Source: a bacterium | Lineage (GTDB): Bacteria > Patescibacteriota > Minisyncoccia > UBA6257 > GWB1-50-10 | Direction: 5' to 3' | Assembly: GCA_002686365.1 (NCBI GenBank) | Contig: NZBZ01000020.1 | Coordinates: forward strand, 55,484 to 119,483 | DNA: 64,000 nt | In this document: one piece after another, positions 1 through 64,000 of the stretch | Layout of the letters: each line of letters opens with the position of its first letter | Position numbering within the stretch: the stretch's first letter is position 1 | Notes under the pieces: model-generated | Database searches by the model: none | What the model saw: the letters and a program-made list of their open reading frames with translations, nothing else | Told to the model about the DNA's origin: nothing | Position numbers and translations under genes: made by a program

Positions 1-258
1 GGATGGCGAGTTTTTGCCGATCCAATGATGATGGAAAGATTTCAGCTAGAGCCCGAACAAGGGAAGGCATTGAGGTATAATATTTTTAATGCGTATTATC
101 TGCCGAATAAAGGAAATGAATCTCTTCCTCTTTCAATGACTCCAGTTAATTCTTTCCGCACAGTATTAAATTACTATTTTGACCAGAATCTTGAGTTTCT
201 CGAAGATATTTTTTATGGCGTTGATTCTCCTGATGGTCCGCCTCGTGTATATTTTTGA
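1..258 (+). CDS. 3' end of a CDS that starts upstream of the window; function unknown
   Basis: Frame 1 is open from nt 1 to the stop at 256-258; no recognisable domain in the 85 visible residues. Confidence 0.45.
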   Translation, partial: GWRVFADPMMMERFQLEPEQGKALRYNIFNAYYLPNKGNESLPLSMTPVNSFRTVLNYYFDQNLEFLEDIFYGVDSPDGPPRVYF

Positions 259-405
259 TTTTTCTAACATCTACTTAAATCCTAAATTCCTTAACAGTTA
301 CAGTTTTTTAAGCACGGGGAAGTAGTCCTAAGGCTTTTATTCGTGCAGTTGATTTCTTCAACAGTATAGTGATAGTATGAAGCCAAAGATATTCTTGCTA
401 AATAT

Positions 406-597
406 ATGAAGTTTTTCCGATCATTGTTTCAGGCATTAAAATTGCGTTTCGGAGTAGGCGAGAGACTCGTGCGCTTTTTATGGGAAAATAAGATGTGGTG
501 GATGATACCAATGGTCGTAGTGCTTATCTTATTTTTCTTGTTAATTATATTCGCGCAAAGTTCTCCGCTCGGACCTTTTATCTACACCTTGTTTTAA
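406..597 (+). CDS. small membrane protein, SxtK/DUF5989-like partner of carbamoyltransferases
   Basis: 63 aa with one TM helix and a C-terminal ...PLGPFIYTLF motif; sits directly upstream of the SxtJ-like ORF and the NodU/CmcH carbamoyltransferase, as in sxtIJK-type modules (recognition from memory). Confidence 0.5.
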   Translation: MKFFRSLFQALKLRFGVGERLVRFLWENKMWWMIPMVVVLILFFLLIIFAQSSPLGPFIYTLF

Positions 598-632
598 GGA
601 GAGGCATTTGTATCATTTGAACAGCTAATTTT

Positions 633-860
633 ATGAAAAAGTTTTTCTCAGCATTATGGAGAGGTTGGATGAGATTTGCTCAGATAGTGGGAGGATTTAT
701 TTCAGGAGTGTTTCTTGTAGTATTCTATTTCACTATTTTCGCACTGGTCGCCATTCCATACAGAATATTCAAAAGATCGTTTTGCATGCCTAGCAGTTCA
801 AACTGGATAATGAAGAAAAAATCCCCAGCCACGCTTAAGGGATTTGAAAATGAGTTTTAA
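633..860 (+). CDS. SxtJ-like small membrane protein
   Basis: 75 aa with two predicted TM helices (FISGVFLVVFYFTIFALVAIPY), lying between the SxtK-like ORF and the carbamoyltransferase. Confidence 0.45.
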   Translation: MKKFFSALWRGWMRFAQIVGGFISGVFLVVFYFTIFALVAIPYRIFKRSFCMPSSSNWIMKKKSPATLKGFENEF

Positions 861-868
861 GATAAGCC

Positions 869-2650
869 ATGAAAATACTTGGACTTTCTTTTTTTTATCA
901 TGATTCTGCAGCAGTGCTGCTGGTGGATGGAGTGCCTGTGGCAATGGCAGAGGAAGAGCGTTTTTCCAGAGTGAAGCATGATTATGAATTTCCATCGCGC
1001 GCAATTGAATTTGTTCTTGGAGAAGGAAAAATTTCTGCAAACGACCTTGATTACGTTGTATTTTATGAAAAGCCATTCATCAAGTTTGACAGGGTATTGA
1101 AAACGCTCCTTGGCACATTTCCATGGGCTCCGCACGTATTCGTAAAAGCTATAAAAAGCTTATTTCTCTCGAAAATCTGGATAAAGGTATTGATTGCAAA
1201 AGAGTTAGGCATTGATCCGCAGAAAATCCTTTTTTCAGAGCACCACCTCTCACATGCTGCAGCGTCATATCTTTCCTCTCCGTATGACAAGGCGGCGATT
1301 CTCAGCGTTGACGGGGTAGGTGAGTGGGCATGTACTGCAATTTCAATAGGCGAAGGAGATTCAATAAGGACTCTTGAAGAAATTCACTTTCCTCATTCTC
1401 TCGGCCTTCTTTACTCTGCATTTACTGCGTTCCTGGGTTTCAAGGTGAATGAGGGAGAATATAAAGTAATGGGAATGGCGCCGTACGGAACGCCAAAATA
1501 TGTAGAAAAAGTAAAAAAACTTATTAAATTTTTTGATGATGGTTCGTATGCGCTCAATCTAGATTACTTCTCGTTTCACAATTCAAATGCACGGACATAC
1601 TCGAAGAAATTCGTGAAGTTGTTCGGCAATCCGCGCAATCCAGAGTCAAAGTTTTTCACAAGAAAATCCGGCTGGCCCTCATACTTTGGGCCAAAGCCGC
1701 AGGGGGAAGAGTTCGAAAAGCTCGCAGATGAACAGGACTATTACGCGGATATTGCAGCCTCTCTTCAGGTAGTTACGGAAGAAGCGCTTATTCGTCTTGC
1801 AAAACGGGCATACGAGCTCACAAAGTACAGCAGGATTTGTATCGGAGGAGGTGTTGGTCTTAATTCTGTTGCGAATTGGAAGATTCTACAAAAAACACCA
1901 TTTGAAGAAGCATGCTTCCATCCTGCGTCAGGTGATTCAGGGGGAGCTTTGGGTGCAGCGCTTTATCTTGATAACGTAATACTGAAAAAAGGAAGAAAAT
2001 ATGTAATGCGTCACGCGTATTATGGAAAAGAATATAAGGAAAAAGAAATTCAGGAATTCATTGTTCAAAAAGGATTAAAAGCGGAACACATTCTGGATGA
2101 AGATGAACTTATAGAAAGGGTAGCAGAGGACATAATCGCCGGAAAAGTAGTGGGCTGGTTCCACGGCAGATTTGAATGGGGTCCGCGCGCGCTTGGGCAC
2201 CGATCTATTCTTGCCGATGCGCGCCGAGATGACATGAAAGACATTGTAAATACAAAGATAAAATTTCGTGAGCCGTATCGTCCCTTCGCGCCGTCAGTGC
2301 TCGCGGAGCACGTGGAGGAATTTTTCGATATTCCCAGCGCATCGAAGCACTATCCCGCTCGTTTCATGCTTTATGTAGTGCCGGTTAAGAAGGAGAAGCA
2401 GGCGCAGATTCCCGCAGTTACTCATGTAGACGGTACGGGGCGTCTGCAGATAGTACACAAAAAAGAAAGCCCTCGCTACTGGAAGCTAATTAACGAATTT
2501 TACAAGAAGACCGGAGTTCCGCTTGTGCTGAACACCTCTTTTAATCTGCGCGGTGAACCAATCGTGACAAGTCCAAAGGATGCCTATAATACGTTTATGA
2601 AGAGTGAAATAGATATATTAGTTTTAGAAAACTATATTATCGTCAAATAA
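869..2650 (+). CDS. carbamoyltransferase, NodU/CmcH/SxtI family
   Basis: 593 aa; N-terminus MKILGLSFFYHDSAAVLLVDG...KHDYEFP is the typical Carbam_trans_N signature, and size and C-terminal domain fit. Confidence 0.9.
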   Translation: MKILGLSFFYHDSAAVLLVDGVPVAMAEEERFSRVKHDYEFPSRAIEFVLGEGKISANDLDYVVFYEKPFIKFDRVLKTLLGTFPWAPHVFVKAIKSLFLSKIWIKVLIAKELGIDPQKILFSEHHLSHAAASYLSSPYDKAAILSVDGVGEWACTAISIGEGDSIRTLEEIHFPHSLGLLYSAFTAFLGFKVNEGEYKVMGMAPYGTPKYVEKVKKLIKFFDDGSYALNLDYFSFHNSNARTYSKKFVKLFGNPRNPESKFFTRKSGWPSYFGPKPQGEEFEKLADEQDYYADIAASLQVVTEEALIRLAKRAYELTKYSRICIGGGVGLNSVANWKILQKTPFEEACFHPASGDSGGALGAALYLDNVILKKGRKYVMRHAYYGKEYKEKEIQEFIVQKGLKAEHILDEDELIERVAEDIIAGKVVGWFHGRFEWGPRALGHRSILADARRDDMKDIVNTKIKFREPYRPFAPSVLAEHVEEFFDIPSASKHYPARFMLYVVPVKKEKQAQIPAVTHVDGTGRLQIVHKKESPRYWKLINEFYKKTGVPLVLNTSFNLRGEPIVTSPKDAYNTFMKSEIDILVLENYIIVK

Positions 2651-2652
2651 CT

Positions 2653-3816
2653 ATGCGAGCAGTATTCATGAAAATTATAGCGATTGCAGGGTCTTTGGCC
2701 GCCGCTCTTCTAATTGTAGAAGCATTGTTGTGGGCTCTCACAAGTTTGTCATTAATTCCATCATATAAAGTTGAACAGGTGCAAAAATTTTATGATGAAA
2801 AGCTTTTGTATCGCATTGAACCGCTTAGCCTTCCGGAGATAGATGAAAATGGATTTAGGAACCCCACAGTTCCTGACGAAGTTGATGTTATAGGCATAGG
2901 CGACTCTATGACATACGGCTACAATGCACTGACGGAAGATTCATGGGTTTATCAGCTTGGCCAAAAGACTGGCCTCTCTGTGTACAATATTTCCATTGGC
3001 GGCGGCGGTCCTCCGCAGTACCTCCTGCTTCTTGATGAAGCGCTAAAACTAAAACCGTCAACTATTATTGTGGGGCTTTATCTCGGAAATGATATTGCAG
3101 GGTCCTGCAGTGTTTTTAGAGAATTAGATTTTTGGAAATCATATGCAGTGGAAAATGAGATAGATATTGATGATTGTGTAAATTCAAACAGTGTATATTG
3201 GGGAACAGGCCCGCAAGTATCATCAGATGCAGCAAGAGATGTATCCGGCAGCTTGCTGGAGACAATTAGGGGGTCGTACACAATTTCTTTTATTAAGAGC
3301 ATTGATCCGGTGAAAAAAATGATATGGTCTTTTAGGGCAAAGAAGCTCCTTACGGAAAGCAGCGACTTTTACCTTATTGAAGACGATGCATTGAATGTAC
3401 TGATTGACTATAGCAAAAGTGATCTTATCGACAGAAAAGAAAAGGCAGTACAAAACGGTTACGAAATTACAAAGATACTATTTAAAGAGATGACTCTTAA
3501 ACTTGGGAAAGATCAGCAACTAGTTGTTGCTATTATCCCAACCAAAGCAGACGTATTCTACGATTTTTTACAAGAAAGAGATCACGATATTCCTAAGGCG
3601 CACGAAGACTCCGTTTTGATGCAAAGGGAACTAACAGCAGATTTTATAGACTACTTTAACGATTTAGGAGTAGATGCTGTAGATGCCAGACCGTTTTATG
3701 AAGAAAAGATATTAAATCAAAACCCGCGTTTATATCAAGAATTCAATCGAGATAACCACCCCACAAAAATTGGATATGAGGCAATTGCCGATTCTCTTAT
3801 GGAATTGTTTCAGTAA
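2653..3816 (+). CDS. SGNH/GDSL-type hydrolase-like protein with N-terminal membrane anchor
   Basis: GIGDSMTYG block (GDS(L)-like) after a TM helix; 387 aa. Confidence 0.5.
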   Translation: MRAVFMKIIAIAGSLAAALLIVEALLWALTSLSLIPSYKVEQVQKFYDEKLLYRIEPLSLPEIDENGFRNPTVPDEVDVIGIGDSMTYGYNALTEDSWVYQLGQKTGLSVYNISIGGGGPPQYLLLLDEALKLKPSTIIVGLYLGNDIAGSCSVFRELDFWKSYAVENEIDIDDCVNSNSVYWGTGPQVSSDAARDVSGSLLETIRGSYTISFIKSIDPVKKMIWSFRAKKLLTESSDFYLIEDDALNVLIDYSKSDLIDRKEKAVQNGYEITKILFKEMTLKLGKDQQLVVAIIPTKADVFYDFLQERDHDIPKAHEDSVLMQRELTADFIDYFNDLGVDAVDARPFYEEKILNQNPRLYQEFNRDNHPTKIGYEAIADSLMELFQ

Positions 3817-3844
3817 ACGACTTCTACGTCGTCATTGTAGGAGT

Positions 3845-4222
3845 TTATGACATCCCTCCTTCTGAAGGGTTGCTTTCACTCAATTTTTGATCCTGTTTCA
3901 AGTTCTGTTTATTGTCGTCTGAAGATGAAGGAGTGCCTCTCCTGCGAAAAAGTCTTTTAATTTTTGCCCACATCAGCTTAATGGTAAAAGATGCTCCCAA
4001 TAAGGTGGCAAGTACAATTTGAATTAAAAAGCTGCCCGTACCCGGATCAATATAGGCATCTGCTGTAAGGGGAACAATTAGAAAGTAGAAAGCAATAAAA
4101 AAAATAGCAAGAATCATATGTTCAAAAGCATACCACGAGTGAGAATGAACGCAACCATAAGATTTGTAAAACTCGTGAGGGTCTATATAATTGAAGGGCA
4201 TAAAAAATTCGCAGGAAAGCAT
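3845..4222 (-). CDS. hypothetical small membrane protein
   Basis: 125-aa ORF with two hydrophobic helices; divergent from the GT2 gene; no homology recognised. Confidence 0.3.
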   Translation of the reverse strand: MLSCEFFMPFNYIDPHEFYKSYGCVHSHSWYAFEHMILAIFFIAFYFLIVPLTADAYIDPGTGSFLIQIVLATLLGASFTIKLMWAKIKRLFRRRGTPSSSDDNKQNLKQDQKLSESNPSEGGMS

Positions 4223-4229
4223 TGTTAAT

Positions 4230-5390
4230 ATGGAACAGAATACTTCTACAAAAAAACCGCTTGTTTCAATCGTTATTACCTTATATAACGGTGAAAAATT
4301 GATATCCTGCGCGCTTGAGTCCGCTCTTAATCAAACATACTCAAATATCGAAGTTGTTGTATTTGATGATGCTTCAACTGACAACACTGAAGCTATAGTA
4401 AGAAAGTACGCTAAGGCAGATCCAAGGGTTGTATATGTAAGAAACGATTCAAATATCGGGTACGCCAGGAGCTTGGCAAAACTTCCGGAGATTGCCAGCG
4501 GAGAATATGCGCAGCTTCTTGGGGCAGATGACTGGATCGCTGATAATTGCGTTGAGACACTTGTCGAATGCATGGAAGATAATCCGAATGCAGCATGCAT
4601 CACTCCGGAGATGATTACCTTGGAAGAGATGCCGGACAATAGATTTCAATTCTTAAACAAATACATTCCCAAGAAAAAGAGACCGTCAAAAAAATTCTAT
4701 ATTCGAAATGTATACAAAACAGAGCTGGGATCAACGCTTACTCCGTATGCTCTTTTTCGAAAAGATGATTTTCTTGAAAGCGCGAGCTTTATAAAAGACG
4801 CTCTAACAAATCCTCCGGTGCCAACGCCTAAAGAGATGCTGGAAGTACATTCCAGAGGACATGCCACAGGAACTCTTTTCCTCTTAAAAGTAATGCACAA
4901 GTATGAATATCTTATATTCACAGATAAAACAGTATATATAAAAACTCAGAACTCAAAAAATAAAACCAAGGCATATAACAGTATTATCGACTGGGTAAGT
5001 GCCGGAAGAATACTCCAGTCATACTATTTTGATAGAATTGGCTATGATTACTTATTCAAGAGTACATACAGAAAGTTTCGAAAGGGTTTACGCCTATTTT
5101 TCAGCGTAGAACCATTCATCTCAATATTTTTTGTATTTATAAAAAGAGGATGTAAGCCGAAATTTTTTGCAGACTTAAAATGGAAGGACATAAAAGCGTA
5201 TTTTGCTGACTATTCTTTCGCGGGGAGAATAATGGCCCTGCTCTATCTGCCAATTCGCCTCGGAATACGAACCATCTCTTTTGGCACAAGGATATTCAGC
5301 GTGCCGAGAACACAGAAAAAAGATGTTTTCAAAGAAGAGTATTTTTTGAACAAAAAAGGGTACTTTAGTGTGCCAAAAATACGCAGTTAG
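4230..5390 (+). CDS. glycosyltransferase family 2 (N-terminal GT-A domain) with long C-terminal extension
   Basis: LVSIVITLYNGEKLISCALESALNQTYSNIEVVVFDDASTDNT is the classic GT2 motif. The track ORF starts at 4191; the internal ATG at 4230 avoids overlapping the divergent ORF. Confidence 0.75.
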   Translation: MEQNTSTKKPLVSIVITLYNGEKLISCALESALNQTYSNIEVVVFDDASTDNTEAIVRKYAKADPRVVYVRNDSNIGYARSLAKLPEIASGEYAQLLGADDWIADNCVETLVECMEDNPNAACITPEMITLEEMPDNRFQFLNKYIPKKKRPSKKFYIRNVYKTELGSTLTPYALFRKDDFLESASFIKDALTNPPVPTPKEMLEVHSRGHATGTLFLLKVMHKYEYLIFTDKTVYIKTQNSKNKTKAYNSIIDWVSAGRILQSYYFDRIGYDYLFKSTYRKFRKGLRLFFSVEPFISIFFVFIKRGCKPKFFADLKWKDIKAYFADYSFAGRIMALLYLPIRLGIRTISFGTRIFSVPRTQKKDVFKEEYFLNKKGYFSVPKIRS

Positions 5391-5431
5391 ATTGACATGC
5401 TTCTCTCCTTCGTTATTATAAAGACCTAATA

Positions 5432-6430
5432 ATGAAAAACAAAAAGGCCTTAATTACGGGAATAACAGGGCAGGACGGCTCATATCTTGCTGAGCTTCTT
5501 TTAGATTTGGGGTATGAGGTGCGCGGCGTTTTTCGTCGTGTAAGTTATTTTAATACCGCTCGTATTGATCATCTATATGAAAATAAGCTATTTGGCATGT
5601 ATTACGCGGATTTAACCGATCCAATCTCTATTACAAGAGCAATAGAGGATTTTAAGCCGGACGAGATATACAATTTAGGCGCAATGAGTTATGTAAAGGT
5701 TTCTTTTGACAAGCCAAGCTATGTGCTGGCAACAAACACCATTGGTCCGCTTTCTATACTTGAGTATATACGCGCCCACGCTCCTAAGACTAAATTCTAT
5801 CAAGCTTCAAGCTCAGAAATGTTTGGCGCCTCAAGAAGCAAGCCCCCGTTTAACGAGCGATCAGAGTTCCGTCCGCAAAGCCCTTATGGCGTTTCAAAAT
5901 TAGCCACCCACCACCTTACAAGAAATTATCGTGAAGGATATAATCTCTTCGCAGCAGCCGGCATCCTATTCAATCACGAAAGTCCAAGAAGGGGAGAGGT
6001 ATTCGTGACGCGGAAAATAACACGCGGAGTCGCTGCCATACTAAAAGGAAAAACCAAGCAACTGGCGTTTGGTAATTTAGACGCTGTAAGAGACTGGGGA
6101 CATTCTAAGGATTATGTAAGGGCAATCCATCTTATTATGCAGCAGGAAGAGCCGGATGAGTACGTGGTTGCCACTGGTGACGCGCACAGTATTCGAGAGG
6201 CCATGGAGTTTTGTTTTAACGAGGTTAATTTAGACTGGAAAAAATACGTAACTATCGACAAAAAGCACTTCCGCCCAAACGAAGTTCCATACTTGAAGGG
6301 GGACTCAAGTAAAATTCGCGCCTTGGGATGGAAGCCGGAGTATGATTGGAAGAGTTTGCTCAGAGAGATGCTGAAGAATGATATAGAAAACTTTGACAAA
6401 AATCCTTCGCAATTCATATCATCTATATAA
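5432..6430 (+). CDS. gmd: GDP-mannose 4,6-dehydratase
   Basis: MKNKKALITGITGQDGSYLAELLLDLGYEVRG... is collinear with Gmd over the full 332 aa. Confidence 0.92.
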   Translation: MKNKKALITGITGQDGSYLAELLLDLGYEVRGVFRRVSYFNTARIDHLYENKLFGMYYADLTDPISITRAIEDFKPDEIYNLGAMSYVKVSFDKPSYVLATNTIGPLSILEYIRAHAPKTKFYQASSSEMFGASRSKPPFNERSEFRPQSPYGVSKLATHHLTRNYREGYNLFAAAGILFNHESPRRGEVFVTRKITRGVAAILKGKTKQLAFGNLDAVRDWGHSKDYVRAIHLIMQQEEPDEYVVATGDAHSIREAMEFCFNEVNLDWKKYVTIDKKHFRPNEVPYLKGDSSKIRALGWKPEYDWKSLLREMLKNDIENFDKNPSQFISSI

Positions 6431-6433
6431 CGC

Positions 6434-6826
6434 ATGAGAACGATCACGGAAAAAGGTAAGGTTATCGCTCTTGTTTTCGATAATAATTTAGAAAAAGATA
6501 CAGTGCCTCTTACTCCGGAGGAGCTTCCTTTGCAGGTTATAGGACTGAATTATCCTAAGGGAAAGGTATGGCCTCTCCATATTCACGAGCCTAAAAAGCG
6601 AGTCACTGAATATGGGCTAGAGGCGTTTTTTATTTTACAGGGCAAGGCGCGAATACAAATTTTTAAAGACGAAAAAGAAACAGCATCATTTGAATTGAAA
6701 AGCTCTGAGGGGGTCATGGTTTTGGACGGAGCGATAAAAATAGAAGTACTTGAAGACTTGAAGGCGTTAGAGTTTAAGAATGGTCCTTTTATAAAAGACA
6801 AAGTCATCCTGCATGAAGCTTCATGA
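6434..6826 (+). CDS. cupin-fold sugar-nucleotide isomerase/epimerase-like protein (FdtA/WxcM/RmlC-like)
   Basis: 130 aa with an HIHE cupin metal/active-site block; it sits between gmd and an SDR reductase. Confidence 0.45.
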   Translation: MRTITEKGKVIALVFDNNLEKDTVPLTPEELPLQVIGLNYPKGKVWPLHIHEPKKRVTEYGLEAFFILQGKARIQIFKDEKETASFELKSSEGVMVLDGAIKIEVLEDLKALEFKNGPFIKDKVILHEAS

Positions 6827-7868
6827 AGAAATAGTTTATGAGGATATAGAGGCGGCATGCAAGGGTATAGACCTTGAGCCTCTAAAAAACTCACGGATAC
6901 TGCTTACCGGCGCGAACGGTTTTTTAGGGTCGTACTTCGCCCACTTATTCAATTACTGCAACGAGAAGAAAAATTTTAACATTCAGTGCGACTGCATTAC
7001 AAAGAGCGAGATTTCTCCGCGCTCCAGAATCTTTCCATTAAAAGAAAAAAAGGGCTTCTCTTTCATAATTAAGGATCTAACAGAATATACTGCCTATGAC
7101 ACGCCGTACGATATTGTTATATACGCGGCAGGCTACGCAGCGCCCAAGAAGTTCTTGGAAGACCCAATCTCTGTCATTGATGTGAATTATATTGGCATAA
7201 AAAGTGTTTTGGAGAATGTTCTTCGTGTAAATCCAAAAGCATCCATAATGTATTTTTCGAGCAGTGAGATATATGGAAGTCCAGAGCCAAAGAACATACC
7301 TACTACTGAAACATACGATGGCAGAGTTTCAATCGTAAACAATCGCGCCTGCTACATGGAATCAAAACGTCTTGCAGAGGTATTGTGCCTAATATACAAA
7401 GATAATCTCAAGGCAGACATAAAAATAGTGCGTCCAGCCCTCACATATGGCCCGGGTCTTAGTTTTGATGATGAGCGGGTTATTGGTCAGTTCATGGGCA
7501 AGGCGTATCAAAATAAAAAGATTGAAATGATTGACGAGGGAAGAGATACACGCGCCTTTTGTTATATCAGAGATGCTCTTCAGGAGCTTCTCCACGTCCT
7601 GCTTTATGGCAGAGATACGATTTACAATATTGGCTCCAGTAAGGAGGAGATAAGCATAAAAGAGCTTGCAGATATAATAGGAGATATAATGGGCGTGCCA
7701 GTAAAAGCCGGGCAGATAAAGGAAGATGCAGTAAAAGGCGCACCAGGAAGAGTATGTCTTGATATGTCGAAAATTGAGAAGGAGTTCAATATTTCACCGC
7801 AAGTAGGCATGAAAGAGGGATTAAAAAGAACAATAGATTGGAATAAGGCGCTTATAAAAGAGGAATAA
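6813..7868 (+). CDS. NAD-dependent epimerase/dehydratase (SDR) family, likely 4-keto-6-deoxy-sugar reductase
   Basis: ILLTGANGFLGSY Rossmann motif, a YxxxK-type catalytic region, 351 aa, immediately after gmd and the cupin. Confidence 0.8.
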   Translation: MKLHEEIVYEDIEAACKGIDLEPLKNSRILLTGANGFLGSYFAHLFNYCNEKKNFNIQCDCITKSEISPRSRIFPLKEKKGFSFIIKDLTEYTAYDTPYDIVIYAAGYAAPKKFLEDPISVIDVNYIGIKSVLENVLRVNPKASIMYFSSSEIYGSPEPKNIPTTETYDGRVSIVNNRACYMESKRLAEVLCLIYKDNLKADIKIVRPALTYGPGLSFDDERVIGQFMGKAYQNKKIEMIDEGRDTRAFCYIRDALQELLHVLLYGRDTIYNIGSSKEEISIKELADIIGDIMGVPVKAGQIKEDAVKGAPGRVCLDMSKIEKEFNISPQVGMKEGLKRTIDWNKALIKEE

Positions 7869-7916
7869 TATAAGAGTAAAAAAATGCGCGATAACCTCGT
7901 TTTATTTTAGGAAACT

Positions 7917-8684
7917 ATGAAACTTATTTGTGTAAATGCGTGGGGAGGGAAGTGTCTTGTCCCGCTAATAAATCTTATTAAGGAGGCAGAGCCGACAACT
8001 GATATATTTTGTTTTCAGGAGGTTTTTCATTCGAACGAATCCCGCACGTTAAATTCTGAATATATATCGAATCTGTATGACAAAATACAGGAAGTACTCT
8101 CTGACTTTCAGGGGTCTTTCTCAGCTCAATTTGATAATTACGACTATGAGAGTCCTGTTGATTTCCCGTTGTCTCATGGTCAGGCAACATTTGTAAGGAA
8201 TACATTCAAGGTGCGTAAAAGCGGAGAAGTATTTGTTTTCGGAGAAAAAAATAAAGTAATAAAAGAAGGGAAAATACGGACTGTGCCTGAAAATGTGCAG
8301 TATGTGAATATATCGCATGGAAACCAGGAGTTTGTTGTCTGCAACATTCACGGCATACCGAATTGGCCAAAAATTGACACTCCAGAAAGAATCAAGCAGT
8401 CAAAAATTATTCTGGATCTTTTACAGACCTTCCCGAACTCGAAAAAAATACTGTGCGGCGATTTTAATCTCTTTCCAGAAACAAAAAGCATACAAATGCT
8501 GGAGGCATCAATGAAAAATCTTATAAAGGAATATAAGATTAAAAAAACCAGAAGCGCATTGTATGAAAGAGATGACAAAATATCTGACTATATATTTGTT
8601 TCTCAGGACGTTACAGTAAAAGACATGCAGGTACTGGATGCGGCTGTATCAGACCACCTTCCTCTGGTTGTAGAGTTTGAATAG
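7917..8684 (+). CDS. endonuclease/exonuclease/phosphatase (EEP) family protein
   Basis: ICFQEV near the N-terminus and SDHLPLVVEF at the C-terminus are hallmark EEP motifs. Confidence 0.65.
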   Translation: MKLICVNAWGGKCLVPLINLIKEAEPTTDIFCFQEVFHSNESRTLNSEYISNLYDKIQEVLSDFQGSFSAQFDNYDYESPVDFPLSHGQATFVRNTFKVRKSGEVFVFGEKNKVIKEGKIRTVPENVQYVNISHGNQEFVVCNIHGIPNWPKIDTPERIKQSKIILDLLQTFPNSKKILCGDFNLFPETKSIQMLEASMKNLIKEYKIKKTRSALYERDDKISDYIFVSQDVTVKDMQVLDAAVSDHLPLVVEFE

Positions 8685-8784
8685 TCCTTTGTTTTGCGAA
8701 AGAAATTCATTCATGGTAGGTTGGTTAGGTTAGTAAAAAACGAAAATATATAAGGCGCAAAGGCGTTTTTTCTAAAAATCGGCT

Positions 8785-9615
8785 TTGTGTAAATTATTCT
8801 GTAGGATGGACTTAGAAAAACTCTCGACACGGGCAAAGTCCGTGAGGAGAAAAATTATAGAGCTGGTATATCAGGCAAAAGCATCTCATGTTGGATGCTC
8901 GCTTTCAGTTACTGATATTTTAGTTGCTTTGTATTTCGAAGTAATGAATATTGATCCAAAGAATCCGAATGATTCAGATAGAGATAGGATGATTTTAAGT
9001 AAGGGACACAGCATTTCCGCGCTCTACGCTGTACTTGCTGCTCGCGGATTTTTTCCAGAAGAGAAGCTTCAGGAGTATGGAAAAGACAACACATCTCTCG
9101 CCAGCCACGGAGTACGCGGAGCTGTTCCGGGAATTGAGGTGAGCACCGGATCAGGCGGCCACGGGCTTTCGCTTGGCGCTGGTATGGCGCTCGCATTAAA
9201 GGGAGCGAAAAGCAATGCGAGAGTATTCGTAGTTTCAGGCGACGGAGAAATGGCTGAGGGGTCAGCATGGGAAGCAATAACTTTTGCCGGCTTCCATGAG
9301 CTTTCAAATATAACGCTTGTAATTGATCACAATAATCTTCAGGACGGACAGGATGGTCTGCGCGCAGAGGAAGTTCTTGATCTTAATCCATTTGCAGATA
9401 AGTTGAGGGCTTTCCACTGGGATGTAGAAGAGATTGACGGACACAATTTCGAGGAGCTCGTTACTGCCATGAATAAAAAGGGAGAGCGTCCGCAGGCGAT
9501 AATCGCAAGCACCAAAAAAGGCAGGGGAGTATCATTTATGGAAGATGAGCCTGAATGGCACGGCAAATCTCCAAGCGAAGAAGAATATACAATGGCTCTG
9601 AAGGAGCTTTCATAA
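8785..9615 (+). CDS. transketolase, N-terminal (ThDP-binding) subunit
   Basis: GHVGCSLSVTDILVALYF..., GHG, and VSGDGEMAEG (GDG ThDP motif); 276 aa split-type subunit. Confidence 0.88.
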   Translation: MCKLFCRMDLEKLSTRAKSVRRKIIELVYQAKASHVGCSLSVTDILVALYFEVMNIDPKNPNDSDRDRMILSKGHSISALYAVLAARGFFPEEKLQEYGKDNTSLASHGVRGAVPGIEVSTGSGGHGLSLGAGMALALKGAKSNARVFVVSGDGEMAEGSAWEAITFAGFHELSNITLVIDHNNLQDGQDGLRAEEVLDLNPFADKLRAFHWDVEEIDGHNFEELVTAMNKKGERPQAIIASTKKGRGVSFMEDEPEWHGKSPSEEEYTMALKELS

Positions 9616-9618
9616 CAT

Positions 9619-10542
9619 ATGCGTCTTTCAACAGTAGAAACAATTTACGAGGCAGCTCTCGAAAATCCAGATATACACTTCATGAGTGGAGATTTGGGGC
9701 ATGTTAAAACAAAAGAGTTTCAAAAGAATCTTCGCGCACAGTATCTCAACGCGGGCATGGCCGAACAGAATATTATCGGTGTTGCAGCAGGACTTGCTCT
9801 TACAGGGAAAAAAGTTTTTGCATACTCAATAGTTCCTTTTATCACCCTTCGTTGTCTCGAGCAGATTAAAGACGACGTGTGTAATCACAATATAGATGTA
9901 ACCGTGATCGGTATTGGCGGCGGGTTTGCTTATGGGAATGCTGGGGCTACTCATTATTCTATTGAAGACATTGCAGCTCTCCGGGCATTACCGAATATGA
10001 AGATTGTCTGTCCAGCAACTCCTTATGAGGCAAAAATGCTGACTAAGGAGGTTATTCGTTTGGGCGGACCAGCTTATATTAGGCTTGGCAGAGGAAAAGA
10101 GCCGAATTTAGAAAAGGAGTATTCTGTTGAATTTGGTAAAGCCGTAGTTGTAAATCTTGGCAATGATGTGACGATTTTCGTTTCAGGGCCGATTATTTCC
10201 GAAGCGCTCCGAGCAGCAGAGATTTTAGAAAAAGAAAATATAAGCACTGAAGTTATTAATATGCATACTATAAAACCGCTTAACGCGGATATTGTTTGTG
10301 ACAGAGCAAAAAAACGAAAAATGCTTTTCACGCTTGAGGAGCATAATGTGATAGGCGGATTAGGAAGCGCTGTTGCGGAAATTGTAAGCAAAATTCGAGA
10401 TCCACGAGCACCGCTCCACTGCTTTGGAGTCCCTGATAAGTGGCCGAAGCTTTTCGGAAGCCAGCAGTATTTAAGAGAGCAGATGGGAATCTCCGGAGAA
10501 CTCGTTGCTGAAAAGATAAAAAAAGAAATAAAAACACTATAG
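9619..10542 (+). CDS. transketolase, C-terminal (pyrimidine-binding) subunit
   Basis: 307 aa; collinear with the C-terminal half of TktA-type enzymes; the gene starts 4 nt after the N-terminal subunit. Confidence 0.88.
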   Translation: MRLSTVETIYEAALENPDIHFMSGDLGHVKTKEFQKNLRAQYLNAGMAEQNIIGVAAGLALTGKKVFAYSIVPFITLRCLEQIKDDVCNHNIDVTVIGIGGGFAYGNAGATHYSIEDIAALRALPNMKIVCPATPYEAKMLTKEVIRLGGPAYIRLGRGKEPNLEKEYSVEFGKAVVVNLGNDVTIFVSGPIISEALRAAEILEKENISTEVINMHTIKPLNADIVCDRAKKRKMLFTLEEHNVIGGLGSAVAEIVSKIRDPRAPLHCFGVPDKWPKLFGSQQYLREQMGISGELVAEKIKKEIKTL

Positions 10543-10705
10543 ATTCTGACGCAGTAACTTGCGGGATAATAAATATAACAATATAATCAATAAATAAGTC
10601 GTACTGTCATAAACCCCATAAATTAGCGGATTAAATCAGTAGATTAAGGTAGATTTTAATCTGCTCGACCCGTACTGACGTTATTCAGGCGGGCTTATAA
10701 ACGAG

Positions 10706-11812
10706 ATGAAAATACAAGATTTCAAAAAAAACTTAAAACCGCTTGATATAGTGATATTTCACGTAGGCGGAGTAGGGGACTATGGTCCGGTCGAGTGTGT
10801 TGTTGATAAATTTGCTCCTCACGTGATTACGGTCTGCTTTGAGGCCAATACATCGGAGAATGATGAGCTTGTTCAAAAAGAGCTTTCTGAGCGCGGAGTT
10901 AGGGCGGTTCTAATGCCTCATGCTGTTGGGGGCACTGTAGAAAGGCGGCCTTTTTACATTAATAAGCATTCAGTAAGCAGCAGTCTATTTCCTCCTTCGC
11001 CGCAGGCTATTGAAGAAAACGTAGTCTATAGCGACGGTGATATTACTTGGGGAGAATTTTGCGAATTAGACCGTACTGTTGAAATGGATGTCACTACTTT
11101 TGATAAGGTTATAAAAGATAATGATATTCCGCCTCCTGATATTGTAAGCCTAGACGCCCAAGGAGCAGAGCTGAGTATTATGAAGGGAGGAAAGGAGCTG
11201 GCAATGCCGAACGTATTGTGCGTAGTTAGCGAAATTGAATTTTGGGAAATCTATGAGGGGCAGGGCATGTTTTGCGAGCAGATGAAGTTTCTTAATGATC
11301 TTGGATTCCGAATCGCGGAGATATTCTGCCCTCAGTACTGGCATCCTGATACAGCTGTAGGCAAAGGATTTCTAACAGTTGGTGAGGCCTTGTTTTTCCG
11401 TGATGCTAATAAGTATTCTGCCAAGTTTAAGAATTCAGATGATAAAACTATTCTCTATGAGGCAATGAAACTTGCCGCCATAGCGTATTCATTCCGGAGA
11501 TTGTCATATGCCTCTATGTTGGTGACGTGGATTCTTGAGAAGTTCGGCGAAGAAGCAAGGACATTATTTTTGGCTAATGAGAGTTACAAGCCGCTTCTAG
11601 GTCTTCAGAAAGCTGTTAAGCGTAATCATAAAAAATATTTGAAGGATGATAAATTTTTCTTTAAGACTGGCTGGCGCAGAAAGGGGCTTGCAAAGCTTGA
11701 GTTTCAGGACGCTATTAAGCCTCTTCTTAAAGGAGGCCCACTGGCTGCTATGCAGTACGCAGAAACTATTCTTCGAGATATATTACGCCATATATTTTGG
11801 TTTAAACGATAA
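10706..11812 (+). CDS. FkbM-family methyltransferase (Methyltransf_21) paralogue 1
   Basis: FEAN...TTFDKV...LDAQGAELSIMKGG pattern; clear paralogue of the next gene. Confidence 0.6.
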   Translation: MKIQDFKKNLKPLDIVIFHVGGVGDYGPVECVVDKFAPHVITVCFEANTSENDELVQKELSERGVRAVLMPHAVGGTVERRPFYINKHSVSSSLFPPSPQAIEENVVYSDGDITWGEFCELDRTVEMDVTTFDKVIKDNDIPPPDIVSLDAQGAELSIMKGGKELAMPNVLCVVSEIEFWEIYEGQGMFCEQMKFLNDLGFRIAEIFCPQYWHPDTAVGKGFLTVGEALFFRDANKYSAKFKNSDDKTILYEAMKLAAIAYSFRRLSYASMLVTWILEKFGEEARTLFLANESYKPLLGLQKAVKRNHKKYLKDDKFFFKTGWRRKGLAKLEFQDAIKPLLKGGPLAAMQYAETILRDILRHIFWFKR

Positions 11813-11831
11813 GCAGTAAGAAGCAATAACA

Positions 11832-12872
11832 ATGGCGACATGCCCGAAATTTACCGAATGCCTTGTCAGTGACAGGGTATTTGCTCAAAATCCTCTATCA
11901 GTAGTTGATGTGGGAGCCCGAGGAGGTCCAGAGCCGCATTGGCTGCACTACAAAGATCAGGTAAAGATCGTTGCTTTTGAGCCTGAAAAGAAAGAGTGTG
12001 AAGCGTTAAATAAAAAACGCGCCTCTTCGCGAATCACATATTATCCTTTCGCTCTTCATAAGGCAGAGGGAACATATGAATTCTATGAGCTAGGCACACC
12101 AGACGGAGCAAGCTTTTATAAAATGAACGAAGAGTTCGTAGAACGGTTTCCTGATGAAATGGATCTTGGCGTGAAAGGTCAAACGCGTGTGCAGGCAACA
12201 ACTCTTGATTCGTTTCTTGCTGAGCACAAAATCCCTAATGTGGATTTTATGAAGATTGATACAGAGGGCGCGGAACTGGATGTATTGGAGGGATCAATAA
12301 AAGCACTTAAGAGTTCAGTACTTGGTATAAGCTGTGAGGTTCTTTTTACTCCATGGAGAAGCAACAAAGTTCTTTTTAGTAATGTAGAACGGTTTTTGTA
12401 TGAGTTGGGGTTTAGGTTATACGATCTTAGTACGCATAAGTATGCCAGAAAATCTTTTCCCGGACCGGAAAGTTCTTGGGGACAGATAATAGTAGGGCAG
12501 GCAATATTTTTCCGGGATCCTATTGAGGAGATAAAAAACAAAACTGCGCTTTTAAATGGATGGGACAAGGATCGTATATATAAGTTAGCAACATTATTTG
12601 AGATTTTTAGATTGCCGGATTGCGCAATAGAACTGCTTCAGTTTGCTAGTAAGGAGGGATTAATAGAGGCCGATGAGAAGGAGAGAGCACTTTATAATGA
12701 TCTTATATCAAAAAGTTATTCAGGCACTACATATGAGAAACATTTCAAAAAGTTAAAAAAGATAAAAAAGAGGGGATATGCAAGTTTTTACGAAATGTTA
12801 AAAGCGCGTGCACGCAAAAGTTTTCTTGCGAAAATAGTACGCAAATTCATTGTTGATCCCCGCCTAAAATAG
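11832..12872 (+). CDS. FkbM-family methyltransferase paralogue 2
   Basis: VVDVGARGG...VAFEPE...TTLDSFL...MKIDTEGAELDVLEGS matches the FkbM-domain consensus. Confidence 0.65.
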   Translation: MATCPKFTECLVSDRVFAQNPLSVVDVGARGGPEPHWLHYKDQVKIVAFEPEKKECEALNKKRASSRITYYPFALHKAEGTYEFYELGTPDGASFYKMNEEFVERFPDEMDLGVKGQTRVQATTLDSFLAEHKIPNVDFMKIDTEGAELDVLEGSIKALKSSVLGISCEVLFTPWRSNKVLFSNVERFLYELGFRLYDLSTHKYARKSFPGPESSWGQIIVGQAIFFRDPIEEIKNKTALLNGWDKDRIYKLATLFEIFRLPDCAIELLQFASKEGLIEADEKERALYNDLISKSYSGTTYEKHFKKLKKIKKRGYASFYEMLKARARKSFLAKIVRKFIVDPRLK

Positions 12873-12900
12873 TTTCAGCAGTGCTTATAAAAATAAAACA

Positions 12901-12922
12901 CCCTCGGGTTTAAAGCCGAGGG
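12901..12922. terminator. bidirectional hairpin terminator between convergent genes
   Basis: CCCTCGG-gtttaaag-CCGAGGG is a perfect 7-bp stem; AAAATAAAA lies on the left flank. Confidence 0.55.
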
Positions 12923-12955
12923 CAGATTGATCATGGAGCTGGTGCTGGAGGCTCC

Positions 12956-13732
12956 TTAGGTGAGCTCAGCGCGCTGGTCTCGCCGGAAGTTAACGTACTG
13001 CCTCCCTAGCGCAGTCTCGATGTAGCGCTCAACATCGTTTTCCCATCCGAGTTCTTCGGCAATCTCCGCTCCCAGCATTCGGAGAAATTTGACGAAGAAC
13101 TGAATGCTTTCAGGATCAACGAGCGAGCGCGCCCACTCCGGAAGCCATGCGTACCACTCCAGATTCCAGAACAGGAACTTAAGAATGGAGTCTCCACTCC
13201 CCATCCGGAAGTCGAACGGGTTACTTGCGCGGTAGAGAGGGACCTCACCCCCCCCATGAGCTGCCCCATCGAATATGTTGCGACACGGCCGCATGAGCCG
13301 ACTCAGCATGTCGGCAATCTGTAACATCTGCTGGAGCTCTGTTCCGAACCCCTCATGGAACCGCTCGCCGTGGTGTACTACAGCCTGAGCAATGCGGTCT
13401 TGAGCCTCGTCATCAAACGGGCTCTTCTCGAGAAGGGTGATGCAGGTGTGATACACAGCGTCTTGCCGCGCTCTCTTGCCAAGAGCTTGGAGTGCATCTT
13501 CATCAGACACAACTCCCCGCTCAATAAGAAGCCTTGCACAGCGATCTGCATTGTGCAGGAGGGCGAGCACGAGGAACTCGTATTTGTCCACCTCATAGGG
13601 TGCGAGAGGGTAGAGCTCGTGGAAGAGGTTCGCGACCGCATTCACATGAGGCCACCCGTGTCCTCCTTCGGCGTAAGCGTAGTAGGGCCCCAGGAGGGTC
13701 CTGAGATGAGATACGAACTCTTCATGCGTCAT
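12956..13732 (-). CDS. hypothetical protein, HD-domain-like; compositionally foreign (GC-rich)
   Basis: The ORF body is about 55-58% GC against about 40% around it. Start set at the internal ATG (MTHEEF...), because the 94 aa upstream in the track ORF come from AT-rich spacer. H...H, LLHNAD and VVHHG blocks suggest an HD-like fold. Confidence 0.45.
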   Translation of the reverse strand: MTHEEFVSHLRTLLGPYYAYAEGGHGWPHVNAVANLFHELYPLAPYEVDKYEFLVLALLHNADRCARLLIERGVVSDEDALQALGKRARQDAVYHTCITLLEKSPFDDEAQDRIAQAVVHHGERFHEGFGTELQQMLQIADMLSRLMRPCRNIFDGAAHGGGEVPLYRASNPFDFRMGSGDSILKFLFWNLEWYAWLPEWARSLVDPESIQFFVKFLRMLGAEIAEELGWENDVERYIETALGRQYVNFRRDQRAELT

Positions 13733-14013
13733 CGTGGATCGTCCTTCCAGTACAGCGTTATGAGACAGAAACAGTTGTGAAATGAACAGTATGCTTATAT
13801 AATGAAATGTGATAAAAGTCAAGATTAGAAAAAAGCATATAAGTGCGAAAAAGCTCAAATAAAAATAAAATACAGCATCTATAAAGCTAATAATCATGCT
13901 AAAATAGCTTATAAACAACAAAAACACAGGAAATATGCTAGTCTTACGTGTACCTTCTTCTATTGAAAATAAGCTAAAAGTTGTTATAGAATGGTACGGG
14001 AAAATATACTCCA

Positions 14014-15003
14014 ATGATTATAACTAGAACACCATTTCGTATATCATTTTTTGGAGGCGGAACCGACCATCCTTCTTGGTACAAGGAGCACGGTGGAGCG
14101 GTTATTTCGACTTCAATAGATAAGTACTGCCATGTAACCTGCAGGCACTTACCGCCTTTTTTTGAGCACAAATCCAGAATCGCATGGTCTAAAATAGAGC
14201 TTGTAAAATCCAGAGAAGAGATTGACCATCCAGTAGTGCGTGCTGCCCTCGAATATCACAATATAGATGATGGAGTTGAAATACACACATTCGCGGATCT
14301 GCCAGCCCGATCTGGCATAGGTTCAAGCTCCTCTTTTACTGTAGGAGTTCTTCACGCACTATCTATCTTTAAGGGAAAAGCAATAGACAAAAAACAGTTA
14401 GCTCTTAGGGCTATACATCTTGAGCAGGATATTTTGAAGGAGAATGTCGGCTCTCAGGATCAGGCTGCAGCAGCTTTTGGGGGATTCAACAAGATAACCT
14501 TTGGAGGATCAGAGGAAATACGAGTAGAGCCAATCTTCTTAGAGCAGGAAAAATTAAATAACTTGAAAAACCACCTCTTACTCTTTTTTACCGGACTGTC
14601 TAGAAAGTCCTCAGAAGTTGCAGGCGAACAGATAAAAAATATACCTAATATAGGAAAGGAGCTCACTGCCATGAGAAAGATGGTAGATGATGCATCCCAT
14701 GTGTTAGGAAAGGGAGATATAAAAGATTTTGGCAAACTGCTTGATGAGTCATGGAAAATAAAAAGAGGATTATCTTCCAAAGTTACGAATCCGCAAGTAG
14801 ATGGAATATATGAGGCAGCAAAAGAGGCAGGCGCGATTGGAGGAAAGGTTTTAGGCGCAGGAGGCGGAGGTTTCATGCTGTTCTTTGTGCCTCCAGAGCA
14901 TCATGAGGCAGTGAAAGCCAAATTAAATAATCTTCCACTTGTTCCTTTTGATTTTGAAGATAGCGGAAGCCACATCATACATCACCGAAAAGAAGACGCC
15001 TAA
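14014..15003 (+). CDS. hddA: D-glycero-alpha-D-manno-heptose 7-phosphate kinase (GHMP kinase)
   Basis: MIITRTPFRISFFGGGTDHPSWYKEHGGAVISTSIDKY... is the typical HddA N-terminus, with a GHMP motif; 329 aa. Confidence 0.8.
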   Translation: MIITRTPFRISFFGGGTDHPSWYKEHGGAVISTSIDKYCHVTCRHLPPFFEHKSRIAWSKIELVKSREEIDHPVVRAALEYHNIDDGVEIHTFADLPARSGIGSSSSFTVGVLHALSIFKGKAIDKKQLALRAIHLEQDILKENVGSQDQAAAAFGGFNKITFGGSEEIRVEPIFLEQEKLNNLKNHLLLFFTGLSRKSSEVAGEQIKNIPNIGKELTAMRKMVDDASHVLGKGDIKDFGKLLDESWKIKRGLSSKVTNPQVDGIYEAAKEAGAIGGKVLGAGGGGFMLFFVPPEHHEAVKAKLNNLPLVPFDFEDSGSHIIHHRKEDA

Positions 15004-15023
15004 CCCGCCTAGTTAGCATATTT

Positions 15024-16310
15024 ATGAAACAGGCTGTATTTCTTGACAGAGACGGAGTAATAAATAAAGAAAAGGGATATATTGCGAGCTCTGATGAGAT
15101 AGAGCTTATTAAGGGTGCTGGAGAAGCCATTGCCCTGCTCTCAAAACTTGGGATGAAGATTGTAGTAGTAACGAACCAGCCGCAAGTTGCAAGGGGTCTT
15201 TGCGATGAAGAGGATGTGAAAGAGATTAATAAAAAGGTAGAAGAACTCGTTGTATCATGCGGAGGAAAGATAGACGCGTTTTACTTTTGTCCGCATCATC
15301 CAGAGAGACACCATCCAGACATTCCAAAAGACAGAATGAAGTACCGAATTAAGTGCAAATGCAGAAAGCCGAATATAGGCATGTTAGAGCAGGCAGCACG
15401 CGATCTAGGCATATCTCCAGAAGGAAACTTTATGATAGGAGACCATCAGAGAGATATACAGGCAGGAAAAAAGTTTGGATGCAGAACTATACTGGTTCAT
15501 GCAGAGCAGAAAAAGGACAGTAAAAAAGAAGATGAAAAAGAAGAGGAGCCAGACTTTGTATGTGAGGATCTTTTGGATGCAGCGCATTTAATCGTCAGTG
15601 TGCAGAAAATGGCAACGCTCATTCTTGCAGGAGGAGAGGGAAGGCGTCTACGCCCGCTTACAGAAACCATGCCAAAGCCAATGGTGCCTATTGTAGGAAA
15701 GCCCGTGCTTGAGCATCTGATAGAGCTGAATAGAAAAGAGGGAATTAAACGAATTATCATTTCAGGAAGCTATATGTTCGACTATATTAAAGAGTACTTT
15801 GGAGATGGAAGCAGATTTGGAGTGAGTATTGAGTATGTAGATGACGGAGAGGAGCCATTGGGATCTGGAGGGCCGTTGAAGAAGTGTGAAGATATCTTGC
15901 CTGAGCATTTTGTTGTAATGAGTGGAGACGCAATTACCAACTTTGCCATTCACGAACTTGTGAATATGCACATGCAGAAAAAGGGAATAGCTACAATTGT
16001 AGTTCGTGAAACAGATCATCCAGAAGACAGCGATATTATTGAGGTTGATGACACAGGAAGGGCCGTGCACTTCTTCAGCAAGCTGGAGAAAGAAAAAAAG
16101 GGAGATATGGGAAATACCGGACTGTTCGTATTTAAAAAAGAAGCGCTTGCATTTGCACCAGAGAAAGGTAACCTTGAGCAGGATTTATTGCGTCCCTTGA
16201 TAGAGAAAGAAAAGGTGTACTGCTACATAAACACAAAATACTATATAAAAGACATTGGAACAAAAGAGAGGTATGAAAAGGCAGAAAAAGATTTTTCATC
16301 CCTCACATAA
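15024..16310 (+). CDS. fusion: D,D-heptose 1,7-bisphosphate phosphatase (HAD, GmhB) + D-glycero-D-manno-heptose 1-phosphate guanylyltransferase (HddC)
   Basis: N-terminus AVFLDRDGVIN... (HAD motif I, GmhB-like), a KE-rich linker, then MATLILAGGEGRRLRPLTETMPKPMVPIVGKP (NTP_transferase). Confidence 0.8.
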   Translation: MKQAVFLDRDGVINKEKGYIASSDEIELIKGAGEAIALLSKLGMKIVVVTNQPQVARGLCDEEDVKEINKKVEELVVSCGGKIDAFYFCPHHPERHHPDIPKDRMKYRIKCKCRKPNIGMLEQAARDLGISPEGNFMIGDHQRDIQAGKKFGCRTILVHAEQKKDSKKEDEKEEEPDFVCEDLLDAAHLIVSVQKMATLILAGGEGRRLRPLTETMPKPMVPIVGKPVLEHLIELNRKEGIKRIIISGSYMFDYIKEYFGDGSRFGVSIEYVDDGEEPLGSGGPLKKCEDILPEHFVVMSGDAITNFAIHELVNMHMQKKGIATIVVRETDHPEDSDIIEVDDTGRAVHFFSKLEKEKKGDMGNTGLFVFKKEALAFAPEKGNLEQDLLRPLIEKEKVYCYINTKYYIKDIGTKERYEKAEKDFSSLT

Positions 16311-16395
16311 CCCCATACACTCAAAAACCGTGCGTGAGGCATTATAATGTTCCCGACTATACGCGTTTGATTTCCATTGTATGTTATGTGAGGGA
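16299..16395. repeat. 95-bp element: 13-bp inverted repeats TCCCTCACATAAC / GTTATGTGAGGGA around a TATAAT-containing core (copy 1)
   Basis: The left arm overlaps the stop codon of the GmhB-HddC gene. The same architecture recurs at 59680-59776. Confidence 0.5.
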
Positions 16396-16474
16396 TTCAT
16401 CCTTAAAAGACTCGCCAGCCAAATAATTGCGTAAAAGCAGTGCCAGTGATAAAATTGCTGCCATGGATACAGAT

Positions 16475-17416
16475 ATGAAAAAACTTACCATTCTTGTAAC
16501 AGGAGGCTTGGGCTCAATCGGTCACGTGCTATGTAAACGTCTTATTAAAGAGGGGCACAGCGTTGTTATTGTGGACGACTTGAGCGTTGGGCATAAGGAA
16601 TTTTTAGAGGATATGCCAAGGGCAAAGCTATATGAATGCAGTGTATCAGACTACAAAAGCCTAAAGAAAGCCTTTAAAGAAAACAATATAGACGCAGTCT
16701 ATCATCTCGCAGCAAGACATTACATTCCATATTGCGAAACCCACCCCAAAGAAACAATGGAGACAAATGTATTTGGAACGCTGAACATTATAACGTTAAT
16801 GAAGGAACACAAGGTTCCGCGTCTCATCTTTGCCTCAACATCATCAGTGTACGAGCCAAGAGAACGTCCGTATAAAGAAGATGATAAGTTCGGGACTGTA
16901 AATATATATGGCGTTTCAAAGCTCGTATGTGAACATGCAATACAGAACTACGGACCTCATTACGATATAACGTACACCATCGCGCGATTCTTTAATGTAT
17001 ATGGTACTGATGACTTAGTGCATCATGTTATTCCAGAGTTAGTACAGCAGGCGCAAAACTCTGATGTAATAAAAGTAGGAAATCTGCATGCAAAGAGAGA
17101 TTTTATTCATGTAGATGATATAGTTGATGCTATTGTGAAGTGCCTAGAAAACGAAAAAGCCCGTAACAATATATATAACATAGGAACAGGAAGAGCGATT
17201 TCAATTCAGGATGTGGTTGATGCTATATGCAAAGCAGCAGGCAAAAAGTTCAAGATTGAGGTAGATGAAAAAAGGAAAAGAAAAGTAGATCCACCTGTAC
17301 TGCTTGCTGATAACTCAAAGATTATAAAAGATCTTGATTGGCATCCGGATAAGGGCTTCTCTTTAGAAAAAATATACGCAGAGACGAAATTTTGGCCGGT
17401 AGATCCCAGATCGTAG
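16475..17416 (+). CDS. NAD-dependent epimerase/dehydratase (SDR) family
   Basis: KKLTILVTGGLGSIGHVL Rossmann motif; start moved to the ATG preceding it. Likely acts on the GDP-heptose or another NDP-sugar. Confidence 0.8.
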   Translation: MKKLTILVTGGLGSIGHVLCKRLIKEGHSVVIVDDLSVGHKEFLEDMPRAKLYECSVSDYKSLKKAFKENNIDAVYHLAARHYIPYCETHPKETMETNVFGTLNIITLMKEHKVPRLIFASTSSVYEPRERPYKEDDKFGTVNIYGVSKLVCEHAIQNYGPHYDITYTIARFFNVYGTDDLVHHVIPELVQQAQNSDVIKVGNLHAKRDFIHVDDIVDAIVKCLENEKARNNIYNIGTGRAISIQDVVDAICKAAGKKFKIEVDEKRKRKVDPPVLLADNSKIIKDLDWHPDKGFSLEKIYAETKFWPVDPRS

Positions 17417-17420
17417 AAGC

Positions 17421-18476
17421 ATGAAAGTACTTTTTCTCACAACGAAACTCAATGATGTAGGAGGCATCCAGCAATACAATCGTATCTTTATAGAAACAGC
17501 AAGAGAACAGGGGCATAAGGTAACAATTGTTGAGAAAATTGGCGGAGGTCTATTCTCCAAATCAATCTTTGCAGCAAAGAGTCTGCTTCAGGGCATGCGT
17601 GGCTGGGATCTTATCTGGTGCGGGCACATTAACTTTTCTCCAGTAGGATATTTTATATGGAAAGTAAAAAAAACTCCTTATGCTATAAGCACTCATGGGC
17701 TTGAGACTTGGGAGTTAAGGGAGAGCCATAAGGAGCCAGTGCGCAATGCAAAGCTCATTACCACAGTAGCTCACTACTCCAAGAAAAAACTGGTTGAACA
17801 GATTCCAGAACTAGAAAACAGAGTTTACATGCTCTATAGCTTTGCCGACGGAATAAAATGGCATATAAAAGAAAAGTCACAGACTCTCGCAAAAAAACTT
17901 AGGTTGGAAGGAAAGAAAGTTATTTTGACTGTAGCTCGCTTATCTAAAGAAGAGGGATATAAGGGATATGATCGAATAATTCAGTCTCTGCCTCGCATAC
18001 AAAAAGATGTGCCGAATACTGCCTACATACTTGTAGGAAAGGGGGATGATGCGCCTAGAGTGAGCAGGCTTGTGGAAGAGATGGGGCTGCAAAAAGACGT
18101 AATCCTCGCAGGATATGTATCTGATGAGGAGCTTATAGACTATTATAATCTCGCAGATGTATTTGCCATGCCCTCAAAGAAAGAAGGGGCTCCAGCAGTA
18201 TTTTTGGAAGCCCTTGCATGCGGCCTGCCTGTTATTGGAGGAAATTGCGACGGATCCAGCACTCCGATAATGGATGGCAAGGTAGGATTTCTAATTGATC
18301 CGGAAAGTATTGATGAGATTACTGAGACGATTGTAAAAATTCTCAAAAAAGAAGTAGAGCCAAAACTTCTTGATGGAGAGTGGCTGAGGCGTGAGATGCT
18401 TGCAAAATTTGGAAAAGATAAATTTGAGGAACGCGTAGGCGAGGTCATGAATTTGGTGCAGGGTGAGGATAAGTGA
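17421..18476 (+). CDS. glycosyltransferase family 4
   Basis: EGAPAVFLEALACGLPVIG is the GT4 E-x7-E type C-terminal motif. Confidence 0.85.
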   Translation: MKVLFLTTKLNDVGGIQQYNRIFIETAREQGHKVTIVEKIGGGLFSKSIFAAKSLLQGMRGWDLIWCGHINFSPVGYFIWKVKKTPYAISTHGLETWELRESHKEPVRNAKLITTVAHYSKKKLVEQIPELENRVYMLYSFADGIKWHIKEKSQTLAKKLRLEGKKVILTVARLSKEEGYKGYDRIIQSLPRIQKDVPNTAYILVGKGDDAPRVSRLVEEMGLQKDVILAGYVSDEELIDYYNLADVFAMPSKKEGAPAVFLEALACGLPVIGGNCDGSSTPIMDGKVGFLIDPESIDEITETIVKILKKEVEPKLLDGEWLRREMLAKFGKDKFEERVGEVMNLVQGEDK

Positions 18477-18491
18477 TATACTGCAAAACGT

Positions 18492-18776
18492 ATGAATCCC
18501 GTTAGAGACAGCCAATTCTACTATGTTTATGTCTTGCGTAGTAAAAATAGTACAATATGGTATACAGGATTTACCGCAGATTTACGGAAGCGCTTTAAGG
18601 AGCACAGCAATGAAAAAATTGGATGGACAAAAAGTAGAAGACCATTTGAATTAATGTATTATGAAGCTTGCAAAAATATCACTGATGCAAGGTCGAGGGA
18701 AAAATATCTAAAATCAGGCATGGGAAAGCGCTATCTGAAAAATAGATTAAAGCGCTTCCTGTCTCTAACGGGATGA
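18492..18776 (+). CDS. GIY-YIG nuclease family protein (stand-alone, UPF0213-like)
   Basis: YVYVLRS...WYTGFTADLRKRFKEH is the GIY-YIG core; 94 aa. Confidence 0.8.
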   Translation: MNPVRDSQFYYVYVLRSKNSTIWYTGFTADLRKRFKEHSNEKIGWTKSRRPFELMYYEACKNITDARSREKYLKSGMGKRYLKNRLKRFLSLTG

Positions 18777-19489
18777 AAAAACTCATTAAACGCATTCTTA
18801 ACTGGGGAAGTCCGGAGAAGTACGTCAGGAAGCTTCATGAAAACAAGAGCTATTTAGACGCCTACGCAGATCATACAGATACTCGCGTTGCTGAAGGGGA
18901 TGTTGAAAAGGCAATTGGAGGGTCATGGGAGGAGATGGGTAAACTTCAGTTTGATTTTTTGGTAAAAAAGGGCTTGGAGCCCCAGCACAAGATGCTTGAT
19001 ATTGGATGCGGAACTCTTAGAGGAGGAAGGCATTTTATTAAACACCTTGGTTCAAAGGGTTACACGGGATTTGATATCTCAGCAAAAGCAATTGAGCACG
19101 GGAAAAAACTTGTTGAAAAAGAGGGCCTTTCAGATAAGAAGCCTGAGCTTCTAATAAGCAAAGATAAGAATCTTAAGTTCAAAGAATTTAATGGAAGAGA
19201 ATTTGATTTCATATTTGCCCAGTCAGTGCTCACGCATCTTCCCCCAGAGAGCATTGAGGAGTTATTTGAGAATATTGGAAATATTATGAATCAGGAATCT
19301 GTTTTCTACTTCACATATTTTGAGGGAGACAGATACGAGCACTTCTCTATTGAGGATTTTAGATATCCATTCAGTCACTTTGAGTCAGTAGCTTGTGATC
19401 ATGGATTTACTATAGAGAACTGCTCTCATGAGTACCAACATAAGATAGGCCAGAAAATGGCAGCAGTGAAAAAGAAGACAGAAGAATAG
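18773..19489 (+). CDS. class I SAM-dependent methyltransferase
   Basis: MLDIGCGTLRGGRHF is motif I (DxGCG). Confidence 0.75.
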   Translation: MKKLIKRILNWGSPEKYVRKLHENKSYLDAYADHTDTRVAEGDVEKAIGGSWEEMGKLQFDFLVKKGLEPQHKMLDIGCGTLRGGRHFIKHLGSKGYTGFDISAKAIEHGKKLVEKEGLSDKKPELLISKDKNLKFKEFNGREFDFIFAQSVLTHLPPESIEELFENIGNIMNQESVFYFTYFEGDRYEHFSIEDFRYPFSHFESVACDHGFTIENCSHEYQHKIGQKMAAVKKKTEE

Positions 19490-19515
19490 GAAGCTCTGTA
19501 CAGAGTTAGTATATA

Positions 19516-19541
19516 AACACGCCGAAGTCTGGCGTGTTTAC
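19516..19541 (+). terminator. rho-independent terminator
   Basis: AAACACGCC-gaagtct-GGCGTGTTT hairpin followed by T-rich sequence. Confidence 0.55.
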
Positions 19542-19563
19542 GTTCTAAGAGGGCTCGTGTAAC

Positions 19564-20856
19564 ATGAAATGCATGGAAAATGCAGCTATAAAAGCAGTAA
19601 CAAAGGGCCCAAAACAGCACTTTTTTGGCTTTCATGACCTCTGCCCGTGGGATGAGGGGGAGAGACATATGCTTGCTATGGAGACGAGTTTTCTGGATAG
19701 AATGCCTACTCCAAAAGACACAGCAGGAATCTGCCTAATAGATCTGGAAAGAGATGTAACAGAAGTACTTGCAGAGACCAGCGCATGGAACTTTCAGCAG
19801 GGCGCGCGCCTTCAGTGGATACCGAATAAACAAGACCACATCATCTACAACGACCGGCGAGACGGCCGGTTTGTTTCGGTAATTTACGACATAAAAAAGA
19901 AAAAAGAAATAAACGTCTTGGAATATCCGATATACGCAGTACATCCGGACGGCACATTCGCCTTGGGATTGGATTTTGCTTGGTTGCTTAAACACGGGGG
20001 GTACGGATACACGTCTGCCATTTCAGTAGAAACTCAAGACGACGGTGAAAGGAGTATCGAGAAAGAGAATGGGATCAGGAAGGTGAATATAAAAACCGGA
20101 GAGTCAAAACTTATTATTTCAACTTACAGCGTGATGCACCTGCAAAACAAACCCGGTAAAGACGAACATCATGTCTTGACGCACGCAACATTTAATCCAA
20201 GCGGCACGAGAATCTGTTTCGTTGATAAGTTTCTCTTGCCAGACGGTGGGTTTATGCAGAGGCCGATAACGGCAAACCCTGACGGAAGCGACCTGTACGT
20301 TCTCCCCGGACACATCTCTCACTTTGACTGGAAGAGCGATACGGAAATCCTTGGGTATGGAAAGTTCAGTCCCAAGGCAATGGCACTGCGGAAGAGGGGA
20401 CTGCTAAAGCACCCTCTTCTGCGCCCGGCACTATATGTTGCAAGAAAGCTCCGCGGAGGAGTAAAGCAGAAGATCGCAGGGCAGAGCTACTTTCTTTTAA
20501 AAGACAAGACTCGAAAGGTAGAACGTATTGCAGTAGGACGCATGACTGAGGACGGACACCCGCAATTTTCTCCTGATAAAAAGTGGATTGTAACTGATAC
20601 GTATCCAGACAAGGAAAATAAAAGAACGCTCATACTTTATAATTGGAATACTGGAGAGAGAATTGACATAGAACGTTTTTTATCGTTACCTGATAGTCTC
20701 CCTGACATTAAGTCTGACTGGAACGTAAGCGGGATGCGCTCAGACCTGCATCCAAGATGGAATAGAAGCGGAACACAAATCTGTTTTGATTCAGTTGATA
20801 AGGAGTCAAAACAGATATATGTCGCAGATGTAGACAGTATTACGCATGGAAAATAA
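19564..20856 (+). CDS. beta-propeller protein (TolB/oligogalacturonate-lyase-like fold), function unknown
   Basis: Repeated ...HP.W..(S/D)G... blades, e.g. LHPRWNRSGTQICFDS; 430 aa; locally higher GC. Confidence 0.4.
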   Translation: MKCMENAAIKAVTKGPKQHFFGFHDLCPWDEGERHMLAMETSFLDRMPTPKDTAGICLIDLERDVTEVLAETSAWNFQQGARLQWIPNKQDHIIYNDRRDGRFVSVIYDIKKKKEINVLEYPIYAVHPDGTFALGLDFAWLLKHGGYGYTSAISVETQDDGERSIEKENGIRKVNIKTGESKLIISTYSVMHLQNKPGKDEHHVLTHATFNPSGTRICFVDKFLLPDGGFMQRPITANPDGSDLYVLPGHISHFDWKSDTEILGYGKFSPKAMALRKRGLLKHPLLRPALYVARKLRGGVKQKIAGQSYFLLKDKTRKVERIAVGRMTEDGHPQFSPDKKWIVTDTYPDKENKRTLILYNWNTGERIDIERFLSLPDSLPDIKSDWNVSGMRSDLHPRWNRSGTQICFDSVDKESKQIYVADVDSITHGK

Positions 20857-21904
20857 TACATACAAAAAAATAGTAGTAGTTGGACCTAATCATCCGGATT
20901 CTCTGCCTAAATGTACCTATATCGCGCTTCAGGATATGGGATATTCAGTATCTCTCGTAGATGATCGCGCAATAATGGGAGGGTCATATGCAAAAGATAT
21001 AGAAAAGAGAGGGAACCCGCGGCGAAGTACATTAATAAAACTTCGTATAAAAGAAGCAAGAATGCAGCTAAGCCCAAAGTATGAAGAAAAAGTATTTCAA
21101 AAAGTTGCAGATAAAGTAATAGAGCATGAGCCAGATCTCGTCATTATTCATAATGGCAGAACTCCGGCGCATACCATAAAGAGAATAAAGGAACGCGCCA
21201 AAGCAAAAGTAATACTGTGGTTTGCAGATCACCCTGCGAATTTGGGAAGACAGTATATGTTTCTGGCTCAGTATGACGCAATGTTTTTTAAGGATAAGTA
21301 CATAGTAGATATGGCGCGACGAATAAATCTGCCGGCATATTATCTGCCGGAGTCTGTAATGCCTAAGTGGCATAAGAAGGTGGAGTTAACAGAAGAAGAA
21401 AAGAAAATATACAGCTGTGAGATAACAACTGCAGGAAATATGTATCCATATCGCGCCCGCATATTTGAGGAGCTTACAAAAGAATTTGATGTGAAGCTCT
21501 GGGGACCGTCAATTCCAAAGTGGCTTTACTCCAAGGCAATACGAAAAGCGCATCAGCACAAAAGCGTGATGGAGCTGGACAAGGCAAAAGCATTTGCAGG
21601 AGCAGATATTGTAGTAAATACTTTTCAGGCTGAGGTACAGGGCGTTAATCTTCGTACATTTGAAGCAGCAGCATGCAGCGCATTTCAAATCTGCGAATAT
21701 AGGAAGGAGCTAGAAGAACTTTTCGAAATAGGGAAGGAGATAGTTGTATTCAAAAATATTGATGAGCTGAAGGAGAAGGTTCGATACTATCTAAAGAATC
21801 CTGAAGAGCGTAAGAATATTGCAGAAGCTGGAATGCGTCGCGCCCAAAGCTACACATATGCGCATCGCATAGAGGAGATATTCCAGACTTTGAAAAATAT
21901 ATGA
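20846..21904 (+). CDS. CgeB-like glycosyltransferase (Glyco_trans_1_2 C-terminal domain)
   Basis: C-terminal ...DIVVNTF...NLRTFEAAACSAFQIC...KNPEERKNIAEAG resembles the CgeB/DUF3880 family. Confidence 0.5.
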   Translation: MENNTYKKIVVVGPNHPDSLPKCTYIALQDMGYSVSLVDDRAIMGGSYAKDIEKRGNPRRSTLIKLRIKEARMQLSPKYEEKVFQKVADKVIEHEPDLVIIHNGRTPAHTIKRIKERAKAKVILWFADHPANLGRQYMFLAQYDAMFFKDKYIVDMARRINLPAYYLPESVMPKWHKKVELTEEEKKIYSCEITTAGNMYPYRARIFEELTKEFDVKLWGPSIPKWLYSKAIRKAHQHKSVMELDKAKAFAGADIVVNTFQAEVQGVNLRTFEAAACSAFQICEYRKELEELFEIGKEIVVFKNIDELKEKVRYYLKNPEERKNIAEAGMRRAQSYTYAHRIEEIFQTLKNI

Positions 21905-24312
21905 CAAGAGAAAAAACCATAAAACACATGCTTCATGAGCTTGAGAAACGCAGAATTAAATACTGCATCCTTCGAAATTATGAAGATTTGGAAGAAGAAG
22001 AGGAGAATGACATAGACATATTAGTAGAGCAGGGAAAAGAGAAGGAGGTTCGAGAGATAACGCAAGATGTTGCAAAAGAAAATGAGTGGAATATTCAGGA
22101 GAGAAACCCGCAAGGCCTGTATTTTATTTTGTATAGATGGAATAAAAAATATTGGGAGAATATCAGGTTTGATATTGTAACAAAGATGGAGATGAAGGGC
22201 GTAGAATATTTGGAAACAAAAGAAGTACTCGAGCGCAGAAAAAAACATAAAAAGGGATTTTATATTCCGGGTTTTGAGCATGAGGCAATTCATCTTATGG
22301 CAAAGGCCCAATTTGGAAATCCTGAAAATAAGGAAAAATATGAAAAAAGAATTCAGGAATTAACTAATAACACGCCATATAAGTTAGATGATGAAATTGA
22401 AAAAAGAATTAAGGCAGGAGCGCGAAAAAATAGCTGGAAGCGGATAAGAAATGGATTGTGGCGCAGAATACGGCCAACTGGAAGTTTTATAGTAATAGCT
22501 GGTCCGGACGGTGTGGGAAAGTCCACAACTGCGGAACACATCACAAAAATATTCAAAACGTTTCATCAGGGAGTAGAGCATATGCACCTTGGTTTCCGGC
22601 CGAATATTCTTCCAGCCCGGAAGGGGGGGCATCAGCAGAATCCAGAGGGAGAGGAGAGTGTGCGGAAGATGCCGGGATGGATACGATTTATCTATCACAC
22701 ATTAGATTACATCCTCGGATATTGGTTTAAGATTCGACCAGCTCTTGCCAGGGGGAAAATTGTAATTGCCGAACGGTACTATTATGGCTTTTTAGTTGAT
22801 CCTCGGGCGCATAAGCGTTATCAGATTCCAGAGTGGCTGCTGCGCACAGTATTTTTTATATGTATTCCAAAGCCAAAAGGATTTCTTCTTCTGACTAATG
22901 ATTCAAAAGAAATTATAAAACGCAGGCAGGAGCATTCTGAAGAAGAAACCGATCGTCAGATAATAGAATACGAAAAATGGGGAAGAAAAGCGCGGTATTT
23001 TTGGAAAATACGCACAGATAAGCCGGCAGATAGTGCAGCAATACAGGCTGTGCGGTATATAAAAGAAACGCATACAGCATGGAAAAAATATGCTCCATAT
23101 CGGCTTGCAGTTCTTGCCTCGCACCCAATACAGTATCAGGCTCCTCTATGGAAGAAGATAGCCGAACACCAGCATATAGACCTTAAGGTTTACTACTGTG
23201 TAGATTGGGGAGTTGAAAAGCCTCAGTATGATCCAAAGTTTTTTAACACTCCATACAAGTGGGACATCCCGCTTCTTGAGGGGTACACATATGAATTTTT
23301 AAAAAACTACTCTCCAAAACCAGGCCCATACTTGGGAGGATGTATTAATCCAAATATTGCTTTCAAGCTTTGGAAGCATAAGTATGACGCAGTTGTAATT
23401 ATGGGTTGGATGGATATTACATTTTGGTTTGCCTATTTGGCAGCGCTTGTTGGACGCACTCCGGTTTTTCTGCGAGCTGTATCATCTTCGTATTTTGATA
23501 AGTATGGAAAACGTTCTAATATTTTGCTCTTTTTGAAAAAAACAGTATTGAGAAATCTATTTCGATATTTTGTTTCAGGATTTCTTGCAATTGGCACAAG
23601 AAACAGAGATTTCTATCTTGAGTATGGAGTTAAGAAAAAAAATATATTTCACTTTCCTTATGCAGTAGACAATAACTTCTTTGCGAAAGAAGCAGAAAAG
23701 CATGAAAAACATCGCGCAAAAATCAGAAAAAAAATGAATATTGATTCAGACGCCGCAGTAATACTATTTGCAGCCAGATTTATACCCCGAAGACATCCAG
23801 AGCATGCGATTAAGGCATTTGAAAAACTTACTGCACACAGCAAGAAGACGAACGCGCATCTTCTAATGGTGGGGGACGGAGAGATGATGGACGAACTTAA
23901 AAAAGAGGTAGAAGAAAAGGAGCTATCAAATGTATGTTTTGTTGGATTTAAAAATCAGAAAGATCTTGTAAAAATGTATTCTATCTCTGATGTATTTGTT
24001 CGCGCAGATGAGACAATTGAGACCGGAGATTGGGGGGCAACTGTAAATGAGGCAATGGCCTGCGGTTTGCCAATAGTCTGTGCTGATGCTGCAGCATCAA
24101 ACGTTGATCTAATACAGAGAGGGAAAAATGGATATGTATACACATTTGGTGATATGGAGGAGTTCGCAGGCAGTATCAGCAAGGTAATTCAGAATAAAAA
24201 GCAGTTAGAATCAATGAAAAGGAAATCAAAAGAAATTATCTCAAAATGGAGTTATAAAGAAGATGTAGAGGGAATACTTGAGGCACTTGGGAATTATCCT
24301 CATAGATACTAG
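21901..24312 (+). CDS. tripartite fusion: N-terminal uncharacterised nucleotidyltransferase-like domain + P-loop (thymidylate-kinase-like) kinase domain + C-terminal GT4 glycosyltransferase
   Basis: Residues 1-150: RIKYCILRNYEDL...DIDILV (NTP_transf_5-like). Middle: IVIAGPDGVGKST Walker A plus an ERYYYG (DRY-like) block. C-terminus: GDGEMMDELKK...NEAMACGLPIV GT4 motifs. Confidence 0.65.
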   Translation: MTREKTIKHMLHELEKRRIKYCILRNYEDLEEEEENDIDILVEQGKEKEVREITQDVAKENEWNIQERNPQGLYFILYRWNKKYWENIRFDIVTKMEMKGVEYLETKEVLERRKKHKKGFYIPGFEHEAIHLMAKAQFGNPENKEKYEKRIQELTNNTPYKLDDEIEKRIKAGARKNSWKRIRNGLWRRIRPTGSFIVIAGPDGVGKSTTAEHITKIFKTFHQGVEHMHLGFRPNILPARKGGHQQNPEGEESVRKMPGWIRFIYHTLDYILGYWFKIRPALARGKIVIAERYYYGFLVDPRAHKRYQIPEWLLRTVFFICIPKPKGFLLLTNDSKEIIKRRQEHSEEETDRQIIEYEKWGRKARYFWKIRTDKPADSAAIQAVRYIKETHTAWKKYAPYRLAVLASHPIQYQAPLWKKIAEHQHIDLKVYYCVDWGVEKPQYDPKFFNTPYKWDIPLLEGYTYEFLKNYSPKPGPYLGGCINPNIAFKLWKHKYDAVVIMGWMDITFWFAYLAALVGRTPVFLRAVSSSYFDKYGKRSNILLFLKKTVLRNLFRYFVSGFLAIGTRNRDFYLEYGVKKKNIFHFPYAVDNNFFAKEAEKHEKHRAKIRKKMNIDSDAAVILFAARFIPRRHPEHAIKAFEKLTAHSKKTNAHLLMVGDGEMMDELKKEVEEKELSNVCFVGFKNQKDLVKMYSISDVFVRADETIETGDWGATVNEAMACGLPIVCADAAASNVDLIQRGKNGYVYTFGDMEEFAGSISKVIQNKKQLESMKRKSKEIISKWSYKEDVEGILEALGNYPHRY

Positions 24313-24357
24313 CCTATTCTTGCCAAAAATGAATATTAGCTGTATTGTAAGTCTATT

Positions 24358-25398
24358 GTGAAACCAGTTAATTTCGCTATCTTAGGATGCGGAAAAATAG
24401 GCGTACGTCACGCGGAAAAGCTCCAAAAAGTAAAAGGAGCTTCTTTAGTTGCGGTCTGTGATAGTGCGAAAGAACGCGCTGATGAGCTGGCTAAAAAATA
24501 TAACATTAAGGCCTATTACGATATTAAAGATTTGATGAAAGATCCAAAAGTGGATTTTGTTAATGTATGCACTCCATCAGGATTTCATCCGGACCATTCC
24601 ATTCAGTCCTTAGACGCGGGCAAAAATGTCCTTTGTGAAAAGCCAATGGCATTTCGTGAAGCTGATGCGCACAATATGATGGAGGTTGCAAAGAAAAACA
24701 ATAAGATGCTTTTTGTAGTAAAGCAGAACCGCCACAATCCTCCGGTAAAGCTCGTCAGTAAATTACTGCAGGAAGGAAAATTTGGTAAACCAATAAAGTG
24801 TGTAGTTAATGTGTTCTGGAATAGAAATGAGGATTATTACAAAAGTGAAAAATGGCGAGGCACGCTAGAGATGGATGGGGGAACACTCTGCTCTCAGGCA
24901 AGCCATTTTGTTGATCTTATGCTCGCATTTTTTGGAGAACCAAAGTCAGTGTATGCGCTCATGGATACAAAAAAGCAGAAAATAGAAGCCGAAGATACAG
25001 GAGTGATTGCAATTGAATTCGCAAATGGCGCCTGCGGCTCATTTAACTACACAACCTGTGTAACACACAAAAATATCGAAGGATCAATTCTTCTTATTGG
25101 AACCGAGGGAACAGTAAAAATTGGAGGCGAATATTTAAACACCATTGAGCAGTTTCAGGTAAACGGCATGGACTCATATGAGTTAGAGAAATCAAACGCA
25201 GGACCTAATGACTATGGAACTTACAAAGGCTCTATGTCGAACCACGATAAAGTTTTCGAGGCAATAGTGGCAAAAGTAAGAGGCGAGGATAAGCACAACG
25301 GAACATTAATTTCCGGCAAGCCAGCTATTGCTACTGTTAGATTTATTGAAAAAACCATTGAGTCCGCAAAAACAGGCCAGAAGATTTATTTTGTATAG
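24358..25398 (+). CDS. Gfo/Idh/MocA family oxidoreductase (NDP-sugar dehydrogenase-like)
   Basis: FAILGCGKIGVRHA Rossmann motif; EKP motif; GTG start. Confidence 0.85.
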   Translation: MKPVNFAILGCGKIGVRHAEKLQKVKGASLVAVCDSAKERADELAKKYNIKAYYDIKDLMKDPKVDFVNVCTPSGFHPDHSIQSLDAGKNVLCEKPMAFREADAHNMMEVAKKNNKMLFVVKQNRHNPPVKLVSKLLQEGKFGKPIKCVVNVFWNRNEDYYKSEKWRGTLEMDGGTLCSQASHFVDLMLAFFGEPKSVYALMDTKKQKIEAEDTGVIAIEFANGACGSFNYTTCVTHKNIEGSILLIGTEGTVKIGGEYLNTIEQFQVNGMDSYELEKSNAGPNDYGTYKGSMSNHDKVFEAIVAKVRGEDKHNGTLISGKPAIATVRFIEKTIESAKTGQKIYFV

Positions 25399-25458
25399 CG
25401 CATGAGTCCCGTTAGAAACAGCTAAATAGAATATGGTGTTTATGCAAACAAGCAAAAT

Positions 25459-26730
25459 ATGCCAAACAATACTAACGACCAAAGAAGGATAGAGCTAGGA
25501 ACAAGAAAAGATAAGCAGACAGTAGTAATAGCAAGAACGCTATCCGATGTAACCAATCTTGTAACACCGGGCACATTCGTTCTCTTTGTAAAAGAGGCTT
25601 GTGAAAAAGACTCCATGCTAATGGTCAGTGAGGCCATACGAAGAGGAGCTATCGGTATACTATTTGAAAAAACCGGTCGACTCGATCATGGCATCGTCGC
25701 CGCTAGCGAACTCGGTGTCCCAATAACATCACTAAATAAGAACATTGAGCAGCTTGATACAGGAGAACTCTACAAGGGGGTGCGCAAGCTTCTCTCAGAG
25801 ATAAAAAATATAGCTGACAGTGCTCCTGCAGAAGAGAATTTTATTCCAACCGTTCATCCTGTGAAAATAAACTTAGGGTTTCCGATAACTCTCAGTAAAT
25901 TTCCCGCACTTTCCAAGTTGGTTGATGGAGTTGCTTTTGCCAGACTCGAGTTCGTCATTACCGAGATCATAAAAGGAGAACATCCCCTTGCCTACATTTC
26001 CCGGACATCGGAAAGGAAGTTTATCTCCTTGCTGGCCGAACAACTTACAATCATCGCTAAAGAATTCTCCGGAAAACCAGTCTGGTTCCGTACAGACGAT
26101 TTCTGCGCTAATCAACTCTTAACATTGATAGGAGGAAAAGAAAGAGAGGTCTTTGAGGCCAATGAGTATCTGGGATGGAGGGGTATACGGAGGTCCCTTG
26201 ACCAGCCATCCTGGATTACACTACAATTCCTCGCCATCAAAGAACTCGTAGACAAGGGATTCGATAATATAGGAATATTTCCCCCTATGACGAGTTCAGT
26301 TGAAGAATATCTACAGTGGATAAAATTAGCGGAGAAAGCCGGGCTGAATTCCAAAATAGTAAAATTCGGCATAATGGTAGAAACTCCCGCTTGCGCTCTT
26401 ACCTTTGAAGACTTTACTCCACATCTAAGTTTCGTAGTTTTCGGCACCAACGACCTAACTCAATTCACTCTAGCTATCGACCGATCCAATCCTCGACTTG
26501 AGAACAAATTCATCGAGAACAGTAAAGCGGTGTTGGCACTCATGAAAAGAGTGATTACAATATGTAAAGAGAATAATATAGAAACAACCGTGGGTGGCCA
26601 AGCGGGGTTTAACGTCGACTTTATAAAGGAGCTCCTCGGCTATGGACTAACCGGCACCTCCGTAACTCCGCGCCCAGCAACCATACAAAAATTTAAGAAA
26701 CTCTTCCAAGAATATGAAAAAAACAATTAA
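25459..26730 (+). CDS. PEP-utilising enzyme family protein (swivel phospho-His domain + PEP/pyruvate-binding TIM barrel), lacking nucleotide-binding domain
   Basis: GRLDHGIVAASELGVP is the mobile His domain. FGTNDLTQFTLAIDRSN is the PEP-utilizers_C signature (GTNDLTQ). Confidence 0.7.
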   Translation: MPNNTNDQRRIELGTRKDKQTVVIARTLSDVTNLVTPGTFVLFVKEACEKDSMLMVSEAIRRGAIGILFEKTGRLDHGIVAASELGVPITSLNKNIEQLDTGELYKGVRKLLSEIKNIADSAPAEENFIPTVHPVKINLGFPITLSKFPALSKLVDGVAFARLEFVITEIIKGEHPLAYISRTSERKFISLLAEQLTIIAKEFSGKPVWFRTDDFCANQLLTLIGGKEREVFEANEYLGWRGIRRSLDQPSWITLQFLAIKELVDKGFDNIGIFPPMTSSVEEYLQWIKLAEKAGLNSKIVKFGIMVETPACALTFEDFTPHLSFVVFGTNDLTQFTLAIDRSNPRLENKFIENSKAVLALMKRVITICKENNIETTVGGQAGFNVDFIKELLGYGLTGTSVTPRPATIQKFKKLFQEYEKNN

Positions 26731-27799
26731 AGGAACAAAAAGAATACTCGTAACCTCTGCGGGTGGATATGCAGCCGTAGGGTTTTGTAATGCGCTTAAA
26801 AGATCAAAAAACCCTTACCATATTGTCTGTACTGACGCCGACCCCCTAAAACTCCCCTTTGCGAGCGGTGACAAAAAGTATCTCGTACCTCCAGCCGGAG
26901 ACAAAAACTACGTCGATGTCTTAAACACCATTATAGAAAAAAACAACATTGAGTTTCTGCACTCTCAGCAAACTAATGAACTTGCTTATATAGAAACTGT
27001 GAGGGATAAGATAAAAACAAAGCTTTTTATCCCGCCTCACCGCTCTTTTGAAATTGCAAACGACAAATTCAAAACCCACCAAGAGCTCTCACGTCACAAG
27101 CTTCCCGTTCCCCAATCCATCTTTGTCGAGGAAAAAAACGACATCGAAAAGGCCTTCAAAACAATTAAAGGCCCACTATGGTTCAGGGCCATCAGGGGCT
27201 CAGGCGGTAAGGGAAGTCTGCTCATCAAAGACAAAAATATTGCAGAAGCCTGGGTCACATATTGGGACGGCTTTAGCAACTTCATGGCCAGCGCTTACTT
27301 GCCAGGGAAAAACTTAGGTTGGGACTGTATCTGGAAAAACGGAGAGCTCCTAGCCAGTTATGGCAAAGAAAGAATTTCCTACGCTCTAGGCAGTAGCAGT
27401 CCTTCCGGAATCTCAGGCACAGCCGGAGTCATACGACCAGTCATAAGAAAAGACATCGATGACCTAGGGAAAAAGACCATTCTCGCGATTGAGAAAAAAC
27501 CTCACGGTGCATACTCCGTTGACTTTAAAGAGGATGCAAACGGAAACCCGCACATCACAGAGATTAACCCGGGAAGATTTCTGACCTCATCCCTAGTCTT
27601 TTTTGCTGAGACCGGGTCCAACCTCCCTGAGCTGCACATAAAAGCCGCCTTTAACGAAGAAAAAGACGAACACTTCAGTTACAGAGAAGATCTCTTTCTG
27701 ATTCGATCCCTTGATCATACGCCTATTATCTTGGACAAGCAGTATTTTAACTCGATTGAAAAACAGATGGGCGAACAGGGCTTTGCCGAACTCACCTAA
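26714..27799 (+). CDS. ATP-grasp domain protein
   Basis: ...PHGAYSVDFKEDANGNPHITEINPGRF is the ATP-grasp C-terminal motif; 361 aa; the start overlaps the upstream PEP-utilising gene by 17 nt. Confidence 0.7.
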   Translation: MKKTIKGTKRILVTSAGGYAAVGFCNALKRSKNPYHIVCTDADPLKLPFASGDKKYLVPPAGDKNYVDVLNTIIEKNNIEFLHSQQTNELAYIETVRDKIKTKLFIPPHRSFEIANDKFKTHQELSRHKLPVPQSIFVEEKNDIEKAFKTIKGPLWFRAIRGSGGKGSLLIKDKNIAEAWVTYWDGFSNFMASAYLPGKNLGWDCIWKNGELLASYGKERISYALGSSSPSGISGTAGVIRPVIRKDIDDLGKKTILAIEKKPHGAYSVDFKEDANGNPHITEINPGRFLTSSLVFFAETGSNLPELHIKAAFNEEKDEHFSYREDLFLIRSLDHTPIILDKQYFNSIEKQMGEQGFAELT

Positions 27800-27811
27800 C
27801 TTCCTAAAACA

Positions 27812-28438
27812 ATGAACATATTTTTCGACTTAGATGGTACACTCATTGATATCTCTGAAAAGTATTTTCAGGTGTATAAGAATTTTATGGAGCAGAAGGC
27901 CATGTCTCCTCTTTCGAAAAAGCAATTTTGGCAAATGGTAAGAAGAGAAGAAAAAAAAGAGAATGTGCTAAAAAAAAGAGACTTGATAGGGGGATACAAG
28001 AAGTTCTTCTTGCAGCATATTGAGAGTGAAGAATACATACGGCATGATCGGCTCTTTGAATATGTGCTGCCTGTATTACAGGGGTTGCGACAGCAAGGGA
28101 GAGAGCTGATGTTAGTAACACTACGAAGAAACCGACATCAAGCGATAAAAGAAATACAGAAGTTGAAAATCAATAAGTACTTCAAGAAAGTATTCATCTG
28201 TTATCCAAGTAAAATCGTTGGAGAAAACTATAGAGTAAAAGCGCGCGCCATACAGGCTATAGCATCAAAGAAAGACGTGATCGTTGGAGACTCAAGGGCA
28301 GATATTATGGCAGGAAAGGAGTTGGGTCTGCAAACAATTGGGGTAACTTCAGGAATCCGTAACTATAATATGATAAGAAAACAAAAACCAAATCACATTG
28401 CCCGCGATATAAGAGCAATAAAAAAATTACATACATAG
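27812..28438 (+). CDS. HAD-superfamily hydrolase (phosphatase)
   Basis: MNIFFDLDGTLID is HAD motif I; GDSRADIMAG is motif III/IV. Confidence 0.8.
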   Translation: MNIFFDLDGTLIDISEKYFQVYKNFMEQKAMSPLSKKQFWQMVRREEKKENVLKKRDLIGGYKKFFLQHIESEEYIRHDRLFEYVLPVLQGLRQQGRELMLVTLRRNRHQAIKEIQKLKINKYFKKVFICYPSKIVGENYRVKARAIQAIASKKDVIVGDSRADIMAGKELGLQTIGVTSGIRNYNMIRKQKPNHIARDIRAIKKLHT

Positions 28439-28441
28439 TAT

Positions 28442-29566
28442 ATGAAGAAAATTCCATTAGTTGACCTACGGGCACAGTATCAGACCATAAAAGAGGAAAT
28501 TGATCAGGCAATCCAGGGCGCAATTCATAATTCAGCGTTTATTGGAGGTAAGTGTGTAGAGTTATTCGAGAACAAGTTCGCGGACTACATGGGCATCAAG
28601 CACTGTATTGGAGTAGGCAATGGAACCGACGCGATCTGGATAACGCTAAAGTGTCTAGGAATAAAGGAAGAAGATGAGGTGATCGTACCGGCAAACTCAT
28701 TCATGGCAACAGCTGAAGCAGTCACCATGGCAGGAGGCAGACCGATATTTATTGACTGTAACGAGTACTTCAATATTGATACGAAAAAAATAAAAGAGGC
28801 TATCACACCACGAACCAAGGCAATTGTCCCAGTGCACCTCTATGGTCAGCCCGCGAACATGGATGAGATAGGTATCATCGCAAAAAAGCACAATCTCTAT
28901 GTGGTGGAAGACGCGGCACAGGCTCATGGAGCAGAATACGCACCTTCCGAAGCCCGAGGGAGGGAGGGTAAAGGAGAGAAGGTTGGATCATCTGGTATCT
29001 GCGCGACATTTAGCTTTTATCCTGCAAAAAATCTGGGCGCATATGGTGATGGGGGAGCAATAGTAACAAATGATGATGAACTTGCAGAAAAGATAAGAAT
29101 GTTCGCAAATCATGGACGAAAGAGTAAGTATGACCATGAATTTGAGGGAACAAACAGCAGGCTTGATAGTCTCCAGGCGGCAATCCTTGATGTAAAGCTA
29201 AAGCATCTGGACAGCTGGATAGAAAAGAAGACTACAATAGCAAAAAGGTATGATGAAAAATTAAAAGACGCAGTGAGCATACCGAAAGTTCTGCCAAACG
29301 TAAAACACGCATACCATCTTTATGTTATACAGACGGATAGGAGGGATGTGCTAAAAGAAAAGCTGGAGAAAGCCGGAGTAGAAACAGGAATCCACTACCC
29401 AACACCTCTTCCGTTTTTAGGGGCGTATAAGAAGTTGAATCATAAGAAAGAAGACTTCCCAGAAGCTTGGAAAATGAAGGATAAGATTTTAAGCATCCCG
29501 ATATATCCGGAACTAACAGAAAAGCAGATTGCGCATATAATAGAGAATATGTTGACAGCGTTCTAA
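28442..29566 (+). CDS. DegT/DnrJ/EryC1/StrS-family PLP-dependent sugar aminotransferase
   Basis: The N-terminal region LVDLRAQYQ...[27 protein letters not shown]... is diagnostic. It contains a roughly 25-aa G/E-rich insertion. Confidence 0.9.
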
Positions 29567-29587
29567 GAAGGGCAGTAAACTGAGCAA

Positions 29588-30436
29588 ATGAAAAAAATTC
29601 ACTATAAACTAAAAAGATTGCATTTATTTGTAAAAGAGCTACGGGAAATGAAGCCCGTTACAGATAAAAAAACCTTTTGGAAATTTATCTGGGCAATTAT
29701 TGTAACAACTCCACAAAACATACAACGGGGAAATGTTAACGCAGCGTTCGATAAAATGATTGGTGAAAAGTGTGTATTTAAGGTTTGCGGCAAAAGTGTC
29801 ATCCTAGACGGAAAATGGCTGGGCTATGCTATGGGATCATATATCAGACCAGATTATTTTTTGCCTCCCCATTTTGTATTAAAGCCGGGAATGACCGTCG
29901 TTGATCTTGGAGCAACAGCAGGAGATTTTGCAATACTGGCAGCGCTTGTATGTGATCGGGTAATCGCAGTCGAAGCCAAGGCAGACTCCGTAGAAGAGAT
30001 GAAAAAGAATGCAGAACTAAATCAATGTTCCGATAAAATTATCGCAATCCATGGTATCGTTGGTCCGAAATCAGGATTTTCTACTGATACTGAAAAAGGA
30101 GGAGAAGGAGAAATATTCAGAAAACATCTTGAAAACAATCCACCTATGCCGCCGCATATTTCTCTAAACGATTTACTTTCTCGATACAACATAGATAAGG
30201 TAGACTTTCTAAAAATGGATATAGAAGGGTCAGAATTTGATCTGTTTTCTCGAGATACAGAATGGCTACCAAAGGTTGATAAAATAGCCGCAGAGGTGCA
30301 CAGTAAATTCGGAGACCTAAATCTATTAGCTGAGCAGTTAAGAAAACACGGATTCGAAGTTTCACTCGTAGTTGATAAGGGGAAAACAACAGTATATGGC
30401 ATAGGCAAGGAGTTGCTATATGCAAGAAGAGTATAA
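29588..30436 (+). CDS. FkbM-family methyltransferase
   Basis: VVDLGATAGDF...AVEA... and FLKMDIEGSEFDLF are FkbM-domain motifs. Confidence 0.75.
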   Translation: MKKIHYKLKRLHLFVKELREMKPVTDKKTFWKFIWAIIVTTPQNIQRGNVNAAFDKMIGEKCVFKVCGKSVILDGKWLGYAMGSYIRPDYFLPPHFVLKPGMTVVDLGATAGDFAILAALVCDRVIAVEAKADSVEEMKKNAELNQCSDKIIAIHGIVGPKSGFSTDTEKGGEGEIFRKHLENNPPMPPHISLNDLLSRYNIDKVDFLKMDIEGSEFDLFSRDTEWLPKVDKIAAEVHSKFGDLNLLAEQLRKHGFEVSLVVDKGKTTVYGIGKELLYARRV

Positions 30437-30438
30437 TC

Positions 30439-31740
30439 ATGGAACTCATTGAACTTCTAACCCAAGGGAAGTATAAAGAATGCCTTTGGGCAAGAGAGAC
30501 GACGAAGGAACAAATAAAAAAGAAGCTCCACTCATGTGGAGCCGTACTTATTCACGGAACAAAAGGAGAACTTACAAAGATTAAAAAAAAGCTAAAGACA
30601 GAAGAAGAAGTTCGTGAGTTCGCGCTGATTGCCGGAACAGAAGAAGCAGTCCGTATTGCAATTCCACTCGGGGCAAAAAGCGTTCAAAAAAGGGGACTTC
30701 AAGAACTAAAGCATTTCAGGGGAAGAGAAAGAAAAAAACGCATCCTCATAAACCTTGCTCTCTTAGGAAGCCTATTAGGGATAGACATTTGGGCGTTTAA
30801 AAAAAGATTTCTTATCATCACAATTCCTGAAATGAGCATTTGGAATGCTACAGCAGGAAAGAAAAATGTAACATCGGCATTTTATAGAACATCGCGAAAA
30901 TTCGTACTTCCGCTTATTGGAGAAGACGGAAACATTCTAGGGTACGCAAAGGCATATCTTCCGGAAAATAGAGAAAGTGGAGAAAACGAAGCAAAAATAC
31001 TCAATCTGATCCGAGAAAAAGATCTCGAAGAATTTTCAGTCCCCAAAGTGCTTCGAGAAACTTCGTGGGGGAGATATATAATTATTACTCTTGGAACAAT
31101 AAACAACATACAGATAAGCAGGACGAGAGAGGAATATCACCTTCACTGGCTGGAAGTACTTATAGAAAAAACAGGGAGAGAGCTTATATTCGAAGAGTCT
31201 CCATACAGCAAAAGGCTGGATCGTGATATACAGGCCATACAGAGCAAGAGAAAAGAAATCAAAAATCTTATATATTTTAAGGAGCGTGCTGTAGAAAAAT
31301 TAAAAGACAAAAGAATGATTTTTAGTCTCAGCATGCGTGAGTTTCCATATTTCCAGATACTCCAAAAGAAAGAAAAAAAATTAGTAATCGACTGGGAACT
31401 AGCGCATTTTGATGCGCCCATTATATTTGATCTCTATAGTCTATTTTTGAGTTCTCCGCCGCACACAAAAGGAGAATATAAGGAGCTCTACAAAAAAAAT
31501 CTACTGAGCATTTTCTTCTCTCCCCAAAAAGCCAACAGAGAGGACATGGATCGCATTGTCAAAAAAATGCACATTGATTTCGAAGATGCATACTGGTTGT
31601 TTTGGTTATTTTTAGTAGACCAATTATTTACTCACCTTTTAACAGGAGCGAAAGAGTCAGAAGATAGGATACTTGAGTTTTTGAGCTTTGCGAGAAAGAA
31701 TGAGAAAGAGCTTCAAAGAACATGGACAGGAAACAAATAA
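30439..31740 (+). CDS. hypothetical protein, possible phosphotransferase (APH/choline-kinase-like) fold
   Basis: LVIDWELAHFDAPIIFDLYSLF resembles the ViDwE catalytic-loop region of APH-type kinases; otherwise unrecognised. Confidence 0.35.
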   Translation: MELIELLTQGKYKECLWARETTKEQIKKKLHSCGAVLIHGTKGELTKIKKKLKTEEEVREFALIAGTEEAVRIAIPLGAKSVQKRGLQELKHFRGRERKKRILINLALLGSLLGIDIWAFKKRFLIITIPEMSIWNATAGKKNVTSAFYRTSRKFVLPLIGEDGNILGYAKAYLPENRESGENEAKILNLIREKDLEEFSVPKVLRETSWGRYIIITLGTINNIQISRTREEYHLHWLEVLIEKTGRELIFEESPYSKRLDRDIQAIQSKRKEIKNLIYFKERAVEKLKDKRMIFSLSMREFPYFQILQKKEKKLVIDWELAHFDAPIIFDLYSLFLSSPPHTKGEYKELYKKNLLSIFFSPQKANREDMDRIVKKMHIDFEDAYWLFWLFLVDQLFTHLLTGAKESEDRILEFLSFARKNEKELQRTWTGNK

Positions 31741-31747
31741 TTGTATT

Positions 31748-32503
31748 ATGAAAAAACTGCAATACATAATATTTCGTATAGTAGGCTATAAAATATCGTT
31801 TCTATTTGGAGACCCCGCAGTATGGGATAGATTTCGCTGGCTGAAGAAAAATATTCAAAAAGGAGAGCGTCGAACACTAGATGCCGGATGCGGATCCGGA
31901 TCTTTCAGCTTTCACGCAGGATATGTAGGCAATGAGGTAGTTGGAGTCTCATTTCAGGAAAAAAATAATGAAACTGCAAGAGTAAGGACGCGCATATGGA
32001 ATATTAAAAATATAACGTTCAAACGGGGAGATTTGAGAGAGCTCGATACTATGAGAGATGAGCTGAAAACATTTGATCAGATAATATGTTTTGAAACAAT
32101 AGAGCATATCAGAAACGACCAGAAACTTATCAAAGACTTGGTAAGCCTTTTAAAGTCTAACGGAAGACTGCTTCTTACAGCTCCATACAAGCATTACAAG
32201 CGTCAGCCCGGAGATAATATTTCAGAAACTGAAGATGGAGGGCATATGCGATGGGGGTACACGCATGAAGAGCTCGCTCATATGCTTGAAAGCGCGGGAT
32301 TAGAAGTTGAGAAAAAAGAATATCTCACAGGCCCAGTGTCTCAGGGGCTTGTATATCTAACGCGAATACTAAGCAGAGTTAATCCAAGGATTGGATGGCT
32401 GATTGTATTTCCACTCAGGATATTTCAAATACTTGATAGAGCTGTTATGAAGATAGTAAAATTTCCGCCATTTACTGTGGCAATAATCGGAAAAAAGAAG
32501 TAA
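31748..32503 (+). CDS. class I SAM-dependent methyltransferase
   Basis: LDAGCGSGSFSF is motif I. Start moved to the ATG after the upstream stop; the track ORF begins at 31688. Confidence 0.75.
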   Translation: MKKLQYIIFRIVGYKISFLFGDPAVWDRFRWLKKNIQKGERRTLDAGCGSGSFSFHAGYVGNEVVGVSFQEKNNETARVRTRIWNIKNITFKRGDLRELDTMRDELKTFDQIICFETIEHIRNDQKLIKDLVSLLKSNGRLLLTAPYKHYKRQPGDNISETEDGGHMRWGYTHEELAHMLESAGLEVEKKEYLTGPVSQGLVYLTRILSRVNPRIGWLIVFPLRIFQILDRAVMKIVKFPPFTVAIIGKKK

Positions 32504-32507
32504 ATAT

Positions 32508-33662
32508 ATGCATATAACAATTTCCGTAGGGGGAAGATTTCACGCATTCGACCTTGCCCGCGAAATGGAGCGCCATGGCTGTTTAGAGCGTCTTATTACC
32601 TCCTATCCAAAATTCGAAACAATAAAATATGGAATTCCAAAAGAGAAGATTCAGTCCATACTCATAAAGGAAATAATTCAAAGAGGATGGAAGAAGCTGC
32701 CAGTGTTTGGGAGGGGATACAATCCATATCTGGTTGCAAATCTTTATGACAAGCTTGCATCACGTAAACTTTCAAAGAGCGATATTGTAGTCGCGTGGTC
32801 CTCTATGGCTCTCAATACGCTAAGAAAAGCAAAAAAGATGGGGGCAAAAGGAGTAGTAGAGCGCGGAAGCTCTCACATTGAGCATCAGCAGGACATACTT
32901 GAAGAAGAGTATAAGAAGTATGGAGCAAAAAGAAAGGAGGCAGCCCATCCTAAAATTATTGAGAAGGAATTGCAGGAGTATGAAGAGGCTGACTATATTA
33001 CAGTCCCGACTAGATTCGCAAAACAGACATTTATTGATAAGGGAATCTCTGGAGAAAAGATTTTTGTAAATCCATACGGAGTTGATACATCATTATTCAA
33101 GCAGATACCAAAAGAGGACGATGTCTTCCGGGTTATATTTGCAGGAGGAATGTCTTTGCGCAAAGGAGTGCACTATCTACTGCAGGCATTTGCAGAGCTT
33201 AATTTGCCGAACTCAGAGCTTCTTCTTATAGGAGGCATGAATGACGAGATGAAGCCCTTCTTCAAAAAGTATGAGGGTAAGTACAAGTATATTGGCCACG
33301 TGCCCCAGCATGAGCTGTACAAGCACTACTCACAGGGATCAGTATTTGGAATTCTATCTATAGAAGAGGGTCTGGCCCTTGTTCAGCCTCAGGCAATGGC
33401 CTGTGGACTGCCGCTAATATGCACGCCAAACACTGGCGGAGAAGAGCTTGTCGAGGATGGAAAGGAGGGATTTATAGTCCCAGTACGAGGAATAGACGCT
33501 GTAAAAGAAAAACTAACTTATCTGTATGAGAATCCTGATAAGCAAAAAGAAATGGGAGAGGCAGCAAAAAAGAAAGTTCAGCATGGATTCACATGGAATG
33601 AGTATGGAGATAGAATGGAGCGCTTCTACAAAAAAGTGTTGAAGGGAGAGAGTATAGAGTAG
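32508..33662 (+). CDS. glycosyltransferase family 4
   Basis: GGEELVEDGKEGFIV and EGLALVQPQAMACGLPLI are GT4 motifs. Confidence 0.85.
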   Translation: MHITISVGGRFHAFDLAREMERHGCLERLITSYPKFETIKYGIPKEKIQSILIKEIIQRGWKKLPVFGRGYNPYLVANLYDKLASRKLSKSDIVVAWSSMALNTLRKAKKMGAKGVVERGSSHIEHQQDILEEEYKKYGAKRKEAAHPKIIEKELQEYEEADYITVPTRFAKQTFIDKGISGEKIFVNPYGVDTSLFKQIPKEDDVFRVIFAGGMSLRKGVHYLLQAFAELNLPNSELLLIGGMNDEMKPFFKKYEGKYKYIGHVPQHELYKHYSQGSVFGILSIEEGLALVQPQAMACGLPLICTPNTGGEELVEDGKEGFIVPVRGIDAVKEKLTYLYENPDKQKEMGEAAKKKVQHGFTWNEYGDRMERFYKKVLKGESIE

Positions 33663-33671
33663 AATAAAAAT

Positions 33672-34847
33672 ATGAGGATTTTACATCTTACACCAACATA
33701 CATTCCTGCATATAGCCACGGAGGCCCTATTACGAGCGTGCATTATTTGAACAAGTGGCTGGTAAAAAAGGGAGTTGATGTAGTGGTCTATACCACAAAC
33801 ATAAATGGGAAAGAAACGCTTGATGTTCCGCTTGGAAAGGAGGTGGATATTGAAGGCGTAAAGGTTTTTTATTTTCCAAGCTCATTTCCGCGGAGCTGGG
33901 AATACTCAAGGGCTTTATATAAAAATCTCAAAGAGAACATTAAAAACTTTGACCTCATTCATATCACTTCTGTATTTTTGGCTGCGTCAAAATTGGGAAG
34001 TGAGTACGCAGTGCGGGCAAAAAAGCCATTCATCATTTCTCCAAGAGGAAGCCTTATGAAAGATCCGGTTGGCATAAAGAGCCCGATTAAAAAACAACTC
34101 TACCTTTCTCTTGTAGAAAAAAAGAATTTAAAAAACGCAGATGCGATTCACTTTACAGCGAGTCAGGAAGAAGAGGAGTACAAGGAGCAAAATCTTCCGC
34201 TTAAAAAATCAGTCATTATTCCAAATGGGATGGATTTAGAAAATAAAGAAAGGAATCTGCGCCCAAATATGTTTCAAGAAAAGTACAATATCCCAGATGA
34301 TAAAAAAATTATTCTTTTCCTAAGCCGCATTGATTGGAAAAAAGGATTAGATACCTTGATACCGGCATTTAGAGAAGTAACAAAGAAAAGAAATGACGTA
34401 GTGCTTGTTATTGCGGGAAATGATGATGGATATCAGAAAAAGGCTGAGCGCCTGATAAAAAAACATAAGATAAAAGAGCAGGTAATATTTACAGGATTTA
34501 TCAAGGGGGATGAAAAGTACGCAGCGCTAAGAGAGAGTAGTATTTTTGTTCTCCCGTCTTACTCGGAAAACTTCGCCATGTCAGCAGTAGAGGCAATGGC
34601 AGAAGAGCTTCCTGTGATAATTACAAAGGGAGTAGGAATTTGGAATGAGGTAAAGAATGCAGCAGCAGGAAAAGTCATTGAAAAAGACAAGAAAAAACTT
34701 ATAGAAGCAATTACACAGATGCTGGACAATGAGGAAGAGGCAAAAAGCATGGGAAGACGCGGAAAAGACCTTGTAGAAAGCACATTCAATATGGAGGCAA
34801 TCGCAGATAGATGGATAGAGGCGTATAAAGGCCTAATTTGCCCATAA
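33672..34847 (+). CDS. glycosyltransferase family 4
   Basis: ENFAMSAVEAMAEELPVII is a GT4 motif; 391 aa. Confidence 0.85.
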   Translation: MRILHLTPTYIPAYSHGGPITSVHYLNKWLVKKGVDVVVYTTNINGKETLDVPLGKEVDIEGVKVFYFPSSFPRSWEYSRALYKNLKENIKNFDLIHITSVFLAASKLGSEYAVRAKKPFIISPRGSLMKDPVGIKSPIKKQLYLSLVEKKNLKNADAIHFTASQEEEEYKEQNLPLKKSVIIPNGMDLENKERNLRPNMFQEKYNIPDDKKIILFLSRIDWKKGLDTLIPAFREVTKKRNDVVLVIAGNDDGYQKKAERLIKKHKIKEQVIFTGFIKGDEKYAALRESSIFVLPSYSENFAMSAVEAMAEELPVIITKGVGIWNEVKNAAAGKVIEKDKKKLIEAITQMLDNEEEAKSMGRRGKDLVESTFNMEAIADRWIEAYKGLICP

Positions 34848-34864
34848 GGGGAATATGAGTTACT

Positions 34865-35692
34865 ATGCCAGAGATGAAAAACGAGGAAACGTCAAATACA
34901 GTGTTAACAGTACTCGTTCTCACATATAACGAAGAAAAGAACCTTGGGACCTGCCTTAAAAGTGTGCAGGATGTTGCTGATGAAATCATTATTGTTGACT
35001 CATTCTCAACTGATACAACTGCTGATGTTGCAAAGATGTATCACGCGAAAGTTGTAACCCATGAGTTCGAGAATCAGGCTGATCAGACAAACTGGGCGCT
35101 TGGAAACGTAGAGATGAAAGGAGATTGGATTCTTAGAATAGATGCAGACGAGTATTTAACAAAAGGGCTGGCAGAAGAAATCAAAAAGACTCTCCCAATA
35201 ACAAAAGAAGAAATTACAGGGTATGAGATGAATAGGCGAGTGCATTTCTTGGGCAAGTGGGTTCGTCACGGCGGCTATTATCCTATTGCGCATCTCCGCC
35301 TATGGAGAAGAGGAAAGGTGCATTATGAGGAGCGTGAGGTAGATGAACATGCAAATCTTCTGGAGGGCAGAGCAGGTAAGTTAAGGAATGACTTTGTAGA
35401 TGACAATAAAAATGGAATTGGGGCGTGGATTGAAAAGCACAATGCCTATGCTGAAAGGGAGGCAAGGGAGGCAGTAAAAGAAAAAACAATAAATAAAAAA
35501 CAGAGCTTTTATTACAAGCTTCCTATGTTTTGGAGAGCGCGTTTCTACTACTGGTATAGAATGATTTTTCGCCTAGGCATCCTTGATAAAAAAGAGGGAC
35601 GCTTATTCCACTACTTACAGGCATACTGGTATAGGATGCTTATAGACGCAAAGCTGTACGAAATGAAAAAACAAAGCAAACACGATTCATAA
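34865..35692 (+). CDS. glycosyltransferase family 2
   Basis: VLVLTYNEEKNLGTCLKSVQDVADEIIIVDSFSTDTT is a GT2 motif. Confidence 0.8.
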   Translation: MPEMKNEETSNTVLTVLVLTYNEEKNLGTCLKSVQDVADEIIIVDSFSTDTTADVAKMYHAKVVTHEFENQADQTNWALGNVEMKGDWILRIDADEYLTKGLAEEIKKTLPITKEEITGYEMNRRVHFLGKWVRHGGYYPIAHLRLWRRGKVHYEEREVDEHANLLEGRAGKLRNDFVDDNKNGIGAWIEKHNAYAEREAREAVKEKTINKKQSFYYKLPMFWRARFYYWYRMIFRLGILDKKEGRLFHYLQAYWYRMLIDAKLYEMKKQSKHDS

Positions 35693-35693
35693 T

Positions 35694-36899
35694 ATGAATA
35701 TCTTAGTAGTCACAGACGCATATCCGCCGGAACTTCGCTCTTCAGCAGAGCTTATGAGAGATCTCGCAGTAGAGCTGCGTAAAGACGGGCACAAGGTATG
35801 GGTCATAACATCAGCTCCAAAAGACGCTGTTGCAGGAGGTATTGCCTTGCAAGCGGGAATAAGTGAGGAGGACGGCGTGATTGTGATTCGCGCAGATATT
35901 CCTCAGCATCACAACGTAGGATTTATTAAAAAAGGAATCTCATGGCTTCGCATGCCCCATCACTTTTGGAAAGAGGTAAAAAAAACATGCAGACACATTG
36001 ACGCTGTAATTGTTCACTCTCCTCCCTTGCCCCTTGCAAAAGTTGCGAAATACGCAAAAAAGAAATATGGAGCAAAATATATTCTGAATGTTCAGGACAT
36101 CTTTCCGCAAAATGCCATTGATTTGGGCGTTCTAAAAAACCCGCTTCTCGTCCGATTCTTTGAGAGGATGGAACAGCGCGCCTACAAAGAGTGTGATGTT
36201 ATTGTCACACCCTCATACGAGCATAAAGAATATTTGGCAAAGGAACGGAATGTCAGAGAAGACAAAGTCCATGTCATTCATCACTGGGTGGATCCAAAGC
36301 CGTTCGCAAAAGCAAAAAATACAGGGAAGTTTCGAAAGCAATTCGGATTGGAAGATAAGTTCATATTCTTTTTTGGGGGCGTTGTAGGTCCTTCGCAGGG
36401 TCTGGACATCTTAATCCATATGGGCAAGCGTCTTAAAAAAGATTATCCAAATATAGTCTTTCTTGTGTGCGGGGATGGTTCAGAAAAAGAACGTCTTGAA
36501 AATATAGTAAATCGAAGCAGGATAGAAAATGTGCGTTTTGAAAAATGGGTGTCAAAAGAAGAATATAGAGAGTTAATAAAAGAAGTTGATGTTGGCGTTA
36601 TCTCACTCGTAGGAAAAAATACCACGCCTGCAGTGCCTGCAAAGCTTATGGGCTATATGGCAGCAGGTATTCCAGCAATAGGATTTCTTCATGAAAAAAG
36701 TGAGGCGCGAAAGATTATAGAAGAGGCAAGATGCGGTCTTGGAACGTTATATGATGATGAAGATGCCTGCTTGGATGCTGTTGTCTCTATGTATAAAAGC
36801 AAGAAAAAACTTCACGAATACGGAGAAAATGCATTAGGATATGTGGAGGAAAATCTCACGCCGGAAAAATCAATAGCTAAGTGGGAGCAGGTACTGTAA
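35694..36899 (+). CDS. glycosyltransferase family 4
   Basis: GT4 architecture with a C-terminal ...PAKLMGYMAAGIPAIG motif. Confidence 0.8.
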   Translation: MNILVVTDAYPPELRSSAELMRDLAVELRKDGHKVWVITSAPKDAVAGGIALQAGISEEDGVIVIRADIPQHHNVGFIKKGISWLRMPHHFWKEVKKTCRHIDAVIVHSPPLPLAKVAKYAKKKYGAKYILNVQDIFPQNAIDLGVLKNPLLVRFFERMEQRAYKECDVIVTPSYEHKEYLAKERNVREDKVHVIHHWVDPKPFAKAKNTGKFRKQFGLEDKFIFFFGGVVGPSQGLDILIHMGKRLKKDYPNIVFLVCGDGSEKERLENIVNRSRIENVRFEKWVSKEEYRELIKEVDVGVISLVGKNTTPAVPAKLMGYMAAGIPAIGFLHEKSEARKIIEEARCGLGTLYDDEDACLDAVVSMYKSKKKLHEYGENALGYVEENLTPEKSIAKWEQVL

Positions 36900-36904
36900 A
36901 AAAT

Positions 36905-37070
36905 ATCAACATCTCGACATCTCGATATCTCAACATCTCGAAATAATAGAAGGAGTCTCGACATCTCGATATCTCAAAATCTCGAAATAATAGAAGGAGT
37001 CTCGATATCTCAATATCTCAAAATCTCGAAATAATAAAAGAAATCTCAACATCTCGATATATCGAAATAA
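36905..37070. repeat. ATCTCGAT-type short tandem repeat array (locus 1), higher-order roughly 50-nt units x3
   Basis: atctcgacatctcgatatctcaacatctcgaaataatagaaggagtctcg recurs three times with variation. Confidence 0.85.
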
Positions 37071-37080
37071 TTAACATTTT

Positions 37081-38199
37081 ATGAAACACATAACATTGGT
37101 ATTTGGAACAAGACCAGAAGCAATAAAACTCGCTCCAGTAATCGAGCGTCTTCGAGCTACTCCTGAAATAAAAACAACTGTCTGCGTATTCCGCCAGCAG
37201 GGAAGCATGCTCAGTCAGACTCTAAAGGCATTAAATATTAAGCCGGACCTTGATTTGAAAATTGAAATAAGCGATCGCACAGTACTCGGAGAACATATTG
37301 GGCTTCTCAAAAAAGGAATCGCAGGAGTCGGATCTGGTTTTGGACTTTTAAAATATCTAAAATTTCTAAAAAAAGAAAAACCAGACCTATTAATAGTTCA
37401 GGGCGACACGTCAACAGCCTATCTTTCTGCGTGGCTTGCATTCCACTTTAAAATAAAAATTGCCCATGTTGAGGCAGGACTACGAACATATGACAAGTAT
37501 GCTCCATTTCCAGAGGAGATGAATCGGCAGCTCTTGGGACGCCTTGCAGATATCCATTTTGCCCCAACTGAAAAAGCAAAAGAAAATCTTCTAAAAGAAG
37601 GAGTTCCAGAAAAAGATGTGCATGTAGTAGGGAACACTGCAATTGACGCGCTTCTTAAAGCTGCTGAAAACATTGAAACTGCAGAATCGCAGGAAAAGAT
37701 GATTCTTGTAACAGCTCACCGCAGGGAAAGTTTTGGTCAGGGGCTAAAAGATATTTGTAAAGCTCTAAAGGAAATTGCAGAAGGCCACAAAGACATCAAA
37801 ATTATCTACCCAGTGCATGCAAACCCCAATGTTTCAAAACCAGTGCAAGAGCTATTAAAAGATGTGCCAAACATAGAACTCACTGATCCAGTAGATTACA
37901 AAGAAATCGTGCGCTTAATGAAGCAGTCATATTTGATTCTCACTGACTCTGGGGGAATTCAGGAAGAAGCCCCGTCTTTAGGCAAGCCGGTTCTTGTAAT
38001 GCGTGAAGAAACAGAGAGGGAGGAGGGAGTGAAAGCTGGCGTAAGCAAACTTGTAGGAACTGATAAAGAAAAGATTATAAGAGAAACTGAAGAGCTCTTA
38101 GAAAACAAAGAGGCGTACGAGCAGATGGCCCGCACTGAAAACCCCTACGGAGACGGTAAGGCGTCAGAGAAAATCGTAGAAGTTCTCTCCAAATCTTAA
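37081..38199 (+). CDS. wecB: UDP-N-acetylglucosamine 2-epimerase (non-hydrolysing)
   Basis: MKHITLVFGTRPEAIKLAPV...HVEAGLRTYDKYAPFPEEMNRQL; collinear with WecB/MnaA. Confidence 0.92.
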   Translation: MKHITLVFGTRPEAIKLAPVIERLRATPEIKTTVCVFRQQGSMLSQTLKALNIKPDLDLKIEISDRTVLGEHIGLLKKGIAGVGSGFGLLKYLKFLKKEKPDLLIVQGDTSTAYLSAWLAFHFKIKIAHVEAGLRTYDKYAPFPEEMNRQLLGRLADIHFAPTEKAKENLLKEGVPEKDVHVVGNTAIDALLKAAENIETAESQEKMILVTAHRRESFGQGLKDICKALKEIAEGHKDIKIIYPVHANPNVSKPVQELLKDVPNIELTDPVDYKEIVRLMKQSYLILTDSGGIQEEAPSLGKPVLVMREETEREEGVKAGVSKLVGTDKEKIIRETEELLENKEAYEQMARTENPYGDGKASEKIVEVLSKS

Positions 38200-38320
38200 C
38201 ATCTCGATATATTGATATCTCGATATCTCGATATTTCTACATCTCAATATAGGTAAGAAATTCCAATATCTCGATATCTCGAAATAGAAAAAGTAAGCTC
38301 GATATATCGATATCTCGAAA
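38200..38320. repeat. ATCTCGAT-type short tandem repeat array (locus 2)
   Basis: catctcgatatattgatatctcgatatctcgatatttc...atctcgatatctcgaaat... Confidence 0.85.
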
Positions 38321-38324
38321 TACA

Positions 38325-38358
38325 CAAAACCGCCACACTACAGAGAATGGCGGTTTTG
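38325..38358. terminator. bidirectional rho-independent terminator
   Basis: AAAACCGCCA-cactacagagaa-TGGCGGTTTT. Confidence 0.7.
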
Positions 38359-38368
38359 TGTATGTTGA

Positions 38369-39499
38369 TTACTTAAAGTAACGCGCAAACTCCTCCTTAG
38401 CCTGCTTGTATCTATTGCCCCAGCCCTTCATTTTTTGCAGCTTCTCCTCAAGGTCAAGCATGATTTTTGCTGAAACAAGAATAGATTCTATAGAATCACC
38501 ATCTCCATTTTCTGCAATTGTCTTTCCAATGGTCTGGTACATAGTCTTATAGCTATTTGTCTTAAATATCCGTTTCTTCCGGATAATTTTGTTATTATCC
38601 TCTGACTGATACTTAATAGCATCTGTTATGCGTATATTTTTATTAGGAACCTTAAGCTCTACAAAGTCTCTTGGTCCAACCCGTGAAGTGCCTTTTTCGC
38701 TAAACGTAGTGGTAAAGCATGCGCCATTCTCAAGCTCTATCCAGACTTCCACTGAACCATCCTGCATGAGTTTAATATCAGAATCCTTAGGCTTTGAAAA
38801 ATCATTGAGATGAAGGAAGTGATCAATCTGATGGCATCCATTTGCAAAAAATGTGCTTCTGGAAATAGGCCAGTTGTACCAGAAGAACTTAGGCTGAACA
38901 AGTTCGTACACAATAGAGTGGTATGAGATTGGATCTCCTTTCTTTATATCCAAATCCTCAAGCGCCATCTTGTTAAATACTCCATAGCGCTTGTGGAATC
39001 CAATAAATAGTTTTCTTCCAACTTTTCGTAATGCCTTTTCTAACTCATCTAAATCTTCGTAATCCATCACAACTGGTTTCTCAACAACAACATATGCTCC
39101 CTGACGCAAAGCATGCAGAGTTGTAGGCACATGAGTATTGTTATAGCTTGCCACAAAATATACATCTGCCTCTTCATTTTCTTTAGGGAAGGGAGATGTA
39201 TCCCATTTTTGAACTTTCCGTGCTCCGGAAATTTGTGTTGGGTCTGCCTCATGAACAGTCTGGATATTCACAAAGGGCTTCATGTAGGGAACAATGTTTA
39301 TTTTCGCGTAATTTCCAAAACCAAATAGAATTCCGCGCTTCTTAGAGCCTTTGCTTTGAATCTCACCCTTAGTTTCAGCAACTGCGCTTGGATTTTTTGC
39401 ATCAATCTGATCTGCCCAATCATTTTCCTTAATCTCTTTTTTCAAATTATCCTCAAGCTCCTTTTGAGTTTCTTGAGAAATCTTCATTCCTGAATACAT
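38369..39499 (-). CDS. Gfo/Idh/MocA family oxidoreductase (C-terminal 376 aa of the 580-aa track ORF)
   Basis: ILFGFGNYAK Rossmann start and VVVEKP motif. The track ORF continues upstream only because the ATCTCGAT repeat has no stop codons in any frame on this strand; start placed at the first ATG after the repeat. Confidence 0.65.
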   Translation of the reverse strand: MYSGMKISQETQKELEDNLKKEIKENDWADQIDAKNPSAVAETKGEIQSKGSKKRGILFGFGNYAKINIVPYMKPFVNIQTVHEADPTQISGARKVQKWDTSPFPKENEEADVYFVASYNNTHVPTTLHALRQGAYVVVEKPVVMDYEDLDELEKALRKVGRKLFIGFHKRYGVFNKMALEDLDIKKGDPISYHSIVYELVQPKFFWYNWPISRSTFFANGCHQIDHFLHLNDFSKPKDSDIKLMQDGSVEVWIELENGACFTTTFSEKGTSRVGPRDFVELKVPNKNIRITDAIKYQSEDNNKIIRKKRIFKTNSYKTMYQTIGKTIAENGDGDSIESILVSAKIMLDLEEKLQKMKGWGNRYKQAKEEFARYFK

Positions 39500-39530
39500 A
39501 CTCCATCCTTTTATCTTCTCCCACCACATA

Positions 39531-39636
39531 TCAACATCTCGATCTTTCGACATCTCAGAATCTCGATATCTCGATATCACAGCATCTTTATGTCCAGAAA
39601 TATTAGTATCTCGATATCTCGATATCTCGATATTTG
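39531..39636. repeat. ATCTCGAT-type short tandem repeat array (locus 3), lying inside the 580-aa minus-strand track ORF
   Basis: ...atctcgatatctcgatatcac...gtatctcgatatctcgatatctcgatattt. Confidence 0.85.
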
Positions 39637-39648
39637 TAAGAGGAGAGT

Positions 39649-40069
39649 ACAAAATAGCATCTTCTTTTAGTTCAGGAATATCAGACTTTTCTAATTGAAA
39701 AATAAGTTCTTCAGGCAGGACAATGCGTTCAGGGAGCGCAGGGTGAAGCGGGGCAATAAGTCCAACAGTATCTCCTGCTTTAAGGGCTCCATTATCCGGT
39801 CCCTCAATAATCTTTCCTATGCCGTATGAAACATACTTCTCATTTCTTCGGCCTTCCCGAAGTCTGGACCATGTTTTCGTAATAAGTCCTTCAAGGCCTA
39901 CAACAGGAAAGTAGTTCCAAAGAAGCCGCAGACTTTTCTGCCTTGTGTGATACACGCCGGAAAGACGCTCAAGGTTCTTAAAAGCAAGAATTTGAACGCG
40001 ATATTCAGTGGGGTTTCTATAATAATCCAGATATCCATCCCTCCACTTTTTGCCGGTTAATATCCTCAT
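39649..40069 (-). CDS. hypothetical protein (N-terminal 140-aa part of the 580-aa track ORF; separate gene or fused domain)
   Basis: ATG MRILTGKK... preceded by a TTG-started ORF; no recognised domain. The boundary with the downstream oxidoreductase is ambiguous because of the stop-free repeat. Coordinates approximate. Confidence 0.3.
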
Positions 40070-40318
40070 ATAAGCACCAAAATTATACCCGCATTTCACT
40101 GATAAAAACAAGCGATATCTCTACATCTCCCACAAAACTACGAGCACAGCGAGTATAGTTTTGTGAGGACCCTGAGCAAAGCGAAGGGTTTCAGTAAAAG
40201 TCCGACATATAAACACTTCTTGCTTGTTACCTTTAGAAGGGCAGTAACGTAGTACTAATGAAGATAAAACAGGTCGACAAATTGACTTCTAAACAGGAAA
40301 AATAATATAATAAAACTA

Positions 40319-41989
40319 ATGAAAAAATACATATTCACCACACTGGTCGCGAGCATACTCATAACACTCCTTGCGAGCACTTCAGTTCGAGCAGAGGAAA
40401 CAGGAAGTGACGCAAGCGCAGTCGACGGAGACTCCTCAAGTGTCACAATAGTCGATGGGGTAGAGTCAGATGATATTAGTGTCGACAAAACAGAGTCAAA
40501 CGACGTTAGTGTTGATGGAAGCTCTCCAACTAAGGATTTCATCTGTACAATGGAGTACGCTCCAGTATGCGGAAAAGACAGCAAAACATACTCAAATGAG
40601 TGCATGGCAAAAGGATCTGGAGTGGAAGTTGCGTATAAAGGGGAGTGTAAGGACATCATAGTAGTGCCTGCGCTCGACGCAACCCAACAGCCAAATCTGA
40701 TAAAGCCGCCTACTCCTAACGAGTCAGGAGCTATAACAGAATCAGTTAAAGACATAAGCATAGACAGGGACAAAGACAAACGAGCTATTAAAATAGAGAA
40801 ACGACTCTTTGTTGCTCCTATCCGAGCAGTAGAAACTACTAAAACAGAAAAAACAAACTGCGGAGTGGAAGGGAGGCTTCTCGGAGAATACAATAGACTG
40901 ATTCTCGAACTTAAGCGGGCAGAGCGGGCAAAACAAGAAGAAAAGCAGAAGGATATAATGCAGCAGATTAGGAAGCTGAAGGAAGAAATAAACAAAGAAA
41001 GAGAGGGGTGCAATATTGTCCGGCCAACTATTATAAGATCGACAACACAATCAAAGCCAGCTCCAGTAACTGCAAAGCCATCAGTAAGGCCTATAAGCGC
41101 AGAGCTGAAAAATATAGAAGTTCTCAGTCTATGCAGGCAGATTCCAGCTTTGGACAGAAAAATTGAATTTTACAAAAATGCATCTGAGGACGCATCCGAG
41201 GAAACAAGCTTCTCTGAAAAAGATATGGAGAAAATAGTGGAAGAGCTTATCGATCGGAAAGAAGCAATCAGAGAGAAGTATGAATGTAAGGAGGTAGTAG
41301 AAATACAAGATGCTGTTGCTATAAGCGCAGATGGAGATTACGAAGGCCCAATCATGAAACCTATCGTGCCAGACTCTGTAAAAGAAATTGGAAGATATTA
41401 CAGGGCGCGCATTGAAGAGGCAACTGAGACAGAAGAGGGAGAGGAGGAAGAGGCTCAAATTGAACGTCTTCGCGAGGTTCGTATAGAAGTGGACGGACTT
41501 GTAAAGAAATTCATCAAGAGCAAAAAAGAAATCAGAATGGAGGATTTGCAGGGAGTTACAGAAACAATAAACATTCAAAAAGGAAGAATTCATGCAGATG
41601 ATGTATCTGTAGAAGCAGAAGGAAAAACAATTCAGCTTTCAGAAAAGATACGCATTAAGCCAATGCGAAGGAGGGTGTTGATTCAGGAGGGGGAGTTGGA
41701 AATAGAAGCGCAGAACATCACAGTTGAAGATGGAGAGATGAAGGTTGGAAAAGGAAAGGCGCCGGTAAAAATTTCAGCAGAATGGGTAGTGCAGAATATT
41801 GAAAAGCCAATACAAAAAATTGAACTAAAAGAAGAGAATAACAAGGCAGTATATAAAATAAAAGTAAGGGAGCAGAAAAAATTCCTCGGCTTCATTCCAA
41901 TGAGAATATCAAAAACACTGAAGGTAGAGGCAGAAGAGGGTGAGCAGATCGCAGAAGAATTCCCTTGGTACTCATTCCTTTTCAGGTAA
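40319..41989 (+). CDS. secreted Kazal-domain protein with long E/K-rich coiled-coil region
   Basis: Signal peptide MKKYIFTTLVASILITLLASTSVRA. CTMEYAPVCGKDSKTYSNECMAKGSGVEVAYKGEC matches Kazal C-x(n)-Y-x-PVCG-x-DG-x-TY-x-N-x-C...C spacing. Confidence 0.7.
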   Translation: MKKYIFTTLVASILITLLASTSVRAEETGSDASAVDGDSSSVTIVDGVESDDISVDKTESNDVSVDGSSPTKDFICTMEYAPVCGKDSKTYSNECMAKGSGVEVAYKGECKDIIVVPALDATQQPNLIKPPTPNESGAITESVKDISIDRDKDKRAIKIEKRLFVAPIRAVETTKTEKTNCGVEGRLLGEYNRLILELKRAERAKQEEKQKDIMQQIRKLKEEINKEREGCNIVRPTIIRSTTQSKPAPVTAKPSVRPISAELKNIEVLSLCRQIPALDRKIEFYKNASEDASEETSFSEKDMEKIVEELIDRKEAIREKYECKEVVEIQDAVAISADGDYEGPIMKPIVPDSVKEIGRYYRARIEEATETEEGEEEEAQIERLREVRIEVDGLVKKFIKSKKEIRMEDLQGVTETINIQKGRIHADDVSVEAEGKTIQLSEKIRIKPMRRRVLIQEGELEIEAQNITVEDGEMKVGKGKAPVKISAEWVVQNIEKPIQKIELKEENNKAVYKIKVREQKKFLGFIPMRISKTLKVEAEEGEQIAEEFPWYSFLFR

Positions 41990-42002
41990 ATCCATAAATC
42001 TC

Positions 42003-42031
42003 AAACACCTCCGCATTGCCGGGGGTGTTTT
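42003..42031 (+). terminator. rho-independent terminator of the Kazal-protein gene
   Basis: AACACCtccgcattgccgggGGTGTTTTG. Confidence 0.5.
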
Positions 42032-42039
42032 GTAAGGGC

Positions 42040-42660
42040 GTATAAATTCTAAGGCGGCAACTCACGGTCACGGTGTTGCCGCCTTCGATCATGCACGAAC
42101 CGCATGATTAAACATAGGTATAGGCTGATTAGGCTGCTCGTGTCGCCTAGTTAGTCCTTGGCCTTCGTTGTGGGCGTAACGATCTCTGCCGCCTCTTTGA
42201 CGGTCGCGTCTCGACGTCTCTCGAGCACGTCTGGTCTAAGCATGAATGTCTCCCATAGGCACGGTGTGCTCCAGAGAGCCATGGAGCGTTATTGCCCATA
42301 ACTCCAAAGAACTAATTTCAGTATAACAAAATATAAAGACGTATATATAACAAGACGGCATTCTCGGTCCCGAATGCCGCCCTATCTAAAATCCGGACAC
42401 GCCGGACTATTGGCGTGTAATTGCGTGCTACCATTTAGCAGCACAGCCCTGTTCGATACCACAGAACTAATTGCAGTATAACGAAGACGTCTATAAATTC
42501 CAAGGCGGCACTGATCCACTGACCAAGATGCCGCCTTACGATTTTGGGTGTGTACAAGGTACCTGCAGAGTATCCCTAGGTCTAGGCACCGAGCGCATTA
42601 AGTGCTGCCGTTTAGCAGCGCAGCTCTGTTCGATACCACAGAACTAATTGCAGTATAACA
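42040..42660. repeat. GC-rich non-coding island with three tandem TATAAATT-promoter-like + GGCGGCA...TGCCGCC hairpin units and two about 60-nt direct repeats (GTGCTRCCRTTTAGCAGC...CCACAGAACTAATTGCAGTATAAC)
   Basis: Hairpins at 42051-42085, 42355-42382 and 42503-42537. Direct repeats at 42424-42490 and 42601-42658, with a partial copy at 42296-42327. GC is about 55% against about 40% in the flanks. Confidence 0.8.
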
Positions 42661-42706
42661 AAAATTAAAGATACTCCAAATATCCCTTGGCAAGTACTGG
42701 GGTTGA
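42661..42706. repeat. 45-bp direct repeat (copy 1) duplicating the 3' end of the downstream GT4 gene
   Basis: aaattaaagatactccaaatatcccttggcaagtactggggttgag versus ttaattaaagatactccaagtatctcttggcaagtactggggttgag at 43165-43208 (41/45 identical). Confidence 0.8.
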
Positions 42707-42802
42707 GTTGACAAAAACTGTATCTAGGTTCAAAGTAGGAACAGCTTAAGCGCGCAACAGGTATCATCCAAGTCAAAGTGCCCGCCAGCAGGAGATCCCA
42801 GC

Positions 42803-43066
42803 ATGACAGAGCCAGTAGGAAGAGGAATTTGTCTTTACGGACATCCAGCGTCCCTGCCTTCAGACAGTGAGATGGAATGGATGGTCCGAAAAGCCGGAGG
42901 ATTGGAACGCGACGAGGTGAACGCTACAACAAGGCCACGGAAGGACGGAATATGGGTCGTCGTGGCCATCATTGGTTCATCGGTGTCAGACGAAAAGTGG
43001 CAGAGAGTCGTGGATGCCGTCTCGGCGATTTCCGTGCCTCTCTCGGCACTTCGACAGGCCTCATAG
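42803..43066 (+). CDS. hypothetical 87-aa ORF inside the GC-rich island (doubtful)
   Basis: ATG ORF with no homology recognised; it lies between the two 45-bp direct repeats. Confidence 0.2.
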   Translation: MTEPVGRGICLYGHPASLPSDSEMEWMVRKAGGLERDEVNATTRPRKDGIWVVVAIIGSSVSDEKWQRVVDAVSAISVPLSALRQAS

Positions 43067-43164
43067 CCCCCGCTACGTACGCCGAGAAGAACGCTATTCT
43101 CCATCGTAACCCGTCTCAAGCTAACCAAAGCAGAGGCGGATTTTTTTCGCTCAGGTTTTCGTTA

Positions 43165-43208
43165 ATTAAAGATACTCCAAGTATCTCTTGGCAAGTACTG
43201 GGGTTGAG
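43165..43208. repeat. 45-bp direct repeat (copy 2), overlapping the last 8 codons and stop of the GT4 gene
   Basis: See copy 1; the sequence encodes ...AKRYLEYL* on the minus strand. Confidence 0.8.
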
Positions 43209-44377
43209 AAGTGCTCCTTTGTGAAAATATACCCCCTCTCTCCCAAAAGACTTCTTCTAGATTTACTTTTGGAGAGCTGGAGAATTGCTTTCTTAATATG
43301 TTCTCTGTCTCCGGGCTTTGTGCAGATGCCGCACTTTGCATGCTTGCATACTAGGTCTGCTGTGACTCCCTCCATCGCAGCAATCACGGGCCTTTTCAAA
43401 GCCATATAATCCAAAACCTTAGTAACATAGACATATTTTAAAAAGTTTTCTCTTCTAAGAGAGACAACACATATATCAGATGCAGAGATATATCCTGCAA
43501 TCTTATCTCTGGGAACAGGATCTAAAAACTCTACATTTCGAATGCCATAGGCCTTTGCCCGATTCATAATGTGTGACTTCTGCCTGCCGTCTCCGATAAA
43601 GGCAAAGTGAACATTCGCGGATTCTTCCTGAAGGCTATATGCAGCATCAAGCAGAGCATCAAAATCATATGCAGGACCATGAGAGCCGCTATAGAGTATC
43701 ACGCACTTATCATCCCACCCCAACTCACTGCGAAGCCTGAACCCATCCTGCGATTTATCTCTGATAAGATCAAACTCAACAGGATTTGGAACAACCCCGA
43801 TAATATCTTCTGGCACTCCTTTTCTTTGTACTAAAAACTGTTTAAATCCCGGAGAGTTCACAACAATCCTTCGAGCCCTCTTATACAAAAATCGTTCAAA
43901 AGAGTAGGCCATTTTAATAAGAAGTCTGTTTTTCATCCTTCCGAGCTCAATAGCCTCATCAGGAAAAAGACCCTGTACTTCGAGCACAAATGGTACACGC
44001 CTAATACGGCTCACAAAATATCCGGCAAATCCCAAAAGAATAGACGGAGAAGAGGCAATAATAACACTCGGCTTTTTTACAAGCAGTCCGGCAATAAGAG
44101 CTGAAATAAAAAACGTGCCATGTGAAAGCACGCGCCCCACAAATGTCCTATACCATATAAACGTACTCCACACCCGAAGAATCTCAGCAGCTCCATCCTT
44201 CTCCCGATAAATAAGTCCGGCTTTAGCGTATCGCTTTCCAGTCATGTAGTTAAACATGCCGGCGATAATAGTCGTATCATATCTGTCCTGTTTCCAGTAC
44301 TTTGAGAATAAATTAAAACGGGATATACCCGCCTCATTTAATCTCGTATAAAACTGATGGAAGACTAAAATTTTCAT
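43166..44377 (-). CDS. glycosyltransferase family 4 (WcaI-like)
   Basis: MKILVFHQFY... start used (the track ORF extends 26 aa further into asnB); C-terminal GT4 domain. Confidence 0.85.
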   Translation of the reverse strand: MKILVFHQFYTRLNEAGISRFNLFSKYWKQDRYDTTIIAGMFNYMTGKRYAKAGLIYREKDGAAEILRVWSTFIWYRTFVGRVLSHGTFFISALIAGLLVKKPSVIIASSPSILLGFAGYFVSRIRRVPFVLEVQGLFPDEAIELGRMKNRLLIKMAYSFERFLYKRARRIVVNSPGFKQFLVQRKGVPEDIIGVVPNPVEFDLIRDKSQDGFRLRSELGWDDKCVILYSGSHGPAYDFDALLDAAYSLQEESANVHFAFIGDGRQKSHIMNRAKAYGIRNVEFLDPVPRDKIAGYISASDICVVSLRRENFLKYVYVTKVLDYMALKRPVIAAMEGVTADLVCKHAKCGICTKPGDREHIKKAILQLSKSKSRRSLLGERGYIFTKEHFSTPVLAKRYLEYL

Positions 44378-44378
44378 A

Positions 44379-46268
44379 TTACGAGAACCAGTAATCGTAC
44401 CACAAAGACAGAGTGATAAGATTCCAAATGCGGAAGGTATGATTTTCTTTTCCACTCTGATGTTCTTTGATAAGACTCTTTATATATTCGTAATCAAAAA
44501 GTTTACGTTCCTTAAGCTTTGAATTGAAAATAATATCTGTAAACTCTTTTGCAGTCTCTCTATTTTTCAGCCACTCAGCAACTGGAGCACCAAATCCCTG
44601 TTTTTTTCTATCGATTATCTCGTCAGGAATGATGCCGCGCACAGCCTGCTTTAGAACATTCTTTGTCTTACTGCCTTTTATTTTTAAGTCCTGCGGAATA
44701 CTCATGGCAAGCTCTACCAGTCGATGGTCAAGAAATGGAACACGCGTCTCAATGGAGTTTGCCATTGCCATCCTATCAACTCGCATAAGAAGAAACTCAG
44801 CAAGACGAATCTTTATATCCACATATGCCATCCGCTTCAGATTATCAGCATTAGGATCTGCAGAATCAATTTCAGCATACAAATCCTGAATAACCTGATA
44901 CGCAGGGTCCTGAGGCATGCGCCTAGCAAAATGAGGAGAGAGTAGCTTATCTTTCATGCTCCCAGAAAAGGCAACAGCATGTCCCCAAAAAGGCTCCTGA
45001 CCAAGCACGAGACGATCCGCATAAATCCGTGAAAATGCAGATTTGGCAAACACTTTGGACATGCGCCGCAGGAAGATAGGCAATCTGCGAGCTATTTTCC
45101 AAAAAGGAAGTAAACGGGCAGCCCGCAGGTATGAGTCATATCCTGCAAAAATCTCATCTGCGCCCTCACCAACTTGCGCAACAATAACGCCATTATCTCG
45201 GGCAAGTTTTGATATAGAGTAGACTAAGAAACAGATATGATCTGCGTTTGGATCATCAGTATGTGCAGAAAACTCAGGTAGAAAGTTTATAAAATCTTCT
45301 CGTCCCACAAGCACCTCATGCTTTTTTGCGCCTAAGAGGTCTGCAATTTTTCGAGAGTGCTTAAACTCATTGTACTGCTCTTTAAAGTCCTTCACTCCAA
45401 TAGAAAATGTTTCTACTGGTTCTCCAAGCGCGCGCGACATGAGCGCAGCATTGGTAGATGAATCAATCCCGCCTGAGAGAAAGCATCCAAAAGGAACATC
45501 TGAAACCATCTGCTTTTTTATTGAATCCTCAAGCAGTAATTTTGTCTCAGACGCATAAGGCTCTTCAGAATGCTTTTCTGTATTAGATGCAGGGTTCCAG
45601 TACTCCTCTGTCTTGAGCTTGCCTGATGAATCAATAGTAAGAGTATGCGCAGAGGGAAGTTTCTGAACTCCTTTGAATAGTGTGTGTGGGGCAGGCATGC
45701 ATCCGAATGTAAGATAATACGAAATATTATTCTCATTAAGCTCTTTTTTGAAATCAGGATGTTTCAGAATGGCCTTAATCTCTGATCCAAAAAGAAATCG
45801 TCCGTTTTCAAAAGAATAATACAGGGGCTTAATGCCAAGCTGGTCCCGCGCTGCAAAAAGAGTCTTTTTCTTCTCGTCCCAGATTACAAAGGCAAACATT
45901 CCATTAAACTTTTTCACGCACTCTGCGCCATACTCTTCGTATGCGTGGATAATTACCTCTGTATCTGACTTAGAGCGAAATGTATGTCCGCGTCTCTCAA
46001 GCTCCTTGCGCAAACTCTGAAAGTTATAAATCTCTCCATTATATGTAATCCAGATTGTCTTATCCTCATTCGTCATTGGCTGGTGTCCAGCCTCTGTTAA
46101 ATCAATAATCGAAAGCCGTCTGTGAGCCAAGCCAACACGTAAATCAGGGGAGATATAAGTACCCTCATCATCAGGTCCTCGGTGCTCTAAAACATCTCTC
46201 ATGGAGATCAGATCCGCTTTTTGCACCTCTTTTTTATTCAAATTATATATACCTGTAATACCACACAT
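44379..46268 (-). CDS. asnB: asparagine synthase (glutamine-hydrolysing) family amidotransferase
   Basis: MCGITGIY... gives the N-terminal Cys nucleophile; SGGIDSS PP-loop motif. Start set at MCGITG; the track ORF is 16 aa longer. Confidence 0.9.
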   Translation of the reverse strand: MCGITGIYNLNKKEVQKADLISMRDVLEHRGPDDEGTYISPDLRVGLAHRRLSIIDLTEAGHQPMTNEDKTIWITYNGEIYNFQSLRKELERRGHTFRSKSDTEVIIHAYEEYGAECVKKFNGMFAFVIWDEKKKTLFAARDQLGIKPLYYSFENGRFLFGSEIKAILKHPDFKKELNENNISYYLTFGCMPAPHTLFKGVQKLPSAHTLTIDSSGKLKTEEYWNPASNTEKHSEEPYASETKLLLEDSIKKQMVSDVPFGCFLSGGIDSSTNAALMSRALGEPVETFSIGVKDFKEQYNEFKHSRKIADLLGAKKHEVLVGREDFINFLPEFSAHTDDPNADHICFLVYSISKLARDNGVIVAQVGEGADEIFAGYDSYLRAARLLPFWKIARRLPIFLRRMSKVFAKSAFSRIYADRLVLGQEPFWGHAVAFSGSMKDKLLSPHFARRMPQDPAYQVIQDLYAEIDSADPNADNLKRMAYVDIKIRLAEFLLMRVDRMAMANSIETRVPFLDHRLVELAMSIPQDLKIKGSKTKNVLKQAVRGIIPDEIIDRKKQGFGAPVAEWLKNRETAKEFTDIIFNSKLKERKLFDYEYIKSLIKEHQSGKENHTFRIWNLITLSLWYDYWFS

Positions 46269-46331
46269 ATTGCCTCTATAGTATGCGTTTTTGCTTGATT
46301 TTTCAAAGATTCTCAATTACTCTATCTCAAT

Positions 46332-47030
46332 ATGAAAGCCGTAATTCTAGCAGGCGGAATGGGAACTAGACTTCGCCCAATTACCTATGAGATTCCTAAG
46401 CCACTTGTGCCAGTAAAGAAAAAGCCAATAATCAATCATCTGATTGATTTCTTTAATAAGCAGGGAGTTGATAAAATCGGTATTCTTGCAAGCAGGAAGC
46501 ACAGAAAGGACTTTAAGAAGTGGAGAAAGGCATGGGAAAAAAGCATACCAAGCGAAAAAATGGAAATGTTCTATGAAGATACGCCGCGAGGCACATTCGG
46601 AGGAATGGAGCTAGTGCGTGAGTGGCTTGGGAATGAGACATTTTTGCTCACAAATGGAGATGAGCTCAAAGACCTTGATTTAAAAAATCTACAGGAATTT
46701 CATGGAAGCCACGAGGGAGTAGGCACAATCTGGCTTGTTGAGGTTCCAAATGCCAATGAGTATGGAGTACCAATATTAGACGGGCACAGAATAATCGAAT
46801 TTCTGGAAAAGCCAAAGAATCCGCCATCTAACTATATAAATTCAGGACTATATGTATTTAATCCAGAAATTTTTGATTATGCGAATTTCTCTAATGAGCA
46901 AATATCAACTGAACGAGACATCTTTCCAAGACTCGCAAAAAAAGGAAAACTTTTTGGCCATAAAGCAGAAGGCCGATGGTATGACTGCGGTAACTTAGAA
47001 CGCTGGGAGAAGGCTATTCGTGAGTGGTAA
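46332..47030 (+). CDS. sugar-phosphate nucleotidyltransferase
   Basis: MKAVILAGGMGTRLRPITYEIPKPLVPV is the NTP_transferase signature. Confidence 0.85.
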   Translation: MKAVILAGGMGTRLRPITYEIPKPLVPVKKKPIINHLIDFFNKQGVDKIGILASRKHRKDFKKWRKAWEKSIPSEKMEMFYEDTPRGTFGGMELVREWLGNETFLLTNGDELKDLDLKNLQEFHGSHEGVGTIWLVEVPNANEYGVPILDGHRIIEFLEKPKNPPSNYINSGLYVFNPEIFDYANFSNEQISTERDIFPRLAKKGKLFGHKAEGRWYDCGNLERWEKAIREW

Positions 47031-47928
47031 GAGTTCGCCTCACACCTTCTTCGAGTTTTATAACAGGCTCCCAATTAAGGAGCTTTTTTGCTTTTGAGGA
47101 ATCAAGAGATATGTGCATAACCTCTCCCTTGCGAAAGGGCGCATAAGTTGGTTCTTTTTTATAGTCAAGCACATCAGCAATTATTTGAAATATCTCTTTA
47201 TCAGAAACCTCCTTGCCCCAGCCAATGTTTGCCACATCATTCTTGCCTTTTGTAAGAGCAAGAAGATTTGCAGAGACAATATCTGAGACGTGAACATAGT
47301 CCCGCGTCTTACTCCCATCTCCAAAAATAGTTGGCTGCTTTCCATCTTGAATGAGTTCGGAGAAGATTGCGACAATTCCAGCCTCGCCTTTTGGATCCTG
47401 ACGAGGCCCATATGCATTCGCATATCGAAAGCCAAAGTAGGTGAATGATCCCATCTTTGCATAAAAACGAATAACATCTTCAGCAAGAGCTTTTGAAAGC
47501 GCATATGGAGAGATAGGGTCTCGGGGAGCAGATTCAGAAACAGGGAGCTTCTTTGGATCTCCATACATTACTCCGCCAGTTGATGCAAAAAGAAGCCGCT
47601 TTACGCCAAATTCATTAGCGCACAAACAGATATTTGTAGTTCCCAAGACATTAGTTTCTATAGTGGGAATAGGATCTCTAAGAGAAGCTCCAACTGCGGC
47701 AATAGCAGCATGGTGATTTACAACTTCAGGCTGTTCCTTTTGAAAAACCTCTCGGAGCGCGTCAAGGTCAAGAATATCAGCCTCATACAGCCGCGCCTTA
47801 GGATTTATATTTTTCTTCGAACCAGTAGAAAGATTATCAATTATAACTACTTCATGACCCGCCTCTATATAGGCATCAACAATATGAGACCCAATGAATC
47901 CTGCCCCGCCTGTAATAAGAATTTTCAT
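47014..47928 (-). CDS. NAD-dependent epimerase/dehydratase (UDP-glucose 4-epimerase-like)
   Basis: MKILITGGAGFIGSHIVDAYIEAGHEVVIIDNLSTG, YAxxK. Confidence 0.88.
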   Translation of the reverse strand: MKILITGGAGFIGSHIVDAYIEAGHEVVIIDNLSTGSKKNINPKARLYEADILDLDALREVFQKEQPEVVNHHAAIAAVGASLRDPIPTIETNVLGTTNICLCANEFGVKRLLFASTGGVMYGDPKKLPVSESAPRDPISPYALSKALAEDVIRFYAKMGSFTYFGFRYANAYGPRQDPKGEAGIVAIFSELIQDGKQPTIFGDGSKTRDYVHVSDIVSANLLALTKGKNDVANIGWGKEVSDKEIFQIIADVLDYKKEPTYAPFRKGEVMHISLDSSKAKKLLNWEPVIKLEEGVRRTLTTHE

Positions 47929-48058
47929 CCCTCACTCTTGGCGCATTGAGACGCCAAATTAGTACTTATTCTTTCGACTTGTGTATTTTTTTGATTCATT
48001 GTTTTGTCTTTATCCCTTTCCTTTACGCAGTTATGCGCCAAGGGCGTAGGGATTCATA

Positions 48059-49558
48059 TTATGAAGATTGAGTGTTTGAATGTGAAGAAGATAAGAAACG
48101 ACGGAATATACTTTGAAACTCTGTTATAACAGGATCGCGCAAAATATAAAGAAAAGCAAAGTAAAACAAGGCAGAAAGAAGAATAACCATTAAAACATGA
48201 AGTCCGGCAAAATAGTAGAGGACGTAGGCAAGTATACCCGGACCAAGAAGCGACGCAATAAAAATCCTCGGAAGGTAACGAAAAGTACGAAACGGCTGAA
48301 GGCGTTTTGCAACATACCAGAGGAAGCCTTGATTAATAAGAAGAGAGAAGAATGTTCCAATTGCTGATCCAGCAGCTCCATACGCTGGAATAAGGAAAAC
48401 ATTAAGTACAACATTCCCGAACGCGCCAACTCCTGCAGATGTAGCAATGATGCGCTGCTTATTATGAACAAATATAAAGTTGAGAATAATTCTGCTAGGA
48501 AAAAGCAAAAGGAGAGAAAAAAGAAGCAGTTGAAGAAAGAGAGAGGAGGAGGCAAAGCCCTGACCATATACAAAAATAAGAAGCGGCCTGGCAAGAACAA
48601 TGCCGCCAACAACAAGCGGGAGAGAAATAGAAAAAAGAAGAATTACAGAACGTTCCATAAGGCGCTCTACTCGATCAGAATCCCCGAGTTTTACAAGACG
48701 GGAGAGAAGGGGAAAGACGCTCACAGCAAGAATATCAGGAAGCACGATAAGCAGAAACACAATTCGCTGAGCCGCCGCATACAATCCGATTTCTTCAGCG
48801 CTTCGCCACCAGCCGAGCATTATCATATCAATATGAAACATAAAGCGGCCAAACACAGTGGTAAGAAACATGGCAGAGGTGGTAAGGAGTATCGGGCGAA
48901 TAAGGTCCTTTTGGAAACATCTAAAGATGCGCGCAAACCAGTTCTTCAAAAGCAGTGTACCAATAAGCGCCCCCACGCCTGCGCCAGCTGCATACGCCAT
49001 AATGAGTGATAAAGGATTTGGCGCAAGAAAGATCGCAAGAAAACCGAATCCAGTGATAGCGAGATTGGTAACGACTGCGGTAAGCGCCTCAAGCTCCATT
49101 CGTTCGGAAAAACGAAAAACCGCAAAGGCCAAACCGCGAAATCCGTCAAAAGCGATAAGGAAAGAGGCAAAGACAAACAGAAGACGAACGCCCACAATGT
49201 GAGAGAAGAGAGGGGCGACAAAAATAACAAGCGCAATCGTCAAAATAAGAAGAACAAGCTGAATAAAAAATGTGACAGAGAAAAACTCGTACCTGCTCTT
49301 TGGTGTTTGGGAGGCGTTCCGTAGAAACACAGAAGAAACTCCCGCGCTCGAAAACATAGTAAAGAAGCCGGCAAGTCCCAGCACATAAGAAAATACACCA
49401 TATCCCTCTGCGCCTAAAATCCGGGCAACATAGATAACAAAAAGCATCCGGATAAGGCGGCCAAAAATCTCTCCAAGGGTCAGCCATGCAACATTTTTCG
49501 CAATAGTTTGCTTTGGGCTCGTATTACGCAAAAAAAATTGTTTCAGCCGAGCAAGCAT
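48059..49558 (-). CDS. polysaccharide biosynthesis flippase (Wzx-like, MOP superfamily)
   Basis: 499 aa with 12-14 predicted TM helices; the N-terminal ...NVAWLTLGEIFGRLIRMLFVIYVARILGAEGYGVF is the typical PF01943 start. Confidence 0.8.
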   Translation of the reverse strand: MLARLKQFFLRNTSPKQTIAKNVAWLTLGEIFGRLIRMLFVIYVARILGAEGYGVFSYVLGLAGFFTMFSSAGVSSVFLRNASQTPKSRYEFFSVTFFIQLVLLILTIALVIFVAPLFSHIVGVRLLFVFASFLIAFDGFRGLAFAVFRFSERMELEALTAVVTNLAITGFGFLAIFLAPNPLSLIMAYAAGAGVGALIGTLLLKNWFARIFRCFQKDLIRPILLTTSAMFLTTVFGRFMFHIDMIMLGWWRSAEEIGLYAAAQRIVFLLIVLPDILAVSVFPLLSRLVKLGDSDRVERLMERSVILLFSISLPLVVGGIVLARPLLIFVYGQGFASSSLFLQLLLFSLLLLFPSRIILNFIFVHNKQRIIATSAGVGAFGNVVLNVFLIPAYGAAGSAIGTFFSLLINQGFLWYVAKRLQPFRTFRYLPRIFIASLLGPGILAYVLYYFAGLHVLMVILLSALFYFAFLYILRDPVITEFQSIFRRFLSSSHSNTQSS

Positions 49559-49560
49559 TT

Positions 49561-50868
49561 TTAAGAAGAAAAGAATACGTACTTAAGTGTCTTTATAATG
49601 ACAATAACATCTATAAAGAATGATCGATGCCGAAGGTAGTACAAGTCGTATGAAAGCTTCTCCCCAGCCTCTTTCAGAGAAGTGCTTGCTCGGTAATTAA
49701 TCTGCGCCCACCCAGTAAGTCCGGGCTTTATAAGATGCCTAAAGTCATAATAAGGAAGCTCTTTATATTTTTCAGCAAGCTCTGAACGCTCCGGTCTTGG
49801 GCCGGTAAAAGAAATATCTCCTCGAGCAATATTAAAAAGCTGAGGAAGCTCATCAAGATGAGTAAATCGTAAAATTTTGCCAACTGGAGTTATGCGCGGA
49901 TCTTTGTCTTCTGTCCAAAGAGGTCCGTCACTTTTATGGTGCATGGTTCGAAACTTGTACAAGTTGAACTTCTTGCTGCCCTTTCCAACCCGAGACTGAA
50001 CATAAACAGCGGGACCTCTGGAACTAATACTTACAAGCATCCAAATAAGAAGAATAATAGGAGAAAAAATTAGAATAAGAAAAACACTAAGTACAAAATC
50101 AGCAATTCGTTTTGCAAAATCATACAGCCGTCTTCGGGAAGAAAGAAGCTGCTGCGCCCACTCCTCATCAACGTCCTGAAGTGAAACCTTCTCAAATATA
50201 GATCCATAAAAATCCTGAAATGGAACAAAGGAAATCTTAGAAAGGGAAGGAAGCTTAAGAGAGGAAAGAAGAGAGGAGGTATGAGCAATTCCAGGCCCAA
50301 GCACAATAAGATCTATCTTCTTATTTTGCATTTTGCGAAAAGACGCAGAAGAGGGGTCTTGTATATGAGACTCTGCTCTATATCCAACTTGAGGATTTTT
50401 CTTAATATACAGGAGGAGCCTGGAAAGAGAGCCAGACTCTCCGAGAAAAACAACTCGGACCTGACCAAAAGAAAGAAGGCGAATTGAGAAAAGCCGCCAC
50501 ACATACAAGAGAACAAAAGAAATAATTCCAAAGAGAATTAGGTTTGTCTTAGGAGTAAGAGAGAAAAAAGGACCAAAGAGATAAAAGATAAGAATTGAAA
50601 GTCCAAAGCTGATTGACACTGCAAGAATAAGATTTCGAAGGAAGAGTTTTTTCATCCGAAGAGAACGAAGCTTATATAAATCATTCATAAGAAATACAAA
50701 AAGCCAAACAAGAAAGACAAGAGAAAACGGCACAATGTGAGATTGAATACGAAGGGAAAAAGAAGAAGGCTCGTAACGGATTATGAGCATCAAAAAAAGA
50801 GAGATGTAGAGGATAAAAACATCTCCAATCACAAGATCGAATCTATTTATATACTGCATAATAGTCAA
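49561..50868 (-). CDS. polyprenyl-phosphate sugar transferase (bacterial sugar transferase / WbaP-type initiating enzyme)
   Basis: C-terminal KRIADFVLSVFLILIFSPIILLIWMLVSISSRGPAVYVQSRVGKGSKKFNLYKFRTM...DELPQLFN is the PF02397 signature; N-terminal TM bundle. Confidence 0.88.
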   Translation of the reverse strand: MTIMQYINRFDLVIGDVFILYISLFLMLIIRYEPSSFSLRIQSHIVPFSLVFLVWLFVFLMNDLYKLRSLRMKKLFLRNLILAVSISFGLSILIFYLFGPFFSLTPKTNLILFGIISFVLLYVWRLFSIRLLSFGQVRVVFLGESGSLSRLLLYIKKNPQVGYRAESHIQDPSSASFRKMQNKKIDLIVLGPGIAHTSSLLSSLKLPSLSKISFVPFQDFYGSIFEKVSLQDVDEEWAQQLLSSRRRLYDFAKRIADFVLSVFLILIFSPIILLIWMLVSISSRGPAVYVQSRVGKGSKKFNLYKFRTMHHKSDGPLWTEDKDPRITPVGKILRFTHLDELPQLFNIARGDISFTGPRPERSELAEKYKELPYYDFRHLIKPGLTGWAQINYRASTSLKEAGEKLSYDLYYLRHRSFFIDVIVIIKTLKYVFFSS

Positions 50869-50942
50869 AAAATAATAGGATATTCATAATATCCTATAAT
50901 AAGGTTGACCTTTGTAGGTATATTACATAAGATAAAGATTAA

Positions 50943-51665
50943 ATGGAAGAACAGGCAAAAAAAGGGAAAAATATTCTTTTGCCAGCAAGCATCTTAATCG
51001 CGGGGGTACTTATTGCCGGATCTGTAATATACAGCACAGGGAAGGGCTCCATTGAAAAAGAAAAGCTCACGGGAACACTTTTGCAGGAACCATCGCCCGA
51101 AAACGTTAAAGATGTGAATAAAAAAGATCACATCCGGGGAAATCCAAATGCAAAAGTTGTAATCATTGAATTTTCAGATCTTGAATGTCCGTTCTGTCAG
51201 AGATTTCATGAGACAATGAAGCAGGCAGTAGATGAGTTCGGGGATGAGGTAGCATGGGTATTCCGACACCTTCCTCTAGAAATGCACTCAAAGGCAAAAA
51301 GAGAGGCAGAGGCAAGTGAGTGCGCAGCAGAACTCGGCGGGAATGACGCATTTTGGAAATACGTAGACAGAGTATTTGAAATCTCTCCGTTAAATAATGG
51401 ATTAGACCTTAATCTCCTGCCTCAAATTGCAGAAGATATCGGGCTGAATAAAGAAAAATTTGAGTCTTGTCTGGAAGGAGGAAAGCAGGCCGACAAGGTA
51501 GAGGAAGATATTGAAGACGCGGTTGCCTCGGGCGGACGCGGAACACCATACTCAGTTATCATCACGAAAAACGGCGAGAAATTCTCCATCCCGGGAGCAC
51601 TTCCGTTCGAAGATCCTGTGCGGCAGGATGTAAAGACGATTATTCAGGCTGCTCTAGAAAATTAA
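50943..51665 (+). CDS. DsbA-like thioredoxin-fold thiol:disulfide oxidoreductase with N-terminal TM anchor
   Basis: FSDLECPFCQRFHE contains the CPFC active site. Confidence 0.7.
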   Translation: MEEQAKKGKNILLPASILIAGVLIAGSVIYSTGKGSIEKEKLTGTLLQEPSPENVKDVNKKDHIRGNPNAKVVIIEFSDLECPFCQRFHETMKQAVDEFGDEVAWVFRHLPLEMHSKAKREAEASECAAELGGNDAFWKYVDRVFEISPLNNGLDLNLLPQIAEDIGLNKEKFESCLEGGKQADKVEEDIEDAVASGGRGTPYSVIITKNGEKFSIPGALPFEDPVRQDVKTIIQAALEN

Positions 51666-51680
51666 TTTTTATCTGCTAAT

Positions 51681-51845
51681 GTGAAGTGGCACCATTGGAC
51701 AATACTTGGGCTGGGGATTTGGCTCGTTGCCTCCCCTTGGATTTTAGGATTTGCAAAAGTAAACCTTGCAATGTGGAACGTGGTCGTGGTAGGAGTAATT
51801 ATAGGATTGCTCGCACTATGGAACATGATTCCGCCTGAAGAATAA
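51681..51845 (+). CDS. SPW-repeat small membrane protein
   Basis: 54-aa GTG-started ORF VKWHHWTILGLGIWLVASPWILGF...; an SPW motif between two hydrophobic helices. Confidence 0.45.
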   Translation: MKWHHWTILGLGIWLVASPWILGFAKVNLAMWNVVVVGVIIGLLALWNMIPPEE

Positions 51846-51849
51846 AAGC

Positions 51850-52134
51850 ATGGATACAAAAATCTACACAGCCCCGCACTGCACGCACTGCAAAAGAGCA
51901 AGGAAATTTCTAGACATGAATAAAATTCAGTTTACAGAAGTAAATGTCATGGAAGACGAAAAGGGCTACAGAGAAATGGTAGAAAAAACGCATCAATCAG
52001 GAGTACCTGTGCTAGAATTAAAAAATGATATACATGTAGGGTTTAATCAGGAAATATTTGCAGAAGTATTAGGAATAAAAAAAAGAAGTTTATTAAGCCG
52101 ATTAAAAGGTCGACTAAAGCCAAAAGAAATATAG
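51850..52134 (+). CDS. glutaredoxin-like protein (NrdH/YruB-type)
   Basis: [17 protein letters not shown] gives a CxxC motif in a thioredoxin fold; 94 aa. Confidence 0.7.
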
Positions 52135-52140
52135 AAACAT

Positions 52141-52383
52141 ATGGACGATCAACCAACACCTACACCAGGAGGCGACGAAGGAGCACCTACACCAGGTGCA
52201 CCTATGCCGGGAGCACCAGGAGCACCTACACCAGGAGCACCTACACCAGGAGCACCTGAAGCACCAGGAGCACCAGGCGCACCTATGCCAGGAGCACCTG
52301 AAGCACCAGGAGCACCAACTCCTCCTGCAGAAGAAGGAGGAGCACCAGGAGGCGACCAGTCGACTCCCGGAGCCCCTGCGTAA
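52141..52383 (+). CDS. Pro/Gly/Ala-rich low-complexity ORF built from 9/18-nt tandem repeats
   Basis: (GAPxP)n peptide; the DNA is GGAGCACCWRNNCCA-type tandem repeats; a terminator follows directly. Confidence 0.35.
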
Positions 52384-52406
52384 GTCAGAAATCGAAATTA
52401 AAAAAA

Positions 52407-52440
52407 GAGACCTTGCTAAGGCAACGGTCTCTTTTTTGTT
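52407..52440 (+). terminator. rho-independent terminator
   Basis: AGAGACC-ttgctaaggcaac-GGTCTCT then TTTTTGTT. Confidence 0.7.
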
Positions 52441-52477
52441 GCAAGAGATGAGATTATCAGGGTAGAATAGGAAGGCT

Positions 52478-53404
52478 ATGGAATACGATCTTATTATATT
52501 AGGAGGCGGCCCAGCCGGAGCAGCAGCAGCAGTATATGCAGGAAGAAAAAAACTTAAGACTCTTCTCATCACAGACTCATTCGGAGGCCAGTCTATTGTC
52601 TCGGATGATATCCACAACTGGATAGGAGATAAAAATATCTCGGGTTTTGATTTAGCTAAGAAGCTTGAGGAGCATGTAAAAACGCAAAAAGAGGATGTAG
52701 AAATTCAAACAGGCCTAGCAGAAAAGATAGAGAAAAAAGATAAGACATTTACAGTAACAACGAAAAAAGGAGATTCTTACAAAGCAAAAGCAATATTCCT
52801 TGCTATTGGAAGCAGAAGAAGAAAGCTGGAAATATTGGGAGAGAAAGAGTTTGAAGGAAAGGGAGTTTTTTACTGTTCAACTTGTGATGCGCCGCTTATG
52901 AAAGGAATGGATGCCGCAGTAGTAGGCGGAGGAAATTCAGCGCTCGAAGGAGTTGTGGACCTAATGTCATACGCAAAGAAAATATATCTTATTCACAGAA
53001 GAGATGAGTTTCGCGGAGATCCAGTAACGCAGGAGGCTGTAGAGAAAAGCGAAAAAGTAGAAAAGATTTTAAACTCAAGCGTGGTAGAAATAAAGGGAGA
53101 TAAAATGGTAACAAGTATAGTCTACGAAAATTTAGAAACAAAAGAAAAAAAGGAATTAAAACTAAATGGCGTCTTTGTTGAAATCGGAGCAATCCCAAAT
53201 AGCGACATTGTTAAAAATCTTGTAGAAACAAACGAGCGTGGAGAGGTGGTTGTGGATCACAAAACGCAAAGGACTTCAGTGTTAGGAATATGGGCAGCAG
53301 GGGATGTTACAGACGTGATGTATAAACAGAATAATATTTCTGCAGGAGATGGAGTAAAGGCAATATTAAATATCAATGATTACTTATGTAAAGAGTGTGA
53401 GTAG
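52478..53404 (+). CDS. trxB: thioredoxin-disulfide reductase
   Basis: [20 protein letters not shown] (FAD motif) and CSTCDAPL (redox CxxC). Confidence 0.85.
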
Positions 53405-53413
53405 TAAAAGAGT

Positions 53414-53647
53414 ATGGAGGATATGTTATTCAAGGGTATTGGGGTAATAGGGCTTGTACTGATTACTATAGGGATAATAGTGGGAAGACGGAAAACACAG
53501 AGCTTTCTTTTTATTATAGGAGGTCTTTGTTTAGGAGCTTACAGTATTTATATAAGAGATGTCATATTCATAATCCTACAGATAGTATTTACTCTCGTAG
53601 CTATTTATGAATTTATAAAACTTCAGTTTGGGGCGCATAAAAAATAA
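53414..53647 (+). CDS. hypothetical small membrane protein
   Basis: 77 aa with two hydrophobic helices. Confidence 0.35.
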   Translation: MEDMLFKGIGVIGLVLITIGIIVGRRKTQSFLFIIGGLCLGAYSIYIRDVIFIILQIVFTLVAIYEFIKLQFGAHKK

Positions 53648-53649
53648 AA

Positions 53650-53672
53650 TGAGCCAGCGGCCGGATTTGAAC
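53650..53672 (-). other. tRNA 3' fragment (T-loop + T-stem 3' strand + acceptor 3' strand CGCTGGC + discriminator)
   Basis: Minus strand TTCAAATCCGGCCGCTGGCTCA; the acceptor strand is exactly complementary to the GCCAGCG 5' fragment at 53836-53855. Confidence 0.5.
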
Positions 53673-53684
53673 ATTTATTACTTG

Positions 53685-53757
53685 AGCCACCTCCCGGATT
53701 TGAACCGGGGACCTTCACTTTACGAAAGTGCTGCTCTACCAACTGAGCTAAGGTGGC
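53685..53757 (-). tRNA. tRNA-Arg (anticodon ACG)
   Basis: GCCACCTTAGCTCAGTTGGTAGAGCAGCACTTTCGTAAAGTGAAGGTCCCCGGTTCAAATCCGGGAGGTGGCT folds as a cloverleaf with 7-bp acceptor, D and T arms and anticodon loop TTCGTAA; CCA is not encoded. Confidence 0.85.
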
Positions 53758-53835
53758 ATTGCTCTTCCGGGGCGAGCCCCGATATACTAAAATCACTGTA
53801 GCTCGCCCGTTGAAAGCAAAATCGTTTGCTTTCAA

Positions 53836-53855
53836 CCCAACTGAGCTACGCTGGC
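53836..53855 (-). other. tRNA 5' fragment (acceptor 5' strand GCCAGCG + D-arm start TAGCTCAGTTGGG)
   Basis: Minus strand GCCAGCGTAGCTCAGTTGGG, then a perfect 11-bp hairpin instead of the rest of the D-arm. It is preceded by a leader homologous to the tRNA-Arg leader (GGCTCRCCCYGGAAGAGCARTGCC). Confidence 0.5.
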
Positions 53856-53929
53856 ACTGCTCTTCCAGGGTGAGCCTCGAAAGTAACACCTCCATACTAA
53901 TCAAGAAAACATAATAGGTAAAGCATATT

Positions 53930-54625
53930 ATGCCTTCATACAATTCAAATATCGCATATATAACAATATCCGCAGGAGCAGGAGGAGACGATGCTAAGGA
54001 TTGGGCAAAGATGCTTTTTCGTATGTATCAGAAATATGCAGATAAGAAAAATTGGAAGAAGCGCCTTATTAATGAAAATACTGTAGAGATAAAAGGCGAG
54101 AACGCATATAAACGTCTAAAAGACGAGTCAGGCGTTCATCGTCTTGTGCGCATCTCTCCATTTGACTCAAAGCGCTTGCGCCACACCTCGTTTGCCCTCG
54201 TAGAAGTACTTCCGGAAGTCGAAGGCATAGAAGCAGGTATTCCACAGGAAGATCTAAAGGTAGAATTTTTCCGCTCGAGCGCTCCAGGAGGACAGAACGT
54301 AAATAAGGTAGAAACCGCAGTAAGAGCAATACATCTTCCCACGGGATTGAAAGCAGGCGCGCAAACAGAACGTTCTCAATCAGCAAACAGAGAACGCGCA
54401 GTAAAACTCTTAAAAGCAAAGCTCGCAAAGCTTCTCGAAGAACGTAAGGAAAAAGAAATCAGCAATCTTAGAGTAAAGGTGGAGCCGGATTGGGGGCATG
54501 AGATTCGTTCATACGTTTTACATCCGTACAAGATGGTAAAAGATCACGAGACAAAAAAGAAAAGCGGAAAGGTGGAGGAATTTTTGGGTGGAGATATTGA
54601 CATTTTGTTCAAAAAGAAAAAGTAA
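53930..54625 (+). CDS. peptide chain release factor 2-like protein lacking domain 1
   Basis: ISAGAGGDDAKDWAKMLFRMY..., HRLVRISPFDSKRLRHTSF (SPF motif, RF2-type) and GGQNVNK; 231 aa against about 365 for full RF2. A stop codon lies 4 codons upstream in frame and tRNA genes occupy the upstream DNA. Confidence 0.8.
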   Translation: MPSYNSNIAYITISAGAGGDDAKDWAKMLFRMYQKYADKKNWKKRLINENTVEIKGENAYKRLKDESGVHRLVRISPFDSKRLRHTSFALVEVLPEVEGIEAGIPQEDLKVEFFRSSAPGGQNVNKVETAVRAIHLPTGLKAGAQTERSQSANRERAVKLLKAKLAKLLEERKEKEISNLRVKVEPDWGHEIRSYVLHPYKMVKDHETKKKSGKVEEFLGGDIDILFKKKK

Positions 54626-54853
54626 TTTTCTTTTTGAGCACAAAATGTACAACCCCCCATTTTTATTCATTAACAAAATCACAAGCGTATCCACACGTAG
54701 AATGTAATAGAGATATAAACAAACTGTATAATAAGGAATGAAAAAAAGGGGGGTGCTGAATGTTCCGGTTAATCGTTTCGTTCTTGAGGAACATTCGCAT
54801 ATTGAAGAAGAAATAAAGAAGAGTACAATAAATATCAACGAATAAAAATAGTC

Positions 54854-55516
54854 ATGATTTCATTTCAGAAAGTTACCAAAACCTACAATCACAAACTTCA
54901 CGCTCTAGAAAAGGCAAGTTTTAAAATACAACCAAACGAGTTTGTCATGCTCGTAGGAAAGTCAGGAGCAGGAAAGTCCACCATACTTAAACTCTTAATC
55001 GGAGAAGAAAAGCCAACCTCAGGAAAAATCCTTTTCAACTCTCTTGAGGTAAATAAGCTGAAACCCGGAGACATGCCCGACTTGCGCCGTCAGATAGGAG
55101 TCATCTTTCAGGATTTTCGGCTTTTGGAGCAGAAAACAGCGCAGGAAAACGTCGCATTTGCGCTAGAAGTTGAAGGAAGGCCGCAAAGAGAAATAGAGGA
55201 GCTAGTTCCTCAGGTGCTCGATATGGTGGGAATAAAAGACAAGGCAAATAACTTTCCAAGAGAACTTTCAGGAGGAGAGAAGCAGAGAGTCGCAATTGCG
55301 CGAGCAATGATTAATCGTCCAAAAGTTCTTATTGCTGATGAGCCAACAGGAAATCTTGACCACCATAACTCAAGTGAGGTAATCAAGCTTCTTATAAAAA
55401 TTAATGAACTTGGAAGTACAGTAATACTTGCAACACACGACAAGGACGTTGTTGATACTCTTGATCAGAGAAGAATCACTCTTGATAAGGGAAGAATTAT
55501 AAAAGACGAAGCGTAA
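54854..55516 (+). CDS. ftsE: cell-division ABC ATPase FtsE
   Basis: LVGKSGAGKST Walker A, LSGGEKQRVAIARA signature, 220 aa. Confidence 0.9.
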   Translation: MISFQKVTKTYNHKLHALEKASFKIQPNEFVMLVGKSGAGKSTILKLLIGEEKPTSGKILFNSLEVNKLKPGDMPDLRRQIGVIFQDFRLLEQKTAQENVAFALEVEGRPQREIEELVPQVLDMVGIKDKANNFPRELSGGEKQRVAIARAMINRPKVLIADEPTGNLDHHNSSEVIKLLIKINELGSTVILATHDKDVVDTLDQRRITLDKGRIIKDEA

Positions 55517-55520
55517 AAAT

Positions 55521-56429
55521 ATGTTCGTATCACTATCTCGCATAATCAAATACGGTGTTCAGAGTTTCTTGAGGAATGGATGGCTTTCAGTGTCTACAAT
55601 AAGCATCATGATTCTTACCTTAATGGTTTTCGAGGGTCTTATAATATTTAACTTCGTAGGAAGACAGTCTATTGAATCAATAAAAGAAAAGGTAGACATT
55701 AGTGTCTATTTCAAAAGCAATGTTCCTGAGGACTCCATATTAAGTGTGAAGCGTTCTCTGGAAAGTCTGGAAGAGGTGAAGGGAGTAAACTATATCTCCC
55801 GCGAGGATGCGCTAGAGGAGTTCAAGAAGCGGCACGCAGATGATGAAACGATTGTGCAGACTCTAGACGAGTTAGATGACAACCCGCTTCTTGCCTCTTT
55901 AGATATCAAAGCAGAAGAGCTTAGTCAGTATGAAACAATTGCCTCATATCTTGAAACTCCATCTCTCCAAGATATTATTGAAAAGGTAACCTTTACACAA
56001 AATAAATTAGTCATCGAGCGGCTTTCCTCTCTTGTGCGGACATTTAACAGAGGAATGGTGCTGTTAACAATATTCCTCGGCATTCTAGCCATTGTAGTAA
56101 CATTTAACACAGTTCGTCTCGCCATCTTTTCAAATAGAGAGCAGATTGGCATCATGCGTCTCGTGGGCGCGTCAAACAATTTTATCAAGGGGCCATTCTT
56201 TGTAGAGGGAATTATCTACGGAATCACCTCTGCAATTGTAAGTTTCCTTATACTTATTCCAATTATTATTATTACTTCTCCTTATATCACGAGATTCGTA
56301 CACGAAATAAATCTAACCTCCTATCTTACAGACAACTTAGGTAAGCTTATATTTTATCAACTCGCCGCTGCTCTCATACTTTCAATCCTTTCAAGCGCAT
56401 TCGCAATCAGAAGATATTTGAGGAAGTAG
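55521..56429 (+). CDS. ftsX: cell-division permease-like protein FtsX
   Basis: 4-TM topology with a large periplasmic loop, 302 aa, directly after ftsE. Confidence 0.85.
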   Translation: MFVSLSRIIKYGVQSFLRNGWLSVSTISIMILTLMVFEGLIIFNFVGRQSIESIKEKVDISVYFKSNVPEDSILSVKRSLESLEEVKGVNYISREDALEEFKKRHADDETIVQTLDELDDNPLLASLDIKAEELSQYETIASYLETPSLQDIIEKVTFTQNKLVIERLSSLVRTFNRGMVLLTIFLGILAIVVTFNTVRLAIFSNREQIGIMRLVGASNNFIKGPFFVEGIIYGITSAIVSFLILIPIIIITSPYITRFVHEINLTSYLTDNLGKLIFYQLAAALILSILSSAFAIRRYLRK

Positions 56430-56436
56430 AAAATAA

Positions 56437-56466
56437 AAACCCCCGCTAATAGGCGGGGGTTTTTAG
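56437..56466. terminator. bidirectional rho-independent terminator
   Basis: AAAAACCCCCGC-taata-GGCGGGGGTTTTTA. Confidence 0.75.
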
Positions 56467-56468
56467 TG

Positions 56469-56539
56469 CTGCCAGGCTAGGATTCGAACCTAGGTACCAT
56501 GCTCCAGAGGCATGTGTCCTACCACTAGACGACCTGGCA
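56469..56539 (-). tRNA. tRNA-Gln (anticodon CTG)
   Basis: TGCCAGGTCGTCTAGTGGTAGGACACATGCCTCTGGAGCATGGTACCTAGGTTCGAATCCTAGCCTGGCA; U1:A72 pair typical of tRNA-Gln; anticodon loop CTCTGGA. Confidence 0.85.
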
Positions 56540-56587
56540 ATTTTCGTATCTTTTACAATACTTGTTTTCGTAGTTTTTTCAATTCTA

Positions 56588-57442
56588 TTACACCTCTCGT
56601 ATCTGTTTTCCTTCCACCTGGATTTTTTTCAAAACCAATTTTCCGTCCCGCACCTCACTTTTCAAAATCTTCACACGTTTATTCTTTGGCAAATTTAAAA
56701 GAGAAGAATCGTCTGTTTGAGTCCACGTGCCCGGCTCAGGATTCAAGGCTCTTATCATTCGGTCAATTTGTTCTGCTTTTTCTTTATCTCCATCCAGGGC
56801 AGCGCGTAAGTCATTACAAGGAATCTCTGCATCTGCCGAAGAGAACTTTTTTGTGAGAGTTGCATTTTTATGTTTCTGCTCTTTTGGTGTAATTTTTCCT
56901 TCCATAAATTTCGGCAATGTTTCAATAAGCATGTCCGCGCCAAGTTCGGCCAATTTATCACTAAGACTTGTGTACGTTTCATTAGAAATTAGAAATTGGA
57001 AATTGGAAATTTTGAGTATTGGCCCATGATCCATCTTCTCATCCATAAGCATAAGTGAAACTCCGGTCTTGTCGCCTCCATCCAGAATTGCGCTCTGAAT
57101 CGGCGTTGGCCCGCGATGCTTTGGCAAGAGGGAGGGATGGACATTTACTGAGCCCAAACGTGAAACATCCAAAACTTCCTTTGAAATCAGCTTTCCATAT
57201 GCTGCAACAACGAAAAAGTCATACTCCGCGTCAAAAAGAGAAGCATCAAGATCTTCGGGCTGAATGAGGGGTATGCCAAGTCGCGCTGCAGTATTTTTTA
57301 CAGGAGGAGCTGTCATAGTCTGCTTTCTCCCAGCCGGCTTATCAGGATTGGTAACCACAAGATCCGGCTTCATGTTGGCCTGAATCAGTTTATCAAGAAT
57401 AGTCGCGGCAAAGTCCGGTGTTCCGAAAAAAATGTATTTCAT
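56588..57442 (-). CDS. fmt: methionyl-tRNA formyltransferase
   Basis: MKYIFFGTPDFAATILDKL...; formyl-transferase N domain. Confidence 0.88.
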   Translation of the reverse strand: MKYIFFGTPDFAATILDKLIQANMKPDLVVTNPDKPAGRKQTMTAPPVKNTAARLGIPLIQPEDLDASLFDAEYDFFVVAAYGKLISKEVLDVSRLGSVNVHPSLLPKHRGPTPIQSAILDGGDKTGVSLMLMDEKMDHGPILKISNFQFLISNETYTSLSDKLAELGADMLIETLPKFMEGKITPKEQKHKNATLTKKFSSADAEIPCNDLRAALDGDKEKAEQIDRMIRALNPEPGTWTQTDDSSLLNLPKNKRVKILKSEVRDGKLVLKKIQVEGKQIREV

Positions 57443-57444
57443 AA

Positions 57445-57957
57445 TTACACAACAGGAGAATCCTTAGAAGGCTCCTCTTCTTTATGAAGATTTTTTGCTT
57501 TATCAATAAATAGCTCTCCATTAAGATGATCAATTTCATGCTGAAACACACGGGCAAGAAGTCCCCACGCCTTAATCTTCAATTTCTTTCCATAAGGGGA
57601 AAGGCCGGAAAGGGTAATATTTCGAGGGCGTAAAACATCTCCAAACCACTTAGGAATGCTAAGACATCCTTCTGTTAGGGACGACTTCTCCTCGGACGTT
57701 TTTACAATCTTCGGATTTATCACAGTGTAAAACTTCTTCTGCCCCTCCTTATTCGGAACTTCCGCAATAAAAAGCCGTTTAGAAACTCCAACCTGATTTG
57801 CTGAAAGACCTACGCCATGTACTTTTCGCATAGTTTTTCGCATATCTCGAATAAGCTGCTGAAGTTTTTTGTTGTCTTCCAAATCAAAATCCAGAGGAGA
57901 AACTGCGGTCCGCAAAAACTTATCATCAGACTTTTTCTTATTAGTGATAATTTTCAT
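57445..57957 (-). CDS. def: peptide deformylase
   Basis: GVGLSANQVG, EGCLSIP and HEIDHLNG are the three deformylase motifs. Confidence 0.92.
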   Translation of the reverse strand: MKIITNKKKSDDKFLRTAVSPLDFDLEDNKKLQQLIRDMRKTMRKVHGVGLSANQVGVSKRLFIAEVPNKEGQKKFYTVINPKIVKTSEEKSSLTEGCLSIPKWFGDVLRPRNITLSGLSPYGKKLKIKAWGLLARVFQHEIDHLNGELFIDKAKNLHKEEEPSKDSPVV

Positions 57958-57958
57958 T

Positions 57959-58270
57959 TTATTTCTTAGTAATTTTTCCTTCCTGCTTCTGCTTTTGAAA
58001 CACTCGCATAAAGTACGCCCCCCTATTTTTTATTCCCTGCCGCTCTGAAATGTCTTTTGCAAGGGTCAAAAGTGCCCGAGAATCATACTCTTTGGCAAGT
58101 TTGATGTAAAGCGATATATGGCCTTCATCGCCTAAAATCTTAGCAATTTCAAGCCCAATAAGCTGAAACGACTTATATACTCTGCTCTCTGCTTTGCGTT
58201 CCTTCAGAAGCTCAATATAGTTTTTGTCTTTTGGAACCTTCTTCATGGAAATATGTACGTTTGCTTTCAT
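57959..58270 (-). CDS. hypothetical protein
   Basis: Start placed at MKANVHISMKK...; the track ORF's N-terminal 51 aa overlap the divergent ctpA start. Confidence 0.4.
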   Translation of the reverse strand: MKANVHISMKKVPKDKNYIELLKERKAESRVYKSFQLIGLEIAKILGDEGHISLYIKLAKEYDSRALLTLAKDISERQGIKNRGAYFMRVFQKQKQEGKITKK

Positions 58271-58346
58271 TGTAAAGTGAGATAAGAAGCAAATCAACGA
58301 AAAGCCGCATTGCAAATATTCCTGTATCTGATTTAATGAAAAGAAC

Positions 58347-59675
58347 GTGCGCGAAAAAACTCTACTTAAAGAAACAATGGGAAGTATAAAAAAACACAAA
58401 TGGGGAATAATAAGCTCGCTCATTGTAGCGGCAGCGCTTTTTTATGGAGGGTTTCAGTTAGGAGCAGTTCAGTCTCCTCCTGCTGCGCAGGAGCCTCAAG
58501 TTGAAGTCTCTTCAGACGGCCCGCTGGGAGTAAGCTCCACACTTCTTTGGGACGCAATAGATATTGTTAAGAACAAGTATATTCATATAGATGATGTAAA
58601 AGACGAAGACTTTCTTTATGGAACAATCAGGGGCGCTGTAAATGCATTAGGAGATCCATATACGACATTTCTAAATCCAAGCGATGCAAAAAAATTTGAT
58701 GAGGACATACGGGGAAACTTTGGTGGAATAGGAGCAGAAATCGGAAAACGAGACGGACAGCTTATTGTCGTATCGCCGTTAAAAGATAATCCAGCAGAAC
58801 GTGTTGGATTGAAGGCAGGAGACATTATCGTAAAAGTTGATGATACCCTCATGGCAGACTTCACAGTAGAAGAGGCTGTAAAGATTATTCGAGGGGAGGA
58901 GGGAACAGTAGTAACGCTTCTTATCATGCGAGAGGAATGGAATGAGGCAAAAGAATTTGAGATAACAAGAGCAACAGTCATAATACCTACGCTCGAATGG
59001 GAAATGATTGCCAGCCCCGGACAAGAGGACAAAAATATTGTCTATATCCAGCTTTACACATTCAATGCAAACGCATCCTCACTCTTTCGCGACGCAGTAA
59101 CTGAAGCACTCTTTTCAGGCACAAAAGGAGTTATACTCGATCTGAGAAATAATTCCGGAGGCTTCCTTGATGTTGCGATAAATCTTGCAGGATGGTTTAT
59201 AGACAAGGGCGATACAGTAACTGAAGAAAGATTCCGTTCCGGAGAATCCAGAGCTCTAGTGGCGAGGGGGAATGCAGCCCTTCGTAACTTACCAGTTGTA
59301 GTCTTGGTAAATGGCGGGTCTGCCTCAGCATCAGAGATTCTCGCAGGAGCTTTGCGCGATCTTCGGGGAGCAAAACTTGTAGGAGAAAAAACATTTGGGA
59401 AGGGATCTGTGCAGGAGCTGGAAACGCTAAAAGACGGATCCACGCTGAAAATCTCGACAGCTGAATGGCTTACACCAGCAGGGCATTCTATAGATAAAGA
59501 AGGGCTGGAGCCGGATATAGAAGTAGCGCTTGAGGAGCCCGCAGAGGGAGAAGAGTTTGAAGATGCGCAGTTAAAGAAAGCGATTGAGGTAATTACGCCA
59601 ATGTTAGGACAGGCAGCGCCGCCGCCGCTTGTTATTGAATACGTTGATCTGCGAAGCGCAACCTCATCAGAGTAA
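58347..59675 (+). CDS. carboxy-terminal processing protease (S41 peptidase with PDZ domain)
   Basis: GIGAEIGKRDGQLIVVSPLKDNPAERVGLKAGDIIVKVDD (PDZ) and VVVLVNGGSASASEILAGAL (S41). The true start may be the ATG at 58377. Confidence 0.85.
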   Translation: MREKTLLKETMGSIKKHKWGIISSLIVAAALFYGGFQLGAVQSPPAAQEPQVEVSSDGPLGVSSTLLWDAIDIVKNKYIHIDDVKDEDFLYGTIRGAVNALGDPYTTFLNPSDAKKFDEDIRGNFGGIGAEIGKRDGQLIVVSPLKDNPAERVGLKAGDIIVKVDDTLMADFTVEEAVKIIRGEEGTVVTLLIMREEWNEAKEFEITRATVIIPTLEWEMIASPGQEDKNIVYIQLYTFNANASSLFRDAVTEALFSGTKGVILDLRNNSGGFLDVAINLAGWFIDKGDTVTEERFRSGESRALVARGNAALRNLPVVVLVNGGSASASEILAGALRDLRGAKLVGEKTFGKGSVQELETLKDGSTLKISTAEWLTPAGHSIDKEGLEPDIEVALEEPAEGEEFEDAQLKKAIEVITPMLGQAAPPPLVIEYVDLRSATSSE

Positions 59676-59679
59676 TGAA

Positions 59680-59776
59680 TCCCTCACATAACATACAATG
59701 GAAGTTACACACATATTGTCGAGAGCTTTATAATATCGAGCGCACAATTTTAGGTGCGTAGGGTTTATGTGAGGGA
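59680..59776. repeat. 95-bp element: inverted repeats TCCCTCACATAAC / GTTTATGTGAGGGA around a TATAAT-containing core (copy 2); the right arm supplies the RBS of rplI
   Basis: Same arms and spacing as 16299-16395; the core holds TTTATAAT. Confidence 0.5.
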
Positions 59777-60216
59777 TGAAAGTAATACTACTACAAGACG
59801 TAAAGGGCACAGGAAAGGCGCGTGATATAAAAGACGTATCTGACGGGCATGCCCGCAACTTTTTGATTCCAAGGGGTCTTGCAGAAGCTGCAACAAAAGA
59901 AAAAAGAGTAAAAGCAGAAGAAGAAAAAGAAGCAGAAGAAAAAGCACTCAAGAAGAGTACTGAAGAGAAGCATGGAAAGGTAAAGGAAATTGAAAAAGAA
60001 AATCTGGAATTTTTATTAAAGGCTGAAGAGGGCGGGGAGCCGTTCGGATCAGTAACATCACATGACATAGAGACTGCGCTTGAGAAAAAAGGATATGAGG
60101 GAGTAAAAATAAAACAAGAGAAGCCGATTAAGACATTTGGAAAGCATGAAATCGAATTTAATATGGGCAGTGGAGTAAAAGGAAGGCTGAAGATCGAAGT
60201 GAAGGCTGAAGAATAA
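59776..60216 (+). CDS. rplI: 50S ribosomal protein L9
   Basis: [36 protein letters not shown]. Confidence 0.92.
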
Positions 60217-60255
60217 ACCCCTCACTCTTGCGCGGCAAGGGTAAGGGACAAGCAA

Positions 60256-60283
60256 TAAAGTCCCGTTAGCGGGACTTTATTGT
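60256..60283. terminator. bidirectional terminator between rplI and rpmA
   Basis: AAAGTCCCG-ttag-CGGGACTTTATTG. Confidence 0.7.
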
Positions 60284-60544
60284 TACAAACTTTTTAGATG
60301 CTCGAGATCCGTCAAATCGGGCCTTCCGTCTAGTCTGGAATTGAACAGTACCATCCTTTAGGGCGTAAAGAGTATCGTCTGATCCTCGTTTAACATTTTC
60401 ACCTGCATGGAATTTTGTGCCGCGCTGACGAATAATAATCTCACCAGCCCGAACCTTCTGCCCTCCAAACAGCTTTACTCCAAGCCGTTTTGATTCAGAG
60501 TCTCGTCCGAGTTTTGTAGATCCTTTTGCTTTTGTATGCGCCAT
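60266..60544 (-). CDS. rpmA: 50S ribosomal protein L27
   Basis: [31 protein letters not shown]. Confidence 0.92.
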
Positions 60545-60589
60545 AATTCTACGAATTTTGGAGAGGGGCGATCAAAATTCGTTAAGAAT

Positions 60590-60694
60590 TATGAGCGTCC
60601 CGATGCAATGTGGAGCATTGCAGAGGGACTTTCGAACGCACTCTCCAAAACTATGAGCACCCTGATGTAATGCAACGCATTACAGAAGGGATGC
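60590..60694. repeat. two tandem copies of an about 43-nt hairpin-containing motif (TATGAGCRYCCYGATGYAATG...CATTRCAGARGGA) upstream of rpmA
   Basis: Copy 1 at 60590-60632 with hairpin GCAATGtggagCATTGC; copy 2 at 60652-60694 with GTAATGcaacGCATTAC. Confidence 0.6.
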
Positions 60695-60802
60695 AGTTTG
60701 TATTTTTAAGCTTTTAAATTCTACCAGAATCGAAACATCTGTCAACAAGCTGTTACTCGCTTCCCATTACTCGTTATTTTGTAACCTGATATAATATAGA
60801 AC

Positions 60803-61399
60803 ATGATGAGTGAACAGACAAAAATAGCAATATTTTCAGGAATTATTATTGGAATAATAATAACTGTAGGCGTGATAGCAGTGATAAATAGAGAAGAGAT
60901 TTTTCCAACTGAAAATCAGGAACAGGAAGAGGCGTCAGAGCAGATAGTAGAAGACCCCAATGCACTCCCCACAGTAGATGGAGGAACACGTGAGCGCATA
61001 CAGGAAATTATTGAAACTCCAGAACCGGGAAGTACAGCAGAAGAAGACATAGCAATTCCTCGATACGCAGCGCCAGCCGGCAAAAAAGGAGAATCAGCGC
61101 TTCGAACATTTGATATTAAGGTAGAGTCGAATGCATTTATTCCCTCTACAATAGTCGTAGATGAGAAGGATTTAGTAAAACTGGAGATAACTGCACAAGA
61201 CGCTGATTATGACATCTTCTTTCCCGATCTTGGAGTCTTCAAGGAGCTCCCGCAGGGGAAACTTGTAAAACTTCAAATTCAGGCCTATCCATTTGGAAAG
61301 TATCAGTTTTTCTGTAAGAACGCATGTGATGAGGAGGTGAAGGGAACTCTGATAGCTAATGAAATAGAAGTAGGAGAAACAGACACAGTATTAGAATAA
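60803..61399 (+). CDS. membrane-anchored cupredoxin-like domain protein (metal ligands incomplete)
   Basis: N-terminal TM helix, acidic linker, then ...FIPSTIVVDEKDLVKLEITAQDADYDIFFPDLG...YQFFCKNACDE, a cupredoxin-like beta-sandwich pattern. Confidence 0.45.
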   Translation: MMSEQTKIAIFSGIIIGIIITVGVIAVINREEIFPTENQEQEEASEQIVEDPNALPTVDGGTRERIQEIIETPEPGSTAEEDIAIPRYAAPAGKKGESALRTFDIKVESNAFIPSTIVVDEKDLVKLEITAQDADYDIFFPDLGVFKELPQGKLVKLQIQAYPFGKYQFFCKNACDEEVKGTLIANEIEVGETDTVLE

Positions 61400-61406
61400 C
61401 GAAAAC

Positions 61407-61574
61407 GTGATTCGCGCATTTTTTAACTGGATAAAAGAACGCAAAGAGTGGGTTCTTTTTTTTACAATATTTGGGCTCCTCCTTCTTTTAAGTTTTAGCG
61501 CCGGCTTTCTGATTGGCAAACAGGAGCTCTCTCCGATTATTATTGAAAAGAATTCAAGCAGTACCACGCCCTAG
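61407..61574 (+). CDS. possible 55-aa small membrane protein (GTG start)
   Basis: VIRAFFNWIKERKEWVLFFTIFGLLLLLSFSAGFLIGKQ...; below the 60-aa track cut-off. Confidence 0.25.
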   Translation: MIRAFFNWIKERKEWVLFFTIFGLLLLLSFSAGFLIGKQELSPIIIEKNSSSTTP

Positions 61575-61620
61575 ATTATTTCAAATACATTATTCTAAAG
61601 ATGTTTGCTATAATGAACAC

Positions 61621-62163
61621 ATGACACCGCGTCAAAAAATTACGCTTATTGTTTCAGTGGTTGTTGTTCTTGCGCTTGTAATCGTAGGCAGTCTCGCAAG
61701 AAGAGGTGAAGAAGCAGAACCAGAGCCGGAAATAGGAAATGGAACAGAAAAAGTAGTACTGCAGGATGAAAAGAACATTGACGCGCCTGAAGTAATAGAA
61801 AAAGAAAAAATATTTACTCCAGAAATACCTAAATTCGTTACGCCAACTAAACCAAAAAAAGAATCTCCTGCAAATGAAAAAATGGGAATCAGTTTCGGGT
61901 TATATGAAATTAAAGTAGATAAAAATGGATTTACGCCCAACAGCATCGCTGTAAATAAAGGAGACATTATAGATCTGAAAATTCAGGCAGTTGATGATGA
62001 CTATGATTTTGTAATTCTATATTACGGAGCATATATCTTGATAGAGAAGGGGACCACTGGGACATTAAGCTTTGGAGCAACTGATACAGGAACAATTATG
62101 TTCACATGCCGCGATCTGTGCCCGAACGAGGGAAAGAAAGGAGAGTTTATCGTTATTCCATAA
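61621..62163 (+). CDS. membrane-anchored cupredoxin-like domain protein, paralogue of 60803-61399
   Basis: Start set at MTPRQKITLIV (TATAAT at 61607-61612, 8 nt upstream). C-terminal ...IAVNKGDIIDLKIQAVDDDYDFVI...IMFTCRDLCPNEG is paralogous to the upstream gene. Confidence 0.45.
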   Translation: MTPRQKITLIVSVVVVLALVIVGSLARRGEEAEPEPEIGNGTEKVVLQDEKNIDAPEVIEKEKIFTPEIPKFVTPTKPKKESPANEKMGISFGLYEIKVDKNGFTPNSIAVNKGDIIDLKIQAVDDDYDFVILYYGAYILIEKGTTGTLSFGATDTGTIMFTCRDLCPNEGKKGEFIVIP

Positions 62164-62265
62164 ATATCAATATGTAGAAATATCGACATATCGAGATATC
62201 AAAATATCAAAATATCAACATATCGAAATATCAATATATCAACATATCGATACATCGAAATATAA
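62164..62265. repeat. ATCTCGAT-type short tandem repeat array (locus 5, opposite orientation: ATATCGARATATC)
   Basis: atatcgacatatcgagatatcaaaatatcaaaatatcaacatatcgaaatatcaatatatcaacatatcgatacatcgaaat. Confidence 0.85.
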
Positions 62266-62267
62266 AA

Positions 62268-62744
62268 ATGGTTTCAATAGAAAAATTCGAAGATTTAATA
62301 TGTTGGAAAAAATCAAGAGAGTTAGCAAATTTCATATATGATATAACGGACAAATCAGAGTGGAAGGATTTCGACTTGAGAAGGCAAATTCGAAGAGCAG
62401 CAACTTCTCCAATGTCAAACATTGCAGAGGGATTCGACAGAGGCACAAGAAACGAGTTTGTTGACGCGCTGTTTATCGCAAAAGGAGAAGCCGGAGAAGT
62501 AAGAAGTCAGCTATATATCGCATATGATAGAAAGTTTATAAACGAAGAAATGTTAAAAAGAGGACAAGGGCTCACCGATGAGTGCTCAAGACTGATTCAA
62601 AGCTTCACTCACAAAGTAAAAGGAGGTTCTAGGAGGGGATTACAGTTCAAGCAAGTAAAGAAGCCAGACCAAATAACAACATTGTTTAAAAAAGAATTTC
62701 CAGATGCCTATAAAGAAATGAACAAAAACAGACAGGATATATAA
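62268..62744 (+). CDS. four-helix-bundle protein (23S rRNA intervening-sequence protein family, TIGR02436/PF05635-like)
   Basis: ICWKKSRELANFIYDIT...LRRQIRRAATSPMSNIAEGFDRGTRNEFVDALFIAKGEAGEVRSQLYIA matches the family consensus (...QIRRAA.SI.SNIAEG..R.....F...L.IA.GS..E...QL). Confidence 0.8.
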   Translation: MVSIEKFEDLICWKKSRELANFIYDITDKSEWKDFDLRRQIRRAATSPMSNIAEGFDRGTRNEFVDALFIAKGEAGEVRSQLYIAYDRKFINEEMLKRGQGLTDECSRLIQSFTHKVKGGSRRGLQFKQVKKPDQITTLFKKEFPDAYKEMNKNRQDI

Positions 62745-62754
62745 TAAAAATAGC

Positions 62755-62825
62755 AAAATATCGATATATCGATATATCGATATATCGACATATGAATATG
62801 TCAAAATATCGAAATATCAACATAT
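62755..62825. repeat. ATCTCGAT-type short tandem repeat array (locus 6)
   Basis: aaaatatcgatatatcgatatatcgatatatcgacatatgaatatgtcaaaatatcgaaatatcaacatat. Confidence 0.85.
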
Positions 62826-62837
62826 AGGCATAGAAAA

Positions 62838-64000
62838 ATGAAACGCAATATACACACAAGAGTACTAATGCTAAGCGCAGCAGCACTTCTTGCTGTAGTT
62901 GGAATACAAGTGCAAGCTGCCTTCCAAGGGCCTCCTGCAGGAATAAATCCTCCAAATGGAGGAGGATTGTTTGGCCTAGATCCAAATAGAAATATAGAAT
63001 TTTTTGATATTCAGACCGAGAGCGCAAACGCAACGCCGGAAACTCAGCGTGCAGATGGCACAAAATGGGGGAGAATCTTCATGATAACCTCCAGCAGTAA
63101 CCCAGGCATAGGATTGAAAAATCTTACATCCGGAAAGAGATACATTTTAAGTGCTGAAAACGACGGCCAACTTGCTATCTGGGATGATACTGCAGGAGCA
63201 ATTAGGCTGCATATTGAAAGCAACGGCAACATAGGAATCGGGAGTACGAATACTGCGATAGATGTACTGCATGTTTTTGGAAATGCCAAGGCAGAAGAAT
63301 TTAGAGGAAGAATCTCCGCAGGATATGTAACTGGCGGCGTCGTATTCGGCTCCCTTACTACGCAAGTATCAGCCTATGCGTTTCCAACTGCAGTAGGAGT
63401 TGGAACAACTTCTGCAGGAGGAATACAGGCAGACGCATTGTATGTTGCCGGCAATGTAGGCATAGGAACAAAAGACCCTCAAGATAAGATTGATATTCGG
63501 GGGGCAGCAGGAGGAGGAATCACAATCGAAGGAACAGCGCCAGGCATCCGTTTTGGCACAGATGCTGCTCTTGGGTATGCAACCCTAGATAATCACTATT
63601 CTACAAATGCAACCCCTGGAGACATAGTACTGCGGGCAGACACTGATGATGATGTAATTTTCACATCAGGATCAAGAGCTGCGCAGCTCATAGTAAAAGG
63701 AGATACAGGAAATATAGGAATTGGCATGGCAAGTCCAGGAGCAAAGCTTGTAGTTCGAGCTAATTCAGGCATAGATGATGGTATTCATGTACAAAATAAT
63801 GGAGGCACAAATGTTGCAACACTGCAGGCAGAAAATATAGATTCAGGATTTTTAAGATTATATGACGGTCCGACACAGAATGTTTTAATGAGTGGAGAAA
63901 CTGGCGGAGTGAGTTTTATAAATTCCGGAAGAGTAGGCATAGGCACTACAGCTCCAGTAACAAAACTTGAGGTTGCAGGAGACATTGTAGGAGACACATT
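62838..64000 (+). CDS. secreted repeat protein with tail-fibre-like G-N-[IV]-G-I-G-[TS] repeats; 5' part, continues beyond the window
   Basis: The ATG at 62838 gives the signal peptide MKRNIHTRVLMLSAAALLAVVGIQVQA. The frame stays open to nt 64000, with repeated ...GNIGIGSTNTAIDVLHV..., ...GNVGIGTKDP..., ...GNIGIGMASPGAKLVV... and ...GRVGIGTTAPVTKLEV... blocks. Absent from the track because no stop is reached. Confidence 0.55.
   Translation, partial: MKRNIHTRVLMLSAAALLAVVGIQVQAAFQGPPAGINPPNGGGLFGLDPNRNIEFFDIQTESANATPETQRADGTKWGRIFMITSSSNPGIGLKNLTSGKRYILSAENDGQLAIWDDTAGAIRLHIESNGNIGIGSTNTAIDVLHVFGNAKAEEFRGRISAGYVTGGVVFGSLTTQVSAYAFPTAVGVGTTSAGGIQADALYVAGNVGIGTKDPQDKIDIRGAAGGGITIEGTAPGIRFGTDAALGYATLDNHYSTNATPGDIVLRADTDDDVIFTSGSRAAQLIVKGDTGNIGIGMASPGAKLVVRANSGIDDGIHVQNNGGTNVATLQAENIDSGFLRLYDGPTQNVLMSGETGGVSFINSGRVGIGTTAPVTKLEVAGDIVGDT

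Follow-up and report, generated by a model that had tools for sequence, protein, structure and literature searches.

Octamer tandem repeats in a marine Patescibacteria genome resemble arms of an rRNA intervening-sequence-like gene cassette

The stretch of DNA analysed here (the window, 64 kb) belongs to a marine Patescibacteria (CPR) MAG. It carries five main arrays of short ATCTCGAT-type tandem repeats, found with Tandem Repeats Finder (TRF) and sharing one polarity, on the + strand, throughout (Table 1). Three of these, loci 1-3, lie beside wecB or within the gene for a Gfo/Idh/MocA-like (GFO-like) oxidoreductase, and the other two flank a gene for a four-helix-bundle (4HB) protein. The first-pass annotation of this DNA had recognized the tandem arrays, the common orientation of loci 1-3 whatever the strand of the genes around them, and the fact that they are not a CRISPR. 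Other parts of its description need revision. The repeat unit is 8 nt, with the consensus AT[C/A]TC[G/A]AN, rather than 8-10 nt. The arrays do not fill the intergenic spacers, since they occur in only four of the window's 28 spacers that exceed 60 nt. Those at 62 kb, described as lying in the opposite orientation, read ATATC[G/A]AN on the + strand and thus have the same polarity as loci 1-3. A supposed fourth array ('locus 4') consists of a few degenerate units with zero matches to the relaxed unit pattern.

The motif enrichment that the annotation proposed to look for is found in the window. ATCTCGAT occurs 15 times, against an expectation of 3.07 +/- 1.52, and none of 100 shuffles reaches this count; 13 of the 15 occurrences are on the + strand within loci 1-3. 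The related pattern ATCTC[GA]A has 35 matches on the + strand and nine on the - strand. Intergenic DNA makes up 11% of the window and holds 42 of the 68 + strand matches to AT[CA]TC[GA]A. At unit position 3, C is present in 26 of the 31 units of loci 1-3 and A in all 16 units of the 62-kb arrays; the remaining five units of loci 1-3 are of the ATAT type and are mixed among the ATCT-type units. Direct reading of the sequence confirms that the pure unit lacks stop codons, not only on the minus strand as had been noted, but in all frames of both strands.

Table 1. Features of the window that bear on the octamer repeats
Feature	Position	Strand	Evidence
Locus 1, orphan octamer array, GT4-wecB spacer	36903..37074	+	TRF (period 8: 36911-37032), unit parse
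Locus 2, orphan octamer arrays, from wecB stop to bidirectional terminator	38193..38326	+	TRF (period 8: 38193-38250, 38266-38282, 38299-38322), unit parse
GC-rich hairpin then T run, AAAACCGCCAC...GTGGCGGTTTTGT	38326..38360		Direct sequence reading
Gfo/Idh/MocA-like oxidoreductase family, 566 aa, hosts locus 3	38369..40069	-	PF01408 E 1.1e-10
Locus 3, octamer array in coding sequence, antisense to gene	39528..39639	+	TRF (period 8: 39536-39633), translation, alignment
'Locus 4', remnant, 2-3 degenerate units (GCGATATCTCTACATCTCCCAC)	40113..40135	+	Direct sequence reading
Cassette upstream arm, 10 ATATC[G/A]AN units	62162..62262	+	TRF (period 8 x13.5: 62162-62269), unit parse
4HB protein gene, 158 aa, 23S rRNA intervening-sequence protein family	62268..62744	+	PF05635 E 2.5e-29; TIGR02436 E 4.8e-29
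Cassette downstream arm, ATATCGAT x3 + more ATATC[G/A]AN units	62750..62829	+	TRF (period 8: 62748-62825), unit parse

Locus 1 comprises 14 units and has a higher-order organization, which the annotation had seen correctly in kind and placed at roughly 50 nt in three copies. TRF assigns it a length of 44 nt in 3.6 copies with 90% matches, and each copy consists of four octamers plus AATAATAGAAGGAG. Locus 2 comprises ten units in three blocks. The hairpin that follows it separates the convergent wecB and GFO-like genes and is context outside the repeat family. Loci 1-3 have no ORF of their own, no terminal inverted repeats and no target duplications. As RNA, their single-array folds are no better than those of shuffled sequences (z +1.5, -1.2 and 0.0, or +1.46 and -1.15 for the first two at finer precision), and the same is true of their pairwise pairing (z -1.3, +0.1 and -1.9, the first value being that of locus 1 with locus 2). 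A stem mechanism is therefore inapplicable to these loci.

Locus 3 does lie inside a long minus-strand ORF, as had been stated, and is an in-frame coding insert rather than a spacer. TRF describes it with a period of 8 in 12.2 copies and a period of 24 in 4.2 copies, and 24 nt equals three units or eight amino acids. The in-frame reading is ...ISRYRDTN ISGHKDAV ISRYRDSE MSKDRDVD.... This adds about 27 amino acids to a variable, low-confidence linker of the host protein (AlphaFold2 pLDDT below 50 for residues 153-178). In an alignment of 20 sequences, the insert is missing, or is much shorter and unrelated, in all 19 other homologues, and most GFO-like homologues are about 540 aa long. The family is kept across Patescibacteria, with 270 homologues; among the matches listed, query coverage is 91-100% and identity is 59-68%. 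The gene is assigned the ATG at 40069 as its start rather than the TTG at 40111, because all aligned homologues begin with an MRILTGKKW-like sequence.

The arrays at 62 kb closely bracket the 4HB gene. The upstream arm stops 5 nt short of its ATG, and the downstream arm stops 9 nt short of the next ATG (62838). The two arms pair with each other at -35.6 kcal/mol, compared to -16.4 +/- 3.5 for shuffles (z -5.5, a value that none of 200 shuffles reaches), and the downstream arm also folds on itself (z -4.2). The gene is co-oriented with its neighbours in a conserved operon (S41 peptidase, L9, L27, two cupredoxins, 4HB, large secreted protein), and its position is syntenic in the related loci L149 and L152. 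Its product is 77-78% identical to the syntenic orthologues while the neighbouring proteins are 33-79% identical (77% versus 33-70% for L152 alone); between sister species, these values are 93% and 69-89%. Such comparisons show strong constraint on the 4HB protein. The family is large, with 6453 homologues at E<=1e-10, and each PDB entry for its solved relatives, 2gsc and 2rld, contains five chains.

The CPR-subfamily 4HB genes that were fetched are all abutted by octamer arrays, at ten loci that were recovered independently and fall into about six gene contexts. Besides the window, the set of 4HB/array loci includes L041, L059 and L114, which were recovered blind by a DNA-pattern scan, L139, L149, L152, L154, L158 and L161, and the sister species L176. 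Contexts include SecA-PRA-CH / 4HB / DsbD, DUF4015 / 4HB / ScpA, SecA / 4HB / SecD, thyA-folA-PRT / 4HB / pyrF, and cupredoxin / 4HB / secreted protein, and the 4HB gene is co-oriented with its neighbours in every housekeeping context examined. Motif density is 40.7/kb in the 130 nt on either side of the 4HB genes, versus 2.0/kb over the remaining locus DNA. On the sequences compared, this link to 4HB genes is the most consistent feature of window-type repeats. ATAT- and ATCT-type units coexist within single arms (the downstream arm of L149, and L161) and in the orphan arrays L095 and L031. Unit order turns over between the window and L149, and the unit consensus is retained.

Arm pairing above chance recurs at L059 (z -4.4), L114 (-3.9), L139 (-2.9), L149 (-3.2), L154 (-5.0) and L161 (-3.9). 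It is also seen, with units that differ from those of CPR, in Riemerella, Nostoc, Anabaena, Geminocystis, Picosynechococcus, N. edaphicum and Pseudanabaena (z -2.5 to -8.9). Tandem repeats of 7-8 nt adjoin the 4HB ORF in 12 of 13 plasmid examples from other phyla. The arms are not complementary at L152, at L158, in Calothrix or in the two PCC 7120 copies, and in Pseudanabaena and Gemmatirosa the two arms consist of non-palindromic units in direct repeat. Thus, the universal feature is tandem repetition rather than a stem. At L152 the arms are almost absent and the 4HB protein is 77% identical to that of the window. Arm unit type does not follow 4HB protein similarity, and GGGAAAA arms accompany proteins that are only 32-36% identical. 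The arrays reach up to, or into, the 4HB start codon, with no terminal inverted repeats separating arm from ORF. Orphan arrays of this type also occur in Bacteroidales MAGs, where the 3-8 kb fetched contains no 4HB gene. An ISL3 transposase, of a family that makes 8-bp duplications, adjoins one Nostoc 4HB copy.

Comparisons with close relatives show how these arrays vary. The relative L017 preserves the order GT2-GT4-wecB-GFO, with gene overlaps that include the junction holding locus 1 in the window, and lacks the arrays. This synteny indicates that wecB and the GFO-like gene have not been shuttled, and of the three genes that the annotation described as bracketed, only 4HB is consistently so. 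L017 has 7-nt repeats of its own in spacers and coding sequence and, in two copies, a 140-nt palindromic element made of tandem heptamers (z -8.6 and -8.1). The copy-number polymorphism that the annotation suggested looking for was not seen: each array is covered by three to four independent assemblies from different samples, and all are identical to the window across it. For locus 2, L001 matches the window exactly over the portion that it spans, and three further contigs stop at 38008-38027, short of the array. The arms are likewise invariant in ten contigs of another lineage in which flanking genes, including SecA, vary. Sister-species arms differ by indels of 8 and 24 nt, and the window arrays have super-periods of 44 and 24 nt. 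As far as these alignments indicate, array change proceeds by whole units and the orphan arrays at 36.9-39.6 kb are lineage-specific.

We tentatively favour, at a little below even chances, an explanation in which all arrays belong to one lineage-specific octamer family that forms the arms of CPR 4HB genes, with the orphans as by-products of an IVS-like cassette. The arrays look like neither regulators nor carriers of the adjacent sugar genes but like spare arms of a selfish, rRNA-IVS-like gene cassette. Loci 1-3 appear to be linked to the 4HB arms by motif similarity (seven of eight positions) and by the mixed arrays elsewhere. The complete element would consist of an arm, the 4HB gene and a second arm, co-directional within a conserved operon. 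Because the unit is a near-palindrome, two arms of the same orientation are also complementary, and they may pair within the polycistronic transcript as an IVS-like stem. By analogy with the Coxiella 23S rRNA IVS, for which there is experimental proof of such processing, RNase III would cleave this stem and excise or insulate the 4HB message.

The orphan arrays, mostly of the non-palindromic ATCTC variant, would have been added after the split from known relatives. They may be arms that remained once two direct arms had recombined and the ORF was lost, or ectopic copies that existing arrays seeded. They would change by whole-unit slippage or unequal recombination, in steps of 8, 24 or 44 nt, and persist only where harmless: in an operon spacer, in a 3' untranslated stretch ahead of a terminator, and in a disordered inter-domain linker of an enzyme, where inserts would be tolerated as multiples of three units. 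They would be neutral by-products with no function of their own. Against the favoured reading, a whole cassette at locus 3 would have destroyed the host gene, and no site was found where one lineage carries the ORF and another has an array by itself (one sister species was checked, and the gene is present there).

Other explanations account for part of these observations. It is possible, with rather low probability, that each octamer is a putative target of a single subunit in an oligomeric protein that binds nucleic acids, for which the pentameric 4HB protein encoded between the arms is the most obvious candidate. The arms would then autoregulate the 4HB gene, and the arrays near wecB and the GFO-like gene would be further targets, with (ATATCGAN)n or (ATCTCGAN)n as candidate target arrays on DNA or RNA, as TRAP acts on GAG repeats and omega and ParG act on 7-8-bp arrays. 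The presence at every locus of a cis repeat beside a small, highly conserved gene fits this proposal, as do the better conservation of the protein than of its neighbours, the five chains of its solved relatives, the unit consensus kept as unit order turned over, and the universality of tandem repetition rather than complementarity. Dispersed TAACTGA heptamers have been proposed as targets of a post-transcriptional regulator (PMC4679880). However, unit type does not co-vary with 4HB protein similarity, L152 retains its protein when its arms are almost gone, a spacing of 8 bp does not keep phase with the DNA helix, and the Bacteroidales orphans have no nearby 4HB gene. It is likewise unlikely that the arrays are autonomous repeats that arose by polymerase slippage from favoured seeds, where 4HB genes insert or stay, with loci 1-3 unrelated to 4HB. 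Orphan arrays without 4HB genes in several phyla, the repeats of L017, the dispersed heptamer and octamer families in the literature, and the direct arms at some loci, as if a gene had split a pre-existing array, are all compatible with this origin. Yet independent slippage should leave every locus with an unrelated unit, as is nearly always so in Borgs (PMC9879509), and here one unit family is shared by five loci within 26 kb and by 4HB arms across many CPR classes; the 20-fold higher motif density in 4HB flanks and the scarcity of arrays in the long spacers of the window also argue against it.

The annotation had offered iteron-like arrays, contingency repeats and a mobile-element footprint. 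The last comes closest, in that the repeat family forms 4HB cassette arms in many CPR genomes. Both the description and the interpretation given in the annotation hold in part. A specific version, a cut-and-paste element that targets a palindrome (ATCGAT/TCGA core), leaves 8-bp target-site duplications there and carries 4HB as cargo of a non-autonomous copy, is quite improbable. Each insertion-excision cycle would add one unit, so that hot spots grow into arrays, which suits the unit length and palindromic core, the arrays on both sides of the cassette, the solo arrays elsewhere and the transposase beside the Nostoc copy. The 44-nt higher-order units instead point to block duplication; arrays that reach or enter the start codon with no intervening terminal inverted repeats, the 7-nt, non-palindromic units of other phyla and the lack of a transposase in the annotated parts of the window are further objections. 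We consider it highly improbable that the arrays are hypermutable contingency loci whose slippage toggles wecB, the GFO-like enzyme and nearby surface-glycan genes. Their place in a glycan-biosynthesis cluster and the strain-variable repeats of the Coxiella IVS recommend the idea, but the assemblies and the ten contigs show no variation, imperfect units suppress slippage, locus 3 is in frame within a linker, and the arrays contain no promoter-like sites. Least probable of all is a small element that brackets and shuttles wecB, the GFO-like gene and 4HB singly; arrays do physically flank each gene, but the first two occupy the same places in array-free L017, the third is syntenic in L149 and L152, and loci 1 and 2 do not pair. 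Iterons are disfavoured by the 8-nt unit and by the lack of a rep gene or origin in the annotated parts of the window, where no RHH, ParA or ParB genes are seen either. A methyltransferase recognizing ATCGAT/GATATC had also been suggested; no DNA methyltransferase was found in the annotated parts of the window, and TCGA/ATCGAT outside the arrays is not markedly avoided.

Several known systems share features with the window repeats. Ribbon-helix-helix (RHH) proteins bind arrays of 7-8-bp operator or centromere sites, as with omega of pSM19035 and ParG/parH of TP228. These are likewise contiguous, very short units beside the gene of a small oligomeric protein, but the adjacent protein here is 4HB, and arrays also occur downstream of the gene and in coding sequence. 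REP/BIME and MITE-like palindromic elements are similarly dispersed, ORF-less, intergenic and co-transcribed, and differ in the hairpins, terminal inverted repeats and target duplications that loci 1-3 lack. Borg tandem repeats also occupy spacers and ORFs, where genic copies are in frame in disordered segments, and are lineage-specific and absent in relatives. In contrast to the window units, they are perfect and nearly all unique to a locus, with genic units divisible by three (PMC9879509); the imperfect octamer, the same at all loci, keeps frame only in 24-nt blocks.

Dispersed hepta- and octanucleotide families, including the cyanobacterial STRR heptamers, also place one short unit in tandem sets at many loci, mostly intergenic, often before start codons and occasionally in ORFs, with a patchy distribution across phyla. 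Examples are TAACTGA direct repeats in Beggiatoaceae, Cyanobacteria and Bacteroidetes (PMC4679880), GGGAATC in Xanthomonas and GGGGA(T/C)T in Nostoc (PMC4692102), and GGGACCG, GTTGCTYN and TCTCCGTS in Geobacter metallireducens (PMC2700814). The window unit differs in being an octamer of another sequence in a CPR bacterium. Term searches of these three papers found no mention of a link to 4HB or IVS proteins.

The closest parallel is the 23S rRNA IVS with S23p/23S_rRNA_IVP, known from Coxiella burnetii and Leptospira and also reported in CPR rRNA insertions. It shares the protein family PF05635, an ORF in the sense of the host transcript, and complementary termini. In Coxiella, two to three tandem GACAGAT heptamers of strain-variable copy number lie just upstream of the S23p start, terminal inverted repeats make a stem, and RNase III cleaves at the first repeat (PMC4990558). 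ORF-less and ORF-bearing versions of rRNA IVSs coexist (PMC11270868). The window element, in contrast, lies between protein-coding genes of an operon rather than in an rRNA gene, and has additional orphan arrays nearby, one within coding sequence; RNase III cleavage is proposed here by analogy. The protein is decaying in Coxiella, whereas CPR 4HB is strongly conserved. Finally, window-type arms are long arrays of 8-11 units, and the near-palindromic octamer makes direct and inverted repeat coincide in the cassette arms.

Five arrays of one family of octamer repeats lie within this 64-kb part of the genome (see table below). Three of them, loci 1-3, carry no ORF of their own, and the other two are the arms of a 62-kb element that surround a four-helix-bundle (4HB) gene. 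Parsed unit by unit, the arrays consist of contiguous 8-nt units with the consensus AT[C/A]TC[G/A]AN. At position 3, 26 of the 31 units of loci 1-3 have C and all 16 units of the 62-kb arrays have A; position 6 varies between G and A, and position 8 is unconstrained. The units are imperfect, with 63-76% matches at period 8 according to TRF, which was complemented by direct reading of the region. The first-pass annotation had this anatomy largely right, apart from one error of orientation: the 62-kb arrays, described there as reversed, carry ATATC[G/A]AN on the plus strand, and one polarity is common to all arrays. A fourth locus listed there is just a remnant of two or three units. The higher-order repeat described in locus 1 does exist, with a period of 44 nt and 3.6 copies (90% identity) in place of three copies of about 50 nt.

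These arrays are a real, non-random feature. ATCTCGAT occurs 15 times in the window, where 3.07 +/- 1.52 copies are expected and none of 100 shuffled sequences reaches 15. The motif ATCTC[GA]A is found 35 times on the plus strand and nine times on the minus strand. A motif count, proposed earlier as a check and run here within the window, places 42 of 68 plus-strand matches in intergenic DNA, which makes up 11% of the window. Arrays are present in only four of the 28 window spacers longer than 60 nt.

Repeat arrays and other features in the window and in related contigs
Feature	Sequence	Positions	Strand	Remarks
Locus 1	window	36903-37074		TRF period-8 array 36911-37032
Locus 2	window	38193-38326		TRF period-8 array 38201-38250, further blocks 38266-38282 and 38299-38322; 24-nt super-period
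Locus 3	window	39528-39639		TRF period-8 array 39536-39633; 24-nt super-period
Gfo/Idh/MocA-like (GFO) gene	window	38369-40069	minus	566 aa
Divergent spacer beside array remnant	window	40136-40200		two small hairpins, CAAAACTA...TAGTTTTG and GGACCCTGAGCAAAGCGAAGGGTTTC
Three modules	window	42041-42671		~150-177 nt each
45-nt direct repeat	window	42663-42707, 43164-43208		96% identical; flanks 456-nt segment
Small ORF in 456-nt segment	window	42803-43066		
9/15/42-nt tandem repeat	window	52179-52317		GGAGCACCA-type, inside ORF 52141-52383 (80 aa)
ATTAGAA repeat	window	56981-57011		4.4 copies, 95% matches
Methionyl-tRNA formyltransferase gene	window	56588-57442	minus	contains the ATTAGAA repeat
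Upstream arm	window	62162-62269		TRF period-8 array
4HB gene	window	62268-62744		
Downstream arm	window	62748-62825		TRF period-8 array
Palindromic element, two copies	L017	1325-1470, 5133-5272		ORF-less, ~140 nt
In-frame 7-nt repeats	L017	3933-3968		inside asparagine synthase
In-frame 7-nt repeats	L017	14205-14236		inside GT2 gene
Invariant stretch, arms included	L139-L148	2045-3829		
Octamer array	L002	383-630		Bacteroidales/Prevotella MAG

The 158-aa product of the gene between the 62-kb arms belongs to PF05635 (E 2.5e-29, 102 bits with a cut-off of 33.8), the proteins of 23S rRNA intervening sequences (IVS), also called S23p. It also matches TIGR02436 (E 4.8e-29) and PDB 2gsc (E 1.6e-8). 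Ten octamers precede the gene, the last of them 5 nt before the ATG, and short tandem repeats lie directly upstream of the 4HB ORF in nine other CPR loci as well. Scanning metagenomes for runs of five degenerate units gave at least 120 loci. Most are perfect single-unit microsatellites on contigs of 20-66% GC, which are probably unrelated and partly eukaryotic; the scan is too permissive, and only heterogeneous CG-containing arrays are informative. Comparison of the window 4HB protein with all ORFs of the scan loci revealed a homologue in three independent contigs (L041, L059 and L114). Heterogeneous ATATCGAN/ATTTCGAN arrays lie directly against it, at both ends where both flanks are present.

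Further loci are the genomic surroundings of seven homologues of the 4HB protein and of one neighbouring gene. The 4HB gene is found between SecA-PRA-CH and DsbD-Obg, between DUF4015 and ScpA, between SecA and SecD, between thyA-folA-PRT and pyrF and, in two contigs syntenic with the window, between genes for S41, L9, L27 and cupredoxins and one for a secreted protein. It is co-oriented with its neighbours in all contexts, and the octamer family touches both of its ends; one locus, L152, is the sole case with almost no arms. Motif density is 40.7 per kb in the 130 nt on either side of the 4HB genes versus 2.0 per kb elsewhere. ATAT- and ATCT-type units are mixed within single arrays at L149, L161, L095 and L031, which links loci 1-3, rich in ATCTC, to the 4HB arms, rich in ATATC. 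No co-variation was seen between the arm unit and the 4HB protein sequence. A search for an empty site covered the single sister species fetched, which also carries the 4HB gene.

Similar associations exist outside CPR. A tblastn search of plasmids with the 4HB protein returned 23 records, 13 of which were read, and tandem 7-8-nt units adjoin the 4HB ORF in all of these except the Calothrix record. The association so far extends to 12 of 13 plasmid examples and to ten CPR loci, which represent about six gene contexts. The units are GGTTYAAG/CTTRAACC in Riemerella, GGGAAAA/CCCTTTT in Nostoc and Geminocystis, GGTGACA/TGTCACC in Anabaena, GGGAGTA/TCCCTAC in N. edaphicum, GGAGATAA and its complement in Picosynechococcus, CAGGAGT in N. 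punctiforme, and CTCTGCC in PCC 7120 and Stanieria. Pseudanabaena (GCTAAAA and GCCAAAA) and Gemmatirosa (CTCCTGCC) have direct repeats on both sides. In seven plasmid examples the arms are complementary at z <= -2.5, where z compares pairing energy with that of shuffled sequences. In three cyanobacterial plasmids (L165, L168 and L183), 4HB genes with tandem-repeat arms reside inside CRISPR-cas operons, co-oriented with cas, in the contexts cas6/4HB/cas4 and cas10/4HB/cmr3. Such genes within cas operons had been noted earlier, with the repeats unmentioned (PMC3936711). Nostoc PCC 7120 plasmids gamma and alpha encode an identical 4HB protein (WP_010994075.1); both copies have the downstream CTCTGCC array in common and differ in upstream sequence, and the gamma copy adjoins an ISL3 transposase.

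Orphan arrays of the same kind occur in another phylum. Bacteroidales/Prevotella MAGs (L002, L007, L009, L010 and L012) contain intergenic NNNTCGAN or AAATCCCG octamer arrays of up to ~250 nt. The 3-8 kb fetched around them showed no 4HB gene, and these arrays were therefore not grouped with the 4HB cassette.

The sequence ATATCGAT is palindromic and ATCTCGAT is self-complementary at six of eight positions, so that arrays in the same orientation double as inverted repeats. In the window, the 100-nt flanks on the two sides of the 4HB gene form a duplex of -35.6 kcal/mol versus -16.4 +/- 3.5 for dinucleotide shuffles (z -5.5; 0 of 200 shuffles as good), and each arm also folds on itself (z -2.3 and -4.2). 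Arms beat shuffles at L059, L114, L139, L149, L154 and L161 (z -2.9 to -5.0), and pairing above shuffles is absent at L152 and L158. RNA folds of loci 1-3 are no better than those of shuffles (z +1.46, -1.15 and -0.02 on the plus strand, -0.93 on the minus strand), which led to the rejection of structured RNA or DNA at these loci. Their duplexes with one another are not above chance (z -1.3, +0.1 and -1.9); a stem between loci 1 and 2 enclosing wecB (z -1.3) was discarded.

Locus 3 had been called a spacer within a 580-aa ORF. It does lie inside an ORF, which is really the 566-aa GFO-like gene, and it is coding, in frame, in a mid-protein linker. There are 270 homologues, most of them ~540 aa long; the matches listed have 91-100% query cover and 59-68% identity. 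Among 20 aligned sequences, only the window protein has ...IEISRYRDTNISGHKDAVISRYRDSEMSKDRDVD... in this linker, where most other homologues have ~5-20 unrelated residues. The insert is the array translated antisense in three-unit blocks (24 nt = 8 aa), and its residues 153-178 have pLDDT <50 in an AlphaFold2 model. Annotation pipelines may mis-call starts or fusions near such arrays, as with the 580-aa call that hid a 566-aa gene with a repeat-encoded insert. Other GFO-like homologues have low-complexity inserts of their own in this linker and two others (for example, GGGSAFGG, NPSTRSFDSESLRLD and GPLTGSASSPQANSGQV), which may be translated repeat DNA too. Elsewhere in the window, the methionyl-tRNA formyltransferase gene contains another in-CDS heptamer repeat, and a small ORF without a Pfam match encodes a Gly/Ala/Pro-rich repeat.

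Comparison with relatives shows the arrays to be lineage-specific. In L017, whose GFO-like protein is 68% identical, the GT2-GT4-wecB-GFO order is kept, the genes overlap and the array is absent; in L018, the spacer between wecB and GFO holds unrelated 11-nt repeats. Judged by this gene order, wecB and the GFO-like gene are in their ancestral places and the repeats were added around or into them, which counters the earlier proposal that the repeats shuttle these genes. The palindromic elements in L017 have arms of tandem AATCTCT/AAACCCT heptamers (RNA fold z -8.6 and -8.1).

Contigs L001 and L170-L175 match the window at 100% identity, without gaps, wherever they overlap it, and three to four independent assemblies cover each array and agree with the window throughout it. 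The ten L139-lineage contigs have no variable column across their 4HB locus, and their SecA varies. The copy-number polymorphism anticipated earlier was thus not found in these assemblies, which are consensus sequences and nearly clonal elsewhere too. Between sister species the arms are alignable with indels of 8 and 24 nt. Together with the invariant assemblies, these indels argue that arms change by whole units over evolutionary time and are not hypervariable. The 4HB protein shares 93% identity between the sister species, compared with 69-89% for neighbouring genes, and 77% between the window and L152, compared with 33-70% for the neighbours there; these comparisons point to strong constraint on the protein. 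Several independent metagenome contigs of this organism stop within a few hundred bases of arrays (L173-L175 end at 38008-38027, and L001 spans 37044-39807), which suggests that arrays may fragment short-read CPR assemblies. Many 4HB homologues sit on contigs of only 1-3 kb.

The window comes from a 120-kb marine MAG contig and holds a glycan-biosynthesis cluster followed by housekeeping genes. Identical sequence is present in Tara Oceans and other ENA assemblies, and the best homologues of two window proteins are annotated as Patescibacteria (Jorgensenbacteria, Paceibacterota, Wolfebacteria, Colwellbacteria and others). The ORFs scanned, a set that leaves aside six ORFs at 25.4-32.5 kb, contain no cas gene and encode no Rep protein, transposase, reverse transcriptase or DNA methyltransferase. 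An Rfam gathering scan of the whole window yields two tRNAs and nothing else. The three modules start with TATAAATTCYAAGGCGGCA, contain a GC-rich hairpin and end with CCACAGAACTAATTGCAGTATAAC; they have a GC content of ~0.50 versus ~0.40 elsewhere, lack a long ORF and match no Rfam family even at E<=1. They may represent a group of small RNA genes not described before. The neighbouring 456-nt segment looks like an insertion and contains small ORFs with no Pfam match.

Several conventional roles for the arrays were considered. A sigma-70-type scan finds no sense promoter-like site inside any array, and a promoter role was dismissed for lack of excess over shuffles (7 sites versus 9.2 and 3 versus 6.6). 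The sole terminator-like match in an array is a palindromic ATATCGAT run on the minus strand, and a terminator role was likewise dismissed. The AGGAG copies of locus 1 were rejected as Shine-Dalgarno sequences: no start codon follows them, and only 8 of the 53 window genes have an SD-like motif. A restriction-modification signal was rejected as well, TCGA being at 1.13 of expectation outside the arrays. There, ATCGAT is at 0.74 (4 versus 5.4) and GATATC at 0.53 (11 versus 20.7). The search suggested earlier for a methyltransferase that recognizes these cores found no DNA methyltransferase in the ORFs scanned, the one methyltransferase being FkbM-type. Slipped-strand contingency repeats are disfavoured by constant copy number in the assemblies, by imperfect units and by the in-frame copy within a protein.

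An IVS-like 4HB cassette in an mRNA context is the description that fits the 62-kb element best. By the Coxiella precedent and the pairing statistics, RNase III would process its paired arms. Loci 1-3 are interpreted as ORF-less arrays of the 4HB-arm family that are tolerated where harmless, and those at wecB and the GFO-like gene most likely ride along as neutral passengers. Such orphans could be arms that remained after ORF loss via recombination between direct arms, or could reflect ectopic seeding followed by slippage. Of the mechanisms offered in the first-pass annotation, only the mobile-element footprint is partly right: it may fit the 4HB cassette with its arrays and fails for shuttling of wecB and GFO.

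The cassette reading has two main rivals. The repeats could be binding sites for the pentameric 4HB protein, or an autonomous class of dispersed repeats into which the 4HB gene inserts. Both stay in play through the direct, non-complementary arms in Pseudanabaena and Gemmatirosa and through the Bacteroidales orphans that lack a nearby 4HB gene. A bolder proposal, which we consider improbable, is that PF05635 proteins and dispersed 7-8-nt tandem repeats are two halves of one widespread system, in which the pentamer, as the trans-acting partner, would bind the repeats or assist in generating or spreading them. This system may cover CPR octamers, cyanobacterial STRR-like heptamers and possibly the Xanthomonas, Geobacter and Beggiatoaceae families, and the orphan arrays at wecB and inside the GFO-like gene may be other targets of the pentamer. 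If true, it would give a function to an orphan family with >6000 close relatives of this one subfamily and explain repeats unexplained since 1990.

For the window itself, the message is modest. Its wider interest lies in two puzzles: what the IVS 4HB protein does and how its gene enters rRNA genes, cas operons and housekeeping operons, and what bacterial dispersed hepta/octamer tandem repeats are. Both kinds of element are already known, and their association is testable. It appears unreported, as papers on either topic in the literature searched omit the other. If it holds in a full census, RNase III cleavage of arms, polymorphism between cassettes and solo arrays, and pentamer binding to its own repeats (ATATCGAN, ATCTCGAN) become concrete tests.

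Known repeat systems resemble these arrays to different degrees. They are not a CRISPR, as was stated at the outset: their units are contiguous and 8 nt long versus repeats of ~23-47 nt with unique spacers, and no cas domain occurs in the ORFs scanned. The iteron-like arrays proposed earlier would have 17-22-bp units, and no Rep, ParA or ParB domain was found in the same ORFs; cumulative GC skew rises through the region with minor dips only. REP/MITE-like elements form a stable hairpin from a single copy, as the 62-kb arms do and loci 1-3 do not. Borg tandem repeats are both genic and intergenic, perfect and locus-unique, with genic units divisible by three (PMC9879509), whereas the window arrays are imperfect and have one 8-nt unit common to all loci. 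In dispersed hepta/octamers (STRR, TAACTGA, GGGAATC and Geobacter types), one 7-8-nt unit recurs as tandem sets at many mostly intergenic loci, and the window arrays agree with this pattern within these 64 kb. Published examples come from Beggiatoaceae, Cyanobacteria and Bacteroidetes (TAACTGA; PMC4679880), from Xanthomonas and Nostoc (PMC4692102), and from Geobacter (PMC2700814). Term searches of the first two papers gave no hits for IVS, S23 or four-helix proteins.

The IVS element offers the nearest parallel to the 62-kb element, which likewise encodes a PF05635/TIGR02436 protein, unlike the ORF-less loci 1-3. Complementary termini surround the ORF in both, and pairs of orphan arrays lack them. 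In the Coxiella 23S rRNA IVS, AGAAGA and two or three tandem GACAGAT heptamers precede the S23p ORF, and strains differ in the number of heptamers; RNase III cleavage falls at the first repeat, and the stem consists of terminal inverted repeats (PMC4990558). The 62-kb element has upstream short tandem repeats of this kind. CPR rRNA insertions sometimes encode a 4HB protein (PMC11270868). An IVS, however, lies in a helix of 23S (or 16S) rRNA, and the 62-kb element is flanked instead by cupredoxin and secreted protein genes.

Follow-up and report, generated by a model that had tools for sequence, protein, structure and literature searches.

A GC-rich island between two convergent genes

The DNA analysed is a 64-kb stretch (the window) of a marine Patescibacteria MAG, for which no close relatives were present in the collections searched. 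The region of interest, positions 41990-43210, lies between a gene for a Kazal-domain protein and a gene for a family-4 glycosyltransferase, and its left edge is formed by the terminator hairpin of the former:

40319-41989, plus strand: Kazal-domain protein gene
42003-42033, plus strand: terminator hairpin of the upstream Kazal-domain gene (gene end 41989), AAACACCTCCG / CGGGGGTGTTT, then TTTG
43166-44377, minus strand: family-4 glycosyltransferase gene, 403 aa from ATG; Pfam PF00534 / PF13692 / PF13579 / PF13439

An earlier note on this DNA had placed the island between convergent gene 3' ends. The two genes are indeed convergent, but the last 45 nt of the region are coding and belong to the glycosyltransferase 3' end. 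The same note gave a GC content of about 55%; the GC is raised, at 0.498 compared to 0.413 for the window (standard deviation 0.024 across 1221-nt windows), but values of 0.53-0.575 are found in sub-stretches only. A GC content at least as high as that of the island occurs in only 0.3% of 1221-nt windows, all of which fall either here or at a second island. This second GC-rich island is located at approximately 12.5-13.8 kb of the window.

The density of repeats and hairpins noted earlier was borne out. The motif TATAAATTCYAAGGCGGCA is present three times (42041, 42342 and 42492), each copy starting a GC hairpin, and the two direct repeats of about 60 nt that had been described were found as 66-nt copies (42420 and 42597) that are 89% identical; the 3' end of this repeat has a third, shorter copy, resulting in three sites that end in AGAACTAATTKCAGTATAAC (42308, 42463 and 42640). 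Within the 64 kb these motifs (TATAAATTCYAAGGCGGCA, the 66-nt repeat and AGAACTAATTKCAGTATAAC) are unique to the island, and none of 100 shuffles produced a match. Kb 42 contains six perfect GC-rich hairpins of 7 bp or more, compared to about 0.5 per kb elsewhere. The density of strong GC hairpins is about 10 times higher in the island than outside it, and the three hairpins of the H1 type display z-scores of -3.5 to -6.7.

The earlier note could match the island to none of RNase P, tmRNA, SRP and 6S RNA, and the analysis bore this out: no known RNA family in Rfam 15 (these four and the large ncRNAs included) reached its gathering score in the island, and ARAGORN reported no tRNA or tmRNA there. 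Over the whole window Rfam yielded two tRNAs only, both outside the island, and at E<=10 the island itself gave a single chance-level match (sX14, 17 bits compared to a gathering score of 80).

A duplicated glycosyltransferase gene end

The right third of the island is bracketed by two 45-bp direct repeats (D3), which are 96% identical and differ at 2 of 45 positions:

42663-42707, minus strand: D3 copy 1, the glycosyltransferase 3' end in a second, displaced copy that reads STPVLAKGYLEYL* on the minus strand, without the gene body; unique in the window
42708-43163, plus strand: putative inserted segment (INS), 456 bp, GC 0.53, RNA structure not unusual
43164-43208, minus strand: D3 copy 2, the functional glycosyltransferase 3' end (STPVLAKRYLEYL*, stop 43166-43168) and 2 nt past the stop

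This pair had not been noticed in the first reading. Each copy corresponds to the last 13 codons and the stop of the minus-strand glycosyltransferase gene, both encoding STPVLAK(G/R)YLEYL* on the minus strand, and the homology breaks off sharply at both edges. Copy 2 is in frame and completes the glycosyltransferase reading frame, while copy 1 is an orphaned gene end. The closest relative of the protein (P0003, 72% identical) ends in ...SVLAKRYLEYL and the glycosyltransferase of this locus in ...LAKRYLEYL*, so that the gene-proximal copy keeps an intact, orthologue-like end. In the 1-kb contig of P0003 a different convergent gene overlaps the stop, and the island is absent within 85 bp. The 90% cluster of the glycosyltransferase holds a single member sequence, and the exact protein is recorded in four contigs.

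The repeats bracket a 456-bp segment and match the gene end, the pattern that is left behind when DNA inserts at a gene's 3' end. The segment would have recombined into the glycosyltransferase 3' end and either supplied or duplicated the replacement end. Phage 21 and e14 integrate in this manner at the 3' end of icd in E. coli, as do genomic islands at tRNA and tmRNA genes, and the end of the target gene is regenerated. Similarly to these systems, direct repeats of the target gene end flank the insert, the copy next to the gene leaves it intact and the distal one is a displaced pseudo-end carrying a few substitutions; unlike them, the insert is only 456 bp long, the repeat is 45 bp, there is no integrase or excisionase, and neither an empty site nor a free element is known. 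The footprint would be identical if the locus had been exchanged and illegitimate recombination, facilitated by homology, had taken place in the process.

No recombinase is encoded in the insert, which holds a single open reading frame (ORF87), and no integrase or transposase was found by Pfam in the insert or among the called genes between approximately 29.6 and 69.7 kb in window numbering. The segment would therefore be either a stripped-down remnant or DNA that was moved in trans. Under such an insertion model, an insert-free allele would consist of the glycosyltransferase body, one D3 copy and then TTTTTGTTATACTGC, and a circle or excision junction would read ...CAGGTTTTCGTT, D3, then TTGACAAAAACTG, the moving module being 501 bp in length. 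No related genome carrying the locus was found among the collections searched. A diversity-generating retroelement was also considered and rejected: on the plus strand the two mismatches between the D3 copies are A/G and C/T, hence not adenine-specific, and the flanks contain no reverse transcriptase.

The putative inserted segment and ORF87

Two features were identified within the insert:

42790-43066, plus strand: ORF87 and its ribosome-binding site (AGGAG at 42790-42794; 87 codons at 42803-43066)
43111-43147, plus strand: intrinsic terminator 3' of ORF87, with a stem of CCGTCTC / GAGGCGG trailed by A and T7; folding energy -14.0 kcal/mol, in 82% of the ensemble

The 87-aa frame had been called doubtful, and it is now less so: AGGAG lies 8 nt upstream, the T7 run of the terminator trails the stem on the plus strand only, and the AlphaFold pLDDT was 80.7 compared to 50.9 for an antisense control. 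ORF87 is thus probably a real orphan gene, and its modelled product probably adopts a ferredoxin-like beta-alpha-beta-beta-alpha fold. Fold searches with the model returned generic ferredoxin-like matches only. The protein matched no family, and no homologue was found among 5.8 billion and 1.8 billion proteins. Kinship to an OmpA-like protein from JGI (one 66-aa repeat, E 4.8e-4, 28-30% identity) was rejected as too weak.

The segment is not a structured RNA (fold z-scores of +0.9 and -0.3) and has no similarity to the tandem units to its left. Its GC content (0.53 compared to 0.41) and the orphan status of ORF87 fit a foreign origin. Foreign DNA had been one of two origins proposed earlier for the island as a whole; the proposal fits its right third, an orphan-gene segment within a duplicated gene end, while for the left-hand units a small-RNA reading is considered below. 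A second GC-rich orphan gene is present in the same locus, which suggests that foreign DNA has entered it more than once.

Three tandem units

The remainder of the island is made up of three tandem, same-orientation, diverged non-coding copies (U1-U3), whose elements are as follows (folding energies in kcal/mol, plus strand first; MFE, minimum free energy):

42041-42341, minus strand: U1, 301 bp, the most diverged unit (repeat families D2 and D4, and alignments); a minus-strand transcript is predicted at about 42313-42041
42342-42491, minus strand: U2, 150 bp; a minus-strand transcript is predicted at about 42468-42342; MFE -38.1 vs -56.7
42492-42662, minus strand: U3, approximately 171-178 bp; a minus-strand transcript is predicted at about 42645-42492; MFE -47.9 vs -59.1
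42048-42088, no strand assigned: hairpin H1a, AAGGCGGCAAC ... GTTGCCGCCTT, inverted repeat I5; -24.4 / -21.9, z -6.7 / -5.0
42352-42383, minus strand: hairpin H1b; -12.6 vs -23.3, z -3.5 vs -5.7
42495-42544, minus strand: hairpin H1c, flanked by AAAT/ATTT arms, inverted repeat I6; -17.5 vs -24.8
42420-42485, minus strand: 66-nt conserved block, copy 1 (U2), family D1; -9.6 vs -20.9, z -1.8 vs -4.5
42597-42662, minus strand: 66-nt conserved block, copy 2 (U3), family D1, 89% identical to copy 1; -16.6 vs -20.5
42256-42328, minus strand: degenerate third copy of the conserved block (U1), families D2 and D7, TAGGCAC in common; carries the 20-mer AGAACTAATTTCAGTATAAC
42112-42166, plus strand: U1-specific hairpin; -25.0 vs -13.3, with three G.U pairs on the plus strand only

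Each unit comprises an AT-rich joint and a GC hairpin of 9-12 bp, then a middle unrelated to those of the others, followed by a second hairpin and a 20-mer that is invariant. No reading frame is common to the three. At the position of the second hairpin of U2 and U3, U1 keeps a hairpin of other sequence (GCTCCA...TGGAGC, 42268-42287). The repeat period of the units runs on for 5-9 nt into the displaced gene end (D3 copy 1), and the array therefore probably grew by local tandem duplication beside that end. Simple tandem duplication leaves one feature unexplained, namely that the middles of the units are not alignable.

Alternating conserved and unrelated stretches are also a property of integron gene-cassette arrays. 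According to such a reading, a recombination-site block (66-nt block, AT joint and H1, approximately 110-130 nt) would separate the cargos V1-V3, ORF87 would be a fourth cassette, and the integrase would not be nearby. Conserved blocks and unrelated cargos (45-213 nt) do alternate, repeats enclose the small orphan frame of ORF87, and D3 copy 1 ends in GTTGAGT, which fits GTTRRRY. The equivalent GTTGAGA of D3 copy 2 breaks this pattern, inspection revealed no paired RYYYAAC / GTTRRRY inverse cores at any hairpin base and no attC core sites, the repeats that bound ORF87 are a host gene end and not an attC-like palindrome, and no IntI-type gene is present among the genes called between about 29.6 and 69.7 kb. 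We consider this reading highly improbable.

Several other candidates were examined and rejected. The 66-nt repeat reads VLPFSS(T/A)ALFDTTELIAV* in one frame, with 3 of 4 substitutions at synonymous third positions (p about 0.11), as might a displaced end of a protein gene; no gene with such an end is present in the window, and the small ATG-started ORFs of U2 and of U3 are not in the same frame where they traverse the repeat. Serial insertions bounded by decayed glycosyltransferase ends were also rejected, as the unit ends resembled D3 no better than did shuffles (p 0.54-0.98). The defining features of CRISPR were absent on inspection. The units, at 150-300 bp, are unlikely to be TIGR guide-RNA arrays either, the repeat periods of which are far shorter than this. 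Such arrays are met in the Patescibacteria literature (PMC12045711).

Strand preference and transcription signals of the units

The elements shared between units (H1b, H1c and both 66-nt blocks) fold much better as minus-strand RNA, by energy and by z-score alike. The 12-bp stem of H1b depends on two G.U pairs that are found on the minus strand only, and copy 1 of the 66-nt block forms, on that strand, two adjacent hairpins right after the TATACT box. U1 behaves differently: folded in full, it prefers the plus strand (z -5.8 vs -3.0), and its hairpin at 42112-42166 contradicts a simple minus-strand reading of this unit. Among five informative stem substitutions four favoured the minus strand and one the plus, a split that is not statistically significant.

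On the minus strand TTGCAGTATAAC is the reverse complement of GTTATACTGCAA, a -10-like TATACT that is preceded by TG in two of the three units; the corresponding TGTTATACT is present in U1 and U3, whereas U2 has CG instead of TG before TATACT. The TATAAATTC boxes become, on this strand, A/U-rich tails after the hairpins. In U2, TTGGAA-17 nt-TATACT (42503 to 42475) was the only sigma-70-like site in our scan, compared to 1.6 sites expected, and minus-strand promoter elements are no commoner than in shuffles. The minus-strand hairpins are strong (z down to -6.2), and their tails read UUGGAAUUUAUA, which are not canonical U-tracts like those of the other terminators in this genome.

Read from its 5' side on the minus strand, a module would begin with a -10-like TATACT, continue through a twin-hairpin 5' domain and a variable middle, and close with a strong GC hairpin that has a U/A-rich tail. 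It is this order, together with the better minus-strand folding, that leads us to read U1-U3 as three paralogous candidate small RNAs of approximately 125-270 nt, which would be transcribed in the direction of the glycosyltransferase gene and downstream of it. Tandem small RNA genes had been among the earlier suggestions; for the three left-hand units this remains a live reading, but not on the strand first proposed, and judging from sequence features the units may be tandem small RNAs on the opposite one. In their layout they resemble the tandem paralogous small RNAs OmrA/OmrB and PrrF1/PrrF2, which are likewise adjacent, same-orientation intergenic units in which the middle varies but the 5' part and the 3' hairpin are conserved, in a size range of about 125-270 nt. 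They differ in being predicted only, with no homologues, non-canonical promoter and terminator signals and no known chaperone or target.

The promoter-plus-hairpin proposal of the earlier note amounts to three plus-strand mini-genes. In each, a TTGCAG-like -35 and a TATAAA(TT) -10 would lie 6-10 nt ahead of a GC hairpin, whose role would be to stabilise a short transcript or to end it. TATAWAT boxes are found upstream of all three hairpins, UUACGAUUUU trails H1c on the plus strand, U1 folds best on that strand, and the terminator at 43111-43147 indicates that some plus-strand transcription ends in the island. These -35/-10 pairs nevertheless failed the sigma-70 scan, in which no plus-strand site passed. 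The TTGCAG attributed to every unit has a usable spacing in only one of them (15 nt, in U3); the candidate in U2 lies at 20 nt and U1 has none, leaving two of three units without a usable -35. On the plus strand H1b is half as stable and the conserved blocks also lose stability, and the resulting transcript would be either barely more than the hairpin or without a terminator until the next unit. As minus-strand hairpin tails and a -10 element, TATAAA and TTGCAG make no less sense, and the plus-strand model is a very unlikely one.

An alternative that we rate as unlikely, while giving it appreciable weight, is that the units are not genes at all. They would then be structural or selfish intergenic DNA, either REP/BIME-like palindromes or the decayed ends of a non-autonomous element (MITE-like or IS200/IS605-PATE-like, with a hairpin near each end), transcribed only within the 3' UTRs of their neighbours, where the hairpins would act as barriers for RNA stability or termination; the ORF87 segment would be an unrelated insertion scar. 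As in REP/BIME clusters, GC-rich imperfect palindromes are concentrated between convergent genes, and two of them (H1a and H1c) have related loops in opposite orientation. A/T extensions on both sides of the hairpin arms, as in bidirectional terminators, the conservation of unit ends around unrelated middles, promoter and terminator signals that are non-canonical on both strands, and the mixed strand preference (plus for U1, minus for U2 and U3) all point the same way. REP and MITE families are, however, normally dispersed, whereas no further copy of these motifs was found in the 64-kb window, 6 kb of extra contig or any of the collections scanned. The units have no flanking terminal inverted repeats or target duplications, no GTAG-type motif was found, no transposase or RAYT gene was seen nearby, and at 150-300 bp with additional conserved sequence they depart from REP elements.

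Searches for related sequences

BLASTN and scans of the collections searched found no homologous locus, and neither flanking protein has a close relative. The DNA motifs had no match in viral contigs; with the ORF87 protein 24 stretches of viral contigs were matched, none of which was confirmed by tblastn. No match was obtained by blastn against plasmids, phages and E. coli, nor by tblastn of ORF87 against plasmids. A 20-mer scan of metagenomes returned 10 unrelated contexts with chance 20-25-mers, the glycosyltransferase protein had no relative among genome contigs, and a short 15-mer produced only chance matches there. The full hairpin was present, among 135 fetched loci, only in copies of this same contig.

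We give hardly any credence to an assembly artefact, in which GC-rich reads of another organism would have been chimerically joined to a low-GC contig via short shared repeats. The sharp GC shift would agree with such an origin, as would one low-coverage ENA contig that ends 2 nt past D3 copy 2. The whole island is, however, 100% identical in a separately assembled ENA contig of 28.7 kb, and its genes are recorded in Tara and NCBI contigs of 115-120 kb, the scaffold coming from Tara sample SAMEA2619974; the two substitutions between the D3 copies and the internal divergence of the tandem units resemble the outcome of evolution, not of mis-joining.

Discussion

For this marine Patescibacteria (CPR) genome, the reading that we prefer, while placing it slightly below an even chance, is that of an island in two parts, a mosaic of DNA that was acquired and DNA that was duplicated locally, lodged between convergent genes of a locus for glycan biosynthesis; it would include an insertion at a gene end and three minus-strand small RNAs. 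A bolder version, which we regard as improbable, would see here an undescribed family of paralogous small RNAs next to a minimal, 0.5-kb single-gene cassette that enters the glycosyltransferase 3' end via a 45-bp att-like repeat without a recombinase of its own.

The locus is single and unconserved and its units are predicted, so that its present value is limited, and we view it as a modest lead and not as a discovery. If the mosaic reading is true, the surface-glycan loci of candidate-phyla bacteria admit short stretches of foreign DNA at the ends of genes and leave the host gene intact, and the locus supplies candidate small RNAs in these bacteria, in which, to our knowledge, essentially none have been characterised. 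Since ORF87 is probably real and a gene end has been duplicated, the annotation of the locus is corrected.

Setting of the island

The description of the island (41990-43210) as GC-rich and dense in repeats and hairpins was confirmed with corrections: its GC content is 0.498 against 0.413 window-wide, and its density of perfect GC-rich hairpins is about tenfold that seen elsewhere. This GC content is attained by 0.3% of equal-length windows, all located at the island or at a second one near 12.5-13.8 kb. The surrounding genes form a polysaccharide-biosynthesis cluster, and the host, judging by source names and homologues (locus tags CL629_04580-04590; Tara contigs, 115-120 kb), is among the marine Patescibacteria. 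A separately assembled ENA contig carries the island at 100% identity. ENA ERZ5402418, a 4082-bp low-coverage independent contig, ends at window 43162, at the island edge and 2 nt past the repeat described below; with coverage at 2.3x the stop may be a coincidence, or it may hint that strains differ at this point.

Features of the island and its neighbours
to 41989, plus strand: end of Kazal-domain gene, left neighbour
42041-42341: tandem unit U1
42342-42491: tandem unit U2
42492-42662: tandem unit U3
42663-42707, minus strand: D3 copy 1, reads STPVLAKGYLEYL and stop; no gene attached
3' of ORF87, plus strand only: terminator-type hairpin CCGTCTC / GAGGCGG (-14 kcal/mol), then A and seven T's
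43164-43208, minus strand: D3 copy 2, reads STPVLAKRYLEYL and stop; the final 13 GT codons with their stop
43166-44377, minus strand: family-4 glycosyltransferase gene (GT), right neighbour

A duplicated gene end and the segment it brackets

The repeats listed in the earlier note are real, but a further pair, the 45-nt direct repeat D3 (42663-42707 and 43164-43208, 96% identical), had been overlooked. Copy 2 is the normal gene end, as the closest GT relative (72% identity, on a 1-kb contig; remaining relatives ≤53%) ends ...SVLAKRYLEYL. The similarity breaks off sharply at both sides of D3, and the 456 bp between the copies (GC 0.53) have no unusual RNA structure (fold z +0.9 / -0.3) and no relatedness to the rest of the island. 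From these sequence features we conclude that cargo and one repeat together, a 501-bp module, are best read as the footprint of DNA that entered the GT 3' end by recombination and left the gene whole; the suggestion of foreign DNA is upheld for the right third of the island, bracketed by the GT-end repeats.

As to mechanism, we infer insertion at the GT 3' end, where the arrangement resembles the duplicated gene ends seen when phage 21 or e14 has integrated at icd, or an island at a tRNA gene. An identical scar would be expected at the GT end from homology-facilitated illegitimate recombination during glycan-locus exchange. No recombinase was found in the 456-bp insert or among called genes from ~29.6 to 69.7 kb in window coordinates, and no empty site was found, the nearest GT relative being the one at 72% identity on its 1-kb contig. 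On that contig (ENA ERZ23499079, 1066 bp), an unrelated convergent gene at 976-1066 overlaps the GT stop codon by 4 nt; the GT neighbourhood is therefore unconserved even at 72% protein identity. A genome-contig scan with the GT protein gave no relative, and for the Kazal protein none was found over its full length.

The inserted segment contains ORF87, an 87-codon plus-strand ORF considered doubtful in the earlier note, which is probably a real orphan gene. AGGAG lies 8 nt 5' of its ATG, and the plus-strand terminator follows it. The single-sequence AlphaFold model is a confident beta-alpha-beta-beta-alpha fold (pLDDT 80.7, pTM 0.69), versus pLDDT 50.9 and pTM 0.39 for an overlapping antisense ORF used as control. 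The protein matched no family; among 5.8 billion and 1.8 billion proteins no homologue was found bar one marginal match, to one repeat of an OmpA-like protein. A protein scan of viral contigs gave no confirmed relative, and fold searches returned generic ferredoxin-like matches only.

Architecture of the three tandem units

TATAAATTCYAAGGCGGCA occurs at 42041, 42342 and 42492, a GC hairpin beginning at each, and 66-nt direct repeats at 42420 and 42597 are 89% identical; a diverged third copy of the 3' end of this repeat brings the AGAACTAATTKCAGTATAAC sites to three. None of these motifs occurs outside the island in the 64 kb. Common to U1-U3 are an AT-rich joint, the H1 hairpin (GGCGGCA...TGCCGCC), a second hairpin, an 18-20-nt linker and an invariant 20-mer. 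The middles of the three units could not be aligned with one another. At the equivalent position the second hairpin is GCTCCA...TGGAGC in U1 versus GTGCTRC...GCAGCRC in U2 and U3, which suggests that the structure, and not the sequence, has been conserved. The units are non-coding, because they have no common reading frame and the small ATG-started ORFs of U2 and U3 traverse the repeat in differing frames.

Across 36 nt the AACAAAAWWTAAAGA joint of U1/U2 matches that of U3/D3 at 89% identity, and the repeat period runs on past U3 to cover 5-9 nt of the displaced GT end, which suggests growth of the array by in-place tandem duplication. The conserved block also contains CTGT-N8-ACAG (42449-42464 and 42626-42641), the core spacing of an E. 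coli-type LexA box, which would sit just downstream of a putative minus-strand start; it is probably merely a hairpin stem.

Strand preference and reading of the units

Folding energies of unit elements (kcal/mol)
H1a (H1 of U1): plus -24.4, minus -21.9; near-symmetric
H1b (H1 of U2): plus -12.6, minus -23.3
H1c (H1 of U3): plus -17.5, minus -24.8
66-nt block in U2: plus -9.6, minus -20.9
66-nt block in U3: plus -16.6, minus -20.5
U1-only hairpin, 42112-42166: plus -25.0, minus -13.3

The elements common to the units form far more stable folds as minus-strand RNA, with better z-scores too, and whole-unit energies of U2 and U3 likewise favour it; for whole U1 and its private hairpin the plus strand is favoured. 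The earlier note's 'TTGCAGTATAAC' is, on the minus strand, GTTATACTGCAA, a TATACT resembling a -10 element, with TG in front of it in U1 and U3. In U2, TTGGAA lies 17 nt upstream of TATACT on the minus strand, the only sigma-70-like site that the scan found in the island, and the 'TATAAATTC' boxes become post-hairpin tails when read on that strand. The proposed plus-strand order of promoter and hairpin is unsupported, and the tandem small RNAs survive as a candidate reading on the minus strand only. That this genome uses sigma-70-type signals follows from a tRNA-Gln gene of the window, whose promoter is TTGAAA-16-TATTGT and whose terminator is of the classic U-tract kind; judged against that gene, the unit signals are non-canonical yet plausible.

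With moderate confidence only, we prefer to read U1-U3 as three paralogous minus-strand candidate small RNAs of ~125-270 nt, resembling tandem pairs such as OmrA/OmrB. Nearly as likely, the units are passive palindromic or mobile-element DNA, transcribed solely as 3' UTR.

Searches for known RNAs supported the earlier failure to match a housekeeping RNA: Rfam gave no match to the island at gathering scores (one chance-level match at E<=10), and ARAGORN found no tRNA or tmRNA. Neither blastn against plasmids, phages and E. coli genomes nor DNA-motif scans of viral contigs gave a match, and a 20-mer scan of metagenomes returned ten 20-25-mers, all in unrelated contexts. Every component fits a known kind of event: DNA inserted at a gene end, tandem duplication in place and, possibly, small RNA genes.

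Other features of the locus

The second GC-rich island (12950-13735, minus strand, GC 0.57 vs 0.41) holds a 259-aa ORF running against the plus-strand glycan genes around it; the ORF has a U-tract terminator of its own and no Pfam or NCBIfam match, and it looks like a further acquired orphan gene of the glycan locus. Just upstream of tRNA-Thr, at ~53800-53870 on the minus strand, GCCAGCGTAGCTCAGTTGGG... looks like the 5' portion of a tRNA with a hairpin after it; called by neither ARAGORN nor Rfam, it is possibly a tRNA that has been cut short or interrupted. At ~62270-64000 (L135 13922-18490) lies a gene of the 23S_rRNA_IVP family (158 aa), a four-helix-bundle type also found alongside diversity-generating retroelements; after it comes a gene whose 1332-aa product has a Phage_phiTE_241_C domain and which extends past the window end.

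Follow-up and report, generated by a model that had tools for sequence, protein, structure and literature searches.

The 3′ end of a glycosyltransferase gene is duplicated in an uncultured marine Patescibacteria-like bacterium, and the two copies bracket a 456-458-bp segment of foreign DNA, here named insert D, that lies right after this sugar-transferase gene. The category that suits D best is that of a non-autonomous insertion cassette whose target duplication is unusually long, and there is no evidence of its current mobility. The reading preferred here, to which we assign a probability of roughly 0.4, is that D is a single-copy cassette bounded by inverted repeats, of the kind represented by mobile insertion cassettes (MICs) and MITEs, and that it was mobilised in trans and inserted at nicks lying 43-45 bp apart. 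The window referred to throughout is the whole stretch of 64,000 nucleotides that was analysed. The insertion is defined by the following features.

43166-44377, minus strand: gene for a GT4-family glycosyltransferase of 403 aa (Pfam Glycos_transf_1, Glyco_trans_4_4 and Glyco_transf_4), hereafter GT4, the gene whose 3′ end is duplicated.
43164-43208, minus strand: gene-proximal copy of the 45-nt repeat, comprising the functional last 13 codons of GT4, its stop codon and 2 nt.
42663-42707, minus strand: displaced (distal) 45-nt repeat copy, which no longer codes for protein and has two differences from the proximal copy.
42708-43165, plus strand: insert D, GC-rich foreign DNA forming one compact gene cassette.

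The two copies of the direct repeat were identical in 43 of their 45 positions, well above the chance expectation. With up to 3 mismatches allowed, the 41-nt core of the repeat occurred exactly twice in the 64 kb and in none of 100 shuffles, and a low-stringency BLAST search of the window with the entire intergenic region returned no third copy of the 45-mer. A first-pass annotation of the same sequence had already proposed a duplication of the GT4 3′ end, at 42661-42706 and 43165-43208. The duplication is real and beyond chance, but these coordinates are shifted by 1-2 nt, the identity is 43/45 and not 41/45, and the repeated unit holds the last 13 codons of GT4 (S T P V L A K R Y L E Y L; STPVLAKRYLEYL) with the stop and only 2 further nt, where 8 codons, the stop codon and 18 nt had been described. 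The stop codon itself is found at 43166-43168 (tta on the plus strand).

Short palindromes are abundant in the 45-mer. The proximal copy contains a perfect 7-bp hairpin, AGAUACU-UGG-AGUAUCU, which overlaps the GT4 stop codon and was flagged as terminator-like by the scan. The distal copy differs by AGA>GGA, which corresponds to Arg>Gly, and by TAC>TAT, and both changes convert Watson-Crick pairs of the hairpin into G·U pairs. Read in the GT4 sense, the distal hairpin is followed by UUUAAUUUUUGUU, and the two together are probably the ancestral terminator of GT4. At the position of the Arg, the relatives carried Arg, Lys or Gln and never Gly (n = 1 at 72% and 12 at ~45-52% identity). Judged from this sequence comparison, the Gly in the distal copy is the derived state, and the distal copy has therefore drifted as non-coding DNA.

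Between the repeats D measures 456 nt (42708-43163); with the ambiguous AA at 43164-43165 assigned to the right inverted repeat described below, its length is 458 nt. Both 45-nt repeats adjoin D exactly. The GC content of D was 53% (0.51-0.58) as compared to 41% (0.41) for the window, in agreement with the GC-rich insert reported in the first-pass annotation. D had no similarity to the rest of the window or to the other fetched loci. As RNA, D was no more stable than shuffled sequences on either strand (z = -1.0 and +0.4), and on these grounds a ribozyme, riboswitch or intron reading was rejected. Rfam 15 at the gathering threshold recognised two tRNAs only in the whole window, and the best hit of an E-value scan of positions 41900-43300 was sX14, with 17 bits against the 80 needed.

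The intergenic region in which D is located is shared with the following features.

40319-41989, plus strand: gene for a Kazal-domain protein (Pfam Kazal_1 and Kazal_2), convergent, bounding the intergenic region.
42034-42671, minus strand: three structured-RNA-like units in tandem, namely A (42034-42339), B (42340-42489) and C (42490-42671), seen from repeat families D1, D2 and D4 and from an alignment; these are not part of D.

The Kazal gene has a hairpin terminator of its own at about 42005-42031, and no other non-coding stretch of the tightly packed window is as long as the 1.17 kb separating this gene from GT4. The units A-C lie directly downstream of the displaced 45-mer, which is placed directly upstream of unit C. 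A TATACT -10 box was found in each of the three units, with an extended TG in A and C, and unit B displayed a promoter-like site of the form TTGGAA-17-TATACT. Each unit consists of conserved 5′ stem-loops, a variable middle that could not be aligned and a 15-bp GGCGGCA/TGCCGCC GC hairpin. The minus strand of unit B folded with -55.8 kcal/mol (z -5.8) versus -35.3 (z -2.3) for the plus strand; the corresponding values for unit C were -58.6 (z -3.4) and -47.9 (z -1.6), and the minus strand of unit A reached z -3.4. The units A-C look like tandem small-RNA genes transcribed in the same direction as GT4. The window is for the most part occupied by a glycan-biosynthesis cluster of ~45 kb. A second GC-rich orphan gene occupies positions 12956-13732 of the window, and positions 53650-53880 contain a nested tRNA remnant structure.

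The ends of D carry two matching motifs.

42708-42718, plus strand: left terminal inverted repeat, TTGACAAAAAC, with 9 of 11 positions matching the reverse complement of the right end.
43155-43165, minus strand: inverted repeat of the right terminus, reading TTAACGAAAAC in the inward direction, with 9 of 11 positions matching the left end.

The termini of D, TTGACAAAAAC and GTTTTCGTTAA, form an imperfect 11-bp inverted repeat that starts at the first base after the left direct repeat and has its last base directly adjoining the GT4 stop codon. The first 6 nt of the left inverted repeat constitute a perfect -35 hexamer, TTGACA. The motif TTRACRAAAAC was detected only at these two sites in the 64-kb window, in inverted orientation, where 0.22 matches were expected by chance. 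Of the random pairs of ends drawn from the window, 0.2% were as good as the ends of D; the share was 0.2-0.9% if the trials were conditioned on AT-rich ends or used an anchored score (p 0.002-0.009). The free local alignment of the 80-nt ends of D did not yield a significant inverted repeat, so that the exact terminal position is what carries this line of evidence. The evidence that the ends of D are terminal inverted repeats is moderate, and three properties of the repeat count against the cassette reading: its length of 11 bp with 2 mismatches, its post hoc recognition and its non-significance in unanchored alignment.

Inside D, a complete gene unit can be outlined.

42790-42794, plus strand: Shine-Dalgarno-like AGGAG, 8 nt upstream of the ATG (42803) of ORF87.
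42803-43066, plus strand: ORF87, gene for an orphan protein of 87 aa, convergent to GT4.
43111-43147, plus strand: intrinsic-terminator-like hairpin followed by a run of seven T, closing the ORF87 unit and, like the AGGAG, read from the sequence.

The stem of the terminator pairs CCGTCTC (43111-43117) with GAGGCGG (43133-43139) over 7 bp and appeared in both MFE folds; the terminator scan tool did not report this hairpin, the loop of which is 15 nt long. The T7 run at 43141-43147 ends 19 nt before the GT4 stop codon. Both the ORF and the T7 run had been noticed in the first-pass annotation, in which the ORF was regarded as doubtful. ORF87 is the only credible ORF in D. None of the other five frames had as good a codon score, and its first codon positions were G-rich; its length alone is not significant, being reached by 10% of Markov shuffles. 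The AlphaFold2 single-sequence model of ORF87 reached a pLDDT of 80.7 and a pTM of 0.69, with 36 residues at 90 or above, and predicted a small alpha/beta fold with the order beta-alpha-beta-beta-alpha. The overlapping antisense ORF of 97 aa, used as a control, obtained a pLDDT of 50.9 and not a single residue at 70 or above. On the strength of the codon score and of the confident model relative to the antisense control, ORF87 is probably a real protein, contrary to the earlier doubt about it.

No family could be assigned to ORF87. Among 5.8 billion protein clusters the only match was ORF87 itself, and among 1.84 billion representatives it matched itself and, weakly, one multi-repeat protein, P0122 (E = 4.8e-4). 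Homology to P0122 is not claimed, since a profile of the P0122 repeats scored only ~10 bits on ORF87. Pfam, PHROGs and NCBIfam gave no match, nor did tblastn against plasmids and phages, and Foldseek searches of the PDB and BFVD returned no significant fold match.

The enzymes by which such a segment might move were searched for in the window and around it. A Pfam scan of the window ORFs of at least 100 aa revealed no recombinase or transposase domain, which bears out the first-pass statement that an integrase is lacking in the window, and no recombinase or transposase was found among the genes called in the flanks, of which 10 kb were covered on the upstream and 7 kb on the downstream side. 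These 17 kb were also devoid of any copy of D, of its end motif and of the units A-C. A second copy of D, ORF87 or the 45-mer was found neither in the ~80 kb of this genome nor in the GTDB genomes, the JGI metagenomes, IMG/VR or the phage and plasmid records, and a search of 15 billion proteins added none. A 22-mer of the repeat was absent from the JGI metagenomes and IMG/VR, the 45-mer had no match in the other fetched loci, and the A-C unit motif was absent from the GTDB genomes and IMG/VR. The entire intergenic region, searched in distant mode against phage and plasmid records, had no match. A parent IS with the same ends as D was likewise absent from the ~80 kb and from the collections searched. 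The first-pass proposal of a novel small mobile unit gains no copy-number support from these searches. D is a genuine one-off insertion scar, with no second copy to show mobility.

The locus was compared with its closest counterparts in public data. The GT4 protein was found in identical form on 4 public contigs. All public contigs with the same GT4 or Kazal protein, which stem from several marine samples, were >99.9% identical over the region covered and had the insert. In other regions, contigs of the same population from different samples differed by single SNPs and one repeat-number change. One contig, L002, ends 4 nt past the GT4 stop codon and was considered as a candidate empty allele; it was rejected, as these 4 nt match the filled allele and the coverage is 2.3x. 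The more distant GT4 homologs, at 72% and ~51% identity, are from Patescibacteria. In the nearest of these (72% amino-acid identity, on a contig of 1,066 nt), the GT4 stop codon overlaps an unrelated convergent ORF and the gene order differs, and in the Patescibacteria relatives at ~51% identity, GT4 overlaps a convergent asparagine-synthase gene (AsnB). A GT4 search of the GTDB genomes found no relative. As far as these sequences allow the comparison, the entire intergenic region is lineage-specific, and the gene order is not conserved in the relatives compared (72% and ~51%).

The history of the locus may, in the preferred reading, be depicted as follows. The element would be the 458-bp foreign segment, bounded by imperfect terminal inverted repeats of 11 bp and carrying a single self-contained passenger gene, which extends from the -35 box in the left repeat through the AGGAG and ORF87 to the hairpin-T7 terminator. 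A transposase or integrase supplied in trans, and not detectable nearby, would have joined this cassette to nicks staggered by 43-45 bp on the two strands, one of them at the GT4 stop codon or 2 nt past it and the other 42 nt inside the gene. Gap repair would then have duplicated the intervening 43-45 bp. On one side GT4 would have remained intact, as the duplicated stretch includes its last 13 codons and stop codon; the opposite side would have retained both its old terminator hairpin and the stretch preceding unit C, the first of the downstream RNA-like units, in intact form. A duplication that spared both neighbours in this manner would explain how the insertion survived in a crowded spot. 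A derived Gly in the distal copy is consistent with copies that were identical at the time of insertion. Since the displaced copy has drifted (2 changes in 45 nt, one of them Arg>Gly), the event appears to be old and the element now to be an immobile scar.

Several observations speak against the cassette reading in addition to the weaknesses of the inverted repeat given above. A target duplication of 43-45 bp is far beyond the usual 2-14 bp, and a second copy, a parent IS with the same ends and a transposase are lacking in the ~80 kb and the collections searched. The position of one nick within 0-2 nt of a stop codon would be a coincidence of about 1 in 20 by our own estimate, whereas a boundary at the stop codon is predicted by both rival explanations in which DNA was inserted by recombination. 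Finally, the termini of D begin with TT, unlike the IS1634-family consensus, which starts with C.

The known systems that come closest to D match it in part. MICs are defined operationally by inverted repeats, the lack of a transposase and a target duplication (PMC3913671). D has terminal inverted repeats, an abutting target duplication, and a passenger gene in place of a transposase; further copies and a parent IS with the same ends were found neither in the ~80 kb nor in GTDB, JGI, IMG/VR, phage or plasmid data. D resembles the MICs (MIC231 of Bacillus cereus and mic-qnrD of Proteeae) and MITEs in being short, in having imperfect inverted repeats and no transposase of its own, and in carrying a passenger gene with its own expression signals inside a flanking target duplication. 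It differs from them by a duplication of 43-45 bp versus 2-12 bp, by inverted repeats of only 11 bp, by the lack of a cognate IS or a second copy in the searches, and by its host, a Patescibacteria-like MAG. To our knowledge, IS1634 and IS1549 are the only well-documented bacterial transposons with direct repeats of tens to hundreds of bp. For these elements direct repeats of 8-514 bp have been described, for which there is no accepted mechanism, and the ends of the IS1634 family start with C (C-----YT) (PMC2266710). The 43-45 bp at D fall within this range. Unlike IS1634 and IS1549, which are autonomous elements of 1.5-2 kb that encode a DDE transposase and whose ends start with C, D is without a transposase and has ends starting with TT, and no IS1634-like DDE transposase was found in the region. 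The casposase makes a fixed stagger and target site duplication (TSD) of 15 bp, and its target overlaps a gene 3′ end next to a palindrome (PMC5137440). Casposons and mini-casposons share with D the inverted-repeat ends, a longish target duplication at a gene 3′ end by a palindrome, and an integration at two nicks with fixed spacing. Casposons, however, have a TSD of 14-16 bp, a length of 8-20 kb, and Cas1 and PolB, whereas no Cas1 was found in the ~80 kb read and the spacing of 43-45 bp at D, against 15 bp, is unprecedented for casposons.

Campbell-type integration, which we regard as a somewhat unlikely origin of D, is the alternative that survives best. Here a small circle, or a larger element later reduced by deletion to 456 bp, would have carried the last 45 bp of GT4 as its attP. 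A tyrosine or serine integrase acting in trans, or RecA acting on the 45-bp homology, would have recombined it into the gene, so that the 45-mers would represent attL and attR and the proximal copy would be partly element-derived. Such integration is the commonest source of repeats of this type, and the 45-mer is rich in the short palindromes. Elements that integrate at the 3′ end of a protein gene are well known: phage 21 and e14 at icd, and ICESt1 and CIMEs at fda, duplicate this end, and a duplication at a protein gene, which the first-pass annotation set apart from the best-known cases at tRNA/tmRNA genes, is not unusual for integrative elements. CIMEs are integrase-less derivatives that persist between att sites and can accumulate in tandem. 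As in these att-flanked remnants, the direct repeats at D correspond to the 3′ end of the target gene (45 nt with the final 13 codons and stop of GT4 plus 2 nt), and the gene is kept intact. The known remnants differ from D in that they span kilobases, fall into recognisable families whose integrase is known and lack inverted termini, while D has no integrase, no family and no second instance. Repeats that end within 2 nt of the stop codon would be expected if the copy on the element was selected to restore the reading frame, and copies that are not identical (43/45) would be allowed from the start, although the distal Gly must be a later mutation here too. When a circular molecule integrates by a single crossover, the homologous segment is known to end up duplicated (PMC3240628). 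Against Campbell-type integration stand the absence of an integrase in the 64 kb and the 17 kb of flanks, both within and next to the element (window ORFs of at least 100 aa and flank genes), and the size of the 0.5-kb insert, which is too small to encode one. No related element and no second use of the att sequence turned up in the collections searched, and inverted termini are not predicted by such a crossover. The first-pass reading of the duplication as the footprint of an integrative element is thus borne out as regards foreign DNA at the GT4 3′ end and a second copy that keeps the gene whole, but the 11-bp imperfect inverted repeat at the ends of D favours a transposon-type insertion at staggered nicks over a crossover at an att site.

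An unlikely origin of D is a recombination event in a hot spot of the glycan locus, of which the present arrangement would be a remnant. The resident allele would have been replaced by DNA of a related strain that already had D after its GT4. The left crossover would have been homologous and located somewhere upstream, and the right joint would have been illegitimate and located 42 nt before the stop codon of the resident GT4. The 45-bp duplicate would then be the undeleted tail of the old allele, left by homology-facilitated illegitimate recombination (HFIR) after DNA uptake. Glycan-biosynthesis clusters are classic recombination mosaics, and the window largely consists of such a cluster. The second GC-rich orphan gene in the window is in keeping with this history, and the nested tRNA remnant implies imprecise replacement elsewhere in this genome. 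Two alleles that differ in their downstream DNA would display a similarity of this kind, ending just past the stop codon, and copies that differ (43/45) are accommodated. HFIR and related single-crossover duplications are documented and, as at D, place foreign DNA beside a piece of the recipient gene that is duplicated or left over; the documented duplications are 109-950 bp long and were obtained with plasmid substrates, and neither inverted termini nor a cassette-like gene unit is predicted (PMC3240628). The inverted termini would thus be left to coincidence, at the p of 0.002-0.009 given above. The joint between D and the 45-mer is without evident microhomology beyond a TCAAC doublet, and no variant alleles were seen in assemblies from several marine metagenome samples. 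A donor with D already located after GT4 would be required, which is unobserved and which only pushes the origin of D back by one step.

That there was no insertion at all, the 45-mer being a generic terminator or REP-like motif, as the first-pass annotation had allowed for with a motif shared by many genes, or D being the decayed body of a tandem GT4 paralog, is a very improbable reading and essentially excluded: the 45-mer contains a terminator-like hairpin and the intergenic region is full of other repeats, but exactly two copies of the 45-mer exist in the 64 kb and none in the other fetched loci or the collections, the base composition of D is different, it carries a foldable ORF on the strand opposite to GT4, and the paralog was rejected as D retains no residual similarity to GT4 or to the rest of the window.

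As it stands, D is an old, fixed, single-copy scar with an orphan gene, and it serves as an annotated example and not yet as evidence of a new mobile family. The locus yields a clean in-silico empty-site sequence, in which GT4 "...GGAGTATCTTTAATT" is joined directly to "TTTGTTATACTGCAATTAG", and this junction is usable against Tara Oceans reads. If the staggered-nick reading is true, D would provide a rare case of a target duplication of tens of bp outside the IS1634 and IS1549 elements, and it would indicate that a reduced and packed genome accepts a foreign gene at a gene boundary without loss of function. A more far-reaching and quite improbable reading is that D is the first seen of a group of miniature inverted-repeat cassettes in Patescibacteria, the integrase of which would nick ~45 bp apart across a palindromic gene-end or terminator hairpin. 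It would work on the same principle as Cas1/casposase or IS1634 but measure a far longer distance. If this were true, very compact genomes could take up such cassettes at gene 3′ ends with both neighbours spared.

The segment at 53650-53880 looks like a tRNA gene that was split or replaced by a segment bringing a replacement tRNA. An intact tRNA gene is nested there between the two parts of another:

53684-53757, minus strand: intact tRNA-Thr(CGU), nested inside the parts of the second tRNA
53837-53855, minus strand: 5′ 19 nt of the second tRNA, one flank of tRNA-Thr(CGU)
53650-53671, minus strand: 3′ 22 nt of the second tRNA, the other flank

In the second tRNA, the acceptor half GCCAGCG pairs with the acceptor half CGCTGGC. 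The duplication extends to the 25 nt upstream of both tRNA 5′ parts, giving a 44-nt direct repeat that is 86% identical. Besides D, the GC-rich insert between the repeats at the 3′ end of the glycosyltransferase gene GT4, this is a second place in the window where an insertion is bracketed by a duplicated gene end.

A 4-kb contig of the same population, L002 (sample ERZ5402418), terminates 4 nt past the GT4 stop codon, and its end coincides exactly with the edge of D (L002 4079-4082 corresponding to window 43162-43165). This position is probably due to chance, since those last 4 nt agree with the filled allele, the one carrying D, and the coverage was 2.3x. The orphan 87-aa ORF inside D (ORF87) had a single remote match, the 731-aa protein P0122 from the representative library, which is membrane-anchored, has an OmpA/MotB-like C-terminus and contains a 66-aa repeat (FGxPxxLPKDW...) in seven copies. 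A G-x-P-A-x-LP-x-D motif accounts for most of the similarity, which a profile built on the P0122 repeats did not confirm.

Within the glycan cluster, a further piece of foreign DNA is probably represented by an orphan ORF with a GC content of 0.55 and GC3 of 0.64, against a genome GC of 0.41; it had no match in Pfam or NCBIfam:

12956-13732, minus strand: orphan ORF of 258 aa

Three structured-RNA-like units in tandem are candidate small-RNA paralogs:

42034-42339, minus strand: unit A
42340-42489, minus strand: unit B
42490-42671, minus strand: unit C

In each, a TATACT −10 box is accompanied by 5′ stem-loops that are conserved among the units and by a 15-bp hairpin (GGCGGCA/TGCCGCC); the middle varies. 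This architecture of conserved ends and divergent centre is like that of OmrA/OmrB. Their folding is strongly strand-asymmetric (lowest minus-strand z = −5.8). The units had no match in Rfam and no copy among GTDB genomes or IMG/VR.

An 8-nt periodic motif, ATCTCGAT / ATATCGAT, forms arrays at five sites:

36882-37068, 38180-38321, 39523-39651, 62138-62310 and 62700-62856: 8-nt motif arrays

These are mostly intergenic, and some are organised as 44-nt super-units ending in AGGAG. One array lies inside a GFO/IDH/MocA-family ORF, and two flank a 23S-rRNA-IVP-family gene.

Past the window end, the contigs L011 (12812-13834) and L012 (3991-5013) from different samples differ by one SNP and by approximately 255 nt in repeat copy number, in a gene of 1332 aa that carries a Phage_phiTE_241_C domain. 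Two of the contigs have this gene called as separate pieces of 481 aa and 518 aa. Apart from these differences, which are strain-level variation between samples, the sampled populations are >99.9% identical.
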